A stretch of DNA of 64,000 nt from an uncultured delta proteobacterium (GCA_963848295.1 CAWKDB010000010.1:4032001-4096000); one strand, 5' to 3'; positions 1 through 64,000 are shown, counted from the stretch's first letter. The notes: generated by a model from the sequence alone, not told the origin. A program made the numbers and translations.

Positions 1-987
1 GTAGAACACGGTCATCAGGGTCAGGAACGCCGTGGTCGCGAGCATCATGATCAGCGAGATGCCCGCGCGCGAGCTCTTGAAGTAGCGGTCGGACAGCCAG
101 CCGGTGAGGTAAACGCCGGGCAGGCCGAGCAGATCGAACGCCGTGGCATACAGCCCGGCGGCGGTATCGTGATCGCCGCCGAGGTAGTTCTTGTTGATGA
201 AGTACGGTGCCCACGACCAGATCGCGTAGCGGATGAACTTCACGAAGAAGTAGAACCCCGCGACGAGCATCAGGTTGACCCACGCGCTGCGGGTCAGCCC
301 CATGAAGCCATCGTTCGGGGGCGGCACGAGCTCGGGCGCCTTGCTCTCGTCGATTACCGTCACCGGATCGTCGATCGGCGCGAGCCCGAGATCCTCGGGC
401 CGATTCCGCTGCCAGTAGAAGAACAGCACCCAGATCGCGGTGAGCACCGCCGCGCCGGCGAAGAACGTCCACTGCCACGGCGCCGGCGTCGCGAGCGCGA
501 GGACAGCCGCGAGCGCCCAGCCCGAGATCAACGCGCCGATGTTGAAGTTCGTCGCCCACGCGCCCATCACCTTGCCGCGCTCGTGCTTGTGGAACCAACC
601 CGCCATCGTGCCGACGTTGCCGGACCATCCGGTCGCCTGGGCGAGACCGTTGACCGCGAACAGTCCGGCCATCACCCACGGCGACATCGTGATCCCCATC
701 GCGAGCGTCACGACCACCGAGATCGCCATCCCGAGCAGCACGTTCTTGCGCGGACCGAGCCGGGTGCCCATCGACGACGCGAGGAACTGACCGATCGCAT
801 ACGTGATGAGGTACGCGGTGCCGATGTTGCCGAGCGTCACCTGGTCCCAGTGGTTCTGCTCGCCGATCGCTTTCTTCGCGACCGTGAACGGCTTGCGGCA
901 GAAGTAGTAGCCGACGTACGACAGGTAGGTCGCGATGAACACGCGGCGCCGCCACACTCGGTGCGCCGCGGTCAACGGGGTTGCCAC
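1..987 (-). CDS. MFS transporter, GlpT/UhpT (organophosphate:Pi antiporter)-like; 3' end runs off the window
   Basis: Translated by hand (absent from ORF track): GTG at 987, VATPLTAAHRVWRRRVFIATYLSYVGYYFCRKPF...YLITYAIGQFL. The YYxxRK motif and multiple TM helices fit this family. Confidence 0.8.
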   Translation of the reverse strand, partial: MATPLTAAHRVWRRRVFIATYLSYVGYYFCRKPFTVAKKAIGEQNHWDQVTLGNIGTAYLITYAIGQFLASSMGTRLGPRKNVLLGMAISVVVTLAMGITMSPWVMAGLFAVNGLAQATGWSGNVGTMAGWFHKHERGKVMGAWATNFNIGALISGWALAAVLALATPAPWQWTFFAGAAVLTAIWVLFFYWQRNRPEDLGLAPIDDPVTVIDESKAPELVPPPNDGFMGLTRSAWVNLMLVAGFYFFVKFIRYAIWSWAPYFINKNYLGGDHDTAAGLYATAFDLLGLPGVYLTGWLSDRYFKSSRAGISLIMMLATTAFLTLMTVFY

Positions 988-989
988 TG

Positions 990-2303
990 CTACAGGCCCC
1001 GGATCCGGTCGTAGGCCGCGCCGAGACCGGCCGCGAGCTTGGCGTCGATGCCGACCGGCACATCGGGATCGATCGGATCGCCGACGGCAAGCACCGCGAC
1101 GACGTGACCGGAGACGCGGATCGGCGCTGCGGCTTGTGCCTCGGGATCACCGAGCAGCTTGGTCAGCCGGGCTTGGAGCTCGCCGCTCGGCACGTCACTC
1201 GACCGCCTGCGCATCGCGTACGCGCGCTGGATCAGCGACGGCGCCGCGAGCGGGAATGCGACCGAATCGAGCGGCGCGCACAAGCCGCGGCCGCGATAGC
1301 CGATCGCGATCGCATCTTTGATCGCGACGACCAGCACTGCTCTCCACTGCGTCGCGGCGAACTCGACGACGAGCTCGGTCGCCGCATCGCGCGAGGTCGC
1401 GGTCTCGAGTCCTGCGAGCACGTCGTCGAGCGTCGCCGGCGGCGGCGGTGCGGCAGGTGGCGGCGCGGTCACGATCACCGGAGACGACGCGCGCTGGGTC
1501 GGCGCGTTGAACACGTTGGCCGGCGGTGGCGGCGGCGGGCGGGGCGGCGGCGGCGCCTGGAATTTTTGTGTCGCTTGACGCGGGACCGTCGGCGGCGCGA
1601 TCGCGGCGGCTTGGCTCAGCGATAACGGCGGCGGCGGTGGTTGCGGCTTGGTCGGCGCGCGATTGATCGCGAACTGACCGCTCTGGGAGTAGTCCTTCGC
1701 GACCCGGCTGTCGTCGAGATCGGTCAGCGCGAGCCGGACGCTGTCGGGATCGAGCATGTCGAGATCCGGCAACGGCGGCTGGATCTCGAACACGTCCTCG
1801 TCCGCGTCGAGGTCGAGCGAGGGAATCGGCCCGGTCACGAGGTCGACGTCGAACTCGCCGTCCGGCGACGTGCCGTATGCTTGCGACACCAGGTGCTCGA
1901 GCCGGGTCGCGGGCGCGATCACCATCAGCACGGGCCCATCGACCGCGGCCTCGAGCGCCTGTTGCAGCGCTGGATCCGGGTCGCGCGCGCACACGATGAG
2001 CTCGCCATCGCGGCGTCGGCCGATCGCGATCGCGCACGCCGCGCGCCCGAGCTCGGCGGGAAGCAACCGCGCGAGCGTGGTGTCGCGATTCGCGAGGTGC
2101 TTCGTCAACGCGCACGCCACGCGCTTCTGTTCGCCGAGCGCGCGAGCCGCGTCATCGAATTCGAGCAGACCGCGCGCGATCAGCAGCGAGCACAGCCGCT
2201 TGCCGGTCGCGCGCTGTTCGCCGAGAGAGCGCTGCAAGTCATTCGGCTTGACCAGCCGTCGTTCGAGCAGGATGTCGCCGATGCGTTTCATCGGGCTGAC
2301 CAT
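990..2303 (-). CDS. MshEN/GSPII-E N-terminal domain protein without ATPase; Pro-rich linker and GAF-like C-terminus
   Basis: Tandem RIGDILLERRLV...L..SL..Q and RLCSLLIARGLL...AL..Q motifs; no Walker A. Confidence 0.7.
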   Translation of the reverse strand: MVSPMKRIGDILLERRLVKPNDLQRSLGEQRATGKRLCSLLIARGLLEFDDAARALGEQKRVACALTKHLANRDTTLARLLPAELGRAACAIAIGRRRDGELIVCARDPDPALQQALEAAVDGPVLMVIAPATRLEHLVSQAYGTSPDGEFDVDLVTGPIPSLDLDADEDVFEIQPPLPDLDMLDPDSVRLALTDLDDSRVAKDYSQSGQFAINRAPTKPQPPPPPLSLSQAAAIAPPTVPRQATQKFQAPPPPRPPPPPPANVFNAPTQRASSPVIVTAPPPAAPPPPATLDDVLAGLETATSRDAATELVVEFAATQWRAVLVVAIKDAIAIGYRGRGLCAPLDSVAFPLAAPSLIQRAYAMRRRSSDVPSGELQARLTKLLGDPEAQAAAPIRVSGHVVAVLAVGDPIDPDVPVGIDAKLAAGLGAAYDRIRGL

Positions 2304-2319
2304 GTTGCCATGCCCGCCG

Positions 2320-2823
2320 TCATGGCTGATCGACGAGCCGCCTCAGATTCGGTGCGATCTGAGCCACCGCGCGGTCACCTTTGACCGATCCGGCGATCTG
2401 CCGACCGGTGGGGTGACCGTCGGCGGTCGGGATCGCGAACAGCGGGATCATCGTGTACTTGAAGCCGGCGGCGGTGAGGCGCGGGTCGTCGCGATCGGCA
2501 TCGAACACCACGAGCCGGAGATCACCGAGCGTCGCGTCGAGCTCGCCCGCGACCGCGGCGGCGTGAAACCGTTGGCACGGCTCGCACCACGACGCACCGA
2601 CGTAGACGACGAGCTTCTTGCCGTCGGCCTTGGCCTTCGCGATCAGGGGTGCGAGGTACGCGGGGACGTCGCCGCTCGGCGCGGCGTCGATCAGCTCGAG
2701 GTGTTGCCGCAGCGGGGCGGCGGCAGCGCGGCGGTCTGGGGTCGAATCGCCTGCCTGGCACGCCGCCAGCGCGACGACGATGGCAAGAGCGCGATGCATC
2801 CGCCGCGACGATACCTCGGTCAT
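2320..2823 (-). CDS. thioredoxin-fold lipoprotein
   Basis: C-terminal part of the 570-aa ORF. ATG 2823 overlaps the upstream stop (alternative ATG 2799); lipobox LAAC; YVGASWCEPC. Confidence 0.8.
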   Translation of the reverse strand: MTEVSSRRMHRALAIVVALAACQAGDSTPDRRAAAAPLRQHLELIDAAPSGDVPAYLAPLIAKAKADGKKLVVYVGASWCEPCQRFHAAAVAGELDATLGDLRLVVFDADRDDPRLTAAGFKYTMIPLFAIPTADGHPTGRQIAGSVKGDRAVAQIAPNLRRLVDQP

Positions 2824-4016
2824 GCGACCCGTGGGCGCGCCGGATCGACGCGCACGGGATCGAGCTGCTTCGCCGCGAATCGGGACAGCAGCTCGCTGGT
2901 GCCGTGGCGGCGCGCCAGAGCCAGCTCCTCGGGATAGAGCGGGCACACCGCGAGGAACTCGACCGTGCGGCCGACGATCGCGAGCGGTGGCACCCGCGAG
3001 CTCGCGAGGAACAGCACCGCATCGAAGTCGGTCGCCCGCGGCCCGTCCGGCGGCGACATCGGGCCGGTCGTCTCGCGCGGTCGATACTCGATCGAGTGAC
3101 GATGCGGCGTGCGCGCGAGGAAGCGCAGCCAGGCCATCGGCCAGAACCAGCGCGGATCGGTCAGGTCGGCCTCTCCGAACCGCCAGCCCGCGGGCAGCTC
3201 GATCACGAGCTCGGTGTAGATGCCGGCGCCGGTCCCGTCGAGTCCGACCGGGAACAACGGGCGCTCGGCCATGCCACTGGTCGCGAGCGCGACGCCGCGC
3301 TCGGTCGATATCGCGTGGAGATCGACATGGACCCAGCGCGAGTCGCGATCGTGATAGACCGACGTGATCGGCGCGACGTGGTGCGTGAGGTGCGCCGCCA
3401 CCGCCTCGATCAGCACGCGATCGCCATCGCTCTTGGTCGCAGGCTTCTCGGGGAGCCGACCGTGCTCGATCACCGGTTGAGCGCGCGGTCGTTGGCTGCC
3501 GCTCGCGAGCCACGCCCGGTAGCGCGCGATCGCCGCGGCGTGATCGCCGCCGTCGCCGAGCACACCGCGCAGCGCAGCGGCGAGGCCCGCGCGCTGAGCC
3601 TCGACCGCGCGCGCGACCCGCGGCTCGCGCATCAGCTCGGCGAGCGGCTGCTTCGGGTGCGCCGCGATCACCGGCCTGGCCTCGGGCTTCATCGACCACA
3701 GCGTCGCGGGCACGAGCGTCTCGAGTGTGGCGAGCGCGCTCGCGCGCGCGTCGGCATCGCCGAGCGCGATCACGTAGAGCGCGACCACGAACGGTGAGGG
3801 CTCGACCGCCGCAGCGCGCGCGCGCGCGACCTCGGCCGAGGTCGCATCGCCGCATGCCCAGCGCTCGATCACCTCGATCGCATCGCGGGTCGCTGGCTTG
3901 ACCCTGTCGAGCGACGGCGCGAGCTGCCGGATCAACAGGCACGCACCGAGCGCGCAGAGCTCGCGATCGGCGGCGAGCCCGCGCAGCAGCACACCGAGGT
4001 CCAGATGATCCGCCAC
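2820..4016 (-). CDS. SUFU (suppressor of fused)-like domain protein with N-terminal helical immunity-like domain
   Basis: C-terminal HVDLH...LATSGM...TELVIELP...WPMAWL..LAR...FLAVCPLYPEEL pattern. Confidence 0.7.
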   Translation of the reverse strand: MADHLDLGVLLRGLAADRELCALGACLLIRQLAPSLDRVKPATRDAIEVIERWACGDATSAEVARARAAAVEPSPFVVALYVIALGDADARASALATLETLVPATLWSMKPEARPVIAAHPKQPLAELMREPRVARAVEAQRAGLAAALRGVLGDGGDHAAAIARYRAWLASGSQRPRAQPVIEHGRLPEKPATKSDGDRVLIEAVAAHLTHHVAPITSVYHDRDSRWVHVDLHAISTERGVALATSGMAERPLFPVGLDGTGAGIYTELVIELPAGWRFGEADLTDPRWFWPMAWLRFLARTPHRHSIEYRPRETTGPMSPPDGPRATDFDAVLFLASSRVPPLAIVGRTVEFLAVCPLYPEELALARRHGTSELLSRFAAKQLDPVRVDPARPRVA

Positions 4017-4047
4017 CCACCGGATCCATCACGGACGAGGCTGCCGG

Positions 4048-4911
4048 TCAAGCGGCGGGCTCGGTTCGCAACGTCGTCGCGGTGCGCGGCCGCGTCGCGC
4101 GCACGACCACGGCGCCGATCACGATCGCACCGCCCGCGAGCGCCCATGGCCCCGGGCGTTCACCGAACGCGAGCGCGACCCAGACCGGCGATGCGATCGG
4201 CTCGATCACGGGCATCAGCATCGCTTCGAGCGCCGTGACATGGCGAATCGCACCCGCGTAGCACAGGTACGCGAGCGCTTGCTGGACGATGCCGAGCGCG
4301 ATCAGCGCGAGCCAGCCGTTCGCGTCGGGCGCCGGCGAGGCGAACCAAAACGGCAGGCCGAGCACCGCCGCGAGCGCGTTGCCCAGCAGCAATGGGCGCA
4401 GCGGATCGATGTTCGGATCGAGCGCCGCCTTGCGCATCGTGAGCGCACCGGCCGCGTAGGCGACGCCACCCGCCGCGGCGACGAGATTACCCGCGAAATG
4501 GTCGAGCGTGAGCTGTTCGACGAAGAACAGCGCGATCCCGACGATCACCGCCGCGATCGTCGCCCAATCGACCCGGCTCGCCCGCTCGCCGAGAAACCAC
4601 GCGCCGAGCAGTGCGACCCAGATCGGCGCCGAATACTGGATGAGGATCGCGTTCGCCGCGGTCGTCAGCTTGTTCGCGATGACGAACAGCCCGGTACTGA
4701 GGGCGAGCGCGCACGCGGCGGCCCATTCGGCGCGCGCGATGTTGCGCAACGACGGTCGGCGAATCGCGTAGAGCGCCAGCGCCGCGATCCCGCCGCGTAC
4801 TGACCAGATGGCTAGGGGATGCCACGCGACAAGTTTGATAAGTACGCCAGCGGTGCTCCAGCACAACCCACACGTCGCGAGCAGGACGAGCGCTCGCCGA
4901 TGTGCGGACAT
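4048..4911 (-). CDS. DMT/EamA family transporter
   Basis: About 10 TM helices; LCWSTAG, ANAILIQYSAPIWV, IEPI; ATG at 4911. Confidence 0.85.
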   Translation of the reverse strand: MSAHRRALVLLATCGLCWSTAGVLIKLVAWHPLAIWSVRGGIAALALYAIRRPSLRNIARAEWAAACALALSTGLFVIANKLTTAANAILIQYSAPIWVALLGAWFLGERASRVDWATIAAVIVGIALFFVEQLTLDHFAGNLVAAAGGVAYAAGALTMRKAALDPNIDPLRPLLLGNALAAVLGLPFWFASPAPDANGWLALIALGIVQQALAYLCYAGAIRHVTALEAMLMPVIEPIASPVWVALAFGERPGPWALAGGAIVIGAVVVRATRPRTATTLRTEPAA

Positions 4912-4939
4912 GTCGCACGCGAGGATATCAAATTCCGCG

Positions 4940-4972
4940 TTGACCATTCGCGAAAATGAACATAGATTCATT
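4940..4972 (+). promoter_or_regulatory. sigma70-type promoter (TTGACC-17 nt-TAGATT) overlapped by inverted repeat AATGAA-N6-TTCATT, probable TetR operator
   Basis: TTGACC 4940-4945; TAGATT 4963-4968; palindrome arms 4955-4960 and 4967-4972, directly before the tetR-family GTG. Confidence 0.7.
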
Positions 4973-4975
4973 CCG

Positions 4976-5575
4976 GTGAGTGTTCGTTCAGCCGCGCGGA
5001 AACCGACCGTCAAGCTGCGCGCTCGCGCCGCGGTCTCGACGGCGATCCTCGAAGCGGCCGAACAGGTCGCCGCCGAGCGTGGCCTCGATGCGACCTCGAC
5101 CTCCGCGATCGCGGAGCGTGCGGGAGTGGCGGTCGGCACGCTCTATAACTACTTCGTCGATCGCGAAGGTCTGGTCAGCGCGCTGTTCAAGTGGCGGCGC
5201 GATCAGATCGTGCCGGCGATCGTCAGCGCGGCCGAGAAGACGCGCTCGCTGCCCTTCGAACAACGCTTGCGCCGCTATCTCGGTGCGGTCGTCGAGGTGT
5301 TCGAGTCGTATCGGCAGTTCATTCGCGTCGCGATGTCGGCCGATCAATCGGGCATCAAGGTCAAAGGTCGCAACCCCGCGGTGCTCGCGATCGTGACCGA
5401 AGAGCTCGCCGAGATCCTCGGCCACGTCGCGCCCGATCACAGCGCCGAGTACGCGCGGGTGTTATTCGGTGGGCTCAAGGGGTTGCTCAACTGGCGGGTC
5501 GAGCGAGACGAGCCGATGGGTGCGGACGCGGCTCTCGTGATCGACATGTTCCTGTCCGGGGTCATGGCGGGATGA
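4976..5575 (+). CDS. TetR/AcrR family regulator
   Basis: ILEAAEQV...IAERAGVAVGTLYNYF HTH; first gene of the efflux operon. Confidence 0.9.
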   Translation: MSVRSAARKPTVKLRARAAVSTAILEAAEQVAAERGLDATSTSAIAERAGVAVGTLYNYFVDREGLVSALFKWRRDQIVPAIVSAAEKTRSLPFEQRLRRYLGAVVEVFESYRQFIRVAMSADQSGIKVKGRNPAVLAIVTEELAEILGHVAPDHSAEYARVLFGGLKGLLNWRVERDEPMGADAALVIDMFLSGVMAG

Positions 5576-7176
5576 GCGCACCGGTGAGCTACATCGGCGC
5601 GCCGCAGCCGGTCAACAAGTGGCTGGTCGCGGTCTCGATCGCTTTCGGCTCGCTGATGGCGACGATCGATTCGTCGATCGTCAACGTCGCGATGCCGAAT
5701 ATTCGCGGCGAGCTCGGCGCGAGCATCCAAGAGATCACGTGGATCTCGACCGCGTACATGGTCGCGATGGTGCTCGTCATGCCGCTGACCGGCTTCCTCG
5801 GCGGGTTCTTCGGCCAGAAGCGGGTCTATCTGCTGTCGATGATCACGTTCGTCACCGGATCGGCGCTGTGCGGCACCGCGCGCACGCTGCCCGCGCTCGT
5901 GTTCTATCGGATCCTCCAAGGTCTCGGCGGCGGCGCGCTGCAGCCGACCCAGCAGGCGATCCTGCGCCAGACGTTCCCGCCGGAAGAGCAGGGCATCGCG
6001 ATGGCGATGTTCGCGATGGTCGTGATGATCGGCCCCGCGGTCGGCCCGGTGCTCGGCGGCTACATCACCGACAACTACTCGTGGCCGTGGATCTTCTACA
6101 TCAACATGCCGGTCGGCTTGATCGGCATCTTGATGACGATCCAGAACGTGCACGAGCCCGACGACGTCCGCGTCGCCAACCGCGCGCGCGCCGAGGTCAT
6201 GCGCAGGAACCTCGATATCGCCGGCATCGTGCTGATGGTCATCGGCGTCGGTGCGCTGCAGTACCTGTTCGAAGAGGGGCCGCAAGACGATTGGTTCGAT
6301 TCGCTCGGGATCCGCATCGCCGCGTTTCTCTGCGTCCTGGGGATCGCCGGCTTCATCATACGAGAGCTCACCGCGACCGCGCCGGTCGTGAACTTGCGGC
6401 TGTTCAAGGACCCGACGTTCTCGTCCGCGACGTTGATCGCGTTCGTGATGTTCGGGATGTTGATGGGCAGCATGTTCCTGCTGCCGGTGTTCGCGCAGGA
6501 GAGCCTGCACTACACCGCGACCTTGTCGGGTATCGTGCTGATGCCGCGAACGCTCGCGATGATGGCGGTGTCGCCGATCGTCGGGCGGCTCTACAACAAG
6601 ATACAGCCCGCGTTCATCGTCGGGGTCGGCGTGGTCCTGTTCGCGATCGGCTCGTGGCAACTCAGCCACATCTCGCTCGAGACATCGTCGATCCAGATGA
6701 TCTTCCCGCTCGTGGTCACCGGTGCTGCGTTCGCGTGCTTGTTCGTGCCGCTCACGACCGCGGCGCTCAGCAAGATCGATCGTCACTTGATGGCCGACGC
6801 GGCCGGCCTCAACTCGTTCATGCGCCAGGTCGGCGGCTCGGTCGGGCTCACGATCTTCGCGACGATGTTCACGAACTATGCGATCGAGGCGAAGGCCGGG
6901 ATCGCGGCGCACTTGACGACGCTGCGGCCCGAGGTCGTCGCGTACTTCGCGCATATCAAAGCCGCGATCGTGGCGCACGGCTTCGATCCGGCGTCGGCGC
7001 AGATGGCAGCCGGTCGAGCGATCGGCGCCAGAGTCTACGAACAGGCGACGGTCCTCAGCTTCGATCGAGTGTTCATCACGCAGGGCGTGTTGTTCTTGGC
7101 GGTGATCCCGCTGTTGTTCTTCCTACGCGTGCCCCGGACTACCGAGAAGGTGCACGTCGAGCTACCGATGGAGTGA
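5572..7176 (+). CDS. DHA2 family MFS efflux permease (EmrB/QacA-like)
   Basis: IDSSIVNVA, WISTAY, RILQGLGGG, GPVLGGYITDNYSWPWIFYINMPVG. Confidence 0.93.
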   Translation: MSAPVSYIGAPQPVNKWLVAVSIAFGSLMATIDSSIVNVAMPNIRGELGASIQEITWISTAYMVAMVLVMPLTGFLGGFFGQKRVYLLSMITFVTGSALCGTARTLPALVFYRILQGLGGGALQPTQQAILRQTFPPEEQGIAMAMFAMVVMIGPAVGPVLGGYITDNYSWPWIFYINMPVGLIGILMTIQNVHEPDDVRVANRARAEVMRRNLDIAGIVLMVIGVGALQYLFEEGPQDDWFDSLGIRIAAFLCVLGIAGFIIRELTATAPVVNLRLFKDPTFSSATLIAFVMFGMLMGSMFLLPVFAQESLHYTATLSGIVLMPRTLAMMAVSPIVGRLYNKIQPAFIVGVGVVLFAIGSWQLSHISLETSSIQMIFPLVVTGAAFACLFVPLTTAALSKIDRHLMADAAGLNSFMRQVGGSVGLTIFATMFTNYAIEAKAGIAAHLTTLRPEVVAYFAHIKAAIVAHGFDPASAQMAAGRAIGARVYEQATVLSFDRVFITQGVLFLAVIPLLFFLRVPRTTEKVHVELPME

Positions 7177-7179
7177 TTT

Positions 7180-8427
7180 ATGGCAACCGAACAACCACAT
7201 CCCACGAACGGTAAAGAACCCTCGCCGACGCCGAAAGCGACAGTCGTCGCCCCGGTGCCAAAGAAGAGCAAGGCAAAGCGCGCGTACGCGTTGCTGGCCG
7301 GACTCTCGGCTGCCGCGGTCGGCGTGTACTTCATCCACGGCTACATCACGCGCAACGAAGTCTCGACCGATGACGCGGAAGTCGACGCCGATGTCGTGCC
7401 GGTCGCGGCGAGAGTGGGTGGCGTCGTGCTGCACATGGGGGTCGTCGACAACCAGAAGGTCAAGGCACGCGACGTGATCGCCGAGATCGATCCGGCGGAG
7501 TACACCGCCAGGGTGGCACAGGCTCAATACGAGCTCGATGCCGCGAACGATCAAGTGGAGGCGGCGAACCAGCAAGTCGGTATCGTGAAATCGATGTCGG
7601 CCGGCGGTTTGTCGTCGGCGCAAGCGATGTTGCAAGGCACCGGCGCCTCGGTGCGTTCGGCGGAAGCGCAAGTGCAGAGCGCGGCGGCGGCGCTCGCGCG
7701 TGCGAAGGCGGAGCAAGTAAAGGCCGATACCGACTTCCAGCGGGCGAAGACACTGCACGATGAAGGCGCGGTCAGCGGTCAAGCGCTCGAGACCGCGACG
7801 TCGGCACGCGACAGCGCTCGCGCGGCGGTCGACCAGGCGAACGCGAACCTCAGGGCCGCGCACGATCAGCAAGCGCTGTCCGAGTCGCGCGTCGCGGAAG
7901 CACGCGGTCACGTCGAACAGTCGACCTCGGTCGATGACCAGGTCGCGGCGGCGAACGCCGCGCTCAAGCACGCGGTGGATCACGTCAACGCCGCGAAGGA
8001 GGCGCTCAAGCTCGCGAAGCTCCAGGTCGAGTACGCGACGATCAGGGCACCGGTCACCGGCTACGTGTCGAAGCTCGGTGTGCACGAAGGCCAGATGGTG
8101 CAACCAGGGATGACGGTGGTCATGGTGGTACCCGCGACGTCGTACGTCGTCGCGAACTTCAAGGAGACGCAGATCGGTCGGATCCGCGCCGGCGATCCGG
8201 TCGATATTACGGTCGACGCGTTCGACACCACGTTCCACGGCAAGGTCGATAGCGTGTCGGCCGGTACGGGCGCGCGGTTCTCGATGATGCCGCCGGACAA
8301 CGCGACCGGAAACTTCGTGAAGGTCGTGCAGCGCGTGCCGGTGAAGATCAAGTGGGACGACGGACAAGACCTGTCGGAGCTTCACGCCGGATTGTCGGCC
8401 GAAGTTAAAGTCTATCTCCAGCATTGA
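7180..8427 (+). CDS. HlyD/EmrA family membrane fusion protein
   Basis: STDDA, IRAPVTG, ANFKETQ, PPDNATGNFVKVVQRVPVKI. Confidence 0.95.
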   Translation: MATEQPHPTNGKEPSPTPKATVVAPVPKKSKAKRAYALLAGLSAAAVGVYFIHGYITRNEVSTDDAEVDADVVPVAARVGGVVLHMGVVDNQKVKARDVIAEIDPAEYTARVAQAQYELDAANDQVEAANQQVGIVKSMSAGGLSSAQAMLQGTGASVRSAEAQVQSAAAALARAKAEQVKADTDFQRAKTLHDEGAVSGQALETATSARDSARAAVDQANANLRAAHDQQALSESRVAEARGHVEQSTSVDDQVAAANAALKHAVDHVNAAKEALKLAKLQVEYATIRAPVTGYVSKLGVHEGQMVQPGMTVVMVVPATSYVVANFKETQIGRIRAGDPVDITVDAFDTTFHGKVDSVSAGTGARFSMMPPDNATGNFVKVVQRVPVKIKWDDGQDLSELHAGLSAEVKVYLQH

Positions 8428-8432
8428 GCCAT

Positions 8433-9743
8433 ATGAGTCGAACCGCCATCGTCTCTGTCGTCCTCGGGCTCGCCGGCGTCGCGCACGCCGACGGCACGCC
8501 ACAAAAACAAACCCTCACGTTCGAAGGCGCGATCCAGCTCTCGCTCGGGCTCAATCCCGACGCCGCTGCCGCGAAGGAAGCGCTCGCCGGCTCCGAAGCG
8601 AAGGCCGCCGGCGTGCGCTCGCATCGCTGGGCCACGCTCAACGTCAACGCGGCGCTCGACTATTACACGGAGCCGTACGTCCTCGCGTTCGGGTCGCTCG
8701 GTTCGTTCGAGCTCCACAAGGAGGAGACGACCGCGACCATCGTCCAGATCAACCAACCGCTCAGTGGGCTCGCGTACCTGACCGAGCTCGTCGACGCGGC
8801 CGATCATCAGACCGCCGCGTCGAAGCACGACTACGATCGGACGCGGCTCGACATCGCCTACCACACCGCCGACGCCTACATCCGCCTGCTGCAAGCGCGC
8901 GCGAGCGCGGACGTCGCCCACAAGTCCGTCGCCGATATCCAGAGCGAGCTCGTGCGTGCGAAGCAGCTGCGCGCCGCCGACACCTATACCGACATCGACG
9001 TGCTGCGCTTCGAATCGGCGAAGGCGGGCGCGGATCAGACCGCGGTGAGAGCCGATGCGTCGATCGATAGCGCGCTCGGCGGCCTGACCGTCCAGCTCGG
9101 CTTGCCCGATGGTGCACCGATCGAGATCTCGGACGATCTGCCGGCGACGCCGCCGCCGCTCGCGATGACGCTCGAGCAAGCGCAGTCGCGCGCGCTCCAG
9201 GCGCGCCCCGAGCTCGGTAGCGCACGCGAACAGGTCGCGGCCGCCGACGACAGCCGCAAGGCGGCATGGGATCACTATTTGCCCGACGTGCGCGCGGTCG
9301 CGCAGTGGAACCACCTCACCCACGTCCAGCCGTTCGCCCCCGAGGACGAGTACTTCGTCGGCCTGACCGCGAACTGGACGGTCTGGGACTGGCTCGCGAC
9401 GCACCACGGCGTCGAAGAAGCGGAGCATGCGAAGTCGCGCGCGGCGATCGTAGCCGGCGCGCTCGTCGATCAGGTGAAGCTCGATGTCCGCAAGCATTGG
9501 CTCGTCGCGCGCGCCGCCCACGACAACCTCGCCTCGGCGAAGACCGAGCAACAAGCCGCCGACGAGGCGCTGCGGCTTCAGAAGGTCCGGTTCGACGCGG
9601 GTGCCGCGACGACGACCGACGTGCTCGATGCCGAGACCGACGCGGCACGCGCTCGGTTGTCCGCCGCGATCGCGCGCTACGACTACTACCTGGCGCTGGT
9701 CGCGCTCGCGCGTTCGGTTGGCGACCTGCCGAGCACGAAGTAG
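8433..9743 (+). CDS. TolC family outer membrane efflux protein
   Basis: Signal peptide; two outer-membrane efflux repeats (RFDAGAATTTDVLDAE); operon context. Confidence 0.88.
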   Translation: MSRTAIVSVVLGLAGVAHADGTPQKQTLTFEGAIQLSLGLNPDAAAAKEALAGSEAKAAGVRSHRWATLNVNAALDYYTEPYVLAFGSLGSFELHKEETTATIVQINQPLSGLAYLTELVDAADHQTAASKHDYDRTRLDIAYHTADAYIRLLQARASADVAHKSVADIQSELVRAKQLRAADTYTDIDVLRFESAKAGADQTAVRADASIDSALGGLTVQLGLPDGAPIEISDDLPATPPPLAMTLEQAQSRALQARPELGSAREQVAAADDSRKAAWDHYLPDVRAVAQWNHLTHVQPFAPEDEYFVGLTANWTVWDWLATHHGVEEAEHAKSRAAIVAGALVDQVKLDVRKHWLVARAAHDNLASAKTEQQAADEALRLQKVRFDAGAATTTDVLDAETDAARARLSAAIARYDYYLALVALARSVGDLPSTK

Positions 9744-9765
9744 CGCGATCCGGTATCGTGGGTCG

Positions 9766-10824
9766 ATGTTTCGACCCCTCGCCGTCCTGACCGCCGCCTC
9801 GATCGCTTTGCTATCCGCGCCGCGCTCTGCCGCAGCGTTCGACACGTGGTGGCACGCGGAATGTACGCGCAAGGCGATGGAGGCGAACGGCTTCAACGCC
9901 GACTCGCGCCTCGTCACCCAGTTCGAGAACTACCTCACCGACGTGTTTCCCGGCGTCAATATCGCGCAGGAGTGGCAGCAGGACCACAAGGTGGACGTGC
10001 TCAACCTGCCCGCCGACGCATCGTACGAATGGATGCACTTCGACGCGGTGTTCACGACGAAGGACGTGATCGCGAACTGGGACCGGCTGCGCAAGAATAC
10101 GATCGCGGCGCTGCAGCATTGGTCGGCCGACAAGTCGCTGACCGGGAACCTGCGCCGCGTCGTGTTGCTCAGCATCGTCGGCGCGAGCTTGCACACGGTG
10201 CAAGATTTCTATTCGCACTCGAATTGGGTCAACTACTGGGCCGGCCAGGGCAAGCCCGTCCCGCTGTGGTTCGATGTCGATCCGAAGGACCTCGCGGGTA
10301 TCGATATCCACAGCGGCGCCTATCCCGACGGCTCGGCCAAGGGCCACGAGAACCACCGCGATCTGAACAAGGATAGCTCGGTGCGCAAGCTCAACGTGCC
10401 GGCGGTCGAGGCCGCGACGCGCGCATCGATCGCGTGGGTCAAGATGTTGATGGCCGCGGTGCCGGAGGCGGGTTGGGCGGACCTCCAGAGCATGGACGTG
10501 CACGGCGATCCGGTGCTCAAGCCGTTCCTGATGGAGCTCGACTCGACGTTTCTCACCTCGAGCTCGATCGTCGCGCATCACTTCGATGGCGTGCAGCCGG
10601 TGAAGCACGTGTTCAATTCCGATCCAGACACCGAGGTGCATCAGGCCTACGCGGCCCTCGGCTTGACCGTCGGCCGCTACGCGCCGTACCTCGCGCAAGC
10701 GAAGAATCCGTTCCACTTGCCATCGCCGTTCTGGGCCGGCCACATGGAGTGGCACATCACGCACGAGCTCGCGGACGGCCTGATGTTGGCGGGTAAGATC
10801 TACAACGTGCCGCATGGTCCGTAA
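9766..10824 (+). CDS. secreted Het-C/VWA7-like (Zn-dependent phospholipase C/P1-fold) protein
   Basis: Signal peptide then FDTWWH; MHFD; LHTVQDFYSHSNW; LNKD. Confidence 0.65.
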   Translation: MFRPLAVLTAASIALLSAPRSAAAFDTWWHAECTRKAMEANGFNADSRLVTQFENYLTDVFPGVNIAQEWQQDHKVDVLNLPADASYEWMHFDAVFTTKDVIANWDRLRKNTIAALQHWSADKSLTGNLRRVVLLSIVGASLHTVQDFYSHSNWVNYWAGQGKPVPLWFDVDPKDLAGIDIHSGAYPDGSAKGHENHRDLNKDSSVRKLNVPAVEAATRASIAWVKMLMAAVPEAGWADLQSMDVHGDPVLKPFLMELDSTFLTSSSIVAHHFDGVQPVKHVFNSDPDTEVHQAYAALGLTVGRYAPYLAQAKNPFHLPSPFWAGHMEWHITHELADGLMLAGKIYNVPHGP

Positions 10825-11602
10825 CGTTCGCGTGGGGGAGCTCACGATCGCGAGCCACGAGCAGGGCGCCGGCGATCCTGTGCTGCTCGTCCATAGCGGC
10901 GGGTTCTCGTCGCGGCAGTGGAAGCGGCTCGCCGCGCTGCTCGCGCCGACCCATCACGTGCTCGCGCCCGATCTGATCGGCTACGGAGAATCGAGCCCGT
11001 GGCCGGCGGATCGGCCGTTTCATTTCTCGCGCGATCTCGACGCGCTCGCCGAGGTGCTCGCCGGCTTGCCGCCGGCGCATGTCGTCGGGCACTCGTACGG
11101 CGGGTTTCTCGCGCTGCTGCTCGCGCTGCGGGCTCCGGCTGCGGTTCGTTCGCTCGCGGTCTACGACCCGGTCGCGTTCGGCATCCTCGACGAGCCGGCC
11201 GATCGCGATGCGCGGGCAGCGCTTTACCTCCCGGCGCCGACCTACACCGGGGAGCCGTGGCTCGCCGCGTTCGTCGATTGGTGGAACGGCCCGGGTGCGT
11301 GGCAACACCTCGCTGCGGAGGCGAAGGCGGCATTCTTCGCCGCCGGGCCGAAGCTGTACGGTGAGGTGATGTCACTGACCGCGGACCACACCGATCGCGC
11401 CGGCTACGCGAAAATCTCGCAGCCGACGTTGTTGTTCGGCGGTGAACGCACGCCCGCGACCGAGCACCGGGTCGTCGAAAAGCTCGGCCGCACGCTGCCG
11501 AACGTCGAGTTGCACTGGCTCGAGGGCGCCGGTCACATGGGACCGATCACGCACGGGGCGATCGTCAACGCCGCGATCGCCGCGCACATTCGCGCGCATT
11601 AG
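10814..11602 (+). CDS. alpha/beta hydrolase
   Basis: PDLIGYG, GHSYGG nucleophile elbow, GAGH. Confidence 0.9.
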   Translation: MVRNVRVGELTIASHEQGAGDPVLLVHSGGFSSRQWKRLAALLAPTHHVLAPDLIGYGESSPWPADRPFHFSRDLDALAEVLAGLPPAHVVGHSYGGFLALLLALRAPAAVRSLAVYDPVAFGILDEPADRDARAALYLPAPTYTGEPWLAAFVDWWNGPGAWQHLAAEAKAAFFAAGPKLYGEVMSLTADHTDRAGYAKISQPTLLFGGERTPATEHRVVEKLGRTLPNVELHWLEGAGHMGPITHGAIVNAAIAAHIRAH

Positions 11603-11683
11603 TACCCGGCGCGGTGTGAGCGCGTGGGCGATGCACCGCCGGGCTGGACGGAATCGCAAAATCACGTGACAGTAGACTCAGGG

Positions 11684-13009
11684 ATGCAACCGGGCGACCT
11701 GATCGACGGTTCCAACGGGCGCTACGAGATCCAGCAGAGGATCGTTCGTGGTCAGCTCAGCTCGGTCTATCGCGCGCGCGACCTGATCACCGGCGACTCG
11801 GTCGCGGTCAAGGCGACGCGCAAAGGCGCCGACGATAACATCGCCGAACGCCTCCGCCTCGAGTGCTCGGTGCTGAGCAAGCTCGATCACCCGAACATCG
11901 CCAAGTTCTATGACTTCTCCGAAGACGCGACGAATTGCTACCTGGTCGAGCGCTGGATCGACGGCCCCAGCCTGCGCCGTACGCTCAACACCAACGGGTT
12001 GACGTTGCCAGAGGCGGTGAAGATGGGGCTTCAAGTCGCCAGCGCACTCGGCGCCGCGCACGAGCAAGGCGTGATCCATCGCGACATCAAGCCGGAGAAT
12101 CTGCTGTGGTCCGGCAGCGAATGGATCGTGATCGACTACGGGCTCGCGCGTGTGCTCGGCGAGCAGTTTCACGTCACGCGCACCGGCGCGGTGCTAGGCA
12201 CGCTCGGCTACATGGCGCCGGAGCAAGCGTGTGCGCTGCGCGATGTCGATCTGCGCGCCGACGTGTTCGCGTTCGGCTGCATCTTGTACGAGACGATCTG
12301 CGGTCAGCTCGCGTTCTCGGGCGACAGCCGGCTCGCGATCGAGGCGAAGTTGCTCGTCGTCGATCCGACGCCGATCAGCGAGCTCGTCCCCGAGGTACCG
12401 GCGCCTTTGGCCGAGCTCGTGATGAGCTGCCTGTGCAAAGCCGCGGCCGGCCGGCCCGCGAACGGCGGCGAGATCGAATACGCGCTCGCCGAGATCGCCG
12501 CAGGCCCGATACCGGCGTTACCCGGACGCAAGGTCGAGCGCGCGGAGTTGCCCACGATCCAGGACGAGAACGCGCCGATCGTTTCGGTCGTCGTTACGGC
12601 GCCGATGGCCGAGGTCACACCGACGAGCCTGAGCGAGTGGGAGCTGCGCGTGCGGACGATCCTCGGCCCGTTCGGCGGCGAGCCGATGGTGCTGCAGACC
12701 GGTGCGGTGCTGTTCGTCGCGCCGGCGCGGCTGAGCCCGAGCACCGACACCGCCGCCGCGGCCGCGCTCGCGTTGCAAGATCAGGCGCCCGAGACGCCGA
12801 TCGCGATCGCGTCGGCGCGCGGCTCCGACCACATGGCGCCATCGCTCGAGGTCGTCGGCGCGCAACTCGAGCGCAGCGCACTCGAGAATCTGTTCATGGA
12901 CCATGCGTCCAGCAACATCCGACTCGATCTTCTCACCGCCGGGCATCTCGGCAGTCAGTTCGAGATCATCACGATCGACGACGTCTGCTACCTCAGCGGC
13001 TGGCGTTAG
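11684..13009 (+). CDS. Hanks-type Ser/Thr kinase with degenerate cyclase-like C-terminal domain
   Basis: VAVK, HRDIKPEN, DYG, GTLGYMAPEQ. Confidence 0.85.
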   Translation: MQPGDLIDGSNGRYEIQQRIVRGQLSSVYRARDLITGDSVAVKATRKGADDNIAERLRLECSVLSKLDHPNIAKFYDFSEDATNCYLVERWIDGPSLRRTLNTNGLTLPEAVKMGLQVASALGAAHEQGVIHRDIKPENLLWSGSEWIVIDYGLARVLGEQFHVTRTGAVLGTLGYMAPEQACALRDVDLRADVFAFGCILYETICGQLAFSGDSRLAIEAKLLVVDPTPISELVPEVPAPLAELVMSCLCKAAAGRPANGGEIEYALAEIAAGPIPALPGRKVERAELPTIQDENAPIVSVVVTAPMAEVTPTSLSEWELRVRTILGPFGGEPMVLQTGAVLFVAPARLSPSTDTAAAAALALQDQAPETPIAIASARGSDHMAPSLEVVGAQLERSALENLFMDHASSNIRLDLLTAGHLGSQFEIITIDDVCYLSGWR

Positions 13010-13937
13010 GGCGGAGCTCGATACCGCCGCCCGGAGGGTCGCCGATCACGACCGCGCCGCGCCTCAGCTCGCGTCGCTCCTCGTCGTGCGGCAGCGGCTT
13101 CGTCGCGAGCCAGAGATCGCCCGGGCCGGGCTCGACGTTGTCACCCTGCTCGAGAGGTTGCGCCGTGCACCCGTCGTAGAGCATCCACAGGTCCGCGACC
13201 AGGTCCTTGTACCCGAACCGCGCGTAGACGACGAGCAGCCGCGGCGGCGATGCCGACACCCAATGAAAGCCGTACACCTGCTCGGTGCTGTCGTCGCCGG
13301 CGCTCAGCTCGGTGCGCCCGGTCGGCGACTCGCAGGCGAGCTTCTTGCCGGCGGCGGTCACGTGGTACCCCGCGGGCACGGCGTTCACCCACGGGTATTC
13401 GTACGCGTCCATCGGGTCCTCGCCGCCCTCGACCCACTGTTCTCCAGGCGGCCACAATCGGGCGCTCACGTGGCTCATGCATTGGAAGCCATCGTAGGGC
13501 CAACCCCACGTGCACTCCGACCACCAGGCGGTGCCCTCGTCGCCCACGATCAGGCCGTCGGCCGCGCCCTGCACCAGGTCGGTCGCTTCCGGCTGCGGGC
13601 TCGGTCGCGCGAACGCCGCGCGCGGCGGCACCGCGATGCTCGACGCGCCCTCGGGGGTGACCTGCACGACGCGACGGCCATCGAGCTCGACGATCAGGCG
13701 ATCGCGATCGACCCAGCCTCCGGTGATGACGTCGTCCGCCATCGCGGTGCTGCCGACGCGGGTCACCCGACCGCCGGCGAGCGAGAACGCGGTGATGTCC
13801 TTGCCGTCGAACGTCACGAGGTCGGCGGTCGCGAACCACGCGATCGCGGGCGGTCGCGGTGGGCGCGGCGGCACCACCGCGGTCGGATGACCGCAAGCGA
13901 CGACCAGCGACAAGGCAATCCAGCGCGTCACGGCCAT
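12993..13937 (-). CDS. hypothetical lipoprotein
   Basis: MAVTRWIALSLVVAC lipobox; host-like codon usage. Confidence 0.65.
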   Translation of the reverse strand: MAVTRWIALSLVVACGHPTAVVPPRPPRPPAIAWFATADLVTFDGKDITAFSLAGGRVTRVGSTAMADDVITGGWVDRDRLIVELDGRRVVQVTPEGASSIAVPPRAAFARPSPQPEATDLVQGAADGLIVGDEGTAWWSECTWGWPYDGFQCMSHVSARLWPPGEQWVEGGEDPMDAYEYPWVNAVPAGYHVTAAGKKLACESPTGRTELSAGDDSTEQVYGFHWVSASPPRLLVVYARFGYKDLVADLWMLYDGCTAQPLEQGDNVEPGPGDLWLATKPLPHDEERRELRRGAVVIGDPPGGGIELRPNASR

Positions 13938-13986
13938 CCCGATCGAACCACGAGCCCGGGCAAAGTATTCGCGCGCTATGGCGCGA

Positions 13987-14610
13987 TCACGGACACGCCA
14001 CGAGTTGCATACCTTGCGAGCAGATCCTGAGGTGAGCGCGCAACGCCACGTCATACGTCGCGAACGCCGCGAGCGCCTCGATGTTCGCCCGCTTCACGTA
14101 CAACGTGCCGACGACCGCGCCGATCAGCGCGCCGAGCGTGCCACCGCCGAGCGCGACGTAGCCGGGCGTCGTGATGCCCGCCTTGCGCAGCACCTGGCCG
14201 TTCGGCGCTTCGAGCACGGTCTGATAGCCGTTGAGCAAGTATACGACGATGCCCGCGGCGAGCGCGCCGAGCCCGCAGTAGAACGCGACGCGAGAGTCTA
14301 GGTGATGCGCGTGCGATGCGCGCGCCGCCTGGGCGGTCTCGCTGTCGGGATCGACGAGCGGCAGTAGATCCGCCGGGTCGTAGATCAGCGCGCCGTTCTT
14401 CAGGCGCAGCGAGCTCGACTCGTGGACCGAGACGAAGTTGTTCGAGATCGCCACCGCCGTGGTGGTCTGGCTGCCTTCGGGAGCGAGCTGGTTGTAGGCC
14501 GCCAGCCGCATCTCGGGCGGGTCGGTCGGCGGCGGCGCGCCGAGCGGTACGTTGACCATGCAAGACGTTGCCGCGGCGACAGCGACCGGCGCTAGCCACG
14601 ACGGCTTCAT
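13987..14610 (-). CDS. hypothetical lipoprotein with two C-terminal TM segments
   Basis: Signal ending ATSC; hydrophobic segments; TACAGT box 7 nt upstream. Confidence 0.65.
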   Translation of the reverse strand: MKPSWLAPVAVAAATSCMVNVPLGAPPPTDPPEMRLAAYNQLAPEGSQTTTAVAISNNFVSVHESSSLRLKNGALIYDPADLLPLVDPDSETAQAARASHAHHLDSRVAFYCGLGALAAGIVVYLLNGYQTVLEAPNGQVLRKAGITTPGYVALGGGTLGALIGAVVGTLYVKRANIEALAAFATYDVALRAHLRICSQGMQLVACP

Positions 14611-14660
14611 GCCCTACACTGTACCTGTAATGATCGCGATGGTCGCGACCTAACCCCGAG

Positions 14661-15215
14661 ATGCCGGTTCCTAGAATGTGTGGCTGCGGCGATTGGGTCG
14701 CCGGCCTCGCGCGCGACCATGCCGCGCGGCTCGCCTCGATCGCGCGTCGCGAAGGGCTGGGGTCGGCGGACGTGCTCGATATCGTCCAGGATGCGTTTCA
14801 CACGCTGCTCGCGCGACCCGACGTCGGCGCGCTGCGGGCGAGCGAGGCCGATGCCGCGCGCGTGCTGTCCACGATCGTACGCAACGCCGCGCGCAACGCT
14901 CGCCGCCGCCACCATCGCGCGCGCCCGCACATCGCGGTCGAGGATGCCGCGCTGGCGACCGCGGAGCCGAATCCGGCCGAGGCACTCGATCGCGCGGTCG
15001 TCGCGGCGCAGCTCGTCAGCTGCATGGCGGCGCTCGGCGACGTCCATCGCCACGTCGTCACGCTGCGCGTGCTCGAAGAGCTGTCCGGCGACGAGACCGC
15101 TCGCGAGCTCGGGCTGACGCCGGGGCACGTCGCGGTGCTGTTGCATCGCGCGCGCAAGGAGCTCGAGCGCTGCATGGGCCCCGAGCTCGACCGATCGATC
15201 GGCCGTCCGGCGTAA
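14661..15215 (+). CDS. ECF sigma factor
   Basis: DIVQDAF (sigma2); ETARELGLTPGHVAVLLHRAR (sigma4); alternative start 14676. Confidence 0.85.
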   Translation: MPVPRMCGCGDWVAGLARDHAARLASIARREGLGSADVLDIVQDAFHTLLARPDVGALRASEADAARVLSTIVRNAARNARRRHHRARPHIAVEDAALATAEPNPAEALDRAVVAAQLVSCMAALGDVHRHVVTLRVLEELSGDETARELGLTPGHVAVLLHRARKELERCMGPELDRSIGRPA

Positions 15216-15235
15216 CAAGGCTGGTCGACTCCGAG

Positions 15236-15574
15236 CTAGGGCGAAGCGATCGCGCGGTCACCGGCGATCGCGCGATCGATCATGCCGGCGATGAACGCGC
15301 GCGGCCTGCTGCCGACGGTGCGCCCGACCTCGCGACCGTCGCGGACGAGCACGAACGTCGGCATCGAGCGCACATCGAACCGCTGCGCGAGCACGAGCTC
15401 GTCCTCGACATCGACCGCGACGACGCGCAGACGACCGGCGTACTCGCGCTCGAGTGCGCCGATCACCGGGTCCATCGCGCGGCACGGCGGGCACCACTTC
15501 GCGGTGAAATCGACGAGCACGACGCCGGGTTGCGCGGTGACCGCCTCGAACGTCTCTTCATCGATGGTCTTCAC
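15236..15574 (-). CDS. thioredoxin
   Basis: VDFTAKWCPPC, VRSMPTF; GTG at 15574. Confidence 0.9.
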   Translation of the reverse strand: MKTIDEETFEAVTAQPGVVLVDFTAKWCPPCRAMDPVIGALEREYAGRLRVVAVDVEDELVLAQRFDVRSMPTFVLVRDGREVGRTVGSRPRAFIAGMIDRAIAGDRAIASP

Positions 15575-15654
15575 ACCCGTGTAGGTCTCGACCTCGGCGG
15601 GCATTACGATGTACGTCGCTGGCACCGCCGATGTGGACGCGTTAGCGTCGCTGC

Positions 15655-16764
15655 GTGAAGACCCGAGCCGCGATCGCGTTCGCTCCACGTCAACCGCTGC
15701 AGATCGAAGAGGTCGAGCTCGAAGGCCCGAAGCCCGGCGAGGTGCTCGTCGAGATCAGAGCGACCGGCATCTGCCACACCGACGAGTTCACGCGCTCCGG
15801 CGCGGATCCGGAAGGGCTGTTCCCGGTGATCTTCGGCCACGAAGGCGCGGGCGTCGTGCTCGAAGTCGGCGCGGGCGTGACGTCACTCGTCCCCGGCGAT
15901 CACGTGATCCCGCTCTACACACCGGAGTGCCGCGCGTGCAAGTCGTGTCTGTCGCGCAAGACCAACCTGTGCACGGCGATTCGCGCGACTCAAGGCAAGG
16001 GCGTCATGCCCGACGGCACGAGCCGGTTCTCGTTCAAGGGCCAACCGATCCATCACTACATGGGCTGCTCGACGTTCGCGAACCACACCGTGCTGCCCGA
16101 GATCGCGCTCGCGAAGGTGCGCAAGGACGCGCCGTTCGACAAGATCTGCTATGTCGGCTGCGGCGTGACGACCGGCCTCGGTGCGGTGCTGTGGACGGCG
16201 AAGGTCGAAGCCGGTGCGACGGTGGTCGTGTTCGGCCTCGGCGGGATCGGGCTCAACGTCGTGCAAGCGGCGCGGCTCGTCGGCGCGGCGCAGATCGTCG
16301 GCGTCGACATCAACCCGGCGCGCGAGGCGTTCGCGCGCGAGCTCGGCCTGACGCACTTCGTGAACCCGAAGGCCGTGCCGGGCGATCTCGTCGCGCACCT
16401 CGTCGAGCTCACCGGGGGCGGCGCCGACTACAGCTTCGAGTGCGTCGGTGACGTCAAGCTCATGCGGCAAGCGCTCGAGTGTTGCCACCGCGGTTGGGGC
16501 GTCAGCGTGATCATCGGCGTCGCCGGCTCGGGCCAAGAGATCGCGACGCGGCCGTTCCAGCTCGTGACCGGTCGGGTGTGGAAGGGCACCGCATTCGGCG
16601 GGGCGCGCGGGCGCAGCGACGTGCCGCGGATCATCGACTGGTACATGGACAAGCGCATCGAGATCGATCGGATGATCACGCACAAGCTGCCGCTCGAACG
16701 GATCAACGATGCGTTCGATCTGATGCACGCCGGATCGTCGATCCGCGCGGTCGTCGAGTTCTAG
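15655..16764 (+). CDS. frmA: S-(hydroxymethyl)glutathione dehydrogenase / class III alcohol dehydrogenase
   Basis: GICHTD, GHEGAG, CRACKSC...NLC, LECCHRGWG, TRPFQLVTGRVWKGTAFGG. Confidence 0.95.
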   Translation: MKTRAAIAFAPRQPLQIEEVELEGPKPGEVLVEIRATGICHTDEFTRSGADPEGLFPVIFGHEGAGVVLEVGAGVTSLVPGDHVIPLYTPECRACKSCLSRKTNLCTAIRATQGKGVMPDGTSRFSFKGQPIHHYMGCSTFANHTVLPEIALAKVRKDAPFDKICYVGCGVTTGLGAVLWTAKVEAGATVVVFGLGGIGLNVVQAARLVGAAQIVGVDINPAREAFARELGLTHFVNPKAVPGDLVAHLVELTGGGADYSFECVGDVKLMRQALECCHRGWGVSVIIGVAGSGQEIATRPFQLVTGRVWKGTAFGGARGRSDVPRIIDWYMDKRIEIDRMITHKLPLERINDAFDLMHAGSSIRAVVEF

Positions 16765-16770
16765 CGCGCA

Positions 16771-17817
16771 TCACGGCGCGGTGACGAGCAGCAGGCGATC
16801 GCGATCGAGCGTGCGGTTCGACTCGAGCACGACGAACTGACGGGCGTACGCGTGTCCTGCCCGCGGGGCGCTCACCGCCTGCCACACCCAGGCCGCGTCG
16901 TCGGACCACGCCTCTTGCGTCATCGTGCCGTCGGTCCCCGAGACGGCCACGAACGCGGCGCCATCGAGGATTCCGTACAGTCCGGCGTCGGTCGAACCCT
17001 CGGCCAGGACGAGCGAGGTCGTGCTCGCGAGCTCGCTGACGACATAGCTCGCGCCCGGCCCGACACGATCGAGCGCGACCGCGGTGTCGTCGGCATTCTC
17101 GATCGTCGCATACATCGCGTCGCCGATCACCGCGAGGTCATCGGCTGCACCCGGCAGGGATACGAGGGTCGTGGCGGCTTCAGACGCCGTCCTGCGCATC
17201 AGCTCGTCCTCGGAGTCCTCGACCTCATAGAGCGTGGCGACCGCCGTGGCGTCGAAGCTGCCGGTCGGGTCGAGCGCGATCGGGAACAGGTTGTTGAACC
17301 GCCCGTCGACCGTGTCGGACGCGTCGATCGTGATCGACCAATCGCTCGCGATCAGGTACAGGCCGTCGCCGCCGCCTAGCGAGGCCGACGACAGCCAGAG
17401 CCCGACCGCGCCCGCGCCGAGATCGGCGAACGTCGCGCGGGCTGGAGCATCGGGTCCGGTGGTGTCGGGAGTCGCCGGCCGGTAGTCGTGGACGACGAGG
17501 GCGCCCGCCGCGGTCAGTTCGATCAGCGATCGGCCGGCGAGCACCGCCACGCTGCCGGCAAAAGGCGGATACAGCGCGCAGACGTAGCGGGGGGCGTTGT
17601 CCAAGATCTCGCTGCCCCCATCGGTGAAGTCGGTCGCATCATAGGGCACCGCGCCGGTCAGCTCGACGAGCGGCGTGATCGCCCAGCCCGAGGCGGCGTG
17701 CAGGTGGGCATCGACATCGCCGGAACCCTCCGCGTCGGTGGTTCCCGCCTGGTGGAAGCCGAAGCGTCCGCACGCGGACAACGAGGCCGCCAAGATCACC
17801 GCGCGAACAGCGCACAC
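16771..17817 (-). CDS. hypothetical acidic lipoprotein (beta-rich)
   Basis: LSACGRFGF lipobox; GTG 17817 with TACGAT box 6 nt upstream. Confidence 0.65.
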   Translation of the reverse strand: MCAVRAVILAASLSACGRFGFHQAGTTDAEGSGDVDAHLHAASGWAITPLVELTGAVPYDATDFTDGGSEILDNAPRYVCALYPPFAGSVAVLAGRSLIELTAAGALVVHDYRPATPDTTGPDAPARATFADLGAGAVGLWLSSASLGGGDGLYLIASDWSITIDASDTVDGRFNNLFPIALDPTGSFDATAVATLYEVEDSEDELMRRTASEAATTLVSLPGAADDLAVIGDAMYATIENADDTAVALDRVGPGASYVVSELASTTSLVLAEGSTDAGLYGILDGAAFVAVSGTDGTMTQEAWSDDAAWVWQAVSAPRAGHAYARQFVVLESNRTLDRDRLLLVTAP

Positions 17818-17920
17818 TGCGCGATCGTAGCATCGCAGCCCGTAGACCACGGCATGAATGCCGGAACGTCGTTCGCGTCACGCGCGGTCGGCTGCCGGTC
17901 GAGCGACGGAGGGGGCGCGG

Positions 17921-18514
17921 TCACGGCCTGCTGACACGCGATGTCCCGGGCTGAGCCGGCGGCGAGTACGTGCAACCCGATTGAAAGCCATTCGCGCAAC
18001 CTACGGTGCACTCCCACTCGCCAGCCACGCACTGGCAGGCGGTCGTGGCACAAGTCGTACAGGCGCCCGTGGTCGGGCCCGACGGGCACGTGGCGAGACA
18101 GCCGAGCGGCAGCGGCTTGCCCGCGCACGAGTTATCGCCGCACTGGCTCGCGCAGCACGCGACGCTCGCGGCGTTGCAGTTCGCGGCGCAATACGGGCTC
18201 TGGTAGCAGGTCGGGTCGGCCGCGGTGCACGACACGCCAGCCGGGCCGCATGTCGTCGGTGGCGTGCATTCGCACGTCGGACACCCGTTGCGGACGAGCC
18301 GCGTCCAACCATCGGGGCAGCCGGTCGTCTCGCAGGTCGTGAGATCAGGACACGTCGTGCAGATCGTGCCGTCGCACAGCTCGGCGCCAGCCGTGCAGTT
18401 CGTGTCGTCGTCGCACGAGGAGCCTGGCCCGCCGCCGGTATCGATCACCAAGACGTTCGTGCGCACCGTGCACGCGGCGGTCGCGACGACGAAGATCCAT
18501 AGTGTGCGGATCAT
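17921..18514 (-). CDS. Cys-rich lipoprotein
   Basis: MIRTLWIFVVATAAC then dense Cys; ATG overlaps the upstream stop. Confidence 0.75.
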   Translation of the reverse strand: MIRTLWIFVVATAACTVRTNVLVIDTGGGPGSSCDDDTNCTAGAELCDGTICTTCPDLTTCETTGCPDGWTRLVRNGCPTCECTPPTTCGPAGVSCTAADPTCYQSPYCAANCNAASVACCASQCGDNSCAGKPLPLGCLATCPSGPTTGACTTCATTACQCVAGEWECTVGCANGFQSGCTYSPPAQPGTSRVSRP

Positions 18515-19545
18515 TGCCACCTCGCGCCGACGGATCCGGCGAACGTGAGCCCGGCGAGCTGGACCGCGTCGGCGCCGTTCGCCTTCGCGATCAGGCCTTC
18601 GGCCCAGCCGCCGTCGACCGCCGCGATCAACGACCAGCCGTCGAAGGCGTGGCTCCATTCGACCCCGAGCACGGCCTCGCCGTAGGCGGCCATCGCCGAG
18701 TGTGCGGTCGCTCCCGCGGTCGCCTCCGCGCTGACGCCGACGAGCCCACCCGCGATTCGCGCGAGCGTGCACAGCGCGTGACCGCACACGAGCTCGCGCG
18801 CGAGCGACGCGGTCGCGAGATAGGGCCGCATCGTGCCGAGCGCCTCCGAGCGTTGGCCGACCGCGCCCTCGATGCCGAGCCGGAACCGCGCGTACGAGAC
18901 CTCGGCGCCGACGTCGACGAGCGGGCGCGGCGTCGCGGGATAGACGCGAGCGCCGATGCGCGGCGAGATCGCCCACGTCTGATGCGACGGCGACACGTGC
19001 GCGACGAGCCCGCCGCCGCCGTCGAACGACTCGTGATCGCCGTCGGACGCTACTCTCTTCTTCTTCGGCTCGTCCTTCGCGGCGTCGGCCGGCGGCGGCT
19101 CCGGTTTCGCCTTCGGCTTCGGACTGGGACCGGGCGGCTCGGGAGGGTGCGTCTGCTCCGGTCTGACGATCGGCGGTGCCGAGCCGTCGGCGACCTCGAC
19201 GAGCTCGGCGATCGCGAGTGCGAGCAGCTTGACGCGCAGATCACCCGGGACCTCACCGAGGTTGAGATCGCGCTTGAGCGGGCCGTCGCCCGGCTCGGGA
19301 TCGATCACCGCGCTCGCAGTGACGAGATCGGGGCAGGTCACGACCACCGTGAAGTCACGGGTCGAGCTCGAAGTCGGCGAGAGCTCGTGAAGGATCGCGC
19401 GGCGCAGTGCGAGCTCGTCGAATGCGATACAGCGCGACAGATCGATGCGGGGCGTTGCAGATGCGGTCCCGGCGAGCGCTAGCATCACGGCGGCGACCAA
19501 CGCGGATCGCGGGCGCGTGCGGCAAAGCGCGAGGAGCTCGGTCAT
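18511..19545 (-). CDS. hypothetical exported protein with probable C-terminal beta-barrel
   Basis: Signal peptide, Pro-rich linker, amphipathic beta strands; operonic with FecR/ECF. Confidence 0.6.
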   Translation of the reverse strand: MTELLALCRTRPRSALVAAVMLALAGTASATPRIDLSRCIAFDELALRRAILHELSPTSSSTRDFTVVVTCPDLVTASAVIDPEPGDGPLKRDLNLGEVPGDLRVKLLALAIAELVEVADGSAPPIVRPEQTHPPEPPGPSPKPKAKPEPPPADAAKDEPKKKRVASDGDHESFDGGGGLVAHVSPSHQTWAISPRIGARVYPATPRPLVDVGAEVSYARFRLGIEGAVGQRSEALGTMRPYLATASLARELVCGHALCTLARIAGGLVGVSAEATAGATAHSAMAAYGEAVLGVEWSHAFDGWSLIAAVDGGWAEGLIAKANGADAVQLAGLTFAGSVGARWQ

Positions 19546-19548
19546 TCC

Positions 19549-20745
19549 TTACTTGCTGATCAGGGTGTGCAGCTTGCTGTGGTGAACACCGTGAGGATAG
19601 AGCCGATCGTACTCGGCGAGCGCGGCCGCGGCGTCGGCGGCGCGATGGGCGCGAACGAGCGCTTCGACCCGGTGCGCGTGCGCATCTTCGAGCATCTGGG
19701 TCGGCGAGCCGTTATCGATCATCCGCGCGAATGCCGCCTGTGCGCGATCCGGATCCCCGAGGTCTTCGAGATAGAGCCGGCCGAGCATGAACTCGGCCAT
19801 CCCGGCGGACTCGTCGCGACGCGCACCGACGAGCGCATGCTCGAGGATGCTCGCCGCTTCGGCTGGCTGGCCCGCATCGCGGCGTTGATCGGCCAGGTCC
19901 AGTGCATCGGCCATCGTCTTCGGCGCGGCGACGGTCTTCGTAGGCGTAGGCGTAGGCGCGAGCGTGGGCGTCCTCGTGTTCTTCGCGCTCTTCGCGGTCT
20001 TGACGATCTTCACGGTGGTGGCGGCCTTCGCAATCGGGGGTCGTGCGACGTCGACCGGCGCCGTCTTCACCGCGTTCACCGGCGCGGCAGGCATCGTCGC
20101 GGTCGGCGGCACCGCGGGCTTGGCGTTCGCGGCGACCGACGGGCTGACGACTTCATCGAGCGCCGACCGGGTGTCGTCGAGCGAGATCTGCTGTCCCGCG
20201 GTCAGCCGCACGACGCGATCCGGGACGTGCTCACCGCGCACCATCACGACTCCGCGCTCGACCTTGACGACGACGTGGTGTTCGTCCGCCTCGACCGTGA
20301 ACGCGGTGCCGACGACTTCGACCGTCGCGCGCGACGTCTCGATCTCCCATCGCCGCGGGCCACCTGGGTGAACGTCGAAGTGGACGCGGCCGCGCTGCAG
20401 CTGCGCGACGAAGCGCTCGCCGTCGTTGGTCAGCACTTGCAGGCGCGAGCCGTGCTCGAGCTCGAGCCGCGAGTCGTCGTCGAACGCGACCTGACGGTCG
20501 GCCGGGGCATCGATCAGCTCGCCGGCGCCGACCGCGGCGACCGCGCTGCCGAGTGGACCGGGGTGCGAGGGCCAGGCGAGCACGACCGCGACGGCGGCAG
20601 CGCAAGCGAACGCAGCCCCGAAGATCCACCGCGGGATCTCGAACGTGCGCTTGACGCTGCCGTTGCGAATGCGTTGCCAGTTCGCAGCGATCCGCGCTTC
20701 GTCGATCGCGGGCTGCAGGACTTGTTCGAGCGGTTCGCGGTTCAT
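19549..20745 (-). CDS. FecR-domain anti-sigma protein with C-terminal TPR
   Basis: TM helix; LQRGRVHFDV, VEVVGTAFTV, VERGVV; TPR-like C-terminus. Confidence 0.85.
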   Translation of the reverse strand: MNREPLEQVLQPAIDEARIAANWQRIRNGSVKRTFEIPRWIFGAAFACAAAVAVVLAWPSHPGPLGSAVAAVGAGELIDAPADRQVAFDDDSRLELEHGSRLQVLTNDGERFVAQLQRGRVHFDVHPGGPRRWEIETSRATVEVVGTAFTVEADEHHVVVKVERGVVMVRGEHVPDRVVRLTAGQQISLDDTRSALDEVVSPSVAANAKPAVPPTATMPAAPVNAVKTAPVDVARPPIAKAATTVKIVKTAKSAKNTRTPTLAPTPTPTKTVAAPKTMADALDLADQRRDAGQPAEAASILEHALVGARRDESAGMAEFMLGRLYLEDLGDPDRAQAAFARMIDNGSPTQMLEDAHAHRVEALVRAHRAADAAAALAEYDRLYPHGVHHSKLHTLISK

Positions 20746-21359
20746 GGCGCCGCCTCCTCTCCGAGATGATCGCTGACGATCGCCTCGGCCTCACCCAGGC
20801 GTCTCTTCACGGTAGCGAGCGAGCACTCGCACGCGGTCGCGATGTCTTCGAGCTGATAGCCGACGACGTGGCGCAGGACCCACGGCGTTTTCAACTTGAG
20901 CGCCATCCGGCCGAGCGCGCGATCGATCAGCGCGAGCTCGGCGCGCTGTTCAGGCGATGCGTCGGTGCTGGCTTGATCGTGCAACGACGCCTCGAGCTCG
21001 TTCGCCGACCACAGCCGCGTGAACTTGCGCCATCGAAATCGGCGATGCACGCGGCTGACCGCGATCTGGCACAACCAACCGCGCAGCGCGGCGGGCTCGA
21101 CCAAGCGATCGAGCTTCTCGAACGCGATCATGAACGTCTCCTGCACGATGTCATCGACATCGGCTTCTTCGCGCAACAGGCGTTGCGCGGTGCTCGCGAC
21201 CCGGCGCACGTAGCGGCGATAGATCGCCTCGGTCGCCCACGCATCTCCAGCGCGAGCGCGCTCGACCAACTCGCCATCGCTCGTACCGGGTGCCGGTAGC
21301 GCGATGATTTCAGCCGGTTCGGGCGCCGCGACCATGGAGAGAAGAGCCACGAGCCACAT
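20742..21359 (-). CDS. ECF sigma factor
   Basis: LVERARAGD, DIVQETF, CSLATVKRRL; start may be slightly downstream. Confidence 0.9.
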   Translation of the reverse strand: MWLVALLSMVAAPEPAEIIALPAPGTSDGELVERARAGDAWATEAIYRRYVRRVASTAQRLLREEADVDDIVQETFMIAFEKLDRLVEPAALRGWLCQIAVSRVHRRFRWRKFTRLWSANELEASLHDQASTDASPEQRAELALIDRALGRMALKLKTPWVLRHVVGYQLEDIATACECSLATVKRRLGEAEAIVSDHLGEEAAP

Positions 21360-21441
21360 GAAACGGCTCGATCATGTCACGTAATGATGTCGCGGTGTTG
21401 CGCGGTTATTCGAGGGTGCGCCGAGGTGCGAGCGACCGTCG

Positions 21442-22017
21442 TTACGGGAGTTTGCGCCGCTTCGCCTTCAGCTTGGCGCGCGGTTTCGCTGCCGGTCTGC
21501 GCGGCTTGACCTTCGGTCTTCGACGCGTTGGGGTGGCCTTGCGCCCCAGCTCTGGTGGCGCCACCTCGGCCATCGCGACGATCTGCGCGTACTCGCCAGC
21601 GGTCGCGGGCTGAACCGACAGCCGGCTCTGGCGAAACAACACCATGTTCGCGAGCATCGGCTCGGCGCGCAGGCGCGCGAGCGAGACGTAGTGCGGCAGC
21701 TTCGCGACGAACGCGACGTCGACGCAGTCCCAGATCGGCTTGTCGCGAGTCGCTCGCGGATCGAAGTACGGGCTGGCCGGATCGAACTGGGTCTCGTCGA
21801 TCACGCCGACGCGAACCACGCGCGCGAGCCCGGCGACGCCCGGTGGCTCGGTGCTCGAGTGGTAGAACAACACCGCGTCGTCGACCTGCATCTGGCGCAT
21901 GTACGAGCGCGCGAATGCACTGCGCACGCCGCTCCACGGTTCGGTGCCGACGCGCTCGAGATCGTCGATCGAGAACGTCTCGGGCTCGGTCTTCATCAGC
22001 CAATGCTGCTGGGTCAC
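21442..22017 (-). CDS. EVE domain protein with basic C-terminal tail
   Basis: WLMKTEP, WSGVR, FYHSS, DETQFDP.SPYFDP, RLSVQP. Confidence 0.9.
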   Translation of the reverse strand: MTQQHWLMKTEPETFSIDDLERVGTEPWSGVRSAFARSYMRQMQVDDAVLFYHSSTEPPGVAGLARVVRVGVIDETQFDPASPYFDPRATRDKPIWDCVDVAFVAKLPHYVSLARLRAEPMLANMVLFRQSRLSVQPATAGEYAQIVAMAEVAPPELGRKATPTRRRPKVKPRRPAAKPRAKLKAKRRKLP

Positions 22018-22048
22018 CCACGGACTATAGCCCGCGTATGATCGCGCG

Positions 22049-22549
22049 ATGTCGATCCGCCCGGCGCGCGCCGAGGACTTCGCGGTGATCGCCGCGATCA
22101 CGAACCACTACATCGCGACCACCGTGATCCATTTCGGCTATGACCCGGTGACGGCCGACGAGCTCCACGCGAGCTGGCAACGCGATCGCGAGCGCTATCC
22201 CTGGCTGGTCTCGACCGACGAAGCCGGCGGAGTGATCGGCTATGCGAAGTCCGGCACGTGGCGCGAGCGCGCGGCCTATCGCTGGACGACCGAGGTCGGA
22301 CTCTATCTCGCCGCCGACGTCCGCGGTCGCGGGCTAGGCACCGCGCTGTACCGCGAGCTGCTCGACGAGGTCGCACGGCGCGGGTTCCGATCCGCGATCG
22401 GCGGGATCACGCTGCCGAACGACGCGAGCCTCGCACTGCACCATCGCCTCGGCTTCGTGTCGGTCGGGATCGTGCGCGAGGCAGGGTTCAAGGCGGAGCG
22501 CTGGCACGACGTCGAGTTCTTCCAGAAGAAGCTCGCGACCGCGCCGTGA
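22049..22549 (+). CDS. GNAT acetyltransferase (phosphinothricin acetyltransferase-like)
   Basis: WRERAAY, RGRGLG, ITLPNDASLALH, GFK..RWHDV. Confidence 0.9.
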   Translation: MSIRPARAEDFAVIAAITNHYIATTVIHFGYDPVTADELHASWQRDRERYPWLVSTDEAGGVIGYAKSGTWRERAAYRWTTEVGLYLAADVRGRGLGTALYRELLDEVARRGFRSAIGGITLPNDASLALHHRLGFVSVGIVREAGFKAERWHDVEFFQKKLATAP

Positions 22550-22642
22550 TAACCGCGTCAAGCGCTGATTCGCCGTCCGGAGCGGCGGGATCATTCGCGG
22601 TCCGCCCGACGATGACTGCGCAACTCGCGTCTCGTAGAATAC

Positions 22643-23518
22643 GTGCGCGTGGCCGCCGCGAAGTTATCGAAGGAGAGCCTGTTCTCGCGCGGCGCCGCGC
22701 GCGAGAAGAACCTGGCGTACTTCGCGCTCCTCGATCGCAAGCTCGCTCGCAAGGACATCCCGCACACCCGGTTCGTCAGCCTGTATCAGGGGACGGTGAC
22801 CGCGCTCGATGACGTCAACTGGCGCACCGCCGGCATGTGCATCGTCAAGAAGCCGGTGCTGAAGGTGATCGCGGTCGGCACCGCGGGCCAGGTGTTCGCG
22901 TACGTCGGCGGCAACGCGATGGCCGAATCGATCGCCCCGACGCCGACCGACTTGCGCGGCTGCACCGTCGTCGGCGGCTACGCGTATGCGTGCGGCGCGA
23001 ATCGCGAAGTGTTCCGCCGCTACGCCGAGGGCAAGTGGCTCGCGATGCCGGCGCCGAGCGGCGGCTCGTTCGAGGCGATCGCGGGGTACCACGACCGCGA
23101 GATCTATGCGGTCGGCGCCGACGGCGAGATCTGGCAGCTCGAGAACACCGACTGGCTCCAGCGCACGAGCCCGGTGAAGGTCGCGCTCACCGGCGTGTGC
23201 TGCGCGGACGACGATCGCGTGTATGCGGTCGGCCAGCGCGGCACGCTCGTCGTAGGCCGCGACGACACGTGGAAGAAGTTGCCGCAACCGAAGCTGACCG
23301 ACGATCTCTGGGATGTGTGCTGGTTCGGCGGCAAGCTGTACGCGGCGAGCACCTCGACGTTGTACGTGCTGAAGGGCTCGGTGCTCGCGCCGGTCGACTT
23401 CGGCTCGGCCGCGCCGAAGAGTTGCTACCGGCTGACCCACGCCGACGGCGTGCTGTGGTCGATCGGCCAAGACAGCGTCGCGTTCTACGACGGCGTCAAG
23501 TGGACGCGTTGGGACTGA
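22643..23518 (+). CDS. hypothetical beta-propeller protein
   Basis: Repeated YAVG..G.I/L blades; alternative start 22649. Confidence 0.65.
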   Translation: MRVAAAKLSKESLFSRGAAREKNLAYFALLDRKLARKDIPHTRFVSLYQGTVTALDDVNWRTAGMCIVKKPVLKVIAVGTAGQVFAYVGGNAMAESIAPTPTDLRGCTVVGGYAYACGANREVFRRYAEGKWLAMPAPSGGSFEAIAGYHDREIYAVGADGEIWQLENTDWLQRTSPVKVALTGVCCADDDRVYAVGQRGTLVVGRDDTWKKLPQPKLTDDLWDVCWFGGKLYAASTSTLYVLKGSVLAPVDFGSAAPKSCYRLTHADGVLWSIGQDSVAFYDGVKWTRWD

Positions 23519-24223
23519 CTACAGCCGGGCGCGAAGCTCGATGTCGTCGGCTTCGATCGCGGCGCGCAGCCGGGTCAGCGTATCGAGTCGGATCCGCGCT
23601 TTAGTGGCGGCGTGCGCGGCGCGATTCAGGCGCTGGAGCTGCGCCATCACGGTGCTCGCGGTGGCGGAGAGCTCGCCCGCTGGGACGACGCGATCGAAGA
23701 ACCCGGCGCTGACCGCACCGTCGGGGTCGAACATCTCGGACAGCGCGACCGCGCGATGGAAGTGAGTCGGTGATAAGCGCTCGCGGCACAGCGTCGCGGC
23801 GAAGTGCGGCATCGTCAGGCCGATCGCGACCTCGTTCGCGCCGATCTTGAACGCGCCTTGCGTCGCGATCCGATACTCGCCGGCCAACGCGAGGAACGCG
23901 CCCATCGCGACCGCATGGCCGTTGCATGCGACGACGACGGGCAGCGGGAACGCGAACACTCGCGCGACCAGCTCGAAGCCGGCGCGGACGAGCCGCGCGG
24001 CATCGGCGCCGCCCGCGCCCAGGATCTTGAGATCGAAGCCGCCGGACAACACGCCGTCGCGGCCGGTGAGCACGACGCCGGCGTGATCGGCCTCGGCGCG
24101 CCCGAAGGCGGCGTCGAGCTCCTCGAACATCGCGAACGACAGCGCGTTGGCCTTGCCGTCGTCCATCGCGATCGTTGCGGTTCCATCGGCGAGCTCGTAG
24201 CGGACGCGTTGGGTCATGGTCAC
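23519..24223 (-). CDS. crotonase/enoyl-CoA hydratase family protein
   Basis: MDDGKANALS, SGGFDL, GHAVAMGA, NEVAIG. Confidence 0.9.
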   Translation of the reverse strand: MTMTQRVRYELADGTATIAMDDGKANALSFAMFEELDAAFGRAEADHAGVVLTGRDGVLSGGFDLKILGAGGADAARLVRAGFELVARVFAFPLPVVVACNGHAVAMGAFLALAGEYRIATQGAFKIGANEVAIGLTMPHFAATLCRERLSPTHFHRAVALSEMFDPDGAVSAGFFDRVVPAGELSATASTVMAQLQRLNRAAHAATKARIRLDTLTRLRAAIEADDIELRARL

Positions 24224-24255
24224 GGCCGCGATACTAGCGGCAATGCCGCTCAGAT

Positions 24256-24315
24256 AACGTTGACCTTGACCTGAACCTGAACTTGAACGGCAGCTTAGAC
24301 GTTGTCGTTGACACC
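24256..24315 (+). repeat. degenerate hexamer tandem array (RAC-NNN-type units)
   Basis: AACGTT GACCTT GACCTG AACCTG AACTTG AACGGC AGCTTA GACGTT GTCGTT GACACC. Confidence 0.65.
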
Positions 24316-24348
24316 GCAACCCAGAGTTGTGTGGCCGATAGCCCGGTC

Positions 24349-24505
24349 ATGCTCAGCTTCCAGAAGCTTCGCGTCTATCAACGCTCGATCGAGTTCCTCG
24401 CGCTGGCACTGGAGATCATCGGCGAGCTTCCGAAGGGTCATGCCGAGCTTGCCGATCAGCTGGTCGGCGCCGCGCAGTCGCAACGTCGTAACATCGCCGA
24501 GGGTG
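24349..24505 (+). pseudogene. four-helix-bundle protein (23S rRNA IVP-like), 3'-truncated
   Basis: MLSFQKLRVYQRS...LADQL..AAQS...NIAEG; family pattern stops right after NIAEG. Confidence 0.8.
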
Positions 24506-25156
24506 CTCCTCGCGAACGTCTATTTACACGAGGTGCTCGACACGTGGTTCGAGACGGACGTGAAGCCTAGGCTGCAAGGCCACGCGTTTCTCATCCGGTA
24601 CGCGGACGACGCTGTCCTCGTATTCTCGTCGGAAAAGTGACGCTCGCAAGGTGATGGACGTACTGCCGAAACGATTCGGCAAATACGGACTGAAGCTCCA
24701 TCCAACGAAGACGCGGCTGGTGAGGTTTGTCCGGCCGCATCACAACGACACCCCGAAGGACGTGGACACCGAGAGCTTCGATCTTCTCGGCTTCACGCAC
24801 TTCTGGGGAAAGTCGCTGAAGAAAATGTGGGTGGTGAAGCGGCAGACAGCTCGCAGCCGATTCGGTCGCGCGCTTCAACGGGTCAGCCAGTGGTGCAGGA
24901 TTCATCTGCACGACAAGATCGCCAGACAGCACAAACACCTCTCGCAGATGCTTCGCGGGCACTACGGCTATTACGGCATCACCGGAAACGCCAACGTGCT
25001 CTCGCGCGCTTCTTCTACGAGGTGACGCATGTCTGGCAGAAGTGGCTGCACCGACGGACAGGACGCGGTGCGATGCCGTGGCCACGATTCATGCGCGTGC
25101 TGGAGCGATATCCGCTTCCGCCACCCAAGGTCGTCCATAGCGTCTACCGGACGTAG
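24505..25156 (+). pseudogene. group II intron reverse transcriptase/maturase fragment with two frameshifts and no endonuclease domain
   Basis: LLANVYLHEVLD, RYADD, LKLHPTKTRLV, FDLLGF, LRGHYGYY across three frames; shifts near 24636 and 25005. Confidence 0.88.
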
Positions 25157-25172
25157 CGAACCCGTGGACGAA

Positions 25173-25241
25173 GAGCCGGATGCCGGAAATCGGCACGTCC
25201 GGATCTGTGGGAGCCCCGGGTCACACCCGGGGCAACGCGAC
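25173..25241 (+). ncRNA. group II intron domains V and VI
   Basis: GAGCCGGATGCCGGAAATCGGCACGTCCGGATC with AGC triad, GAAA loop and AC bulge; CCCCGGG-TCACA-CCCGGGG stem. Confidence 0.88.
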
Positions 25242-25306
25242 TGATACTAGCGCAGCGCGATGTGCCTTGTTGACCGTGGCGTCGACCGTGCCCATGTTCA
25301 TCGGTC

Positions 25307-26194
25307 ATGAGCACCAAAGAGGTCATTCGGGTGGTGACTGCGCATCGCCAGAGCGAAGGCGGTGGGTTCATCGTGCGCCGCCCGGTGCCGACCGCCGGGC
25401 TCGAGCTCGTCGACCCGTTCTTGCTGATCGACGAGATGGGCCCGATCGATTACGCGCCGGGTGAAGCGGTCGGGGCTCCCGACCATCCGCATCGCGGGTT
25501 CGAGACGATCACCTACGCCCTCGCCGGCGAATTCGAGCACGAGGATTCGGCCGGTCACGCCGGCAAGCTCGCTGCAGGCGACGTGCAATGGATGACTGCA
25601 GGCGGCGGCATCGTTCACTCCGAAGAGCCGTCGCAACGGATCCGCGACCAGGGCGGTCGCGTCCACGGCTTTCAGGTCTGGGTCAACCTGCCGGCGAAGC
25701 TCAAGATGACGCAGCCGCGTTACCAAGAGGTCAAGTCGGCCGCGATTCCGCGCGCCGAGACCCCCGACGGCCGGGCTCGGGTCGTGGTCATCGCCGGCTC
25801 GGCGCTCGGCGTCGACGCGGTGATCGACACGCACACGCCGGTCGCGTATCAGGACTGGACGCTCGACGCCGGCGGTGACGCGACCGTCACGCTCGATCAC
25901 GGCGAGCGTGCGCTGGTCTATGTATTCGGCGGCTCGGCGCGCATCGGCGATGAAGGTCGCGTGATCGGCGACGGCCAGCTCGCGATCCTCGGCGAAGGCA
26001 CGACCGTCCGGCTGCGCGGGCCCGAGGCCGGCGCATCGGCGCGGCTGTTGCTGCTCGCGGGAACGCCGCTGCACGAGCCGGTCGCGCGCTACGGTCCGTT
26101 CGTGATGAACACGCGCGACGAGCTGATCCAGGCGTTCGACGACTACCAGAGCGGCCGGATGGGCGAGATCACGCGGACCGCGCGCGTTGCCTGA
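25307..26194 (+). CDS. pirin family protein
   Basis: DPFLL, HPHRGFETIT, QWMTAG.GIVHSE, YGPFVMNT. Confidence 0.95.
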   Translation: MSTKEVIRVVTAHRQSEGGGFIVRRPVPTAGLELVDPFLLIDEMGPIDYAPGEAVGAPDHPHRGFETITYALAGEFEHEDSAGHAGKLAAGDVQWMTAGGGIVHSEEPSQRIRDQGGRVHGFQVWVNLPAKLKMTQPRYQEVKSAAIPRAETPDGRARVVVIAGSALGVDAVIDTHTPVAYQDWTLDAGGDATVTLDHGERALVYVFGGSARIGDEGRVIGDGQLAILGEGTTVRLRGPEAGASARLLLLAGTPLHEPVARYGPFVMNTRDELIQAFDDYQSGRMGEITRTARVA

Positions 26195-26233
26195 TAAGGA
26201 GCGGCCCCGCTCTCGAGCTGCGCTCTTCGCGGC

Positions 26234-26986
26234 CTAGTGTGGCGCCGGTGCAGGACCCGCGAACCGAGCGTCCAGCTCGCCGAGCATCTGGCGGACATGT
26301 TCGCCGGCCTTCGTGTAGCGCTGCGCATGGTCGTCGCCAAACGCGCCTTGATCGACGCACACGACGACGAGCCGGAACGTGCCGTTCGGACGCGGCTGCG
26401 GCACGAACTTCACCGTCGCGCTCGTCCACTGGCCGGGGTCGAGCGTGCTGACCTCGGTCTCCGCCATCGTCTTGATGCCGTCGGTCGTCAGCTTGTAGAT
26501 CCAGACCTCGACGCGTGAAGCGCCGCGATTCGTGAACGCGTACTTGTGACCGCCGCTGTAGATGTCCTCGACGTCGACGCCGAGCTGGGCCAACGTGTCG
26601 ATCTCGGGCGCGACGAGCTTGACCAGCTCGAGCTGGCCCGAGGCGGTCGGCGGCGTCACGTCGACATCTTTGACGCTCGCCGCGAGCTTGGCGTTGACGG
26701 TTGGAACCAGCGGTGGTGGGTCGGTGTTCTGGGGCCCGGTCCGCGGCGGCGCATCGTGAGGATCACCTTCTCGCGGTGGATCGCGGTACACCGCGGGCTC
26801 GTTCGGAGGCGGGCCGCTGCTGTAGCTCTGCGCCGGGCCGCTGCTGCTCGGTCCTCCGGACGGCACCATGCCCTGATATCCGCTCGGGCCATACGACGAG
26901 CAGCGAGAGTCCTGACAGGGCCCACTACACGCGCTGGCGAGGAGCGCGATCGCGACGGAAACTGCTCGAAACACCTCGGCCGCCAT
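26234..26986 (-). CDS. hypothetical lipoprotein
   Basis: LLASAC lipobox; Pro/Ser-rich linker. Confidence 0.6.
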   Translation of the reverse strand: MAAEVFRAVSVAIALLASACSGPCQDSRCSSYGPSGYQGMVPSGGPSSSGPAQSYSSGPPPNEPAVYRDPPREGDPHDAPPRTGPQNTDPPPLVPTVNAKLAASVKDVDVTPPTASGQLELVKLVAPEIDTLAQLGVDVEDIYSGGHKYAFTNRGASRVEVWIYKLTTDGIKTMAETEVSTLDPGQWTSATVKFVPQPRPNGTFRLVVVCVDQGAFGDDHAQRYTKAGEHVRQMLGELDARFAGPAPAPH

Positions 26987-27126
26987 TATTACTCGAAGCG
27001 CGCCGCCGCGCCATTCCGCGTTACCGAGCCCCGCCCGGCGAAGTAACGACCTTCGTTGAGCCTTTCGGCCAGGTTGCTAGCCGGCTTCGCCGTGGCCACA
27101 ACGGTAGGTCAAAGGAAGGATTCGTC

Positions 27127-29511
27127 ATGTCTCAACCTCTACCGGTCGTCGCGATGCGTAGTGCGGTCGTGTTTCCGGGAACGAGCCTGCCCATCACGGC
27201 AGCTCGCTCCCAGACGCTGCGGGCGATCGAGGCCGCGCTGCGCGACCCGGAGCACCGCGTGTTTGCGGTCGCGCAACGCGACGACGCCGATGAAGTCTCT
27301 CCCGAGAATCTCTATCTGACCGGGACGATCGCGACGCTGAGCTCCGTGCAACGCGGGCTCGGCGGCGTCCGACTCGTGCTCGAAGGCCTGCATCGCGGCG
27401 TTTCCGTGCGGGTGACGCCGACTGACGGCTACCTGGTCGCGACCGTCGCCGAGGCGGCGGAGCTCCAGCCGCTCGATGTCAAGGACCCTTCGTTCGTCGG
27501 CCTTCACCGGGAAGTGCGTGACCGTGCCGCCGAGCTCGCGAAGAAGCGCGGTGTGCCCGCCGAGGCGGTCGATCAGATGCTGAAACAGATCACCGAGCCC
27601 GGCCAGCTCGCGGACTTGGTCGCGTCGTACCTCGACGTGCCGGCCAGCGATCGCCAAGCGATCCTCGAAGATCTCGAGGTCGAGGCGCGGCTACGTCGCG
27701 TGTTGATCCACGTCCAACGCCAGATCGACGTGCTGTCCGCGCAGGAAGAGATTCAATCGAAGGTTCAAGAGGAGCTCGGCGGCCGGCAGCGCGACCTGTA
27801 CCTGCGCGAGCAGATGAAGGCGATCCAGAAGGAGCTCGGCGAAGGCGAAGGCGCCGCCGACGACTCGCTCAAGGAGCTCGAAGCGAAGCTCAAGGCGCTG
27901 CCGCTCCCCGATGCGGCGCGAAAAGAGGTCGATCGCGAGTGGGCGCGGCTGACGCGGATCGGCCGTGAATCGGTCGAGGCGCAGGTCATTCGCACGTATC
28001 TCGAGACGATCGTGGAGCTGCCGTGGGGCAAGCGCACCGAAGAGCTACTCGACGTTCAGCAGGCCGCGAAGATCCTCGACGAGGACCACTTCGGCCTGGG
28101 CGAGGTCAAGGACCGCGTGCTCGAGTTCCTCGCGGTGCATCAGCTGACGAAGGCGAAGGAGAAGAAGGGCCGGATCTTGCTGTTCGCCGGTCCACCCGGC
28201 GTTGGCAAGACGTCGATCGCGAAGTCGATCGCTCGCGCGATGGGGCGTGAATACGTCCGGATCTCGCTCGGCGGCGCGCGCGACGAGGCGGACATCCGGG
28301 GCCACCGGCGGACGTACATCGGCGCGCTGCCGGGTCGGATCCTTGCGGGGATGAAGCAGGCCGGCAGCAAGAACCCGGTATTCCTGCTCGACGAGGTCGA
28401 CAAGCTCGGGATGTCGCATCAAGGCGACCCCGCGGCCGCGCTGCTCGAGGTCCTCGACCCCGCGCAGAACGACTCGTTCACCGACCATTACCTCGGCGTG
28501 CCGTTCGATCTGTCCGAGGTGATGTTCATCGCGACTGCGAACTTCATCGCGAACATCCCGGGCCCGTTGCTCGATCGCATGGAGGTCGTGGACTTCGCCG
28601 GCTACACCGAGCGCGAGAAGCTCGAGATCGCGAAGCACTACCTGGTCGCGCGCCAGCTCGCGGACAACGGCCTCACCGCCGATCAGCTCGTGGTCAGCGA
28701 CGATGCGATCCGCGAGGTGATCTCGAGCTACACGCGTGAAGCGGGTGTCCGCCAGCTCGAGCGCGAGCTCGGCAGGCTGTTCCGCAAGGTCGCGCGGCGG
28801 ATCGCGGCGAAGGAGATCGAGCGCAAGGAGCTCGGGCGCGAAGACGTGCGGCCGCTGCTCGGCCGGCCGCGCGTGCACCCCGAGAAGGCGGCGCCCGAGG
28901 ACCAGATCGGGTTGGCGACCGGCATGTACTACACGCCGGCAGGCGGCGACATCATGTTCGTCGAGGCGGCGCCGATGCGCGGCAAAGGCGATCTGATCCT
29001 GACCGGTCAGCTCGGCGACGTGATGAAGGAGTCGGCGCGGGCCGCGTGGACGTACGCGCGCGCTCATGCCGATGACTTGATGATCGACGACCGGGTGTTC
29101 GAGCGCGACGTCCACGTCCACGTCCCGGCGGGCGCGATCCCGAAGGATGGACCGTCCGCGGGGATCGCGATGGCGACCGCGATGGTGTCGGCCTTGTCGG
29201 GTCGACCGGCTCGGCACGAGGTCGCGATGACCGGCGAGATCACGCTGTCGGGCCGGGTGTTGCCGATCGGTGGGCTCAAAGAGAAAGTGCTCGGAGCCGT
29301 GCGCGCCGGCATCACGCACATCGTGATTCCGCGCGACAACGAGGCCGATCTCGACGACCTGCCCGCGGACGTGCGCGACAAGCTCGTCGTGTCGCCGGTC
29401 GATTCGCTTGCCGAGGCACTCGCGATCACGTTGCGCGACACCTCGCTGCGCAACGGTCGGTTGTTCTCTGGCGCGCGGACGGATGCCGGCGCGGACGTCC
29501 TCGCACACTGA
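27127..29511 (+). CDS. lon: ATP-dependent Lon protease
   Basis: GPPGVGKT, RRTYIGALPG, PKDGPSAG, PIGGLKEK; RBS AAGGAAGGA. Confidence 0.97.
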   Translation: MSQPLPVVAMRSAVVFPGTSLPITAARSQTLRAIEAALRDPEHRVFAVAQRDDADEVSPENLYLTGTIATLSSVQRGLGGVRLVLEGLHRGVSVRVTPTDGYLVATVAEAAELQPLDVKDPSFVGLHREVRDRAAELAKKRGVPAEAVDQMLKQITEPGQLADLVASYLDVPASDRQAILEDLEVEARLRRVLIHVQRQIDVLSAQEEIQSKVQEELGGRQRDLYLREQMKAIQKELGEGEGAADDSLKELEAKLKALPLPDAARKEVDREWARLTRIGRESVEAQVIRTYLETIVELPWGKRTEELLDVQQAAKILDEDHFGLGEVKDRVLEFLAVHQLTKAKEKKGRILLFAGPPGVGKTSIAKSIARAMGREYVRISLGGARDEADIRGHRRTYIGALPGRILAGMKQAGSKNPVFLLDEVDKLGMSHQGDPAAALLEVLDPAQNDSFTDHYLGVPFDLSEVMFIATANFIANIPGPLLDRMEVVDFAGYTEREKLEIAKHYLVARQLADNGLTADQLVVSDDAIREVISSYTREAGVRQLERELGRLFRKVARRIAAKEIERKELGREDVRPLLGRPRVHPEKAAPEDQIGLATGMYYTPAGGDIMFVEAAPMRGKGDLILTGQLGDVMKESARAAWTYARAHADDLMIDDRVFERDVHVHVPAGAIPKDGPSAGIAMATAMVSALSGRPARHEVAMTGEITLSGRVLPIGGLKEKVLGAVRAGITHIVIPRDNEADLDDLPADVRDKLVVSPVDSLAEALAITLRDTSLRNGRLFSGARTDAGADVLAH

Positions 29512-29550
29512 CGGACGGTCCTGGGCCGGGTCTCGCGTATAGTCGCCGAG

Positions 29551-29970
29551 ATGCGGCCCTTCTTGTTGTGTGTTCTCGCGGCGTGTTGGAGCGGCGATGC
29601 CAAGCCGGTCGCGGCGCCGACACAGCCAACGCCAGCTCCGGTCGCGACGTCGAATCGCGCTCCCGCGCCGGTGGATGCCGCCGCGGCCGAGCGCGGTGCC
29701 GAGCTCGCACGCCAGAAGGGCTGCGTGCGGTGTCACACGGTCGACGGCTCGGCGAGGGTCGGACCGACGTGGCTCCGCGCGTGGGGCAGCACGATCACGA
29801 CCGAGGACGGCCGTCGCGTCGATGTCGACGAGGCGTATGTGCGGCGGTCGATCCTCCAGCCGCAGGCCGATCTCGTGAAGGGGTTCCCGCCTGTGATGCC
29901 GACGTTCGATGGCGTGCTGAAACCCGACGAGCAAGACGATCTCGTCGCGTACATTCGGTCACTGCGCTGA
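29551..29970 (+). CDS. monoheme cytochrome c lipoprotein (caa3 subunit II C-terminal-like)
   Basis: LAAC lipobox; CVRCH; GPTW; DEAYVRRSILQP; VMP. Confidence 0.85.
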   Translation: MRPFLLCVLAACWSGDAKPVAAPTQPTPAPVATSNRAPAPVDAAAAERGAELARQKGCVRCHTVDGSARVGPTWLRAWGSTITTEDGRRVDVDEAYVRRSILQPQADLVKGFPPVMPTFDGVLKPDEQDDLVAYIRSLR

Positions 29971-30032
29971 GCCCGCGACCGTTGGTTGCGCGGGTTGCGA
30001 CGCGGACCCGGTAGTTTGCTACGCTGGCGCCC

Positions 30033-30452
30033 GTGTCCGCTGTGTTCGAAGCTTGGATGCGGTGGGCACGCGCGTCGTTCGACGAGATGGACGCACGCGG
30101 CAAGGGCCGCGAGGTCGATCCGGCCGCGCGACAAGTCGCGCGCGACCTCGCGCTCGCAGCGGGTCGCGGCCCGATCGGCGAGCTCGCCGACCGACTCGCC
30201 CTGACCGCGGATGACGTCGACTTCCTCGTGGTCGTTGTCGCGTGCTCGATCGATCCGTTGATCGTCGTGCGCCGGCGGCAAGTCGTCGGCGATGGTGCGT
30301 TGCTCGGGGTGGACCTCGCGACGTTTGTCTCGATGGCGGGGCTCGATCCCGCCGACGCGTGGAGGTTCGCTCTGCGCGCCGGTCGCGACTATCCGCTCGT
30401 TCGCGCAGGGCTGATCGAGATGGTCGATGGCGATGGCGTTGCCGGTGCGAGC
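30033..30452 (+). pseudogene. probable 3'-truncated AAA-ATPase N-terminal (winged-helix-like) fragment
   Basis: LADRLALTADDVDFLVVVVACSIDP...PLVRAGLIE; the rest of the ORF is antisense to the next gene; no Walker motifs. Confidence 0.5.
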
Positions 30453-31112
30453 CTACGTCGCGAGCTTCGTGGCGGCCGCGAGCGCCGCGCGCTGATGTGC
30501 GTTGAGACCGATCCGCGGCCGGATCGCCCGCATCTTGGCCTCGACATCTTCGAGCGTCGCGTCGCCGCGGTGGACCAATACCGCGGCGGCGACCGTCGCC
30601 GACCGGCCGTGGCCGAACGCGCAGTGGATCAACGCGGGGCCGCCGGCCGCGACGACCTGATCGACCGCTTCGGCGATCTGGCGAGGCGTCGGCGCCCGCG
30701 CATCGAGCGTCGGGATCGTGAGATAGGTACGACCGTCGTGCACGCCGCGCGCGGCTGGCATCTCCGCACACAGATCGACGACCATCGCGATGTCGCTCCC
30801 GAGCTCGTGCGCGCGCGGCCGCCGTCCGACCCACACACCGGGTGCGACCTCGCTCGCGACCGGCTCGCGGGTGAACCGGCGCACGAGCTCGTGACCGATC
30901 CACTGGTAGAGAAATAGCGGCCCCCACGCGAGCCACGCGTACCACGGCAGCGAGCCGTCGGGCCGCTTACCGAACGCGCGCGGCACGCCCACGAGATACA
31001 CGATCCACGCCGCGATCATGACCGTCGCCGGCCAGAGCACGACGTAGGCGTGCGTCGCGAGGGCGATGTAGACGAGCGCACCGGCTAGCACCGGAAACGC
31101 GTAGAGGATCAC
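30453..31112 (-). CDS. membrane-anchored dual-specificity phosphatase
   Basis: HCAFGHGRS (HCx5R); DLCAE; N-terminal TM helices. Confidence 0.85.
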   Translation of the reverse strand: MILYAFPVLAGALVYIALATHAYVVLWPATVMIAAWIVYLVGVPRAFGKRPDGSLPWYAWLAWGPLFLYQWIGHELVRRFTREPVASEVAPGVWVGRRPRAHELGSDIAMVVDLCAEMPAARGVHDGRTYLTIPTLDARAPTPRQIAEAVDQVVAAGGPALIHCAFGHGRSATVAAAVLVHRGDATLEDVEAKMRAIRPRIGLNAHQRAALAAATKLAT

Positions 31113-31133
31113 GCGCTCCTTGTAGCACTGCTC

Positions 31134-34097
31134 CTACTGGATGATGTACTGGCAGTTCGTGCAGCCGGGCGTGCCGTCACACTGCTCCCCGAACGAAACC
31201 TCGACGATCCCGTCGCCGCAGTAGGGCGCGGCTTCACATGCCGCGGTGCACTGGCCCTGGCCATACGCGGTCACCGAGTTCGCCGCACCGTTGTCGCACT
31301 GCTCCGGTCCGTTGATGACGCCGTCGCCGCAGTACGGCGCCAGCGTGCAGTCCATGTCGCACGTGCCGTACGAGCCGTTGTTCGTGCCGTTATCGCACTG
31401 CTCGGTGCCGTTCTTCACCCCATCGCCGCAGCGGCCGCCGAGCGTGCAGTTCGGGTTGCACTTGCCGTAGCCGCCGGTGTTGTTCGCGGTGCCGTCGTCG
31501 CACTGCTCGCCAGCGTCGACCACGCCGTTCCCGCACTTCAACGTGCAGTTCGCGGCGCACGGATCATCGGCCGCACCATTGTTGACGCCATCGTCGCATT
31601 GCTCGGCGCCGTTCTTGAGGTTGTCGCCGCAATGCGGCCCGAGCTTGCACGTAGAAGTACAGCCGTTGTACGCACCGATATTGGCGGCGGTGCCGAGGTC
31701 GCACTGTTCGCCATAGACCGACTGCACGGTCGCGTCGCCGCAGTACGGCGCGATCACGCAGCCCGGGCCGCACTCCGCCATCGTGCCGCCATAGGTCGCG
31801 ATGTTGTTGCCGTCATCGCACTGCTCGGGTCCGTTCGTCAGATCGTCGCCGCAGTACGGCTCGCGCAGCGAGCAATCCGCCGAGCAGCTGCCGTACATCC
31901 CGTTGTTGACGCCGTCGTCACACACTTCGTTGCCCTCGATGATCCCGTCGCCGCAGATCGGCGCGCAGGTGCTCACCGTGTGCGTGAAGCCGCTCAGCGT
32001 CAGGCCATACGTCGACGCCGTCGTGTGGCGCTCGGCTTGGAAGACGTCGATCGAGTACATGCCGCCGTCGGTCAAGCCCAGCGTCGCCGCCTCGCCGCCT
32101 GCCGGCGTGTTCGTCAGTTGCACGCTGCCAGGGGTCTTGCCGTGGACGCCGCCGATGTCGACGACGAGCTGGCCGTTGATGAACACCCACACGTCATCGT
32201 CGCCGTCGAAGCTGAACGTCGGCTGCGTGGTCTTGTCGTACGTGAACGGATAGTGGAGCTCGCTCGTGAACGAGAAGTTGTGCGCGTTGCCGTCGCCGGC
32301 AGTGTCGGTCTGGATCGACGACGATCCGGGTGCGTTCCACCCGAGGTTGTCGACCGGGAAGAAGTAGTCGTTGCTGTACGAGTAGACGTTCGGCGAGGTC
32401 TCGGTGAGCGTCAGCGTCGTCGGGTTCCCGCTCGTATCGAGGAAGACCTCGCTGTCGAACGGGTTCGTCGAGCCGGTGCCGTTACAACCAGTCTGGTGAT
32501 ACCACCAGCAGAAGTCGGTCGAATTCGTCAGCGCCTGCGGGTTGCCGATCTTGTTGAACACCGGCTCGCCGTCCGCGCCGAGCGCCGACTTCACCAGCTT
32601 GGTCTCGACGCCGGTGTTGTAGTTCTGGAAGTCGGGGCTGCCGGCGCCGGGGCTCAGCGTCAGGAACGTGTTGTAGTAGTGCATATCGCGATACAGGATC
32701 GGGATCGTCAGCGTCGATGCCGGCGTCTGGTTCGCGTTGGTGCACGACCAGCCCGACTCGATCTTGCAGTTGTGGTCGCAGCCGTCGCCGTCATTGAGGT
32801 TGCCGTCGTCGCACTGCTCGGTGCCAAACACGAGGCCGTCGCCGCACACCGCGGTGCACTGACCGCCTGCGCACTTCGGCTCGATCGTGCAGGTCGGCGA
32901 GCAACCGTCGTACGGGATGCGGTTGCCGTCATCGCATTCTTCGGCGGGCGGCTCGAAGGTGCCGTTGCCGCAGTGCGCTTGCGTGCATACGTTGCCGCTG
33001 CAGTTCCATCCGGTCTGCACCGTGCACGTCGCGGTGCAGCCGACGCCGGTGCCGTTGTTCACACCGAGGTCGCAGGCCTCGGCACCGGCCTGGATGCCGT
33101 CGCCGCAGGTCTTCGCGACGCACCTGAGGCCGGAGTGCGGGCACACCCAGCCGGCTTCGAGCATGCACGTCCCCGAGCAGCCATCGTTGGACGTGGTGTT
33201 GCCGTCGTCGCACTGCTCGCTGCCCTCGACCTTGCCGTCGCCGCACACCACGGTCGACACGCACATCTGTCCGGCCATCGGACAGTTGAAGTTCGCTTCG
33301 AGCTGACACGTGCTGCTGCAGCCGTCGCCGGACATCGCGTTGCCGTCATCGCACGTCTCGCCGATGTCGTAGTCGATGACGCTGTTGCCGCAGTACTCGA
33401 CCAGGTTGCACTTCATGCCCGCCGTCGGGCAGCTGTAGCCGGTCTCGATCACGCACGAGCTCGAGCAGCCATCGCCAGAGGACATGTTGCCGTCATCGCA
33501 CTGCTCGCCCGAATCGATGATGCCGTCGCCGCAGATCGGAACCGGCGCCATCACGCACGCGCCGCCGGTATTCGGGCACGTCCAGCCCGGGGTGACCTGC
33601 GAGCAGTCGGCCGCGCAGCCGTTGTTGCCGGTCGTATCGCCGTCGTCACACGCCTCGTTGGCCTCGACGACGCCGTCGCCGCACACGATCGTCGAGATAC
33701 ACGGCTGACCCGCGGTAGGGCAGACGTAGTTCGGTTCGATCTGGCACGTGCCGGAGCAGCCGTCGCCAGGCACGCCGTTGCCGTCGTCGCATTGCTCCGG
33801 CGCCGTGACGATGCCGTCGCCGCAGTACAGCTCCTGGATGCACGGCTCGCCCGCGGTCGGACAGAACCAACCTTTCTCGTCCTGGCAGGTCGCGCTGCAA
33901 CCGTCGCCTGACGTCGTGTTGCCGTCGTCGCACTGTTCGCCGGTTTCGACCACGGAGTTGCCGCACGCCGGACCGTTCGGTCCGCCGGCGTCACTGCCGC
34001 CGCTGCCATTGCTCCCAGCATCGGCCGGATTGTCAGGAGTGTGAGAGCCACAAGCTGCGATTGCGAGAACGGCCAGCATTGACATCCGTCGGAGCAT
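31134..34097 (-). CDS. Myxococcal Cys-rich repeat (DUF4215) lipoprotein with central fibro-slime/PA14 domain
   Basis: Many CGDG...EQCDDGN..GDGC repeats; HNFSFTSE, GDDDVWVFINGQL, FQAERHT. Confidence 0.9.
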   Translation of the reverse strand: MLRRMSMLAVLAIAACGSHTPDNPADAGSNGSGGSDAGGPNGPACGNSVVETGEQCDDGNTTSGDGCSATCQDEKGWFCPTAGEPCIQELYCGDGIVTAPEQCDDGNGVPGDGCSGTCQIEPNYVCPTAGQPCISTIVCGDGVVEANEACDDGDTTGNNGCAADCSQVTPGWTCPNTGGACVMAPVPICGDGIIDSGEQCDDGNMSSGDGCSSSCVIETGYSCPTAGMKCNLVEYCGNSVIDYDIGETCDDGNAMSGDGCSSTCQLEANFNCPMAGQMCVSTVVCGDGKVEGSEQCDDGNTTSNDGCSGTCMLEAGWVCPHSGLRCVAKTCGDGIQAGAEACDLGVNNGTGVGCTATCTVQTGWNCSGNVCTQAHCGNGTFEPPAEECDDGNRIPYDGCSPTCTIEPKCAGGQCTAVCGDGLVFGTEQCDDGNLNDGDGCDHNCKIESGWSCTNANQTPASTLTIPILYRDMHYYNTFLTLSPGAGSPDFQNYNTGVETKLVKSALGADGEPVFNKIGNPQALTNSTDFCWWYHQTGCNGTGSTNPFDSEVFLDTSGNPTTLTLTETSPNVYSYSNDYFFPVDNLGWNAPGSSSIQTDTAGDGNAHNFSFTSELHYPFTYDKTTQPTFSFDGDDDVWVFINGQLVVDIGGVHGKTPGSVQLTNTPAGGEAATLGLTDGGMYSIDVFQAERHTTASTYGLTLSGFTHTVSTCAPICGDGIIEGNEVCDDGVNNGMYGSCSADCSLREPYCGDDLTNGPEQCDDGNNIATYGGTMAECGPGCVIAPYCGDATVQSVYGEQCDLGTAANIGAYNGCTSTCKLGPHCGDNLKNGAEQCDDGVNNGAADDPCAANCTLKCGNGVVDAGEQCDDGTANNTGGYGKCNPNCTLGGRCGDGVKNGTEQCDNGTNNGSYGTCDMDCTLAPYCGDGVINGPEQCDNGAANSVTAYGQGQCTAACEAAPYCGDGIVEVSFGEQCDGTPGCTNCQYIIQ

Positions 34098-34242
34098 TAC
34101 CGCCCACGCTACGCTATGTGGAGCCGCTTTTGGGTAGCGCACGGTGTGGACGGATCGGCAGCACACTCCGACGGAGATGTGGTCTCAGGGATACTCGTAA
34201 CGCCGCGAGGCGAGTCGACCCAGCTCGCGCGACTGAGCTAGG

Positions 34243-36822
34243 ATGCCTCGCGCCCCGATGCCGGATCGCACGCTCGTCGCCTCCGCCACGAACTTGTTGA
34301 CGCGAGGGTTCCTCGTCGTGCCCACCGACCGTGAGTCGCGCGCCGGCGACCCGGTCAACGCCCTGTTCTTCGTCGCGCGCGCGCTGCAGCGGGCGATCGC
34401 GTTCAAGCAACCGGCGCGCGCGGTCGCGGTGGTCGAGGCGAACCCCGATACCTCGAAGTGGCCGGCGATCCTCGTCGAGCAAGTCGCGCGGTTGCCCGAG
34501 CTGTGCGCGGCGTACGGCCTCGAGGTCGTCGCCACGACGGGCGAGGTTCACGCGGTCGCGAGCTACACACGCGCCGCGCTCGATGCCGGCGACGACGTCG
34601 TCGTGGTCGGGGTCGACAAGCGCTATGCGCAGCTCGTCGGCGACCGCGCGTGGTGGTACGACGCGGCGAAGGACGCGCGCTACACGCCGGAGATCGTGAT
34701 GAAGCGGTTCGGCGTGGCGCCCGACAAGGTCGCGGGCTGGCTCGGGCTCGTCGGGGACGAGGATGCACTGCCCGGTGTCAAAGGCATCGGCGCGAAAGGC
34801 GCGACGACGCTGGTCGAGACCTACGGTTCGATCGAAGGCGCGATCGCCGAGCTCTCGCGGATGGAGGGCCGGCTCGGCAAGGCGTTGCGCGCGGCCGGCG
34901 ACGATGTCGAGCGCGAGCTGGCGCGGGCGACGCTCGATCAGGCCGTGGCACTACCTCGGCCGCTCGCCGAGCTCGCCTACCGCGTGCCGGATGCCGCCGC
35001 GCTCAACCCGTTGCTCGATCATCTCGGCTTTGCCGAGCTGCTCGTCGCCGAGGGTGGCGCGATCCATGTCGAGGTCTGCGAGACCGGCGACGAGGTCGGA
35101 GCGGCGCTCGCCCGGATCGGCGGCGCCACCGTCTGCATCCACGCGGTGCTCGAAGATCCGGCGCCGGTGCGCAGTGCGCTCGTCGGCGTCGCGTTGACGA
35201 CAGGCGAGGGCAGCGCGTGCTACGTGCCGTGTGCGGCCGCCGGCTGGCCCGGGCTCGCGGCCTGGCTCGCGGATCCGAGCATGCCGAAGGTCGGCCACGA
35301 TCTGGTCGGGACGATGGTGGCGCTGCGGCGGCTCGGCGGTTCGCTCGCAGGTATCGCCGGCGATGCGATGTGCGCGTCACACCTCACGCAACCGAGCAAC
35401 TGGGCGCCGCACGATCTCACGCTCGTCGCGAAGCACGTGCTCGGGCGCGCGCTGCCCGATGTCGACGTCGTGCGCGGTGTCGGCCAGAAGCGCAAGGCCT
35501 GGGCGGCGCTGCCGGTCGAACGAACCGCGGACTTCGCCGCGCACTACGCCGACGCGGCGCTCCGCGTGTGGAACGAGCTCGCGCCCGGCGTCGATCGCGC
35601 CTTGCTCGCCGAGTACCTCGAGCTGTCCGAGGCGCTCGTGCGGATGGAGCTGACCGGGCTGATCGTCGATCCGGCCGAGCTCGACCACGCCGAGCGTGCG
35701 TTCGCCGCGATCGAAGCCGAGCTCACGCAACAGATCGAGGCGCTCGCCGGCCATGCGTTCAACATCAACTCGGGCAAGCAGCTCGGCACGGTGCTGTTCG
35801 AGGAGCTGAAGCTGCCGGTCGTCAGTCACACGAAGACCGGCTGGAGCACCGCGATCGAAGCGCTCGAGCGGATCGAGCACGCGCACCCGATCGTGGCGCT
35901 CGTGATTCGGTGGCGCCTGCTGCGCCGGTTGCGCGATAGCTGGGTGATCGCGCTGCGCCGCTGCATCGACGACGACGGCCGCGTGCATTCGCGATGTCAC
36001 CCGGCGCGCTCGTTCTCCGGCCACCTGATCAACACGAACCCGGACCTCGCGCGCGTGCCCGGCCGCACGCCCGAGATGAACATGATCCGCCGCGCGTTCA
36101 AGGCGGCGCCGGGCCGGCTGCTGATGTCGGTCGACTTCAACCAGCTCGGCCTGCACGTGCTCGCGCACCTGACGAAGGATCCGGCGCTCGTCGAGCCGCT
36201 GCGCCGGCGCGACGACATGCACGCGCTGACCGCCTCGGCGGTGCTCGACAAGCCGCTCGAGGCGATCACGGCCGACGATCGCCAGCTCGGCAAGGTCGTC
36301 AACTTCGCGACGTTCGCCGGGCAGGGCGCGAGCGCGCTCGCGCTGCAGCTCGGGGTCACCGCGCAGGAAGCGAAGGAGCTGATCGCGCGGTTCGATCGCC
36401 GCTACGCGTCGGTCCGCGCGTTCCAGGACGAGCAGCTGCGGCTCGCCCGCGAGCGCGGCTACATCGTGACGATCGCCGGCCGGCACTGGCCGATCGGCGG
36501 CCTCGAGTCGCTCGATCCGCACGATCGATCCTACGCCGAGCGGCTCGCTCGCCGCGCCACGCACGAAGGCTCGGTGTCCGACGTCTCGCGCCGCGCGCTG
36601 CTCGACGCCGATCGCGCGCTGCGCCGCGAAGGACTCGGCGCGGTGCCACTGCTGCAGATCCTCGACGAGGTGCTGTTCGACGTGCCCGAGGCCGAGCTCG
36701 CGGTCGCCGCGCGCGTCGCGTCGGAGGCGATGCGCCATGCGTTCGAGCTCGAAGTGCCGCTTGTCGTCGGCGTCGAAGTCGGTCGCAACTGGGCCGACCT
36801 CGAGCGGTTCACGGTCGCCTAA
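34243..36822 (+). CDS. divergent DNA polymerase I (family A) paralogue with degenerate nuclease domains
   Basis: Pol I domain order; HhH LPGVKGIGAKGA; FNINSGKQL..VLF; motif A SVDFNQLG, motif B K..NF, motif C ILDE; alternative start 34258. Confidence 0.85.
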   Translation: MPRAPMPDRTLVASATNLLTRGFLVVPTDRESRAGDPVNALFFVARALQRAIAFKQPARAVAVVEANPDTSKWPAILVEQVARLPELCAAYGLEVVATTGEVHAVASYTRAALDAGDDVVVVGVDKRYAQLVGDRAWWYDAAKDARYTPEIVMKRFGVAPDKVAGWLGLVGDEDALPGVKGIGAKGATTLVETYGSIEGAIAELSRMEGRLGKALRAAGDDVERELARATLDQAVALPRPLAELAYRVPDAAALNPLLDHLGFAELLVAEGGAIHVEVCETGDEVGAALARIGGATVCIHAVLEDPAPVRSALVGVALTTGEGSACYVPCAAAGWPGLAAWLADPSMPKVGHDLVGTMVALRRLGGSLAGIAGDAMCASHLTQPSNWAPHDLTLVAKHVLGRALPDVDVVRGVGQKRKAWAALPVERTADFAAHYADAALRVWNELAPGVDRALLAEYLELSEALVRMELTGLIVDPAELDHAERAFAAIEAELTQQIEALAGHAFNINSGKQLGTVLFEELKLPVVSHTKTGWSTAIEALERIEHAHPIVALVIRWRLLRRLRDSWVIALRRCIDDDGRVHSRCHPARSFSGHLINTNPDLARVPGRTPEMNMIRRAFKAAPGRLLMSVDFNQLGLHVLAHLTKDPALVEPLRRRDDMHALTASAVLDKPLEAITADDRQLGKVVNFATFAGQGASALALQLGVTAQEAKELIARFDRRYASVRAFQDEQLRLARERGYIVTIAGRHWPIGGLESLDPHDRSYAERLARRATHEGSVSDVSRRALLDADRALRREGLGAVPLLQILDEVLFDVPEAELAVAARVASEAMRHAFELEVPLVVGVEVGRNWADLERFTVA

Positions 36823-36855
36823 GAAGGCGACACGCACGTCGGTGACGCGCAGCGA

Positions 36856-37242
36856 TCACATGCGCTGCCACAGCACTTCGGTGCTCGCAACACGCGTTTG
36901 CGCCGCATCGTCCCAATGCACCCACACGGCGAGATTCCGTTGCGGCCGATCGGCATAGATCGTCCAGGAATCATCGTCCTCGTCGAGCTCGAGCGGATGG
37001 CCAAGCGCGCGCAGCTCGGCGATAATATCGTCTAGCTCGCGCCGGGGCTCGCGCGAGGTCAGGAGACGCGGCGCGACGATGTCGTGCAGCTTCGCAGCCA
37101 ACCGCTCTGATGCGAATGGCATCGCGCTCGGTTCCCGCCAGCGCCCGAAGAAGCTTGGCAGAAGCTCCGCGAGCCAGCTCCGCACGGTCCATCGGCGCTC
37201 GTACGAGAAGTTGTTGGCGTGGAATTCGGACGGAACCGGCAC
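36856..37242 (-). CDS. hypothetical protein
   Basis: Fills the intergenic gap; TAGATT box 7 nt upstream of GTG. Confidence 0.55.
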   Translation of the reverse strand: MPVPSEFHANNFSYERRWTVRSWLAELLPSFFGRWREPSAMPFASERLAAKLHDIVAPRLLTSREPRRELDDIIAELRALGHPLELDEDDDSWTIYADRPQRNLAVWVHWDDAAQTRVASTEVLWQRM

Positions 37243-37283
37243 GGTCGCGAATCTACAGCCGCGGATGTCACGGCGCTAGGTGG

Positions 37284-38948
37284 CTAGCGGCGCTGCGCCG
37301 CGATCAGCTTCGTGTCCTCGTCGATCGGCTCGGCCCACGGATGCTCGCGCAGGATCGCGCGCGCGCGTTGGCGCAGCTCGTCGGGTAGGGCGGCGCGCTG
37401 GGCCTGTGCGAACGCGGTCGCGAGCTCGGCGGCAGTCTGGAACCGCAAATCGCGAGACTTCGCGAGCGCGATCGCGAGCACCGCTTCGAACGCGGGCGGC
37501 ACGCTCGTGATCGCGCCGGGCCGCAGCGGCATCTGGTGCACGACCATGTAGAGCACCGACGCCATGTCGCGCCCGGTGAAAGGCGCCTGACCGGTGAGGC
37601 TGCGATAGATCACGGCACCGAGCGCGTAGACGTCGGCGCGATGATCGACCTGATCACCCTTGGCTTGCTCCGGCGCCATGTACGCGGGCGTGCCGACCAC
37701 GCCGCCATGGGTGAGCGTGCCGCTGCCTTCGCCGAGCTGAGCGACGCCGAAATCGAGCAGCTTCCAGCCGGCGTCCTCGGTGAGAAATAGATTCTGCGGC
37801 TTGATATCGCGATGCACGATGCCGGCCTCGCGCGCGAGCTCGAGCACGCCGGCGATGTGCTCGACGAGGGTCTCGAGTCGCTGCGGTGACAGCCGCGCTT
37901 TCTTGCGCAGCAGATCGTTGAGCGGTTCGCCGCGCAAGCGCTCCATCGCGAGGAACGGTACCGGATCCTCCGGCGTCGACGCCTGCAGCACGCGCACGAC
38001 ATGCGGTGACTCGAGCGAGCTCGCCGCGCGGACCTCGCGCAAGAACCGTTCGACGTAATCGCGTGCGCCGAGCAGCTCGCGCCGCAACAGCTTGACCGCG
38101 CCAGGATCGCCGGTCGTCGTGTGCGTCGCTTCGTAGACCTCGCCCATCGCGCCGCGGCCGAGCACGTTGTCGAGCGCCCACGAGCCGACGACGTGGCCTG
38201 TGAACCGGCCGGGCCCGCCGATCTTCAACGCGCGATCGAGCTCGTGGCGCAGCTCGTTGACCTGCTCGGCGCGTTGCGCCGCGAGGCGCGTCGCCTCTTG
38301 CAGCTCGCTGATCGCTTCGAGCGAGGCGCGCCGTCCGTAGCGCGCCATCAGGAACCCGAGCACGTAGCCCCACTGCAACGTGAGCTGTCCCGCGATCTGC
38401 GCGGGGATCGACGTCGAGTGCCGCACCGGATACAGCCCCGGATCGTGGATCACCCCGGCGATCACGAGCCCGGCGACGAGCCCGTGGCCGCCAGCGGCGA
38501 GCACGTAGATCGCGGTCGCCGCCGCGATGCTCTCGGTCCGGCAGAAGAAGTACAGCCCGAGCACCGTGAACAACGGCGCGGCCGAGAACTGGCCGACGTA
38601 CAGGATGCCGAGCTGACCGCACAGCACGCACCACAACGCGAGCGCGGACAACTTGCGCGAGTCGAATCGATTCGGGTCGCGCAACTCGGCGTAGAGCCAG
38701 ACGCTCGCGAGCATGCCGATGCCGACGAGCGATAGCAGGACCGCCGCGATCCGGCGATCGCCGGGGATCGCGAGCGCGAGCACGAACACGCCGATGCCGA
38801 GGCCCCAGCCCATGCGCAGGAAAGCGCGCGTACGCTCGACCTCTTCAGTGCGCAGTGCATCGGTCGCGGTCGTCAGCGTCGTGCGCAGGTAGTGCGAGCC
38901 ACCCGCGGTCTGGCCCGGCTCGGTCGAGCCTGATTGGGTCGGGCTCAC
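37284..38948 (-). CDS. Ser/Thr kinase with N-terminal multi-TM domain
   Basis: GTG 38948 overlaps the upstream stop; about 6 TM; LGRGAMGEVY, AVK, HRDIKPQN, DFG, GTPAYMAPEQ. Confidence 0.88.
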   Translation of the reverse strand: MSPTQSGSTEPGQTAGGSHYLRTTLTTATDALRTEEVERTRAFLRMGWGLGIGVFVLALAIPGDRRIAAVLLSLVGIGMLASVWLYAELRDPNRFDSRKLSALALWCVLCGQLGILYVGQFSAAPLFTVLGLYFFCRTESIAAATAIYVLAAGGHGLVAGLVIAGVIHDPGLYPVRHSTSIPAQIAGQLTLQWGYVLGFLMARYGRRASLEAISELQEATRLAAQRAEQVNELRHELDRALKIGGPGRFTGHVVGSWALDNVLGRGAMGEVYEATHTTTGDPGAVKLLRRELLGARDYVERFLREVRAASSLESPHVVRVLQASTPEDPVPFLAMERLRGEPLNDLLRKKARLSPQRLETLVEHIAGVLELAREAGIVHRDIKPQNLFLTEDAGWKLLDFGVAQLGEGSGTLTHGGVVGTPAYMAPEQAKGDQVDHRADVYALGAVIYRSLTGQAPFTGRDMASVLYMVVHQMPLRPGAITSVPPAFEAVLAIALAKSRDLRFQTAAELATAFAQAQRAALPDELRQRARAILREHPWAEPIDEDTKLIAAQRR

Positions 38949-40693
38949 GCGACCGCCTCCCACGGGTGCTTCGCGATCAACGCGTCGGCGCGCTTGCGCA
39001 GCTTTCCGTCGAGCTCGCCGGCGAGGGCGTGCGCGAACGCATCGGCGAGCGCGTGCCCGGTAGCCGAATCGATCGTCGGCGGACTTCGCGAGCGCGAGTG
39101 CGACCCAGCGATCGACATCCGCGCCGATCGGACCGAGCGCACCCGGGCGCGCTGGCATGCGGTGGACCACCGCATAGAGCAGCGCGGGCGTATCCGGCGC
39201 GGTGAACGGATGGCGCCCGGTCAGGCAGCGATACACGACCGCCGCGATCGCGTAGAGGTCGGCGCGCGCGTCGACCCGCTGGCCGCGCGCTTGCTCCGGC
39301 GCCATGTAGCTCGGCGTGCCGACGATCCCGCCCTGAGTCAACGTCCCGGAGTCGTCGGCGAGCGTCGCCACGCCGAAGTCGAGGATCTTCCAGCACGCGC
39401 CGCCGCGCTCGTCGCGAAACAGGTTCTGCGGCTTGAGATCGCGATGGACGATGCCCGCCGCGCTCGCGGCATCGACCCCCGCGCCGACGTGCTTGCACAG
39501 CTCGAGCACCTCCTCGGTCACGAGCCGGCTGTCTTGGCGAAGTAGATCCGCGAGCGTGTGACCGGTCAGCCGCTCCATCGCGAGGTACGGGACGCCGGCA
39601 TCGGGCGCCGCGGCTTCGAGCACGCGCACGACGTACGGCGACGCGAGCGCACCACTCGCTCTCGATTCGCGCAGGAACCGCGCGACGTGCGTCGGATCCG
39701 CGAGCAGCTCGCGGCGCAGCAGCTTGACCGCGGCGGGCTCGTTCGTGGTGGTCGTGGATCGCTTCGTAGACCTCGCCCATCGCACCTCGCCCGAGCACGT
39801 TGCCGAGCTTGAACGATCCGACGGTCTGATCGGTGTGACGGCCGGGACCGCCGACCCGCAGGGCTCGCTCGAGGTCGGCGCGTAGCTCGTCCATCAACGC
39901 CTTGCGCTGCGACGCGAGGCGAGTCGCGCGTTGCAGGCTCTCGATCGAGTGGCGCGACGCCCGGCGCAGCGCCCGCGCCGTGATGTACGCGAGCACGTAC
40001 GAGCCGAGCACGGCGATCGACGCGGCGGCGAGGGTCAGGCGTGACGTCGCGACATCGGTCGCGAACACGCCCGGATCGGCGATCACGCCGGCGACGATCA
40101 GGCCCGACGCGATCGCGTAAGACGTGAGGCCGGTGGCGAGCAGATAGCGCGCGGCGCGCTCGGCTTCGCTGCGCGCGGTGAAGTGAATGCCGACCACCAT
40201 GATCGCGGGCGCGGCGGAGTACACGCCGAAGAACAGGATCGCGACGTGCGCGTTGATGATCGCGAGCACGCCGAGCACGAGCAGCGCGCCCCTCGCCGTA
40301 GCGCGCCGGATCGGCGAACCGGCGCCAGAAGTAGAAGCTCATCACGATGCCCCACACCATCGCGGCGATGAACGCGATCGTCATCGCGCGCGGCGCCTCG
40401 ACGAACGGCACCGCACCCATCGCGCCGAGGCTCGCGAGCCAGCCGAGCGAGATGAACTGGCGAGTGCGCCGGACCTCGTCCTCGAGCAACGCGTCCGCCA
40501 TCGTCGTCAGCGACATCGACGAGCCGCGGGTCGCGCCGCTGACCTGCGCGGCCGATCGCTTGACCCGCTCGATCGGGCTGCGGGGCGGCGCCGGCGCGGG
40601 GTTCACCAGCCCGGGTCGATCGCCGACCGTCTCCCGGCTCTCGGTGGCGGCACGCGCAGGCCGGCCGTCATCGGTCGGAACGCGATCTGCCAT
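38945..40693 (-). pseudogene. paralogous multi-TM Ser/Thr kinase broken by three +1 frameshifts (pseudogene or sequencing error)
   Basis: Pieces in ORFs 39566..40693, 38977..40278, 37284..39785 and 38945..39175 join into one gene collinear with its neighbour. Confidence 0.8.
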
Positions 40694-40779
40694 CGCTACG
40701 ATTGTATCGCGAAGCTTGGAGACGCCATCACGGGCCGACGCGGATCAGAGGGTACCTCGTCCCGGCCACCAGCCGAAAG

Positions 40780-41157
40780 TTAACACGCCTCGCCGTAACA
40801 CGCCGCTCCGCGAATCACGCGCCCGGAATCGTCGAGGGATAGCACTTCGGTGACCAAGCGCCGCGCGACGCTCCGGTAGTGGATGACGATCGAGCGAACG
40901 CCGGCATAGACGCCGAGTAACTCGAACCGGATCGGCGGCTGCATCCCGAGCGCCGGTCCCCAGTACGCGCGAATCGCCGCCTTGCCGCGCAACACGCCGC
41001 TCGGCTCGTTCATCCGCTCGATGATCACCGGCGACGCCATCTCGAAGTCATCGCTGTAGTGCGCGAGGATGCGCTCGAGATCGTGCGAGTTCCACGCGGC
41101 GACCCATTCGTCTGCGAACGCGCGCGCGGTGGCCATCGGGATGACAACGGACGACAT
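40780..41157 (-). CDS. SnoaL/NTF2-like protein
   Basis: WVAAWNSHDLERILAHYSDD, GKAAIRAYW. Confidence 0.85.
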   Translation of the reverse strand: MSSVVIPMATARAFADEWVAAWNSHDLERILAHYSDDFEMASPVIIERMNEPSGVLRGKAAIRAYWGPALGMQPPIRFELLGVYAGVRSIVIHYRSVARRLVTEVLSLDDSGRVIRGAACYGEAC

Positions 41158-41178
41158 CCCCGAGTCGTAGCGCGAATC

Positions 41179-41688
41179 TCAGTCGTTCTGCGCGCCTTGC
41201 GCGATCCAGCGCCGCACGATGTCGCGCGTGGTGACCGCGAGCGTGACCGCCGAATCCGACGGCATCGAGTGCATGCAGTCGCCGCCGGTGCACGCTTGCT
41301 CGAACATGCACTGATCGCCGTCGAGCTTGTGCATCAGATAGCTCATCGACGGATCGCCCGGGGTCACGAAGTTCATCGAGTGCAGCTCGCCGCTCGAGAT
41401 CGAGACGATCGAGGCGAACACCGTGCCCGAGTCCGACCCATTCGCGGTCGACGCGCCGAGGAACACGCTGCCGGTCGGGTTGTCCTGCGAACCGTGACAC
41501 GCGCTCGTCCCGCAGTTGTCGTTGAACACCTTCATCACGTCGGCTTGGAACGACACCGTCGGCGCCATCAAGTCGGTCGACGTCGGCACCGCGTACTCGA
41601 CGCACGGCCCGGCATCCGGAGTCCACACCGGCGGATCGGTGCCGCACGCGCCGGTGATCAGCGCGAGCGCGAGCGCGGGCCGAAGCAT
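41179..41688 (-). CDS. lipoprotein with atypical heme c motif (CX4CH)
   Basis: ITGAC lipobox; CGTSACH; VTPGDPSMSYLMHKL; MP; RRWIAQGA. Confidence 0.7.
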   Translation of the reverse strand: MLRPALALALITGACGTDPPVWTPDAGPCVEYAVPTSTDLMAPTVSFQADVMKVFNDNCGTSACHGSQDNPTGSVFLGASTANGSDSGTVFASIVSISSGELHSMNFVTPGDPSMSYLMHKLDGDQCMFEQACTGGDCMHSMPSDSAVTLAVTTRDIVRRWIAQGAQND

Positions 41689-43025
41689 CAGGCGATGGCC
41701 CCAGAGACGACCTTGCCGAACGCGATCGCCGACTCGATGAAACCGTCGTCGATGCCGACTGCGCCGAGCACGGTCTTGCCGAACGACGCGAGCGTATCGA
41801 CGGGGGCGACGTCGCCCGAGCCATCGGCTTGACCGGCGCCGCTCGACGAGTTGATCGACACCGCGCCGTAGTCGCCCGTCGTGAGGGGAGCGACGCCGCC
41901 GATGATCCCGCCCTTGAACGGCTTGCCCATCGCCAGCGACACCTGGTGATTCGGGTTGTGCTGGCGACCGTCGATGTTGCCCGGGCCGATCGTCCGGCCG
42001 AATACGTTGAGCGTCACGAAAGACACCTGGTCTTGCAGGCCGACCGCCGCCAACGACGACATCAACGATGCGATCGACGCGAACCCGGTCGTGGTCTGCG
42101 CCGCTTCGCCCGCGAGGGCGGTGTCGTTATGGTTGTCGCCGCCAAACGGAATGTGGATCGCGATCACCGGCGTGACGCTCATCTGGATCAGCGCGACCGC
42201 CGCGGTGATCTGCGATGCGACGGTGTTGTCGGCGATCGACGACAGCGCCGAGAGCAGATCTTGGCGAATGCCGCGGAGCTGCTGCTGCGAGAGCACGAGC
42301 GAGTCGATATAGGCCTTCTGTGCCTTCGTCGCGCCGCCCGAGAACGCATCGTTGATCTGCGCGAGCGTCTGATCGCGCAGGCTCTGCAGATTGGTCAGGT
42401 TCATCAGCGGACCGTCGGGATTCGTCAGCGTCGCCTTGAGTGCGAGCGGAGGGATCAGCGGCTGGGGCTGGCCTTGGAACGTCAGCCCTTCACTCGGCGT
42501 GCTCGCCCCGAGCGTGATCGGTTGCTGCTGCAAGGTGCCGAGGCACGGAGCGAGCTGCTTCGACAGCAGCGACGGCAACATCTCGTTCGGCGTCGTCGTG
42601 CCGAGCAAGCCGAGCACGTCCGGCTCCTTCGGATGGACCGGCGTGTTCGTCATGATGTGCCAGACCGCCATCCGATCGAGCACGTTCTGCGGCAGCGTCG
42701 CCCACGGCAGCGCCGCGGTCGTCGCCTGACCGCCGATCGTCAGCGGCGTCTCCGGCATCAGGACCGGATCGAGGCAGTGCGCGATGTTCTTGTCGGTGTA
42801 CGTGCCCGGCGCGTTCGCGTTGAGCGGATCGCCCAAGCCCGACGTTCCGAAGATGACGTACTGCGCCTTCGACTTATCGCCGCACGTCGGGACCGTGCCA
42901 TCGGCGAACGCCCGGCGGCCTCTCAGCAACACCGAGGCGGGGATGCCGGTGACGAGCGCGCGCAGGCCGATGTAGCTCGCACCGAACAGCGCCGACGACA
43001 ACATAGATCTACGGTTGATCTTCAT
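41688..43025 (-). CDS. Tat-exported DUF1501-like protein
   Basis: NRRSML twin-Arg; GGDNH; VFGRT; GRQH; FKGGIIGG. Confidence 0.7.
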   Translation of the reverse strand: MKINRRSMLSSALFGASYIGLRALVTGIPASVLLRGRRAFADGTVPTCGDKSKAQYVIFGTSGLGDPLNANAPGTYTDKNIAHCLDPVLMPETPLTIGGQATTAALPWATLPQNVLDRMAVWHIMTNTPVHPKEPDVLGLLGTTTPNEMLPSLLSKQLAPCLGTLQQQPITLGASTPSEGLTFQGQPQPLIPPLALKATLTNPDGPLMNLTNLQSLRDQTLAQINDAFSGGATKAQKAYIDSLVLSQQQLRGIRQDLLSALSSIADNTVASQITAAVALIQMSVTPVIAIHIPFGGDNHNDTALAGEAAQTTTGFASIASLMSSLAAVGLQDQVSFVTLNVFGRTIGPGNIDGRQHNPNHQVSLAMGKPFKGGIIGGVAPLTTGDYGAVSINSSSGAGQADGSGDVAPVDTLASFGKTVLGAVGIDDGFIESAIAFGKVVSGAIA

Positions 43026-43034
43026 GGCGGCTCC

Positions 43035-45050
43035 TTACATCCCGATCCCGATAAAGGACGGCGACAGACACGCGGCGACGAACGTCGAACGCAGCGCATC
43101 GGTGGCGCTGTAGCCCTGCTGCGTCGCGGTGGTGAAGTGATCTGTGAGCGCCGTGTTGACGAGCGCGGCGCGCGGGTCCGACGAGGTCAGACCATCGACG
43201 ATCGAGACGAAGTCGTTGATCGCGGCCGCTGGTTGGCTGCTCGACCACTGCTTGGCGCCCGGTTGACCAGGCGTCGGTACGCCATCGACGACCATCTGCG
43301 CGATCTGCACGCAGATGTTCTCGGCACCGCCGCGGTAGAACAGCGTCGGTTGGTTCGGCAGCACCGGGATCGTGGCGCCTCGGCCGTAGCCGTCCGACGG
43401 CATGCCGCTCACGATCTGGGCGATCGTCGAGAGCCCAGCGGTCTGATCATCCTCGTCGAGCTGACAGATGTCGACGAACCCTAGCCGGTTGTCGAGCGCG
43501 GCGCACAGATGATCGCGGCGGGTCACGGCGATGACTTCGCCGTTCGTCGCGTTGGTCTTGGTCGCCGACGCGTTCGTCGTGATCGGTGACGCCAGCAGCT
43601 CGGCGATCAGCGGACTCCATTCGAAGCCGTTGGCGAAGTCGGCGACGATCTGCTGGAACACCGGATCGGTCGGATCGCACGGCGCCGAGTTGACGTAGTA
43701 GCAAAGCTTCTCCGCCCACGCCGAAGCGACCAGCGGGTGCGACGCGAGGATGTTCGCGAAGTCATCGATCGTCGACATCGGTGCGATCACACCCTGGAAC
43801 GCGAACAGGCCGGGCTGCGCCTCGAGCGTCGGATCGGTCTGGGGCACGTAGAACCACGAGTACGTGCTCGACAGGATCGAGCGCGTCGGGTCGAGCAGTT
43901 GATGGCAGCTGAAGCAGGCCGAGCCGGGCGCGGCGTGCTGCATGTCGAGGCCGGGCGTCGAGCTCGGCGTCGTGCCGTCGGTGCCGTCGATCGCCATGCC
44001 GGTCGCCACGATCAGGGTCTGGTTCGTGGTGACGCGCATCTGGTTGCTCGAGTTCGTCGGCCAGTTCGCTTGGAACGCCGGCGTGCCGAAGAAGCCGGGA
44101 TGCGGCGTGCCGAGCACGAGCTCGCTCGTCGTGCGCAGCGTCGGGAGATCGTAGAAGCTCGTCGTCGACTCGCCGGCGTTCGGCGGTCGCACCGTGATCA
44201 GCTGCCATGTCGTGTAGTCGGACGGCGAGAGCTGCCAGCCGGTGCCGTCACCGTTCTTGATCCCGCAGTTGTTCGTCGTGCTCCCCGGACCCTCATGCGC
44301 CGGGATCACGCCGTACATGATGTCCCACAGGTTGTTCGAGTTCGCGTTGACCGAGACCGGGTCTTGGCCGTTGCACGTCGTGTCCGGGTACTTCAGCTTC
44401 GGTAGCTCGGGGTTGTAGAAGTGCATGTAGTGGACGGGGTCGTTCGGATCGAGGCTCTCCGCGATCGGGATCGGACCGGCCGATGCCTCGAGCGTGATCA
44501 TCAGCTTCGGGTTCTGCTTCGCGAACGAGTCGGTGACCTTCGCGTTGTCATCGGCGCGATGCGTATCGAGGTACGCGTAGAGCTGCATCAGCGCCGGCGT
44601 CATCATCACTTGCTTGGTCGTGAACGCGTTCGTCAGCGGCTGACCGCCGTTCGTGATCCCGAGCACCGTGCGCGCGAAGCTCTCGCGGACGTTCTGGACG
44701 AGCAGCGGGAGCTGCGTGCCTTTGCCGATGCCGTTTGGCGGTGAGATATCGACGAAGTCGCCGACGCCGATCTGCGTCTGTTGAAACGCGAGCTCGAAGA
44801 ACACCATCATCTTCTGCTGGTATTCGGGGAGCGCCATCCAGCCTTGGATCAAGCCGGTGAGCGCGGTCGGGTCCGCCGTCACCGCCGCGACCTCCGCGTC
44901 GGTCGGCGCGAGCCCGACGAGGATGTTCTTGACCTTCGCGACGTACACCGACGGCGGGTCCGGCACGAACGGCGGAGTCGTGTCGTAGGTCGGTCCTGCG
45001 CAACCGGCGAGCGACGCGCAAACAGCGAGGGTCAAGGTAGGGCCTCTCAT
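43035..45050 (-). CDS. large lipoprotein with CxxCH (DUF1549/1553/1588-like partner of DUF1501)
   Basis: LAGC lipobox; KVKNILVGLAPT; WPTNSSNQMR; CFSCHQLLDP. Confidence 0.65.
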   Translation of the reverse strand: MRGPTLTLAVCASLAGCAGPTYDTTPPFVPDPPSVYVAKVKNILVGLAPTDAEVAAVTADPTALTGLIQGWMALPEYQQKMMVFFELAFQQTQIGVGDFVDISPPNGIGKGTQLPLLVQNVRESFARTVLGITNGGQPLTNAFTTKQVMMTPALMQLYAYLDTHRADDNAKVTDSFAKQNPKLMITLEASAGPIPIAESLDPNDPVHYMHFYNPELPKLKYPDTTCNGQDPVSVNANSNNLWDIMYGVIPAHEGPGSTTNNCGIKNGDGTGWQLSPSDYTTWQLITVRPPNAGESTTSFYDLPTLRTTSELVLGTPHPGFFGTPAFQANWPTNSSNQMRVTTNQTLIVATGMAIDGTDGTTPSSTPGLDMQHAAPGSACFSCHQLLDPTRSILSSTYSWFYVPQTDPTLEAQPGLFAFQGVIAPMSTIDDFANILASHPLVASAWAEKLCYYVNSAPCDPTDPVFQQIVADFANGFEWSPLIAELLASPITTNASATKTNATNGEVIAVTRRDHLCAALDNRLGFVDICQLDEDDQTAGLSTIAQIVSGMPSDGYGRGATIPVLPNQPTLFYRGGAENICVQIAQMVVDGVPTPGQPGAKQWSSSQPAAAINDFVSIVDGLTSSDPRAALVNTALTDHFTTATQQGYSATDALRSTFVAACLSPSFIGIGM

Positions 45051-45341
45051 CCGCTGCATGACCGACGTGCGCGCTTGTCGGTTAAAAGAATCTTTAGGGG
45101 TCGATCGCGTAGCTCGCATGATCGGTGCAGTCGCAAGCATCGTGCCTGCGAGATCGACCGCGCTTACCCCGTCGCAGGTACCTCGTGTTCCCGGTCGTCG
45201 CGCCGGCGGCCCGATCGAGCGACGAGCGCCGAGAACTCGCGCGTCACGACGTCGATGTCCGCCGGTGCGTCATCTCACACCGACGTTCGCGTTTAACCCT
45301 TCGACGCTCTCGCGGTTCAGCGTCACCGGCTGCGGAGACCT

Positions 45342-45746
45342 ATGAAGCCCTTCCTTTGTTGCCTGCTAGCGGCGACCGCCGCGTGCGACGTCACCGACGA
45401 TCGGCCCGAGACGCTCGCGTACATCACCGAGACGATCCTGGCTCCGAGCTGCGGCACCGCCGAGTGCCACTCGTCGATGGTCAAACAGAAGGGCTATGCG
45501 TTCGACAGCGTCGAGAATGCCCAGGACGCGATCGCGAGCCTGCCGCTCATCGATGTGTGCGCCACGCCACCGTGCGCCGGCGCAGACGCCAATTCCTACT
45601 TGCTGACCGTGATCACGACGAAGGATGTCGAGGGCGATCGCATGCCGCTCGACGAGCCGCTCGCGAACAAGGACATCGTCCTGATCGCGAATTGGATCAC
45701 GGATGGCGCCGAGGGCTACACGCCGCCTTCGCCGGGACAGAACTAA
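45342..45746 (+). CDS. small lipoprotein with CX4CH heme-like motif
   Basis: TAAC lipobox; CGTAECH; RMP; NWITDGA. Confidence 0.7.
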   Translation: MKPFLCCLLAATAACDVTDDRPETLAYITETILAPSCGTAECHSSMVKQKGYAFDSVENAQDAIASLPLIDVCATPPCAGADANSYLLTVITTKDVEGDRMPLDEPLANKDIVLIANWITDGAEGYTPPSPGQN

Positions 45747-46864
45747 TGAGCCGTTTCACGCCGGCACTGGCTCTTGTAGGCGCGCTCGTCGCCGCTCAGG
45801 CGGGGACGGCGCGCGCGTATCCGCAGTTCCAGCTCAGCAAGGACCAGACCTGCACGTCGTGCCACGTCAACCCGGCCGGCGGCGAGCTGCTCGACGAGAA
45901 CGGCTTCGCGACCGCCGACACGATGTCGCAATGGGGAACCGCACCCGAGTTCTTCTACAACAAGATCCCGACGCCGAGCTGGCTCGAGCTCGGTGGTGAC
46001 CTGCGCGGCGCCGGCGGTTTCGATTCGGGCCCACCGCGCACCGCCGTCGTGTTTCCGATGCAGGCCGAGATCTACGCGAACGCGACGTACGAGTCGCTGT
46101 CACTGCATGTCACGGCCGGCCTCCGCGATCCGCAGTACGACAACACCACCGCGACGTTGTTCGCGTCGCGCGAGCACTGGCTGGAGTGGCGACAGCATCC
46201 GGGTCGCGACGACGGGCTCTACGTTCGCGTCGGCCGGTTCATGCCGGTGTTCGGCCTGCGCTTCGCCGAGCACCCGGACTACGACCGGCGATACGGCGGC
46301 ACGCCGCTCTACGGTGAAGCGTACGGCGCCGCGGTCGAGTACGTCGATCCGAGCTGGGAAGTCCACGCGACCGGGTTCATCCACGATCCGCTGTTTCCCG
46401 ATTCGGTCGAACGCGGCAATGGCGCGACGCTGTACGCCGAGGCGCGGCTGACCCAGACGACGTCGCTCGGCATCGAGGGCAAGCTCGACGTCACGTCCGA
46501 CGATCGCAAGGAATACGGCGGCGTGACCGCGAAGCACTACTTCGCATCGCCGAAGATCCTGCTCGAAGGCGAGGTCGAGGTCGTGCATCAGAAGATCGAC
46601 ATCGGCGGCACCGATAACCAGCTCGTCGGTTACTTGCTCGGCTCGTACTTCATCGGCTCGTTCATGGTCGATCTCGGCCTCGGCGCGTACGAGCCCGACG
46701 TCAAGGTCCGCTACCTCGACATGGAGGCCGCGGATCTCAACGTCCACTGGTTCATGACGTCCCACGTCGAGCTGATCCTGACGAATCGCTTGCAGATGCT
46801 CGAGCTCGGCGAGGGCGGCAACAGCTCGGGCTACTCGCTGCTGCAGTTCCACTATCGGCTGTGA
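45746..46864 (+). CDS. probable outer-membrane beta-barrel with N-terminal CxxCH
   Basis: Signal peptide; YPQF...CTSCHVNPAGG; VGRFMPVFG; amphipathic strands ending QFHYRL. Confidence 0.7.
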   Translation: MSRFTPALALVGALVAAQAGTARAYPQFQLSKDQTCTSCHVNPAGGELLDENGFATADTMSQWGTAPEFFYNKIPTPSWLELGGDLRGAGGFDSGPPRTAVVFPMQAEIYANATYESLSLHVTAGLRDPQYDNTTATLFASREHWLEWRQHPGRDDGLYVRVGRFMPVFGLRFAEHPDYDRRYGGTPLYGEAYGAAVEYVDPSWEVHATGFIHDPLFPDSVERGNGATLYAEARLTQTTSLGIEGKLDVTSDDRKEYGGVTAKHYFASPKILLEGEVEVVHQKIDIGGTDNQLVGYLLGSYFIGSFMVDLGLGAYEPDVKVRYLDMEAADLNVHWFMTSHVELILTNRLQMLELGEGGNSSGYSLLQFHYRL

Positions 46865-46894
46865 CCTAGGAACCGGCCGCACCGCGACCTACGG

Positions 46895-47305
46895 CTAGCC
46901 ATCCCACGGTAAGGTCCGTGCGCGCAACGCCGCGACGCCGGCGGGGACGAGGTCGCGTTGCGCGAAGCACGTCGTGATCTCGCCCGCTACTCCGATGCAG
47001 ACCAACCCGTTCGTATCGTCGACGACGACCGACGACATCACGTCGGTGAGCGTGAACGTCGCGCGTTCGGTGGGTCCAAGCCAGTTCGGAATGCTAGCCG
47101 CCAAGAAGCATGGGCCGGTCACCGACGCGCTGCACGTGCTCTTGCCGCATGCGCGCTCGGTCTCGTACGACGCACAGCCGATGCCGATGTTGTCATCGAT
47201 CGCGAACGTGGAGTAACGCTCCGCGAGGTTGTCGGCGCTGACTGCAGGCGAACCCGAGCTGCACGCGGTCATGCTCGTCGCGATCAAGAGGACAGTCCAG
47301 CGCAT
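46895..47305 (-). CDS. hypothetical lipoprotein
   Basis: MTAC lipobox; Cys-containing. Confidence 0.5.
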   Translation of the reverse strand: MRWTVLLIATSMTACSSGSPAVSADNLAERYSTFAIDDNIGIGCASYETERACGKSTCSASVTGPCFLAASIPNWLGPTERATFTLTDVMSSVVVDDTNGLVCIGVAGEITTCFAQRDLVPAGVAALRARTLPWDG

Positions 47306-47384
47306 GGCTCATCATCCGCGTCCTGCGCGGTGGTGGCCGTGAAGCTCTTGTTAAACAGGTAGGGTCCCGAGGTATCGTCGCGCC

Positions 47385-49382
47385 GTGCTGCGTGCCGTCG
47401 CTGTAATCGCTCTGGCGGGCTCGTGTGGTTCGCAGAGCGAACCGCTCGCGACGAAAACCGCCGCTGCAAAGTCGCCTGCCGCACGGGCCGGCGGCCCGAT
47501 CGTCGGCGAGTGTCCGGCGAGCCGCGGCGTCGCGTGTTGGACGAGCGTCGATGGGTTTCGCTCGCTACAGCCGCTACCGATCGGCAATCCGCTGCGCGCG
47601 GTCCACGTCATGCCCGATGGCGACGCCTGGATCGTCGGCGACGACGCCACGTTGTTGCGAATCGCGCACGGCGACAACCAGGTCACGCGGATCACCGTGC
47701 CGGACGTGCCGACGGTGGCCGCGACACTCGACGCGGTCGAGAGCGGCACGTCGAAGGACTTCCCGGGAAGCGAGCTGATGAAGCTCGACTTCAAGGCGAT
47801 CGTGGCCACCGGCCCGAACGACGTGTGGATCGCGGAGGGCGACCGCAGGGTCGTGCACTGGGACGGAGCGGCGTGGCGCCACTTCGCGCTCGACGGCTTT
47901 GGTGCGGGCGGCGACAAGCTGATGCTCGCGGCGAACGGTACGTTGTGGTCGATCGGGCACATCGTGATCTTCGGCGATACCCAACAGCCGACGCTCGTCG
48001 ATCCGCAGCAGGACACGCCGACGCGAGGGCCTACGATCCCGAACACCGACTCGATCGCCGCGATCGCGCGCAATGGCGACGAGGTGTGGGTCGCGAGCGA
48101 TAACGGCTCGGTGCTTCGCAGCCGCGCGGGTGCCGCGTTCCAGCCCGTGGCGATCGCGCACGACCCGGGGTCGCTACGCTCGATGTGGCTCGATCCGAAC
48201 GGCGGCGCCGGATTCCTGATCATCGGGGGCGAGCTGTTCGAGGGTGCGGGTGACCGCTGGAAGCCAGTCGCGAAGCTGGCGAATGATGCGAACGTCGTGT
48301 CCGCGGCGCCGGGAGGTGACCCTGCGTGGATCGTCGGCGAGCACGCCTGGCGCTACACGCACGGCGCGCTGAGTGAAGTCCCGATCGACGGGCTCACACC
48401 GGGCGATCACACCGTGCTCTCATTCGGTGCCGATCGGTTCGAGGCGGTCGACGTGGGCGCGGCGGATGACGTGTGGATCGTCGGTCGAGCCGGGATGATC
48501 CTCCACTACGACGGCAAGTCGTTGGTCGAGCTGGCACCGCGGGCGAGTGAGGAGAGCGCGATCGGCGTGGTGTGGACCGGCGACGACACTTGGCTCGCCG
48601 GGTTCGCAGACGGGATGCTCGTCTCCGGCAACCTGCGTGGCGGCATCGTCGGCCACGAGCGCGGTCCGCTTCGCGATCCCAAGGCGATGGCGCGGACGGT
48701 CTCGGGCGACGTGATCCTCGCGGGCTGCCACACCGAGATGTTCGCGCGCGGCGGCGATGGCGAGTGGAAGAAGCTGCCCGAGCTCGATGCGTGCGTCGCG
48801 GCGGTCGGCGGCGCCGATCGCGAACATCTGTGGGCGGTCGGTTCGGCGGATCTCGTCGACGGCAAGGCGTGGCGACTCGAGCATGGCCATTGGCACGCGG
48901 TGCCGACCGGGATGGGCGAGAACGACAGCCTGCGCGACGTCGCGGTCGCGAGCAACGGCGACGTCTGGGTGGTCGGCGATGGCGCGGTATTCGTCGCGCG
49001 CAAGGGAGGCGCGCTCGTTCGGATCCAGAGTCACAAGACCGACGACTATCGCGGCTTGTCGATCCGCTCCCCGGACGACGTGTGGATCGCGACGAACGCG
49101 AACGACCTCGGCTCGGCTGGAACGCTGCTCCACTGGGATGGCAAGACGTTCGAACGCTTCGATCACGTCACCGCGAACTACCTCGATGCCGTCGTCGCGT
49201 TGCCCGGTGGTGCGGTCTACGCGGTCGGGCTCGGCGGCGTCGCGGCATACAGCGCCGACGGCAAGACGTTCCGCGCGATGCAGACCGACAGCACGGCGTC
49301 GCTCACCCACCTGATCGCGAACGCCGCCGGCACGGCCATCGTCGTCGGCGATTACGGCACGATCATGCAGCGAGGACCGTGA
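47385..49382 (+). CDS. beta-propeller lipoprotein
   Basis: LAGSC lipobox; repeated DDVWIVG...HWDG blades. Confidence 0.75.
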   Translation: MLRAVAVIALAGSCGSQSEPLATKTAAAKSPAARAGGPIVGECPASRGVACWTSVDGFRSLQPLPIGNPLRAVHVMPDGDAWIVGDDATLLRIAHGDNQVTRITVPDVPTVAATLDAVESGTSKDFPGSELMKLDFKAIVATGPNDVWIAEGDRRVVHWDGAAWRHFALDGFGAGGDKLMLAANGTLWSIGHIVIFGDTQQPTLVDPQQDTPTRGPTIPNTDSIAAIARNGDEVWVASDNGSVLRSRAGAAFQPVAIAHDPGSLRSMWLDPNGGAGFLIIGGELFEGAGDRWKPVAKLANDANVVSAAPGGDPAWIVGEHAWRYTHGALSEVPIDGLTPGDHTVLSFGADRFEAVDVGAADDVWIVGRAGMILHYDGKSLVELAPRASEESAIGVVWTGDDTWLAGFADGMLVSGNLRGGIVGHERGPLRDPKAMARTVSGDVILAGCHTEMFARGGDGEWKKLPELDACVAAVGGADREHLWAVGSADLVDGKAWRLEHGHWHAVPTGMGENDSLRDVAVASNGDVWVVGDGAVFVARKGGALVRIQSHKTDDYRGLSIRSPDDVWIATNANDLGSAGTLLHWDGKTFERFDHVTANYLDAVVALPGGAVYAVGLGGVAAYSADGKTFRAMQTDSTASLTHLIANAAGTAIVVGDYGTIMQRGP

Positions 49383-49383
49383 C

Positions 49384-50601
49384 GTGGCGCGCACGATGTG
49401 CAACCGGTGCCGGCGGCCGGAGACCGTGTGTTACTGCGCGGCGCTGCCTCGGCTCGAGACGACGACGCGGATCGTGATCCTGCAACATCCGCGCGAGCGC
49501 GACATGCCGATCGGCACGGCGCGGATGACGATGTTGAGCGTCGCGAACGCGTCGCTGCGCGTCGGCATGACGTGGACGCGCGACGAGCTTGGCGACGTGC
49601 TCGATGATCCGGCGCGACCTGCGATCTTGCTCGCGCCCGGCCCCGACGCGCGCGACATCCTCCGCGATCCGCCGGCCGGGCCGGTCACGCTGATCGTCGT
49701 CGACGGCACGTGGGCACAGGCGCGCAGCCTGCTCAATCGCAACCCGTTGCTCCAGACGTTGCCGCGCTACGCGTTCACGGCGCCCGAACCGTCGCGGTAT
49801 CGGATCCGGCGCGAGCCGAAGCCGGAGTACGTCTCGACGATCGAAGCGGTGATGCACGTGCTCGGCGCGCTAGAAGGCGATCCCGAGATCGCGCGTGCGT
49901 TGCTCGATCCGCTCGATGCGATGGTCGATGCGCAGCTGCATTGCCAGGCGATCGCGCCGCGACGGTCGTCGTATCGCCGGCCGCGCGGACCGAAACCGCC
50001 GGCGCCGTCGCGCGTGCCGCGCGCGATCGCGAGCCGGTTCGGCGATGTGGTGTGCGTCGTCGGCGAGGCGAACGCGTGGGCGTACACGCGCGGCAAGCCC
50101 CGGCTCGACGGAACCGCACCGCCATTCGGCGGTGCTGCCGGCCGGGTGCGGGCCCCGGCCGTCGGCGAGCTCGTCCATTGGGTCGCGCACCGCCCGAGCA
50201 CGGGCGAGACGTTCGAGCGCGTGATGGCTCCCGCCGGCGAGCTGTCGCCGAATACGCCGTTTCATATCGAGCTCGACGAGGCGCGACTGCGCGCCGGAAG
50301 TGCACGCGCGGACATGGTCAGCGAGTTCTCGCGGTTCTTGCGCCCGCGTGACGTCGTGTGCGCGTGGGGCCACTACCCGCATGCGTTGTTCATCGCGAAC
50401 GGTGGCGCGCCGTTCGCCGAGCCGCTCGATCTCCGCGCGGCGGCGCAACGCATCGCGAACCGCAAGATCGGCACGCTCGAGGCGTTCGCCGCGACGCTGG
50501 CGGCAACGCCGCCCGCGCCGATCGCGCTCGGTCGCGCCGGCCGCCGGCTCGCGATGCTCGTCGAGATCGTGCGCGATTGGCATCGCGCCGCGTCTACGTG
50601 A
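49384..50601 (+). CDS. DTW-domain tRNA aminocarboxypropyltransferase-like protein with C-terminal DnaQ-like domain
   Basis: CNRC...CYC, LQHPRE, VDGTW, YRIRRE, STIEA; about 190-aa extension. Confidence 0.85.
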   Translation: MARTMCNRCRRPETVCYCAALPRLETTTRIVILQHPRERDMPIGTARMTMLSVANASLRVGMTWTRDELGDVLDDPARPAILLAPGPDARDILRDPPAGPVTLIVVDGTWAQARSLLNRNPLLQTLPRYAFTAPEPSRYRIRREPKPEYVSTIEAVMHVLGALEGDPEIARALLDPLDAMVDAQLHCQAIAPRRSSYRRPRGPKPPAPSRVPRAIASRFGDVVCVVGEANAWAYTRGKPRLDGTAPPFGGAAGRVRAPAVGELVHWVAHRPSTGETFERVMAPAGELSPNTPFHIELDEARLRAGSARADMVSEFSRFLRPRDVVCAWGHYPHALFIANGGAPFAEPLDLRAAAQRIANRKIGTLEAFAATLAATPPAPIALGRAGRRLAMLVEIVRDWHRAAST

Positions 50602-51214
50602 GCTTGCGCGCCTTCGCTGCGCGTCGCCGCGAGATCTCGACGCCGACTGCTGCAAGCCCTCGCGCGTTCGCGACCGCGAGCACGCTGCCGACGCCGCAGA
50701 ATGGATCGACGATCGTCGTGGCGCCGATCGACGCCGCGAACCCGACCGCGGCCTCGCACGCCGCCGCGCCCATCGCGCGCGACCAACTCATCGCGCCGAG
50801 CGAGGGCAAGACGTCGGGTGTCGAGGCACCCGGTGCGAGCCGCCGCGCGCGACTGACGCACAGGCAGTGCGCGTAGGCCGGACGGCCGAACGTCGTCGTG
50901 CCCGGTGGCACGCGACACACGACCTTGTGCCACAGGAGATGAGAGCCCGCCGCTTCCGCGCCGACGAGCACGAGATGGCCCTTGTCGATCCACCGACCGT
51001 CGTGCTTGACGTCGGTCTGATAGAAGATCGCGACCGTATCGTCGGCGACGGCGCGGCACGCGAGCGCGACGGTGTCGACGAACCACGCGCGCCACCCGGC
51101 GACACCGAGCGCAGGCAGCTCGCTGTGATCCGGCAGCGACGTGATGATCGCGTGATCGGCCGGCAATCGATCCGCGAGAAACGCGATGCCGTCGCCGTGG
51201 TGGACCGTCCTCAT
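50594..51214 (-). CDS. small SAM-dependent methyltransferase, beta-class N4/N6-MTase-like motif order
   Basis: HGDG, ITSLPD, then VDPFCGVGS and GVEI. Confidence 0.75.
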   Translation of the reverse strand: MRTVHHGDGIAFLADRLPADHAIITSLPDHSELPALGVAGWRAWFVDTVALACRAVADDTVAIFYQTDVKHDGRWIDKGHLVLVGAEAAGSHLLWHKVVCRVPPGTTTFGRPAYAHCLCVSRARRLAPGASTPDVLPSLGAMSWSRAMGAAACEAAVGFAASIGATTIVDPFCGVGSVLAVANARGLAAVGVEISRRRAAKARKLT

Positions 51215-51346
51215 CGCACGCTGCGGCGAGTCTACTTCCGAGTCCAGGTAAGCCTCATACACACCTGTACGACACCATGGCGCTCGTTGTCTCGATCGCG
51301 TGCGCGTGAGATCGTGATCGATGTGGGACCACGAACGAAGCTCGCG

Positions 51347-53533
51347 ATGGCGCTGCTGCTTTCGTTCGCCGGCTGCATTCGCCCCGATCTCGTCGCGTGC
51401 GGCGATCTCAGCTGCCCGCGCGGCTCGATGTGCGTGAACGACAGCTTGTGCGCAGCGCCCGATCAAGTCGCGGCGTGCGACGGCGTGGCCGATGGCACGA
51501 TCTGCCACGCATCGAGCGGCGACGGCAACTGCTCGCAGGGCGTGTGCGCGCCGAGTGTGTGCGGCGACGGGATGGTCACCGGGCTCGAGCAATGCGACGG
51601 CGACACCATCCCGGTGGGTTGTACCGATCTCGGCTACTACACCGGCACCGTCGCGTGCACGAAGTACTGTTCGGTCGATCGCTCGGGCTGCAGCGGCCGA
51701 TGTGGTGACGGGATCGTGCAGGCCAACGAAGGCGAGCTGTGCGACAGCAGCCCTCCCGCCGGATCGTGCATGGACTACGGCGAGGATGTCGGCGAGCTCG
51801 CGTGCAGCGCGGGCTGTGGCATCGGACTCGCCGATTGCGGGCGACTCGATTGGTTCCCGACGAAGTCGATCGAGACCACGACGATCGCGATCGCCGGTGC
51901 GCATGGCTGGCTCGCCTACGTCGACACCGCGGGCCACGCCTATGCCGTCTACGATCATCACGCGATCGAGCATGACGGTACGTTCGCCGCGGTCGCGGTC
52001 GCAGATAGCTCGATCTGGGCGATCGGCCCGACGACGGTCGCCCAATGGACCCCCGCGACCGGCTGGATCGACAGCGCTGCACCGTGGCCCGCGACGAGCA
52101 CGGTCGGCAGCGCCTGGGCATCGGACGCGCTCGGCTTGTGGGTCTCGCTCGGAGGTGTCGTGCCGGTGTGGCAGCTCGCAAACGGCACGTGGTCGATGGT
52201 CACCGGGCCGTGGGGCCAGTCGGTGACGTTCGAGAACACGCGCTCGGTCGTGATGATCTCCGCCGACCAGGGGCTCGCGCAATTCGACGGTACGTCGTGG
52301 ACCGCGTACGACGGCCCGACGGGCACGGATTCGGTGGCCGAGGACGATCTCGGTCGGCTGTGGGCGATCTCGGGCACGGTGCAAGGTACGCCGATGCCAA
52401 CTCCACCAGCAGGTACGACGCTGTCGCTGCGCACGAACGGTGTCTGGGCGGACGCCGGGATCGGCTTCTACGGCTACATCGCGGTCGCGCCGAGCGAAGG
52501 CGGCATGTTCATATCGGGATTCGGCATCCAGCTCGAAGGCGTCGGCCAAATCCCGACGGTCGTGTCTGCACTCGTCTCGGTCGGGCAGGCGCCGTTCTCG
52601 ATCAGCTGGTCGGGTGGGCCGCAGGATTTTCCGGGGCTCGCCAGCGACGGAGTGTCGCCGTTTGCGATCGAGGCTGCTGCTCCGATTCAAACGCTGGACG
52701 GCCAGTGGGTCGGCTTGGGCTCTCCGTACGAGATCGCGTTCGGGCACGCGCACGGTGGCCGGCTAGTGGTCAGCTACGCTTCCGGCAATGCCGTCGATGC
52801 ACTCGACGAACACGGCAACCTCGACCCGATCACGCTGCCCGACGGCGTCGCGGGTTGCTCGCTCGTCGCGGTCTCGCTCAGCGGCAGGCTGTATTGCTAC
52901 GACGGTGCGAGCCTGTGGGAAGGCGCCGTCTCCCAGGCCCTCGCATCGGCGAATGCGATGTGGGTCGCAGGAGACGACAGCGCGGTGGCCGTCGGCGGGA
53001 ATGACTTGTTTGCTTCGCGCACGAGCGCGGGCTGGAACGTCAGCGCGCCAGCGATGTCGTTCTCGGCGATCGGCGGCAGCGCGTACGATGATCTCTACGC
53101 GATCGCGACCGCCGACGGTGGCACGCCCGCGCTGTGGCACTTCGACGGCACGGCGTGGACCGCGGTGACGTCCGGCGACGCGGGACTATCACAGCTCGTG
53201 GTCGGCGCGACGCGGGTCTACGCGCTCGATGCGAGCGGCCTGATGGCGTTCGATCGTGCGACCGGCACCGTGAGTCATCCGACGTTGCCATTCGCGTTCT
53301 CGCAGATCACCGGCGACAGCGGCGACGAGCTATTCGCGATCGCGAACACCGCCTCGCCCTCGAGCCTGTGGCACTACGACGGCACGTATGCGTCGCCGAT
53401 GCGCGCCGCGGATACGGTCAACGGGATCTACGCGTTCGGAGATCAACTCGTGATGTTCACCAACACTCCGATTCACGATGGGCCGCCGAACCTGGTCGCG
53501 CTGTATCGCCTTGCGCGAACCGCTAGCTGGTGA
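51347..53533 (+). CDS. lipoprotein with Cys-rich repeats and C-terminal beta-propeller
   Basis: FAGC lipobox; CGDG..EQCDG repeats; WHFDG blades. Confidence 0.75.
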   Translation: MALLLSFAGCIRPDLVACGDLSCPRGSMCVNDSLCAAPDQVAACDGVADGTICHASSGDGNCSQGVCAPSVCGDGMVTGLEQCDGDTIPVGCTDLGYYTGTVACTKYCSVDRSGCSGRCGDGIVQANEGELCDSSPPAGSCMDYGEDVGELACSAGCGIGLADCGRLDWFPTKSIETTTIAIAGAHGWLAYVDTAGHAYAVYDHHAIEHDGTFAAVAVADSSIWAIGPTTVAQWTPATGWIDSAAPWPATSTVGSAWASDALGLWVSLGGVVPVWQLANGTWSMVTGPWGQSVTFENTRSVVMISADQGLAQFDGTSWTAYDGPTGTDSVAEDDLGRLWAISGTVQGTPMPTPPAGTTLSLRTNGVWADAGIGFYGYIAVAPSEGGMFISGFGIQLEGVGQIPTVVSALVSVGQAPFSISWSGGPQDFPGLASDGVSPFAIEAAAPIQTLDGQWVGLGSPYEIAFGHAHGGRLVVSYASGNAVDALDEHGNLDPITLPDGVAGCSLVAVSLSGRLYCYDGASLWEGAVSQALASANAMWVAGDDSAVAVGGNDLFASRTSAGWNVSAPAMSFSAIGGSAYDDLYAIATADGGTPALWHFDGTAWTAVTSGDAGLSQLVVGATRVYALDASGLMAFDRATGTVSHPTLPFAFSQITGDSGDELFAIANTASPSSLWHYDGTYASPMRAADTVNGIYAFGDQLVMFTNTPIHDGPPNLVALYRLARTASW

Positions 53534-53543
53534 CCACGCTGCC

Positions 53544-55436
53544 TTACGACCGACCGGACTGGTCGCGCTCGAGCTCGGCGAGCCGCCGTTGCGCAGGCCG
53601 CCACCGCCAGGCGATGTTGAGTGCGAAGCCGAGGTTCGCCGTGCTTATCGCGTAGAGCCGGAGCTCGAGGTGCGTCGCTCCAAGCACGAAACCGATCAGG
53701 TAGCCGATCGCCGCGAACGCGAGATAACGATCGACCATGATCGCGGCAGTCGACGCGACCACGAACCATAGAAATATCATCAGCACCTGGACGATCGATG
53801 CTTGGAGCCCGAGGGCCCATCCGCCGAGCGCCAGCGCGCCCTGTGCGACAAACATGAACCCGACGGTCATGAACGTCTTGCGATCGACCGACGTCATCGG
53901 AACCGGGCCTCGCGCTCGCCACCCCGCCGCGGCCGTCACGACGACGAGGAACACCCCCGCCCAGATGACTTGGTCTGCGTGCGTTTCGATCGCGTTCCCG
54001 GAGAACATCGCGCGCACGAGTGGTGCGAGCCAGAAGAAGCCGCCGAGCACGATCCCGGTGATCCAGCGTACCCGGCTGTTCTTGAGCGGATCTAGATCCT
54101 CGCGTATGTGCTCGAGGGCGTGGCGTCGCGTGATCGCCGCCGCTTCAGCAGCTTGCGCGCGCTCGAGCACGAGCGCCGGCGGTTCGGATAGCTCGTTCAG
54201 CAACCGGAGCGCGGCGCTGGGCTGGTCGTGTGCGAGCTCGAACTCGGCGACGGCACAGGTCGCACGCATCAACCCGGAACGCGCTTCGGCATTGTCGCGC
54301 CACACCGCGAGCGCCTCGTGGAAGCCGAACCTGCAGATCGCGAGCTGGCGATAGAGCTCCTCGCGATCACCATCGCCAGCGGTCTTGACCGCGGCGAGCA
54401 GCGCATCGACTTGTTCGCCAGCACGCGCCGCGAGCTGCGCCGACCCGCGATGCTCGAGATAATGCTGGAGCGCGAGCTGCATCGCATCGATCGAATCGAA
54501 CCGTTTGTTCGGGTCGGAGTCCATCGCACGCATGCATATCTGTGCGAGCTCTCCGGGTGCATCGGCGGGTAGGGCCGGCGTCGAGCTCACGATGCTCGCG
54601 ATCGTCGCGTAGACGTCGGAGCCCGTGTGCGGCGGTCGGCCTGCGAGCAGCTCGAATAACACCGCGCCTGCGAGATAGACGTCGGTGCGTTCCGAGATCG
54701 GCGTGCCGTCGCGACCCAACATCTCGGGCGCCATGTAGCAAGGCGTGCCGGCGAGCTCCCAGGTAGATCCGAGCCTCGGGAAGCGGCCGGTGTCGTCCTC
54801 GCGCAAGCTCACCGCGATGCCCCAGTCGAGCAGGTAGACCTCGCCGAAGCTTCCGATCATGACGTTGCTCGGCTTGAGATCGCGATGGACGAAACCGCGG
54901 CTGTGAGCGAAGCGCAGCGCGTTCATCACTTGATGCAAGATCTCGACGTTCCGTGCGAGCACATCGGTCGTGCCGAACCGACTGCGAATCTCGGCCGGGT
55001 CACCGAGCAGCGTGCTCCATTCGACGCCATCGATCCGCTTGAGGATCAATACCGGCAGGCCGGCGTCGTCGGTGCCGAGGTGATGGATCGGTACGATGTT
55101 GGGGTGCTCGAGCGCGCCGGTGACCCATGCCTCGCGCAGTAACTCGTCGGCAGCGCCGGCTGCGCGGCCCGCCTTGACGGTCTTGACCGCGACCATTCGG
55201 CCGAGCGCGACTTGCTCCGCTTCGCGCACGACGCCCATCCCACCCTCGCCGATCACGCGACCGGTACGCAGCTCGACTGCTCGTCCACTCGCGATCACCT
55301 GCGCGAGCAACGCCTTGGCTTGCTCACCTTGCTCGTGCGCCGGCACGATCGTCTGCTCCGGCAGGGTCTCGCTCACGATCAGCTTGCTGCGCAGAGTGTC
55401 GAGCCACCCGTCGAGCCCATCGTCGCGTTTGGTCAC
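53544..55436 (-). CDS. Ser/Thr kinase with C-terminal TM domain
   Basis: IGEGGMGVV, VAVK, HRDLKPSN, DWG, GTPCYMAPE; about 6 TM. Confidence 0.9.
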   Translation of the reverse strand: MTKRDDGLDGWLDTLRSKLIVSETLPEQTIVPAHEQGEQAKALLAQVIASGRAVELRTGRVIGEGGMGVVREAEQVALGRMVAVKTVKAGRAAGAADELLREAWVTGALEHPNIVPIHHLGTDDAGLPVLILKRIDGVEWSTLLGDPAEIRSRFGTTDVLARNVEILHQVMNALRFAHSRGFVHRDLKPSNVMIGSFGEVYLLDWGIAVSLREDDTGRFPRLGSTWELAGTPCYMAPEMLGRDGTPISERTDVYLAGAVLFELLAGRPPHTGSDVYATIASIVSSTPALPADAPGELAQICMRAMDSDPNKRFDSIDAMQLALQHYLEHRGSAQLAARAGEQVDALLAAVKTAGDGDREELYRQLAICRFGFHEALAVWRDNAEARSGLMRATCAVAEFELAHDQPSAALRLLNELSEPPALVLERAQAAEAAAITRRHALEHIREDLDPLKNSRVRWITGIVLGGFFWLAPLVRAMFSGNAIETHADQVIWAGVFLVVVTAAAGWRARGPVPMTSVDRKTFMTVGFMFVAQGALALGGWALGLQASIVQVLMIFLWFVVASTAAIMVDRYLAFAAIGYLIGFVLGATHLELRLYAISTANLGFALNIAWRWRPAQRRLAELERDQSGRS

Positions 55437-55450
55437 TCCCCCTACGGTAC

Positions 55451-55588
55451 ACCGACATCGAGATCGCGGCCGATGACGCGGTGCCGTACAGCGAGGTCGT
55501 CAAGGTGATCGACGAAGCTGCGAAGGACGGCTTCGTCGACTGGCGATTGACGACGCCGGCTCGACTCGCGGCGCGACCCTCGCTCTAA
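55451..55588 (+). pseudogene. ExbD/TolR C-terminal remnant
   Basis: Translated by hand: TDIEIAADDAVPYSEVVKVIDEAAKDGFVDWRL...TAA; no start codon or TM helix. Confidence 0.7.
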
Positions 55589-55620
55589 TAAACAGCGAAG
55601 CGCTCGTATAGGATGGCGGC

Positions 55621-56571
55621 ATGCGGATCGCTATCGTCTTCGCGGCGTGCGCTGTCATGACCCCCGCGACATCGGCGGCGGACGTCCCGACGAAGCTCGC
55701 CGGGAAGCCGACCGCCTTGCTCGGCGATCACGTCGAGGTCGCGCTGCCGGTTGGCATGAAGCTCGAAGCGCGTGGCCATAGCATCATGGCCGCCGACCAA
55801 GCCGGCGAAGATGAGACGCGCGCCGTGCTCGACGACGGTAGCGCTCGCCTCGTGATGATGGCGTACGAGCTCTACGCGACGACCGGCCCCGACTTCAGAG
55901 CCGCGGCGATCGCCGATGCGAAGGCGCAGCTGCCGAACGCCATGGTCGAAGCGGTCGCGCTCGCCAAGCCGCTCGCCGGCTTTGCCGCGGCTCCGCCGAC
56001 GAAGGGCGACCAGGACGCGAACCTCATCTATATGATGTGGCTCGGCAACGCCGATGCGACGGTGCAGGTGCTCGCGTTCTATCTCAACCCGGCCGGGGCG
56101 AAGGCGACCGGCAAGTGGCTCGCGCTCGCGAAGAAGATCGCGGCGACCGCGGTCGCGGGCAAGCGCGTGCTCGCGACGAAAGCCGGCGACCGCGCGTTGG
56201 GGGACCTCGTGGTCGCGCTTCCCGACGGTTGGGCGGTCACGCCGCAGCCCGGGCCAGACTTCATCGTGTTCCACCTGCGCAAGACCGCCGTGCTCGGTAC
56301 GTCGCCCCCCCGCTGCGGCGTCTACGTCGGCGGCTTCGCGTCGTATCAGTATTCGCAGAATGGAATCGAGGCAGCTCACGTCAAGAAGCTGGCCGGCAAG
56401 CTGATGGGCGCGAAGGTCGACTGGTATGTCTGGACCGCGAATGGGAGCTCGACGACCGAGGCGATGACGAAGGGCTTGAACGGCGAGACCGTGCACGTGT
56501 TCTGCTCGGCATCGGCCGAGGGCGAGCTCGCCGATCTGCGCAAGCTCGCCGAGACGCTGCGCCACAAGTGA
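55621..56571 (+). CDS. hypothetical secreted protein
   Basis: Signal peptide; TAGGAT box 6 nt upstream. Confidence 0.65.
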   Translation: MRIAIVFAACAVMTPATSAADVPTKLAGKPTALLGDHVEVALPVGMKLEARGHSIMAADQAGEDETRAVLDDGSARLVMMAYELYATTGPDFRAAAIADAKAQLPNAMVEAVALAKPLAGFAAAPPTKGDQDANLIYMMWLGNADATVQVLAFYLNPAGAKATGKWLALAKKIAATAVAGKRVLATKAGDRALGDLVVALPDGWAVTPQPGPDFIVFHLRKTAVLGTSPPRCGVYVGGFASYQYSQNGIEAAHVKKLAGKLMGAKVDWYVWTANGSSTTEAMTKGLNGETVHVFCSASAEGELADLRKLAETLRHK

Positions 56572-56576
56572 CCGCC

Positions 56577-58058
56577 ATGAAGCTGCTCGTCACGCCCGCC
56601 GCAATCCAGTTCACGTCCGAGCTCGCAGCATCGGGTCATCACGTCATGACCTGGGACTTCGCCGCGCCGGATCCGCAGGCACACCTCGTCATCGTGTCCG
56701 GCCTCGACGAGATCGGTCGCGGCGCGGCGGCCGGCGTCCACCTGCTCGCGATTGTCGAGCCGGCCGAGATCGCGGACCTCGCATCACGCCCGAGTCGGGT
56801 CGCCGACTTCGCGGTCACACCGCTGCGACCGAGCGAGCTCACGGCGCGCGTCGGCCGGATCTGCGCGCTGCCTTCGCTGCCGAAACAACAGATGAGCGAG
56901 CTCATGGCGCTCGCGGTCGAGAGCACGAGCGATGTCGTCGAGATCTCGACGCCCGCGGCTGTGCTTCAGTACGTCAACCCCGCGTACGAGACGTCGCTCG
57001 GATTCGCCCCCGTCGAAGCGATCGGCAAGACACCGGCGCAGCTCGTGCGCAGCGACGCGCATTCCCCGGAGTTCTTTCGCGAGCTCGATCGGACGTTGCA
57101 AGCCGGCACGCCGTGGTCGGGCACGCTGATCTCGAAGGCGCGTAACGGCCGGATGGTCCACTTCGACACGACGATCACGCCGATCAGCGACGCGAACGCA
57201 CGCATGACCCATCACATCGCGATCAAGCGCGATATCACCGACGAGATCGAGCGGCGCGCGGCACTCGATGCCTCGAATCGCGAGCTCGAAGCGCTCCGGC
57301 TCGATCAGGCCGTGTCGCGCGCGAAGCACGAGGAGGAGATCGCGATCGCGACCCACGTCCAGACGTCGATCCTGCCGCGGCTGTTCGATCTACCCGGGTT
57401 CGTGGTCTCGGCGGCGATGATCCCGGCGACTCAGATCGGCGGCGACTACTACGATCTCCACGTAACGCCCGACGCGGCGTGGCTCGCGATCGGCGACGTC
57501 TCGGGGCACGGCCTCGATGCCGGCCTCGTGATGATGATGATGCAGAGCGCGATGGCCGCGATCGTGCGCGTCGATCCGAACGCCCGCCCGTGCGAGATGG
57601 TCGGGGCGCTCAACGACGTGCTGTTCGATAACATCCGCCGCCGGCTCGGCACGCGCGAGCACGTGACGTTCACGCTGTTGCGCTTGTCGCCCGACGGCGG
57701 CGTGACCTACGCGGGTGCGCACGAAGACATCTTGTTGTGGCGCGCGAAGACCCGGCGGTTCGAGAGCATGCCCACGCCGGGTGTGTGGCTCGGCGCCCGA
57801 TCGGGGATCGGCGACGTCACGATCGACTCGGCGTTCCAGCTCGAGCACGACGATGTCGTCGTGCTCTATACCGACGGCGTGATCGAGGCGCGCGACGCCG
57901 CAGGCCGACAGCTCGATCTCGACGGCCTGCGCGGAATGGTCGAGAAGGTCGTCGACCAACCGGTCGAGGCCATTCGCGATCACGTCATCGCCGGAACGCG
58001 GGCGTGGATGGCCGAACAGCTCGACGACATCTCGGTCGTCGTCTTGCGTCGAGATTAG
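56577..58058 (+). CDS. PAS-domain SpoIIE/PP2C phosphatase with degenerate receiver-like N-terminus
   Basis: YVNPAY PAS; IGGDYYD, GDVSGHG, LYTDGVIEA, DDIS. Confidence 0.9.
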   Translation: MKLLVTPAAIQFTSELAASGHHVMTWDFAAPDPQAHLVIVSGLDEIGRGAAAGVHLLAIVEPAEIADLASRPSRVADFAVTPLRPSELTARVGRICALPSLPKQQMSELMALAVESTSDVVEISTPAAVLQYVNPAYETSLGFAPVEAIGKTPAQLVRSDAHSPEFFRELDRTLQAGTPWSGTLISKARNGRMVHFDTTITPISDANARMTHHIAIKRDITDEIERRAALDASNRELEALRLDQAVSRAKHEEEIAIATHVQTSILPRLFDLPGFVVSAAMIPATQIGGDYYDLHVTPDAAWLAIGDVSGHGLDAGLVMMMMQSAMAAIVRVDPNARPCEMVGALNDVLFDNIRRRLGTREHVTFTLLRLSPDGGVTYAGAHEDILLWRAKTRRFESMPTPGVWLGARSGIGDVTIDSAFQLEHDDVVVLYTDGVIEARDAAGRQLDLDGLRGMVEKVVDQPVEAIRDHVIAGTRAWMAEQLDDISVVVLRRD

Positions 58059-60280
58059 GGCGACGCGGCGAGCGCGGCCTCGCACTCGGCCGCTAGCACG
58101 CCCGCGCCGAGCTTCGGGTCGGCCGCGGCGGCATGGTGCAGCGAGTCGAGGGCGCGGCGCAGCGCGGCTCTTCGGGTCGCGCCGTCGGTCGTGCGCGCGA
58201 CATAGTCCTTGTCGAGAATGCCGCGATCGTAGAGCGCGAGTCCGCGGGTCGGCGCGAGCGCGATCGCTCGTGCGTAGGCGGCGTCGGCGTCGGCGAGCTT
58301 GCCTTGGCCTCGCAACGCGATGCCGAGCGCGACGAGCACGTCGTAGCTCGGGTGCGTGATCGGCGAGAGCTGGGCGATCGCATCACCGAACCGATCGACT
58401 GCGAGCAGGGCCAGGGCGAGATCGAGGCGAGCCTCGTCCGGCGCTCCACGTAGCGCGACCGCGGCCCCGAGCCGGTCGAGCGCGAATGGCCATGCGCCCC
58501 GCTGGATCGCGCGCACGCCGAGCGCGAGATCGAGCGCGAGCGAGTCGACCTGTTCGTTCTCGGCTTGATGCAGGTCGTAGTCGGCGAGCGCCGGTCGACC
58601 CAGATCGCGGATCGCTGCAACCACGAACGCTGACGCCAGCTCGCTCATCCGCGCGAGCCCGAGCTGAGCCTCGGCTTCGCGCTCGATCGCCCGGTCGCCG
58701 TGTGCCCGATCGAACAACGCGATCGCGAGCCCGAGGTGGGCGCTGTCGACGTCGCCGTGCGCGAGCAGCTCGCGCCAGGTTTGCTCCGCGGCCGCGCCAT
58801 GGCCCGCGTGCCATTCGAGCGCACCGAGGTTCGATAGCGACCGCGGATCGCCGGCTCGCTGATACGCCGCGCGCGCTTCGTCGACGAGGTCGCAGCGCTG
58901 ATAGCTGAGTCCGACCATGTACGGCGCCATCACCGACGTGCGCGCGAGCGCCGCGAACCGATCCGCGGATCGCCGACACGTCGTGGCGTTCCAGCCCGCG
59001 CGGTCTCTCGCTTCGAATTCCGCGACGGCGGCGCGCAGCGCGTCGGGGTCGTGGTCCGCCACGCTCACCGGGCCCGAGCTCGGGTCGGGCCAGACCGTCA
59101 CCGGATCGGGTCGCAGCTCGTCGTCCGCGGCGAAGTGCGTTGGATCGAGCGTCGCGCGCTCGCGCTGGCACAGCTGTGACCAGTCGTCGTGGATCGCGAG
59201 CTCGCTCGCCTTCGCGACGCACGTCGTGTACAGCTCGAGCGCGCGAGCCGGCGATCGTGCGAGCCCGGCGAGTCGCGCTGATGCCGCGACCACCGCCTCC
59301 GGGTCCGCCGTCGCGACCACCGCCTCGTACTCGCGCTCGGCTCTCGCATCGTCGTGAGCCTCGCGCTCGAGATCGGCCGACGCGAGCTGCGCCATCGCGT
59401 GCAGGTGCCGGGTCGGCGCTTGGGGCGACGGAATGTCCTCGAACGCGCGGTTCGCGCTGGCGAGCGCGCTCGATGCCTCCGTGACGAGCTTCGCGTCGCG
59501 TTTGACGGCCGCGCTCGGACGGCCGACCTGGTTGCGTGCCGGCGGTGCGACGCACAGCCCGTCGATCGGCTTGACCGGGCACGCCTTGCGCCACAACAAG
59601 ATCCCGAGCTCGGCGTACGCGTCGACGCGCCGGTCCAAGCCGCCGCGCGTGCCATACGTCTTCAGGTAGTCGCGCAGGCGCTTGATGGCATCGTCCGGGC
59701 CGCGCCGCTCGTAGATCGGAGTGAGCGACAACGTCAGCGCAGCGGCCGTGTCCTGGTCCCGGAGACTGAAGTTCCGCGAGAACTGCCTGACGTCCTCGAT
59801 CACCTTCGCGTCCTCGCCGAGAGCCTGCCGCAAGTAGCTCGCGTCGCTGCTGGCCATACGCGCGTCGGCCTCGCCAGCGTACTTGGTCGCATACGTCTCC
59901 AGCCAACTCGCCGCCTCGTCGAGCTTGCCCACCTGCGCGGCGACCCGCGCGGCGCGCACCATCGCCTTTGCTGCCAGCCGCGATCGCGGAAACCGGGCGA
60001 TCACGGTGCGAAACGCAGCGGTCGCCGCATCGGGGCTTCGACCCTGTTCGAAGCAGACGCCGGCGTTGAACTCGGCCTCGTCGGCGCCGTCGCGCGCGGT
60101 CGGCGCGAGCCGGTACAGCTCGAGGAACGCGTTGCCACACGCGACAAACAGCGCGGGAGCGCGCGCATCGGTCGCCGCGCGATCTGCTTGCTCGGCGTGC
60201 AGCCGTGCGTCTTGCAACGGGTCCGCGCGCGCTGCACCCACCGTGCAACAGATCACCGCCGCGATCGTTCCCCTCGTCAT
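58055..60280 (-). CDS. exported TPR protein
   Basis: Signal peptide; multiple TPR-like helical repeats. Confidence 0.75.
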   Translation of the reverse strand: MTRGTIAAVICCTVGAARADPLQDARLHAEQADRAATDARAPALFVACGNAFLELYRLAPTARDGADEAEFNAGVCFEQGRSPDAATAAFRTVIARFPRSRLAAKAMVRAARVAAQVGKLDEAASWLETYATKYAGEADARMASSDASYLRQALGEDAKVIEDVRQFSRNFSLRDQDTAAALTLSLTPIYERRGPDDAIKRLRDYLKTYGTRGGLDRRVDAYAELGILLWRKACPVKPIDGLCVAPPARNQVGRPSAAVKRDAKLVTEASSALASANRAFEDIPSPQAPTRHLHAMAQLASADLEREAHDDARAEREYEAVVATADPEAVVAASARLAGLARSPARALELYTTCVAKASELAIHDDWSQLCQRERATLDPTHFAADDELRPDPVTVWPDPSSGPVSVADHDPDALRAAVAEFEARDRAGWNATTCRRSADRFAALARTSVMAPYMVGLSYQRCDLVDEARAAYQRAGDPRSLSNLGALEWHAGHGAAAEQTWRELLAHGDVDSAHLGLAIALFDRAHGDRAIEREAEAQLGLARMSELASAFVVAAIRDLGRPALADYDLHQAENEQVDSLALDLALGVRAIQRGAWPFALDRLGAAVALRGAPDEARLDLALALLAVDRFGDAIAQLSPITHPSYDVLVALGIALRGQGKLADADAAYARAIALAPTRGLALYDRGILDKDYVARTTDGATRRAALRRALDSLHHAAAADPKLGAGVLAAECEAALAASP

Positions 60281-60373
60281 GCCGCTTCGACAACGGGCGC
60301 CCCGATCGGTTGCGTCAAAGGTGGTTGCAGGCCCGCTCGTGGTTCACGCCCGCGATCGGCTAACCTTCGACGC

Positions 60374-61132
60374 GTGTACGCCCGAGTAGCGCTCGCCGTC
60401 GCCTTGACCGGATGTGCGTCGTGGCTCCCTGCGCCGGCGCCGGTTCACACGCTCGCGAGTCGCGCGTATCCCGACAAGCAAGCGCGTTGCCTGCTCGTGT
60501 TGTTACCCGGGATGGGCGACTCCGACGCCGACTTTCGCGACCACGGGTTCATCGATGCGATTCGCGCGCGCAAGCTCTCGGTCGACACGATCAGCGCGAA
60601 CCTGACACTCGGCTATTACGCGCGCCGGACGCTGTTCGAGCGGATCGAGACCGACATCCTCGTGCCGGCCCGCGCGGCGGGCTACAGCCAGATCTGGTTC
60701 GGTGGAGTGTCGATGGGCGGGCTCGGCTCGGCGCTCGTCGCGGAGCGTCACGCGCGCGAGCTCGCCGGCGTGATCCTGATCGCGCCGTACCTCGGCGACG
60801 ACGACCTGCTGACCGAGATCGCCCGCGCCGGGGGGCTCGCCCACTGGCAACCGCCCGCGACGATCCCGAACAACGACGACCAGCGGGAGCTCTGGCGCTG
60901 GCTGAAGGACGTGACCGAGCACCCCGACACCGGGCCGCCGATCTATCTCGCCGCAGGCGATCAGGACAAGCTCGCGCTCGCTCATCATCTGCTCGCCACG
61001 CAATTGCCGAAGCAGCGCGTGTTCCACACCCGTGGCAACCACGACTGGGGCCCATGGTCGGTGCTGTGGGCCGACTTTCTCGATCACTCCGACTTCCGGA
61101 CGCGCTGCGCCGAGCCGTCACGTCGTCCCTAG
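60374..61132 (+). CDS. alpha/beta hydrolase lipoprotein
   Basis: LTGC lipobox; LPGMGD; GVSMGG; GNHDW. Confidence 0.8.
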   Translation: MYARVALAVALTGCASWLPAPAPVHTLASRAYPDKQARCLLVLLPGMGDSDADFRDHGFIDAIRARKLSVDTISANLTLGYYARRTLFERIETDILVPARAAGYSQIWFGGVSMGGLGSALVAERHARELAGVILIAPYLGDDDLLTEIARAGGLAHWQPPATIPNNDDQRELWRWLKDVTEHPDTGPPIYLAAGDQDKLALAHHLLATQLPKQRVFHTRGNHDWGPWSVLWADFLDHSDFRTRCAEPSRRP

Positions 61133-61312
61133 TTCGCGATGCGAGCGAGCGCGCGATGTTACAAATCCTCGACTCTCACGCTCGGCATCCTCCATGCAAA
61201 CTAGCTCGCTCATGCGATTGCTGCGTGGCCATCTAGATGTTCGTCCACGGTCCGTTCGAGCGTGGGGTGACGTATGAGCGCCGGGCCTGGCGCTGGCACG
61301 GCGCGAATCCGT

Positions 61313-62020
61313 ATGGACACGAAGCAGGCGCTGTTCTTCGTCGCGTACTGCGTCGTCCTGGCAGCCGTGGGCATCGTTCTGTTGATGAACTCGACCGCGC
61401 AGGTTGTCGGCGTAGTCCTACTCGTCTGCAGCGCCCTCGTCTTCTATGTCAAGGTGCTGTCGGGTTCGGGCAGCGCTCCGTGCACGAGTTGCGGAGCTGC
61501 GCTCGGCGACCTGCAGAGGCGTAAGCGGAACCCGTCGATCCTGTGCACGTCGTGCCTCGCGTTCCACGAGGGTGAGGCCGGCAAGTTGTGGGCCGTGGAG
61601 CCCGATAAGATCGCGAAGACCCCGCTGTTTCCCGTCCGCATGCCCGAGCAGATCACCTGGCCGGCCGGTTGTGTCGTGTGCGGGACCGCGGCCACTCGCC
61701 ACCTTGTCGCGAAGAAGTTGCGAGTCAACGTCGGCAAGTCGCTGTCGAAGACCGCGGGCTTATCGTCCGTCGCGGCGGCGGTGGGAGGCACGGCGGTTGC
61801 CGTGTCCACGACCGAGACCTCGCTCTCGGTGCCGCACTGCAACGATCACGACGATGGGGCGAGCCTGCAGGAGAGCGTCGACGGACGTGCGATCGATATC
61901 GTGTTCCGCTCGTTGCCGTACCAGCGGCTGTTTTGCGAGACCAACTCGATGGTCTCGGTGCCGCTCAACCACTACACGCGCTCGACCGGTCAACTGGCCC
62001 GGTTGTTCAAGAAGGCCTAG
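61313..62020 (+). CDS. membrane-anchored putative Zn-ribbon protein
   Basis: Two N-terminal TM helices; CTSC twice, CVVC, CNDH; alternative start 61274. Confidence 0.6.
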   Translation: MDTKQALFFVAYCVVLAAVGIVLLMNSTAQVVGVVLLVCSALVFYVKVLSGSGSAPCTSCGAALGDLQRRKRNPSILCTSCLAFHEGEAGKLWAVEPDKIAKTPLFPVRMPEQITWPAGCVVCGTAATRHLVAKKLRVNVGKSLSKTAGLSSVAAAVGGTAVAVSTTETSLSVPHCNDHDDGASLQESVDGRAIDIVFRSLPYQRLFCETNSMVSVPLNHYTRSTGQLARLFKKA

Positions 62021-62037
62021 GCAACTCGAGGCGAGCT

Positions 62038-62086
62038 GCAACAGGTGCAGCCCTGTTGCGTTGCACCGGGTGTTGCGTTGCACCTG
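62038..62086. repeat. short direct and inverted repeat element between convergent genes
   Basis: TGTTGCGTTGCACC at 62054 and 62071; GCAACAGG/CCTGTTGC and CAGGTGCA/TGCACCTG arms. Confidence 0.5.
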
Positions 62087-62104
62087 CAGGCCGCTCGAGC
62101 TCCG

Positions 62105-62587
62105 CTACTTTGCCTTGGCGAGCGGACAGCCGAACCGGGTCACGCGCAGCGCGCCGAACACCGCGACCCCTTTGTTGGTCTCATCGGCCGCCCCGACCGT
62201 CGCTCCGTCTTCGCGCGCGCTTCCGAGGTGCGCGGTGCACTGCGCTTCGATCTCGATCTTGCCCATTACCGTGACGTTCGCGCGGAAGCAGTACCAGCCG
62301 TTCGGGTTCTCGAGCTTGATCGTGGTCTTGCCCATGACGTTCACCGCGGGCTTCACCATGATGAGCGCTGGCTTTGCGGTCGGCTTGTCGTTGTCGCTAT
62401 TGCCCGACGATCCGATGCCGAACACTTTGACGCCGGTACCGAGGACCGAGGCCGCGTGTGTGCCCTTCTTGAACGGCGAGTCTTTGCCCCACGAAGCGAT
62501 GCACTGGTCGATCGAGTCCTGATCGTCGGCGAAGCCGGTGCTCGAGAACAGCATGATGGCGATGGCTACAAAGATGGCTCGGTTCAT
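62105..62587 (-). CDS. hypothetical secreted protein
   Basis: MNRAIFVAIAIMLFSSTGFA signal peptide; four Cys. Confidence 0.7.
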   Translation of the reverse strand: MNRAIFVAIAIMLFSSTGFADDQDSIDQCIASWGKDSPFKKGTHAASVLGTGVKVFGIGSSGNSDNDKPTAKPALIMVKPAVNVMGKTTIKLENPNGWYCFRANVTVMGKIEIEAQCTAHLGSAREDGATVGAADETNKGVAVFGALRVTRFGCPLAKAK

Positions 62588-62691
62588 CGTGGCTCCTGGT
62601 TGCGATGGCCATTCATAGATCATCGCAGTGCCGGCGGCGAGGGGTCTTTCGCGGCCCGAACCGGCGGAACCGTGCTACCGGCGATCGTGCG

Positions 62692-64000
62692 CTAACGATC
62701 GCGAGCGAGCTGCGAGAACAGATCGCGCACCGCCGGGGCGACGTCGGCGACCTCGGCCGGGCCACCGCCGTAGCGACGGACGATCGCGACGAGCTCGTCG
62801 CCGAACCGGGCGATGCGGTTCGGGCCCAAGCCCGGAATCCGCGCGAGCGCGGCGAGCGAGTCCGGTCGATCGCGATCGATCGCGAGGATCACGCTGCGCT
62901 GAAACACCATATACGCTTTCCACCGGAGCTCGCGGGCCATCCGATTGCGAAAGCGATCGAGCTCGACCGTGATGCTGCTCGTTCGCGATCCGTTCCGGCC
63001 GCGCCGCGCATGCGTGGTGCGCGGTGCGCGCGACTTCGCCGCGGAGGGCAGGGTGACGGTCGGATACTTCCGCCCGCGCCGCACGAGCCGTCGCTCGCGA
63101 ATCAGCGACTCGATCGTCGCGGCGATGTCCGCCTCGGAGCACGCGGCGAGCGCGCCGTGTTGCGCGAGCCGATCGAGCCCGTTCACGACGACCGGCTTGG
63201 CCTGGCTGCCGCGCAGCGCCTTCGCGAGCGTTCCTCTGCCGACCGCGCGGCCGTGCGCCGCGAGCGCGGCGACGATGATCTGCTGCTCCGCGGAGCCGAG
63301 CGCGGATCCGGGCGGCTCGGTCGCGGGTATCGACTCCGCCGTGGGATCGCGACAGGCATCGCAGCGCTCGCAGGCCGGCTGGTCGTCGCTGCCCATGAAG
63401 TGCGCGCACAGCACGCGCTGGCGACAGGTCCACGTCGTCGCATAGGTCGCGACGGCGTGCAGCGACTCTTCGAGCAGCGCGAGGCGCTTGCCGGTCGCGC
63501 CATGCTGCACGATCCGGCGTTGCGTCATCAGATCGCCCGCGCCGAACAGCAACAGGCAATGCGCCGGCGCGCCGTCGCGGCCCGCTCGCCCGGCCTCTTG
63601 GTAGTACGCCTCGAGGCTGCCGGGCGCCCCGAAGTGCACGATGACGCGCACGTCGGGATAGTCGACGCCCATCCCGAACGCGTTGGTCGCGACGAGCACA
63701 CGCACGCGTCCGAGCGAGAACCCCGACTGTGCACGCTCCCTCGCGAGCGCGGTGCGTCCGGCGTGATAGTGGCCGGCCGCGAAGCCGGCGCCCTTCAACG
63801 ACGCGGCGACCTCCTCGGCTTTCTTGCGCGTGCTGCAGTACACGATGCCGCGGCCCGCACCGGTGCGGCTGCGTAGCCCCGCGCGGTCGAGCGCGTCGAT
63901 CGTCGCCGCGAGGCGCGGGTGATCGCCTCCCGCTTTCTGTCCGAGCCGCGCGACCTCGAACGAGAGGTTCGGCCGGCGAAAGTCCCCGCGGATCTCGGCC
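62692..64000 (-). CDS. recQ: RecQ family helicase, 5' end outside the window
   Basis: YHAG, ATNAFGMGVD, YYQEAGRAGRDG, Zn-binding CR...CERCDAC, RQC and HRDC domains. Confidence 0.9.
   Translation of the reverse strand, partial: AEIRGDFRRPNLSFEVARLGQKAGGDHPRLAATIDALDRAGLRSRTGAGRGIVYCSTRKKAEEVAASLKGAGFAAGHYHAGRTALARERAQSGFSLGRVRVLVATNAFGMGVDYPDVRVIVHFGAPGSLEAYYQEAGRAGRDGAPAHCLLLFGAGDLMTQRRIVQHGATGKRLALLEESLHAVATYATTWTCRQRVLCAHFMGSDDQPACERCDACRDPTAESIPATEPPGSALGSAEQQIIVAALAAHGRAVGRGTLAKALRGSQAKPVVVNGLDRLAQHGALAACSEADIAATIESLIRERRLVRRGRKYPTVTLPSAAKSRAPRTTHARRGRNGSRTSSITVELDRFRNRMARELRWKAYMVFQRSVILAIDRDRPDSLAALARIPGLGPNRIARFGDELVAIVRRYGGGPAEVADVAPAVRDLFSQLARDR

Follow-up and report, generated by a model that had tools for sequence, protein, structure and literature searches.

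Can a DNA polymerase I (Pol I) paralogue that has kept its catalytic aspartates, with its steric gate and fidelity residues rewritten, still act as a polymerase, and if so on which substrate? The question was raised by a gene at positions 34243-36822 on the plus strand of a 64,000-nucleotide window, the whole stretch of DNA analysed here, from the genome of an uncultured delta proteobacterium (GCA_963848295.1 CAWKDB010000010.1:4032001-4096000). All positions given below refer to the same strand.

Gene structure and domain architecture

The frame from 34243 to 36822 was open throughout and encoded 859 amino acids from the first ATG, so that the gene is intact, as proposed when it was first annotated. 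The second methionine codon, at 34258, is the probable start, giving a product of 854 amino acids. It was favoured because a -10-like hexamer, TAGGAT (34239-34244), overlaps the first ATG, because of the spacing of upstream TANNNT hexamers, and because the closest homologue is itself 854 amino acids long. TAGGAT ends up 13 nt before this start and is a predicted short-leader promoter; of 35 orthologous loci, 21 had TANNNT 7-14 nt 5' of the start, compared with 2 of 245 control windows. The promoter scan of this locus returned no complete sigma-70 consensus, and inspection by eye of about 130 nt upstream in the 35 loci revealed no evident common operator of the LexA-box type, just the -10-like hexamer. 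No RNA data set carrying the gene was listed, and one DNA run covered it in short pieces only.

Pfam identified 5'-nuclease, 3'-5' exonuclease-like and DNA_pol_A domains in the order of Pol I, bearing out the full domain order that had been claimed. PF00476 (DNA_pol_A) scored 315 bits against a cut-off of 34.3 and PF01367, in the N-terminal FEN-like domain, scored 54.9 bits, above its cut-off, with PF02739 slightly below its own (32.2 bits; cut-off 34.3). The NCBIfam equivalog models for Pol I (NF004397 and TIGR00593) were both sub-threshold, at 528 versus 720 and 436 versus 600. The AlphaFold2 model (pLDDT 94.9, pTM 0.89) had Taq, M. smegmatis Pol1, Bst and Klenow polymerases as its best matches in fold searches with Foldseek and VIA-align, superimposing on Klenow with a Z-score of 36.1 and an rmsd of 3.3 over 573 aligned residues, and the N-terminal domain matched the FEN/ExoIX fold (Z-scores of 25.0 and 22.9). 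By domain score, fold, catalytic aspartates and the Arg/Lys of motif B, the protein groups with the family A DNA polymerases, although it departs from them at the steric-gate Glu and the motif B Tyr. It comprises a FEN-fold domain (34258-35052), a 3'-5' exonuclease-fold domain (35053-35607), a thumb region that retains DNA-backbone contacts equivalent to S582, Q585, S608 and R631 (35608-35967), and a palm and fingers polymerase domain supported by Pfam, the predicted model and the fold matches (35968-36819). A loose beta-clamp motif, QxxLF, was present in 19 of 235 homologues and was not conserved.

Polymerase active site

The gate glutamate of Pol I excludes ribonucleotides. Residues were numbered by alignment against E. 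coli polA from RefSeq and evaluated in 235 non-redundant, near-full-length homologues of 48-92% identity, selected on their rank in the search, whatever their motifs, and in a comparison set of 88 other PolAs (31 from the sister lineage and 57 canonical). The 235 exclude P0055, partial or frameshifted representatives, partial loci, 11 duplicates and 80 metagenome loci; one family dominates the set, and 19 rows are below 60% identity. G010 and G460, both flagged as unpublished, were counted among the genomes, and G010 was also part of the alignments and of a 73-row tree.

Motif A (36133-36150), DYSQIELR in E. coli, reads DFNQLGLH, with D705 retained as D631 (codon 36133) and the steric gate E710 replaced by G636. 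Motif B (36280-36321) reads KVVNFATFAG for KAINFGLIYG; R680, K684 (K758) and F688 (F762) are retained, F691 is new and A692 takes the place of Y766. ILDE stands for VHDE in motif C (36661-36669), where D808/E809 correspond to D882/E883 and L807 occupies the H881 site. TGRLSS has become SGHLIN (36013-36024 spans F591 and H594, the latter at the R668 site), NLQNIP has become DLARVP, and INAPMQG has become RRATHEG, which puts R771 at N845 and E775 at Q849 (36553-36567). Each of these motif readings in the initial annotation proved right on alignment to the E. coli protein.

Residues D705, Q708, H734, R754, K758, F762, R841 and D882 (here D631, Q634, H660, R680, K684, F688, R767 and D808) were invariant in 235/235 homologues, and E883 was present in 234, in a palm and fingers domain of which only 25% of columns were constant across the 235. 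New states were fixed just as completely: E710G, N845R, Q849E, A665F, V663R, I765F, Y640W and K857R occurred in every homologue, and the Y766 site held Ala in 234 and Asn in one. In the 88 other PolAs, by contrast, conservation of E710, Y766, N845 and Q849 stood at 96-100%. As identical states recur in 235 non-redundant homologues, the changes are not explained by chance or assembly error. The set of rewritten residues first proposed thus holds as a clade trait for E710G, Y766A, Q849E and N845R, but R668H and H881L are variable and secondary: the R668 site was H in 121, R in 71, Q in 26, E in 10 and other residues in 7, and the H881 site was L in 144, V in 60, H in 23 and other residues in 8. 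The Q677 site was similarly mixed (G 175, S 35, A 22, other 3). The alignment showed a triphosphate and metal side that is untouched, next to a nascent-pair floor and primer-terminus contacts that are rebuilt or relaxed.

Nuclease domains

Both nuclease sites, as aligned, are without catalytic residues, a point absent from the initial annotation. In the 5'-nuclease, D13 is replaced by Ser, D115/D116 are lost, D140 is replaced by Arg and the Y77/R81 region is deleted. D13 survived in a single one of the 235 homologues and D140R was universal (235/235); Asp was not among the seven commonest residues at the D115 site and was found in 25/235 at the D116 site. The domain nevertheless retains its helix-turn-helix glycines and lysine, has gained invariant residues (W138, K143 and R155), and keeps D125 (equivalent to D138) in 235/235. 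The exonuclease domain is the least conserved, and its DEDDy acids D355, E357, D424 and D501 are all replaced; these proofreading acids are also missing from the canonical polA of the same genome.

Distribution and genomic context

The source genome, which is 85% complete, contained two DNA_pol_A matches, this gene and one on contig C11 with canonical motifs and intact 5'-nuclease acids; the canonical polA whose presence elsewhere in the genome had been in question was therefore found, and the paralogue is not the sole polA. A canonical polA was likewise present in 10/10 other carrier genomes examined, six of which encoded a third PolA. Carriers made up 71 of 118 genomes of the family, with no stop within any of the 71 matches; in the genus, 63 of the 76 remaining genomes were carriers. 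In an even draw across the phylum, 12 of 401 genomes from six families had a match at E <1e-80 with the clade motifs. Where homologue records had titles, these were of metagenome assemblies assigned to Kofleriaceae, Polyangiaceae, Myxococcales, Labilithrix, Sandaracinaceae and Deltaproteobacteria, or simply to Proteobacteria or bacterium. On these sequences, the gene defines a Myxococcota PolA subfamily.

The paralogue is a stand-alone chromosomal gene. In the source genome it is flanked by a gene for a DUF4215/PA14 protein and by Ser/Thr kinase genes, and across 83 loci no neighbour recurred beyond Ser/Thr kinases (15/83), which are abundant, and local synteny (at most 6/83). No viral member was found, all 32 viral matches being of 22-31% identity. 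A phage, defence-island or operon context was rejected, since no neighbouring family beyond these recurs in the 83 loci and none of the viral matches is a member.

The source genome also encodes Ku, LigD, RNase HII and Y-family genes. Ku was present in 71/71 carriers and 39/47 non-carriers, but since 110 of the 118 family genomes have it, its presence in all carriers says little. Within the genus, at least two Ku matches, among the matches listed, were found in 41/64 carriers versus 2/13 non-carriers, a contrast confounded by kinship. We did not accept a link to non-homologous end joining (NHEJ), as Ku is near-ubiquitous and the difference in Ku number is confounded. One genome, G474, had ku about 1 kb downstream of the paralogue.

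Selection and origin

For the polymerase domain, the two closest pairs gave dN/dS ratios (Nei-Gojobori) of 0.037 and 0.105. Five pairs lying further apart gave 0.16-0.31, but in these dS is probably underestimated owing to high GC3; in 7/7 pairs the polymerase domain had the lowest ratio of all domains. In 31 loci picked by motif, G636, A692, R771 and E775 were each encoded by several synonymous codons. With E710G and Q849E present in 235/235 homologues, Y766A in 234/235 and a low dN/dS in the polymerase domain, the substitutions are conserved under purifying selection, and clade-wide fixation together with this selection supports the earlier view of specialisation rather than decay. Decay to a pseudogene was rejected on the low dN/dS and the open frames of all 71 matches.

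A careful tree of 28 rows and a quick tree of 73 rows agreed. In the former, the clade was monophyletic (100/100) on a long stem of 0.55, with P0137 as its sister (100/98); across trees the stem measured 0.55-0.76 and was followed by ordinary branch lengths. The clade and another myxobacterial PolA lineage, which we call clade B, were jointly split from canonical polA (100/100), and an AU test of eight members and four canonical polA genes of the same order or class as the clade rejected their grouping (p = 0.0005). Support for the monophyly of clade B itself was 41/27, so that positions nested within it and sister to it are both compatible, and long-branch pull could still affect placement. 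By these trees, the clade probably arose from this second myxobacterial PolA lineage, whose predicted active site is normal. P0137 and P0366 combine a degenerate nuclease and R668H with an intact E710, Y766, N845 and Q849; because their gate is normal and their nuclease is not, these two sequences suggest that nuclease loss may have preceded the rebuilding of the active site.

Proposed function

We postulate, with a probability of roughly 0.45, that the protein is a nuclease-dead, ribonucleotide-tolerant and weakly template-checking repair nucleotidyltransferase, which would extend DNA at gaps, nicks or ends by short runs of ribonucleotides, or of either sugar. By analogy with Pol I, whose biochemistry is known, the duplex end would be held by thumb and palm, D631 and D808 would bind two metals, H660, R680, K684 and F688 would hold the incoming triphosphate, and Gly636 would remove the clash with its 2'-OH. 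E710, Y766, Q849, N845 and R668 may form one network of contacts under the nascent pair that was rebuilt as a unit. R771 could occupy the room left by the lost E710 and Y766 side chains and assume the role of R668; the latter, once freed, could have drifted. E775 could supply the carboxylate lost at position 710 and contact the 2'-OH. By a hand-made register, E775 may sit where H784 does in T7 RNA polymerase. The role in repair is the weakest step, a default assignment, and the 83 neighbourhoods lend it no support.

In favour of the ribonucleotide reading, the polymerase acids are fixed, while D13 of the 5'-nuclease survives in 1/235; the low dN/dS of the polymerase domain, the long stem with ordinary branch lengths after it and the canonical polA in each of the 10 carriers checked point the same way. 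It is also in line with work on engineered enzymes: NTP incorporation is described for a Pol theta E2335G mutant and for Taq mutants containing E615G, and hydrogen bonds link the gate glutamate to the Tyr of motif B, the Gln of motif 6 and the Arg of the TGR motif (PMC6158600). As the residues so bonded are the ones changed in the clade, this supports the rebuilding of a network. In T7 RNA polymerase, G542 avoids a clash with the 2'-OH, H784 bonds it and Y639 is retained for ribose selection (PMC11617373), and in the laboratory-evolved pairs I614E/E615G and I709E/E710G a carboxylate was regained beside the glycine (PMC9533422). Several observations count against the reading. The laboratory Glu-to-Gly changes worked with Y766, N845, Q849 and R668 intact, whereas the clade changes all four, as well as Q677 and usually H881; mutating the counterparts of these residues, including in Klenow and Bst, disabled substrate binding or catalysis, or lowered fidelity (PMC10520511, PMC7708058). 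The clade has Ala where T7 RNA polymerase keeps Y639, and an invariant Asp can persist in a dead site, as D125 does in the degenerate 5'-nuclease; D374, D646, D658 and D780 are likewise invariant.

A bolder interpretation, which we consider unlikely, is that a Pol I has turned into a ribonucleotidyl transferase, in which the glycine would open a pocket for the 2'-OH, as it does in T7 RNA polymerase, and the fixed pair R771/E775 would replace the template-reading network. The two residues would then select sugar or base, making the protein partly its own template. If true, this would be an independent transition from DNA to RNA polymerase inside PolA, with living intermediates in clade B and then in P0137/P0366, with their dead nuclease and normal gate.

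The leading rival, though doubtful in our judgement, is a pseudo-polymerase that binds DNA ends, nicks or gaps, perhaps with nucleotide and metal, barely catalyses, and serves as a protector, sensor or scaffold. All three Pol I sites are altered, each of the primer-terminus and minor-groove residues R668, Q677, N845, Q849 and H881 has changed or varies, DNA-backbone contacts are retained in the thumb and the 5' domain, and the dead nuclease domain too holds invariant acids, all as such a protein might be expected to look. It fits poorly, however, with a complete metal and triphosphate set, K758 and E883 included, fixed across 48-92% identity, with a polymerase domain that has the lowest dN/dS in 7/7 pairs, and with new residues that became fixed instead of drifting; inactive accessory polymerase homologues, by comparison, have disrupted catalytic aspartates (PMC12926913).

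Natural enzymes can read the incoming base with protein side chains: Rev1 selects it by an Arg, and CCA-adding enzymes by Glu/Arg. A protein-templated or template-free nucleotidyltransferase, in which R771 and E775 in the templating position select the base and F591 displaces the template, would tail ends or fill in opposite abasic sites, and we rate both the mechanism and these reactions as improbable. An Arg with a Glu would make a base-reading pair, and the new invariant residues R589, F591, F691, R770, R771, H774 and E775 lie on template-side motifs. Y766, which stacks at the terminal pair (PMC10520511), has been removed, and Pol theta, itself a PolA, can act without a template, which its E2335G mutant does more readily with NTPs (PMC6158600). 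Yet R841, which contacts the template backbone, and the thumb contacts are kept as for a normal primer-template, and R771 and E775, one helical turn apart, may simply form a salt bridge.

An ordinary dNTP-selective polymerase, perhaps error-prone or lesion-bypassing, with R771, E775 and F691 making up for the lost E710 and Y766, is very unlikely. Its volume changes would be partly reciprocal, the Pol I fold is confident (pLDDT 94.9; Z 36.1 to Klenow) and the ancestry lies in an active-looking PolA lineage, but the fixed gate glycine is the state of RNA polymerases and of enzymes engineered for rNTPs, the genomes already have a canonical polA and frequently another normal PolA as well, and a function that had stayed the same would hardly be expected to bring so many fixed changes. 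Selection for another reaction, such as clearing blocked 3' ends by pyrophosphorolysis or extending primers that are RNA or modified, is the least probable of all: it would suit an intact triphosphate/pyrophosphate site beside altered primer-terminus residues and two lost nucleases, but has no positive evidence and no partner genes in the 83 loci.

Relationship to known polymerases

Like bacterial Pol I (PolA1; cluster 1 of PMC10201439), the paralogue has the three-domain order, the fold, the catalytic aspartates, the O-helix R/K/F and the thumb contacts, but it differs in its sub-threshold equivalog scores, in the loss of the 5'-nuclease acids, in the fixation of E710G, Y766A, N845R and Q849E, and in being the second or third PolA of its genome. 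Its nearest relatives are clade B, which share N675D, N678R and the motif B NFAT; unlike the paralogue clade, they keep E710, Y766, N845, Q849, R668 and the 5'-nuclease acids. The two occurred together in 6/10 genomes checked.

The Glu-to-Gly gate change is the one found in engineered Taq E615G variants (SFR3, AA40 and SFM4-3), Klenow I709E/E710G and Pol theta E2335G, which incorporate rNTPs or 2'-modified nucleotides with Y766, N845 and Q849 unchanged as listed (PMC6158600, PMC9533422). In the clade, the change is natural and the whole network differs. T7-like single-subunit RNA polymerases also have a Gly at motif A Asp+5 (G542, in register with G636), but they keep Y639 and H811, whereas the paralogue has A692 at the Tyr site and, with its FEN and exonuclease folds, is built like Pol I. 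Comparing profiles with T7 RNA polymerase in hhalign revealed no similarity (probability of 0.1%), and no RNA polymerase appeared among the 50 fold matches listed, which were filled by Pol I and nuclease domains.

APEX/PolA2, CHEAP/PolA3 and DpoZ are, like the paralogue, accessory or specialised PolAs and not Pol I replacements. PolA2 is actinobacterial, whereas the paralogue comes from Myxococcota and has a FEN domain, and its best score with APEX/PolA2 models of the PRK14975 type was 154 bits versus 640. DpoZ, unlike the paralogue, is phage-borne (NF038380, 92 versus 500 bits). Functional analogues, should the predicted ribonucleotide use hold, are LigD POL and mycobacterial DinB2, natural ribonucleotide-using repair polymerases, although their AEP and Y-family folds are unrelated to PolA. 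PMC12926913 describes DinB2 in this role; it distinguishes PolA1, PolA2, PolA3 and PolA1-like groups and describes those other than PolA1 as being without the 5'-nuclease domain.

PMC10201439 classifies PolA into 19 clusters. The main text of neither classification describes a full-length PolA paralogue with a glycine gate, so that the clade does not appear to have been characterised there already. Its motifs were absent from the searched parts of both supplements, where members may sit as ordinary Pol I, and full-text literature searches, whose coverage leaves out most subscription journals, returned no description. Clade B had no name in the portions of the literature examined. We conclude that this subfamily of PolA is real and conserved, and that it has apparently not been described before.

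A widespread lineage has thus fixed other residues at the E710, Y766, N845 and Q849 sites, yet kept its catalytic ligands. If inactive, the protein would be a PolA pseudo-enzyme of a kind absent from the main text of PMC10201439 and PMC12926913. If active, it would be a natural ribonucleotide-using PolA, the counterpart of the laboratory-engineered enzymes, and would show how evolution compensated for the Glu-to-Gly change that engineers use. It would then offer a scaffold for the synthesis of RNA or 2'-modified nucleic acids, and a testable model of how sugar specificity changes in the Pol I fold.

PolA relatives of the paralogue

A second PolA lineage of myxobacteria, clade B, is a near relative of the paralogue clade and is distinct from canonical polA. 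By sequence comparison, its members (loci L025, L051, L073-L090 and L101-L110; proteins P0130, P0133-P0135, P0138, P0143 and P0144) were full-length PolAs whose polymerase site was normal and which retained the acids of the 5' nuclease; N675D/N678R and Y706W/F (E. coli Pol I numbering) were fixed in them. Clade B was found in at least 22 of 401 genomes sampled from the phylum at the threshold used, a lower bound, and the parts of the PolA literature consulted contained no name for it. One clade B protein of 1152 aa, P0133, carried an N-terminal Exo_endo_phos (exonuclease III-like) domain at residues 4-248, and is possibly a base-excision-repair fusion.

Three further PolAs may, judging from their residues, be intermediates. 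Two proteins, P0137 and P0366, had a normal steric gate (E710 in E. coli Pol I), yet their 5' nuclease was degenerate and R668H was present; the third, P0139, had Asp at the gate and differed in the motif that surrounds N845. Besides the three PolAs already identified in genome G071, two very divergent DNA_pol_A matches were found there, at locus L124 on contig C53 and on contig C194 (E about 1e-22 and 1e-20).

Genomic neighborhood

In genome G474 only, the paralogue was followed, at a distance of ~1 kb, by a ku gene on its own strand (L260:8915-9976), and what is probably a ligD gene lay close by. In the paralogue's own genome, the ku match (L251/L252, G000:C11:598946-599474) was split across two frames, as was the adjoining ligD; both are probably assembly frameshifts.

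The divergent gene upstream of the paralogue (window 31134-34166, minus strand) encodes a Cys-rich protein of 1010 aa that has DUF4215 repeats and a PA14 domain; beyond it were lon and a gene resembling dual-specificity phosphatases. At 37284-40693 on the minus strand, two membrane Ser/Thr kinase genes stand in tandem, and the assembly appears to have fused them or to contain a frameshift there; two kinase stretches were found within the frame at 37284-39785. On visual inspection, three short overlapping plus-strand frames (24302-25156) resemble a disrupted piece of a group II intron reverse transcriptase/maturase, and YADD occurs as a motif near 24600; a Pfam search of the three pieces returned no match.

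Gained residues in the dead 5'-nuclease domain

In the dead 5'-nuclease domain of the paralogue, several aromatic and basic residues are new and almost invariant (W137, W138, K143, R146, R155 and W166, paralogue numbering; window 34651-34740, plus strand). These gained W, K and R residues perhaps form a new surface for nucleic acid or for a partner.
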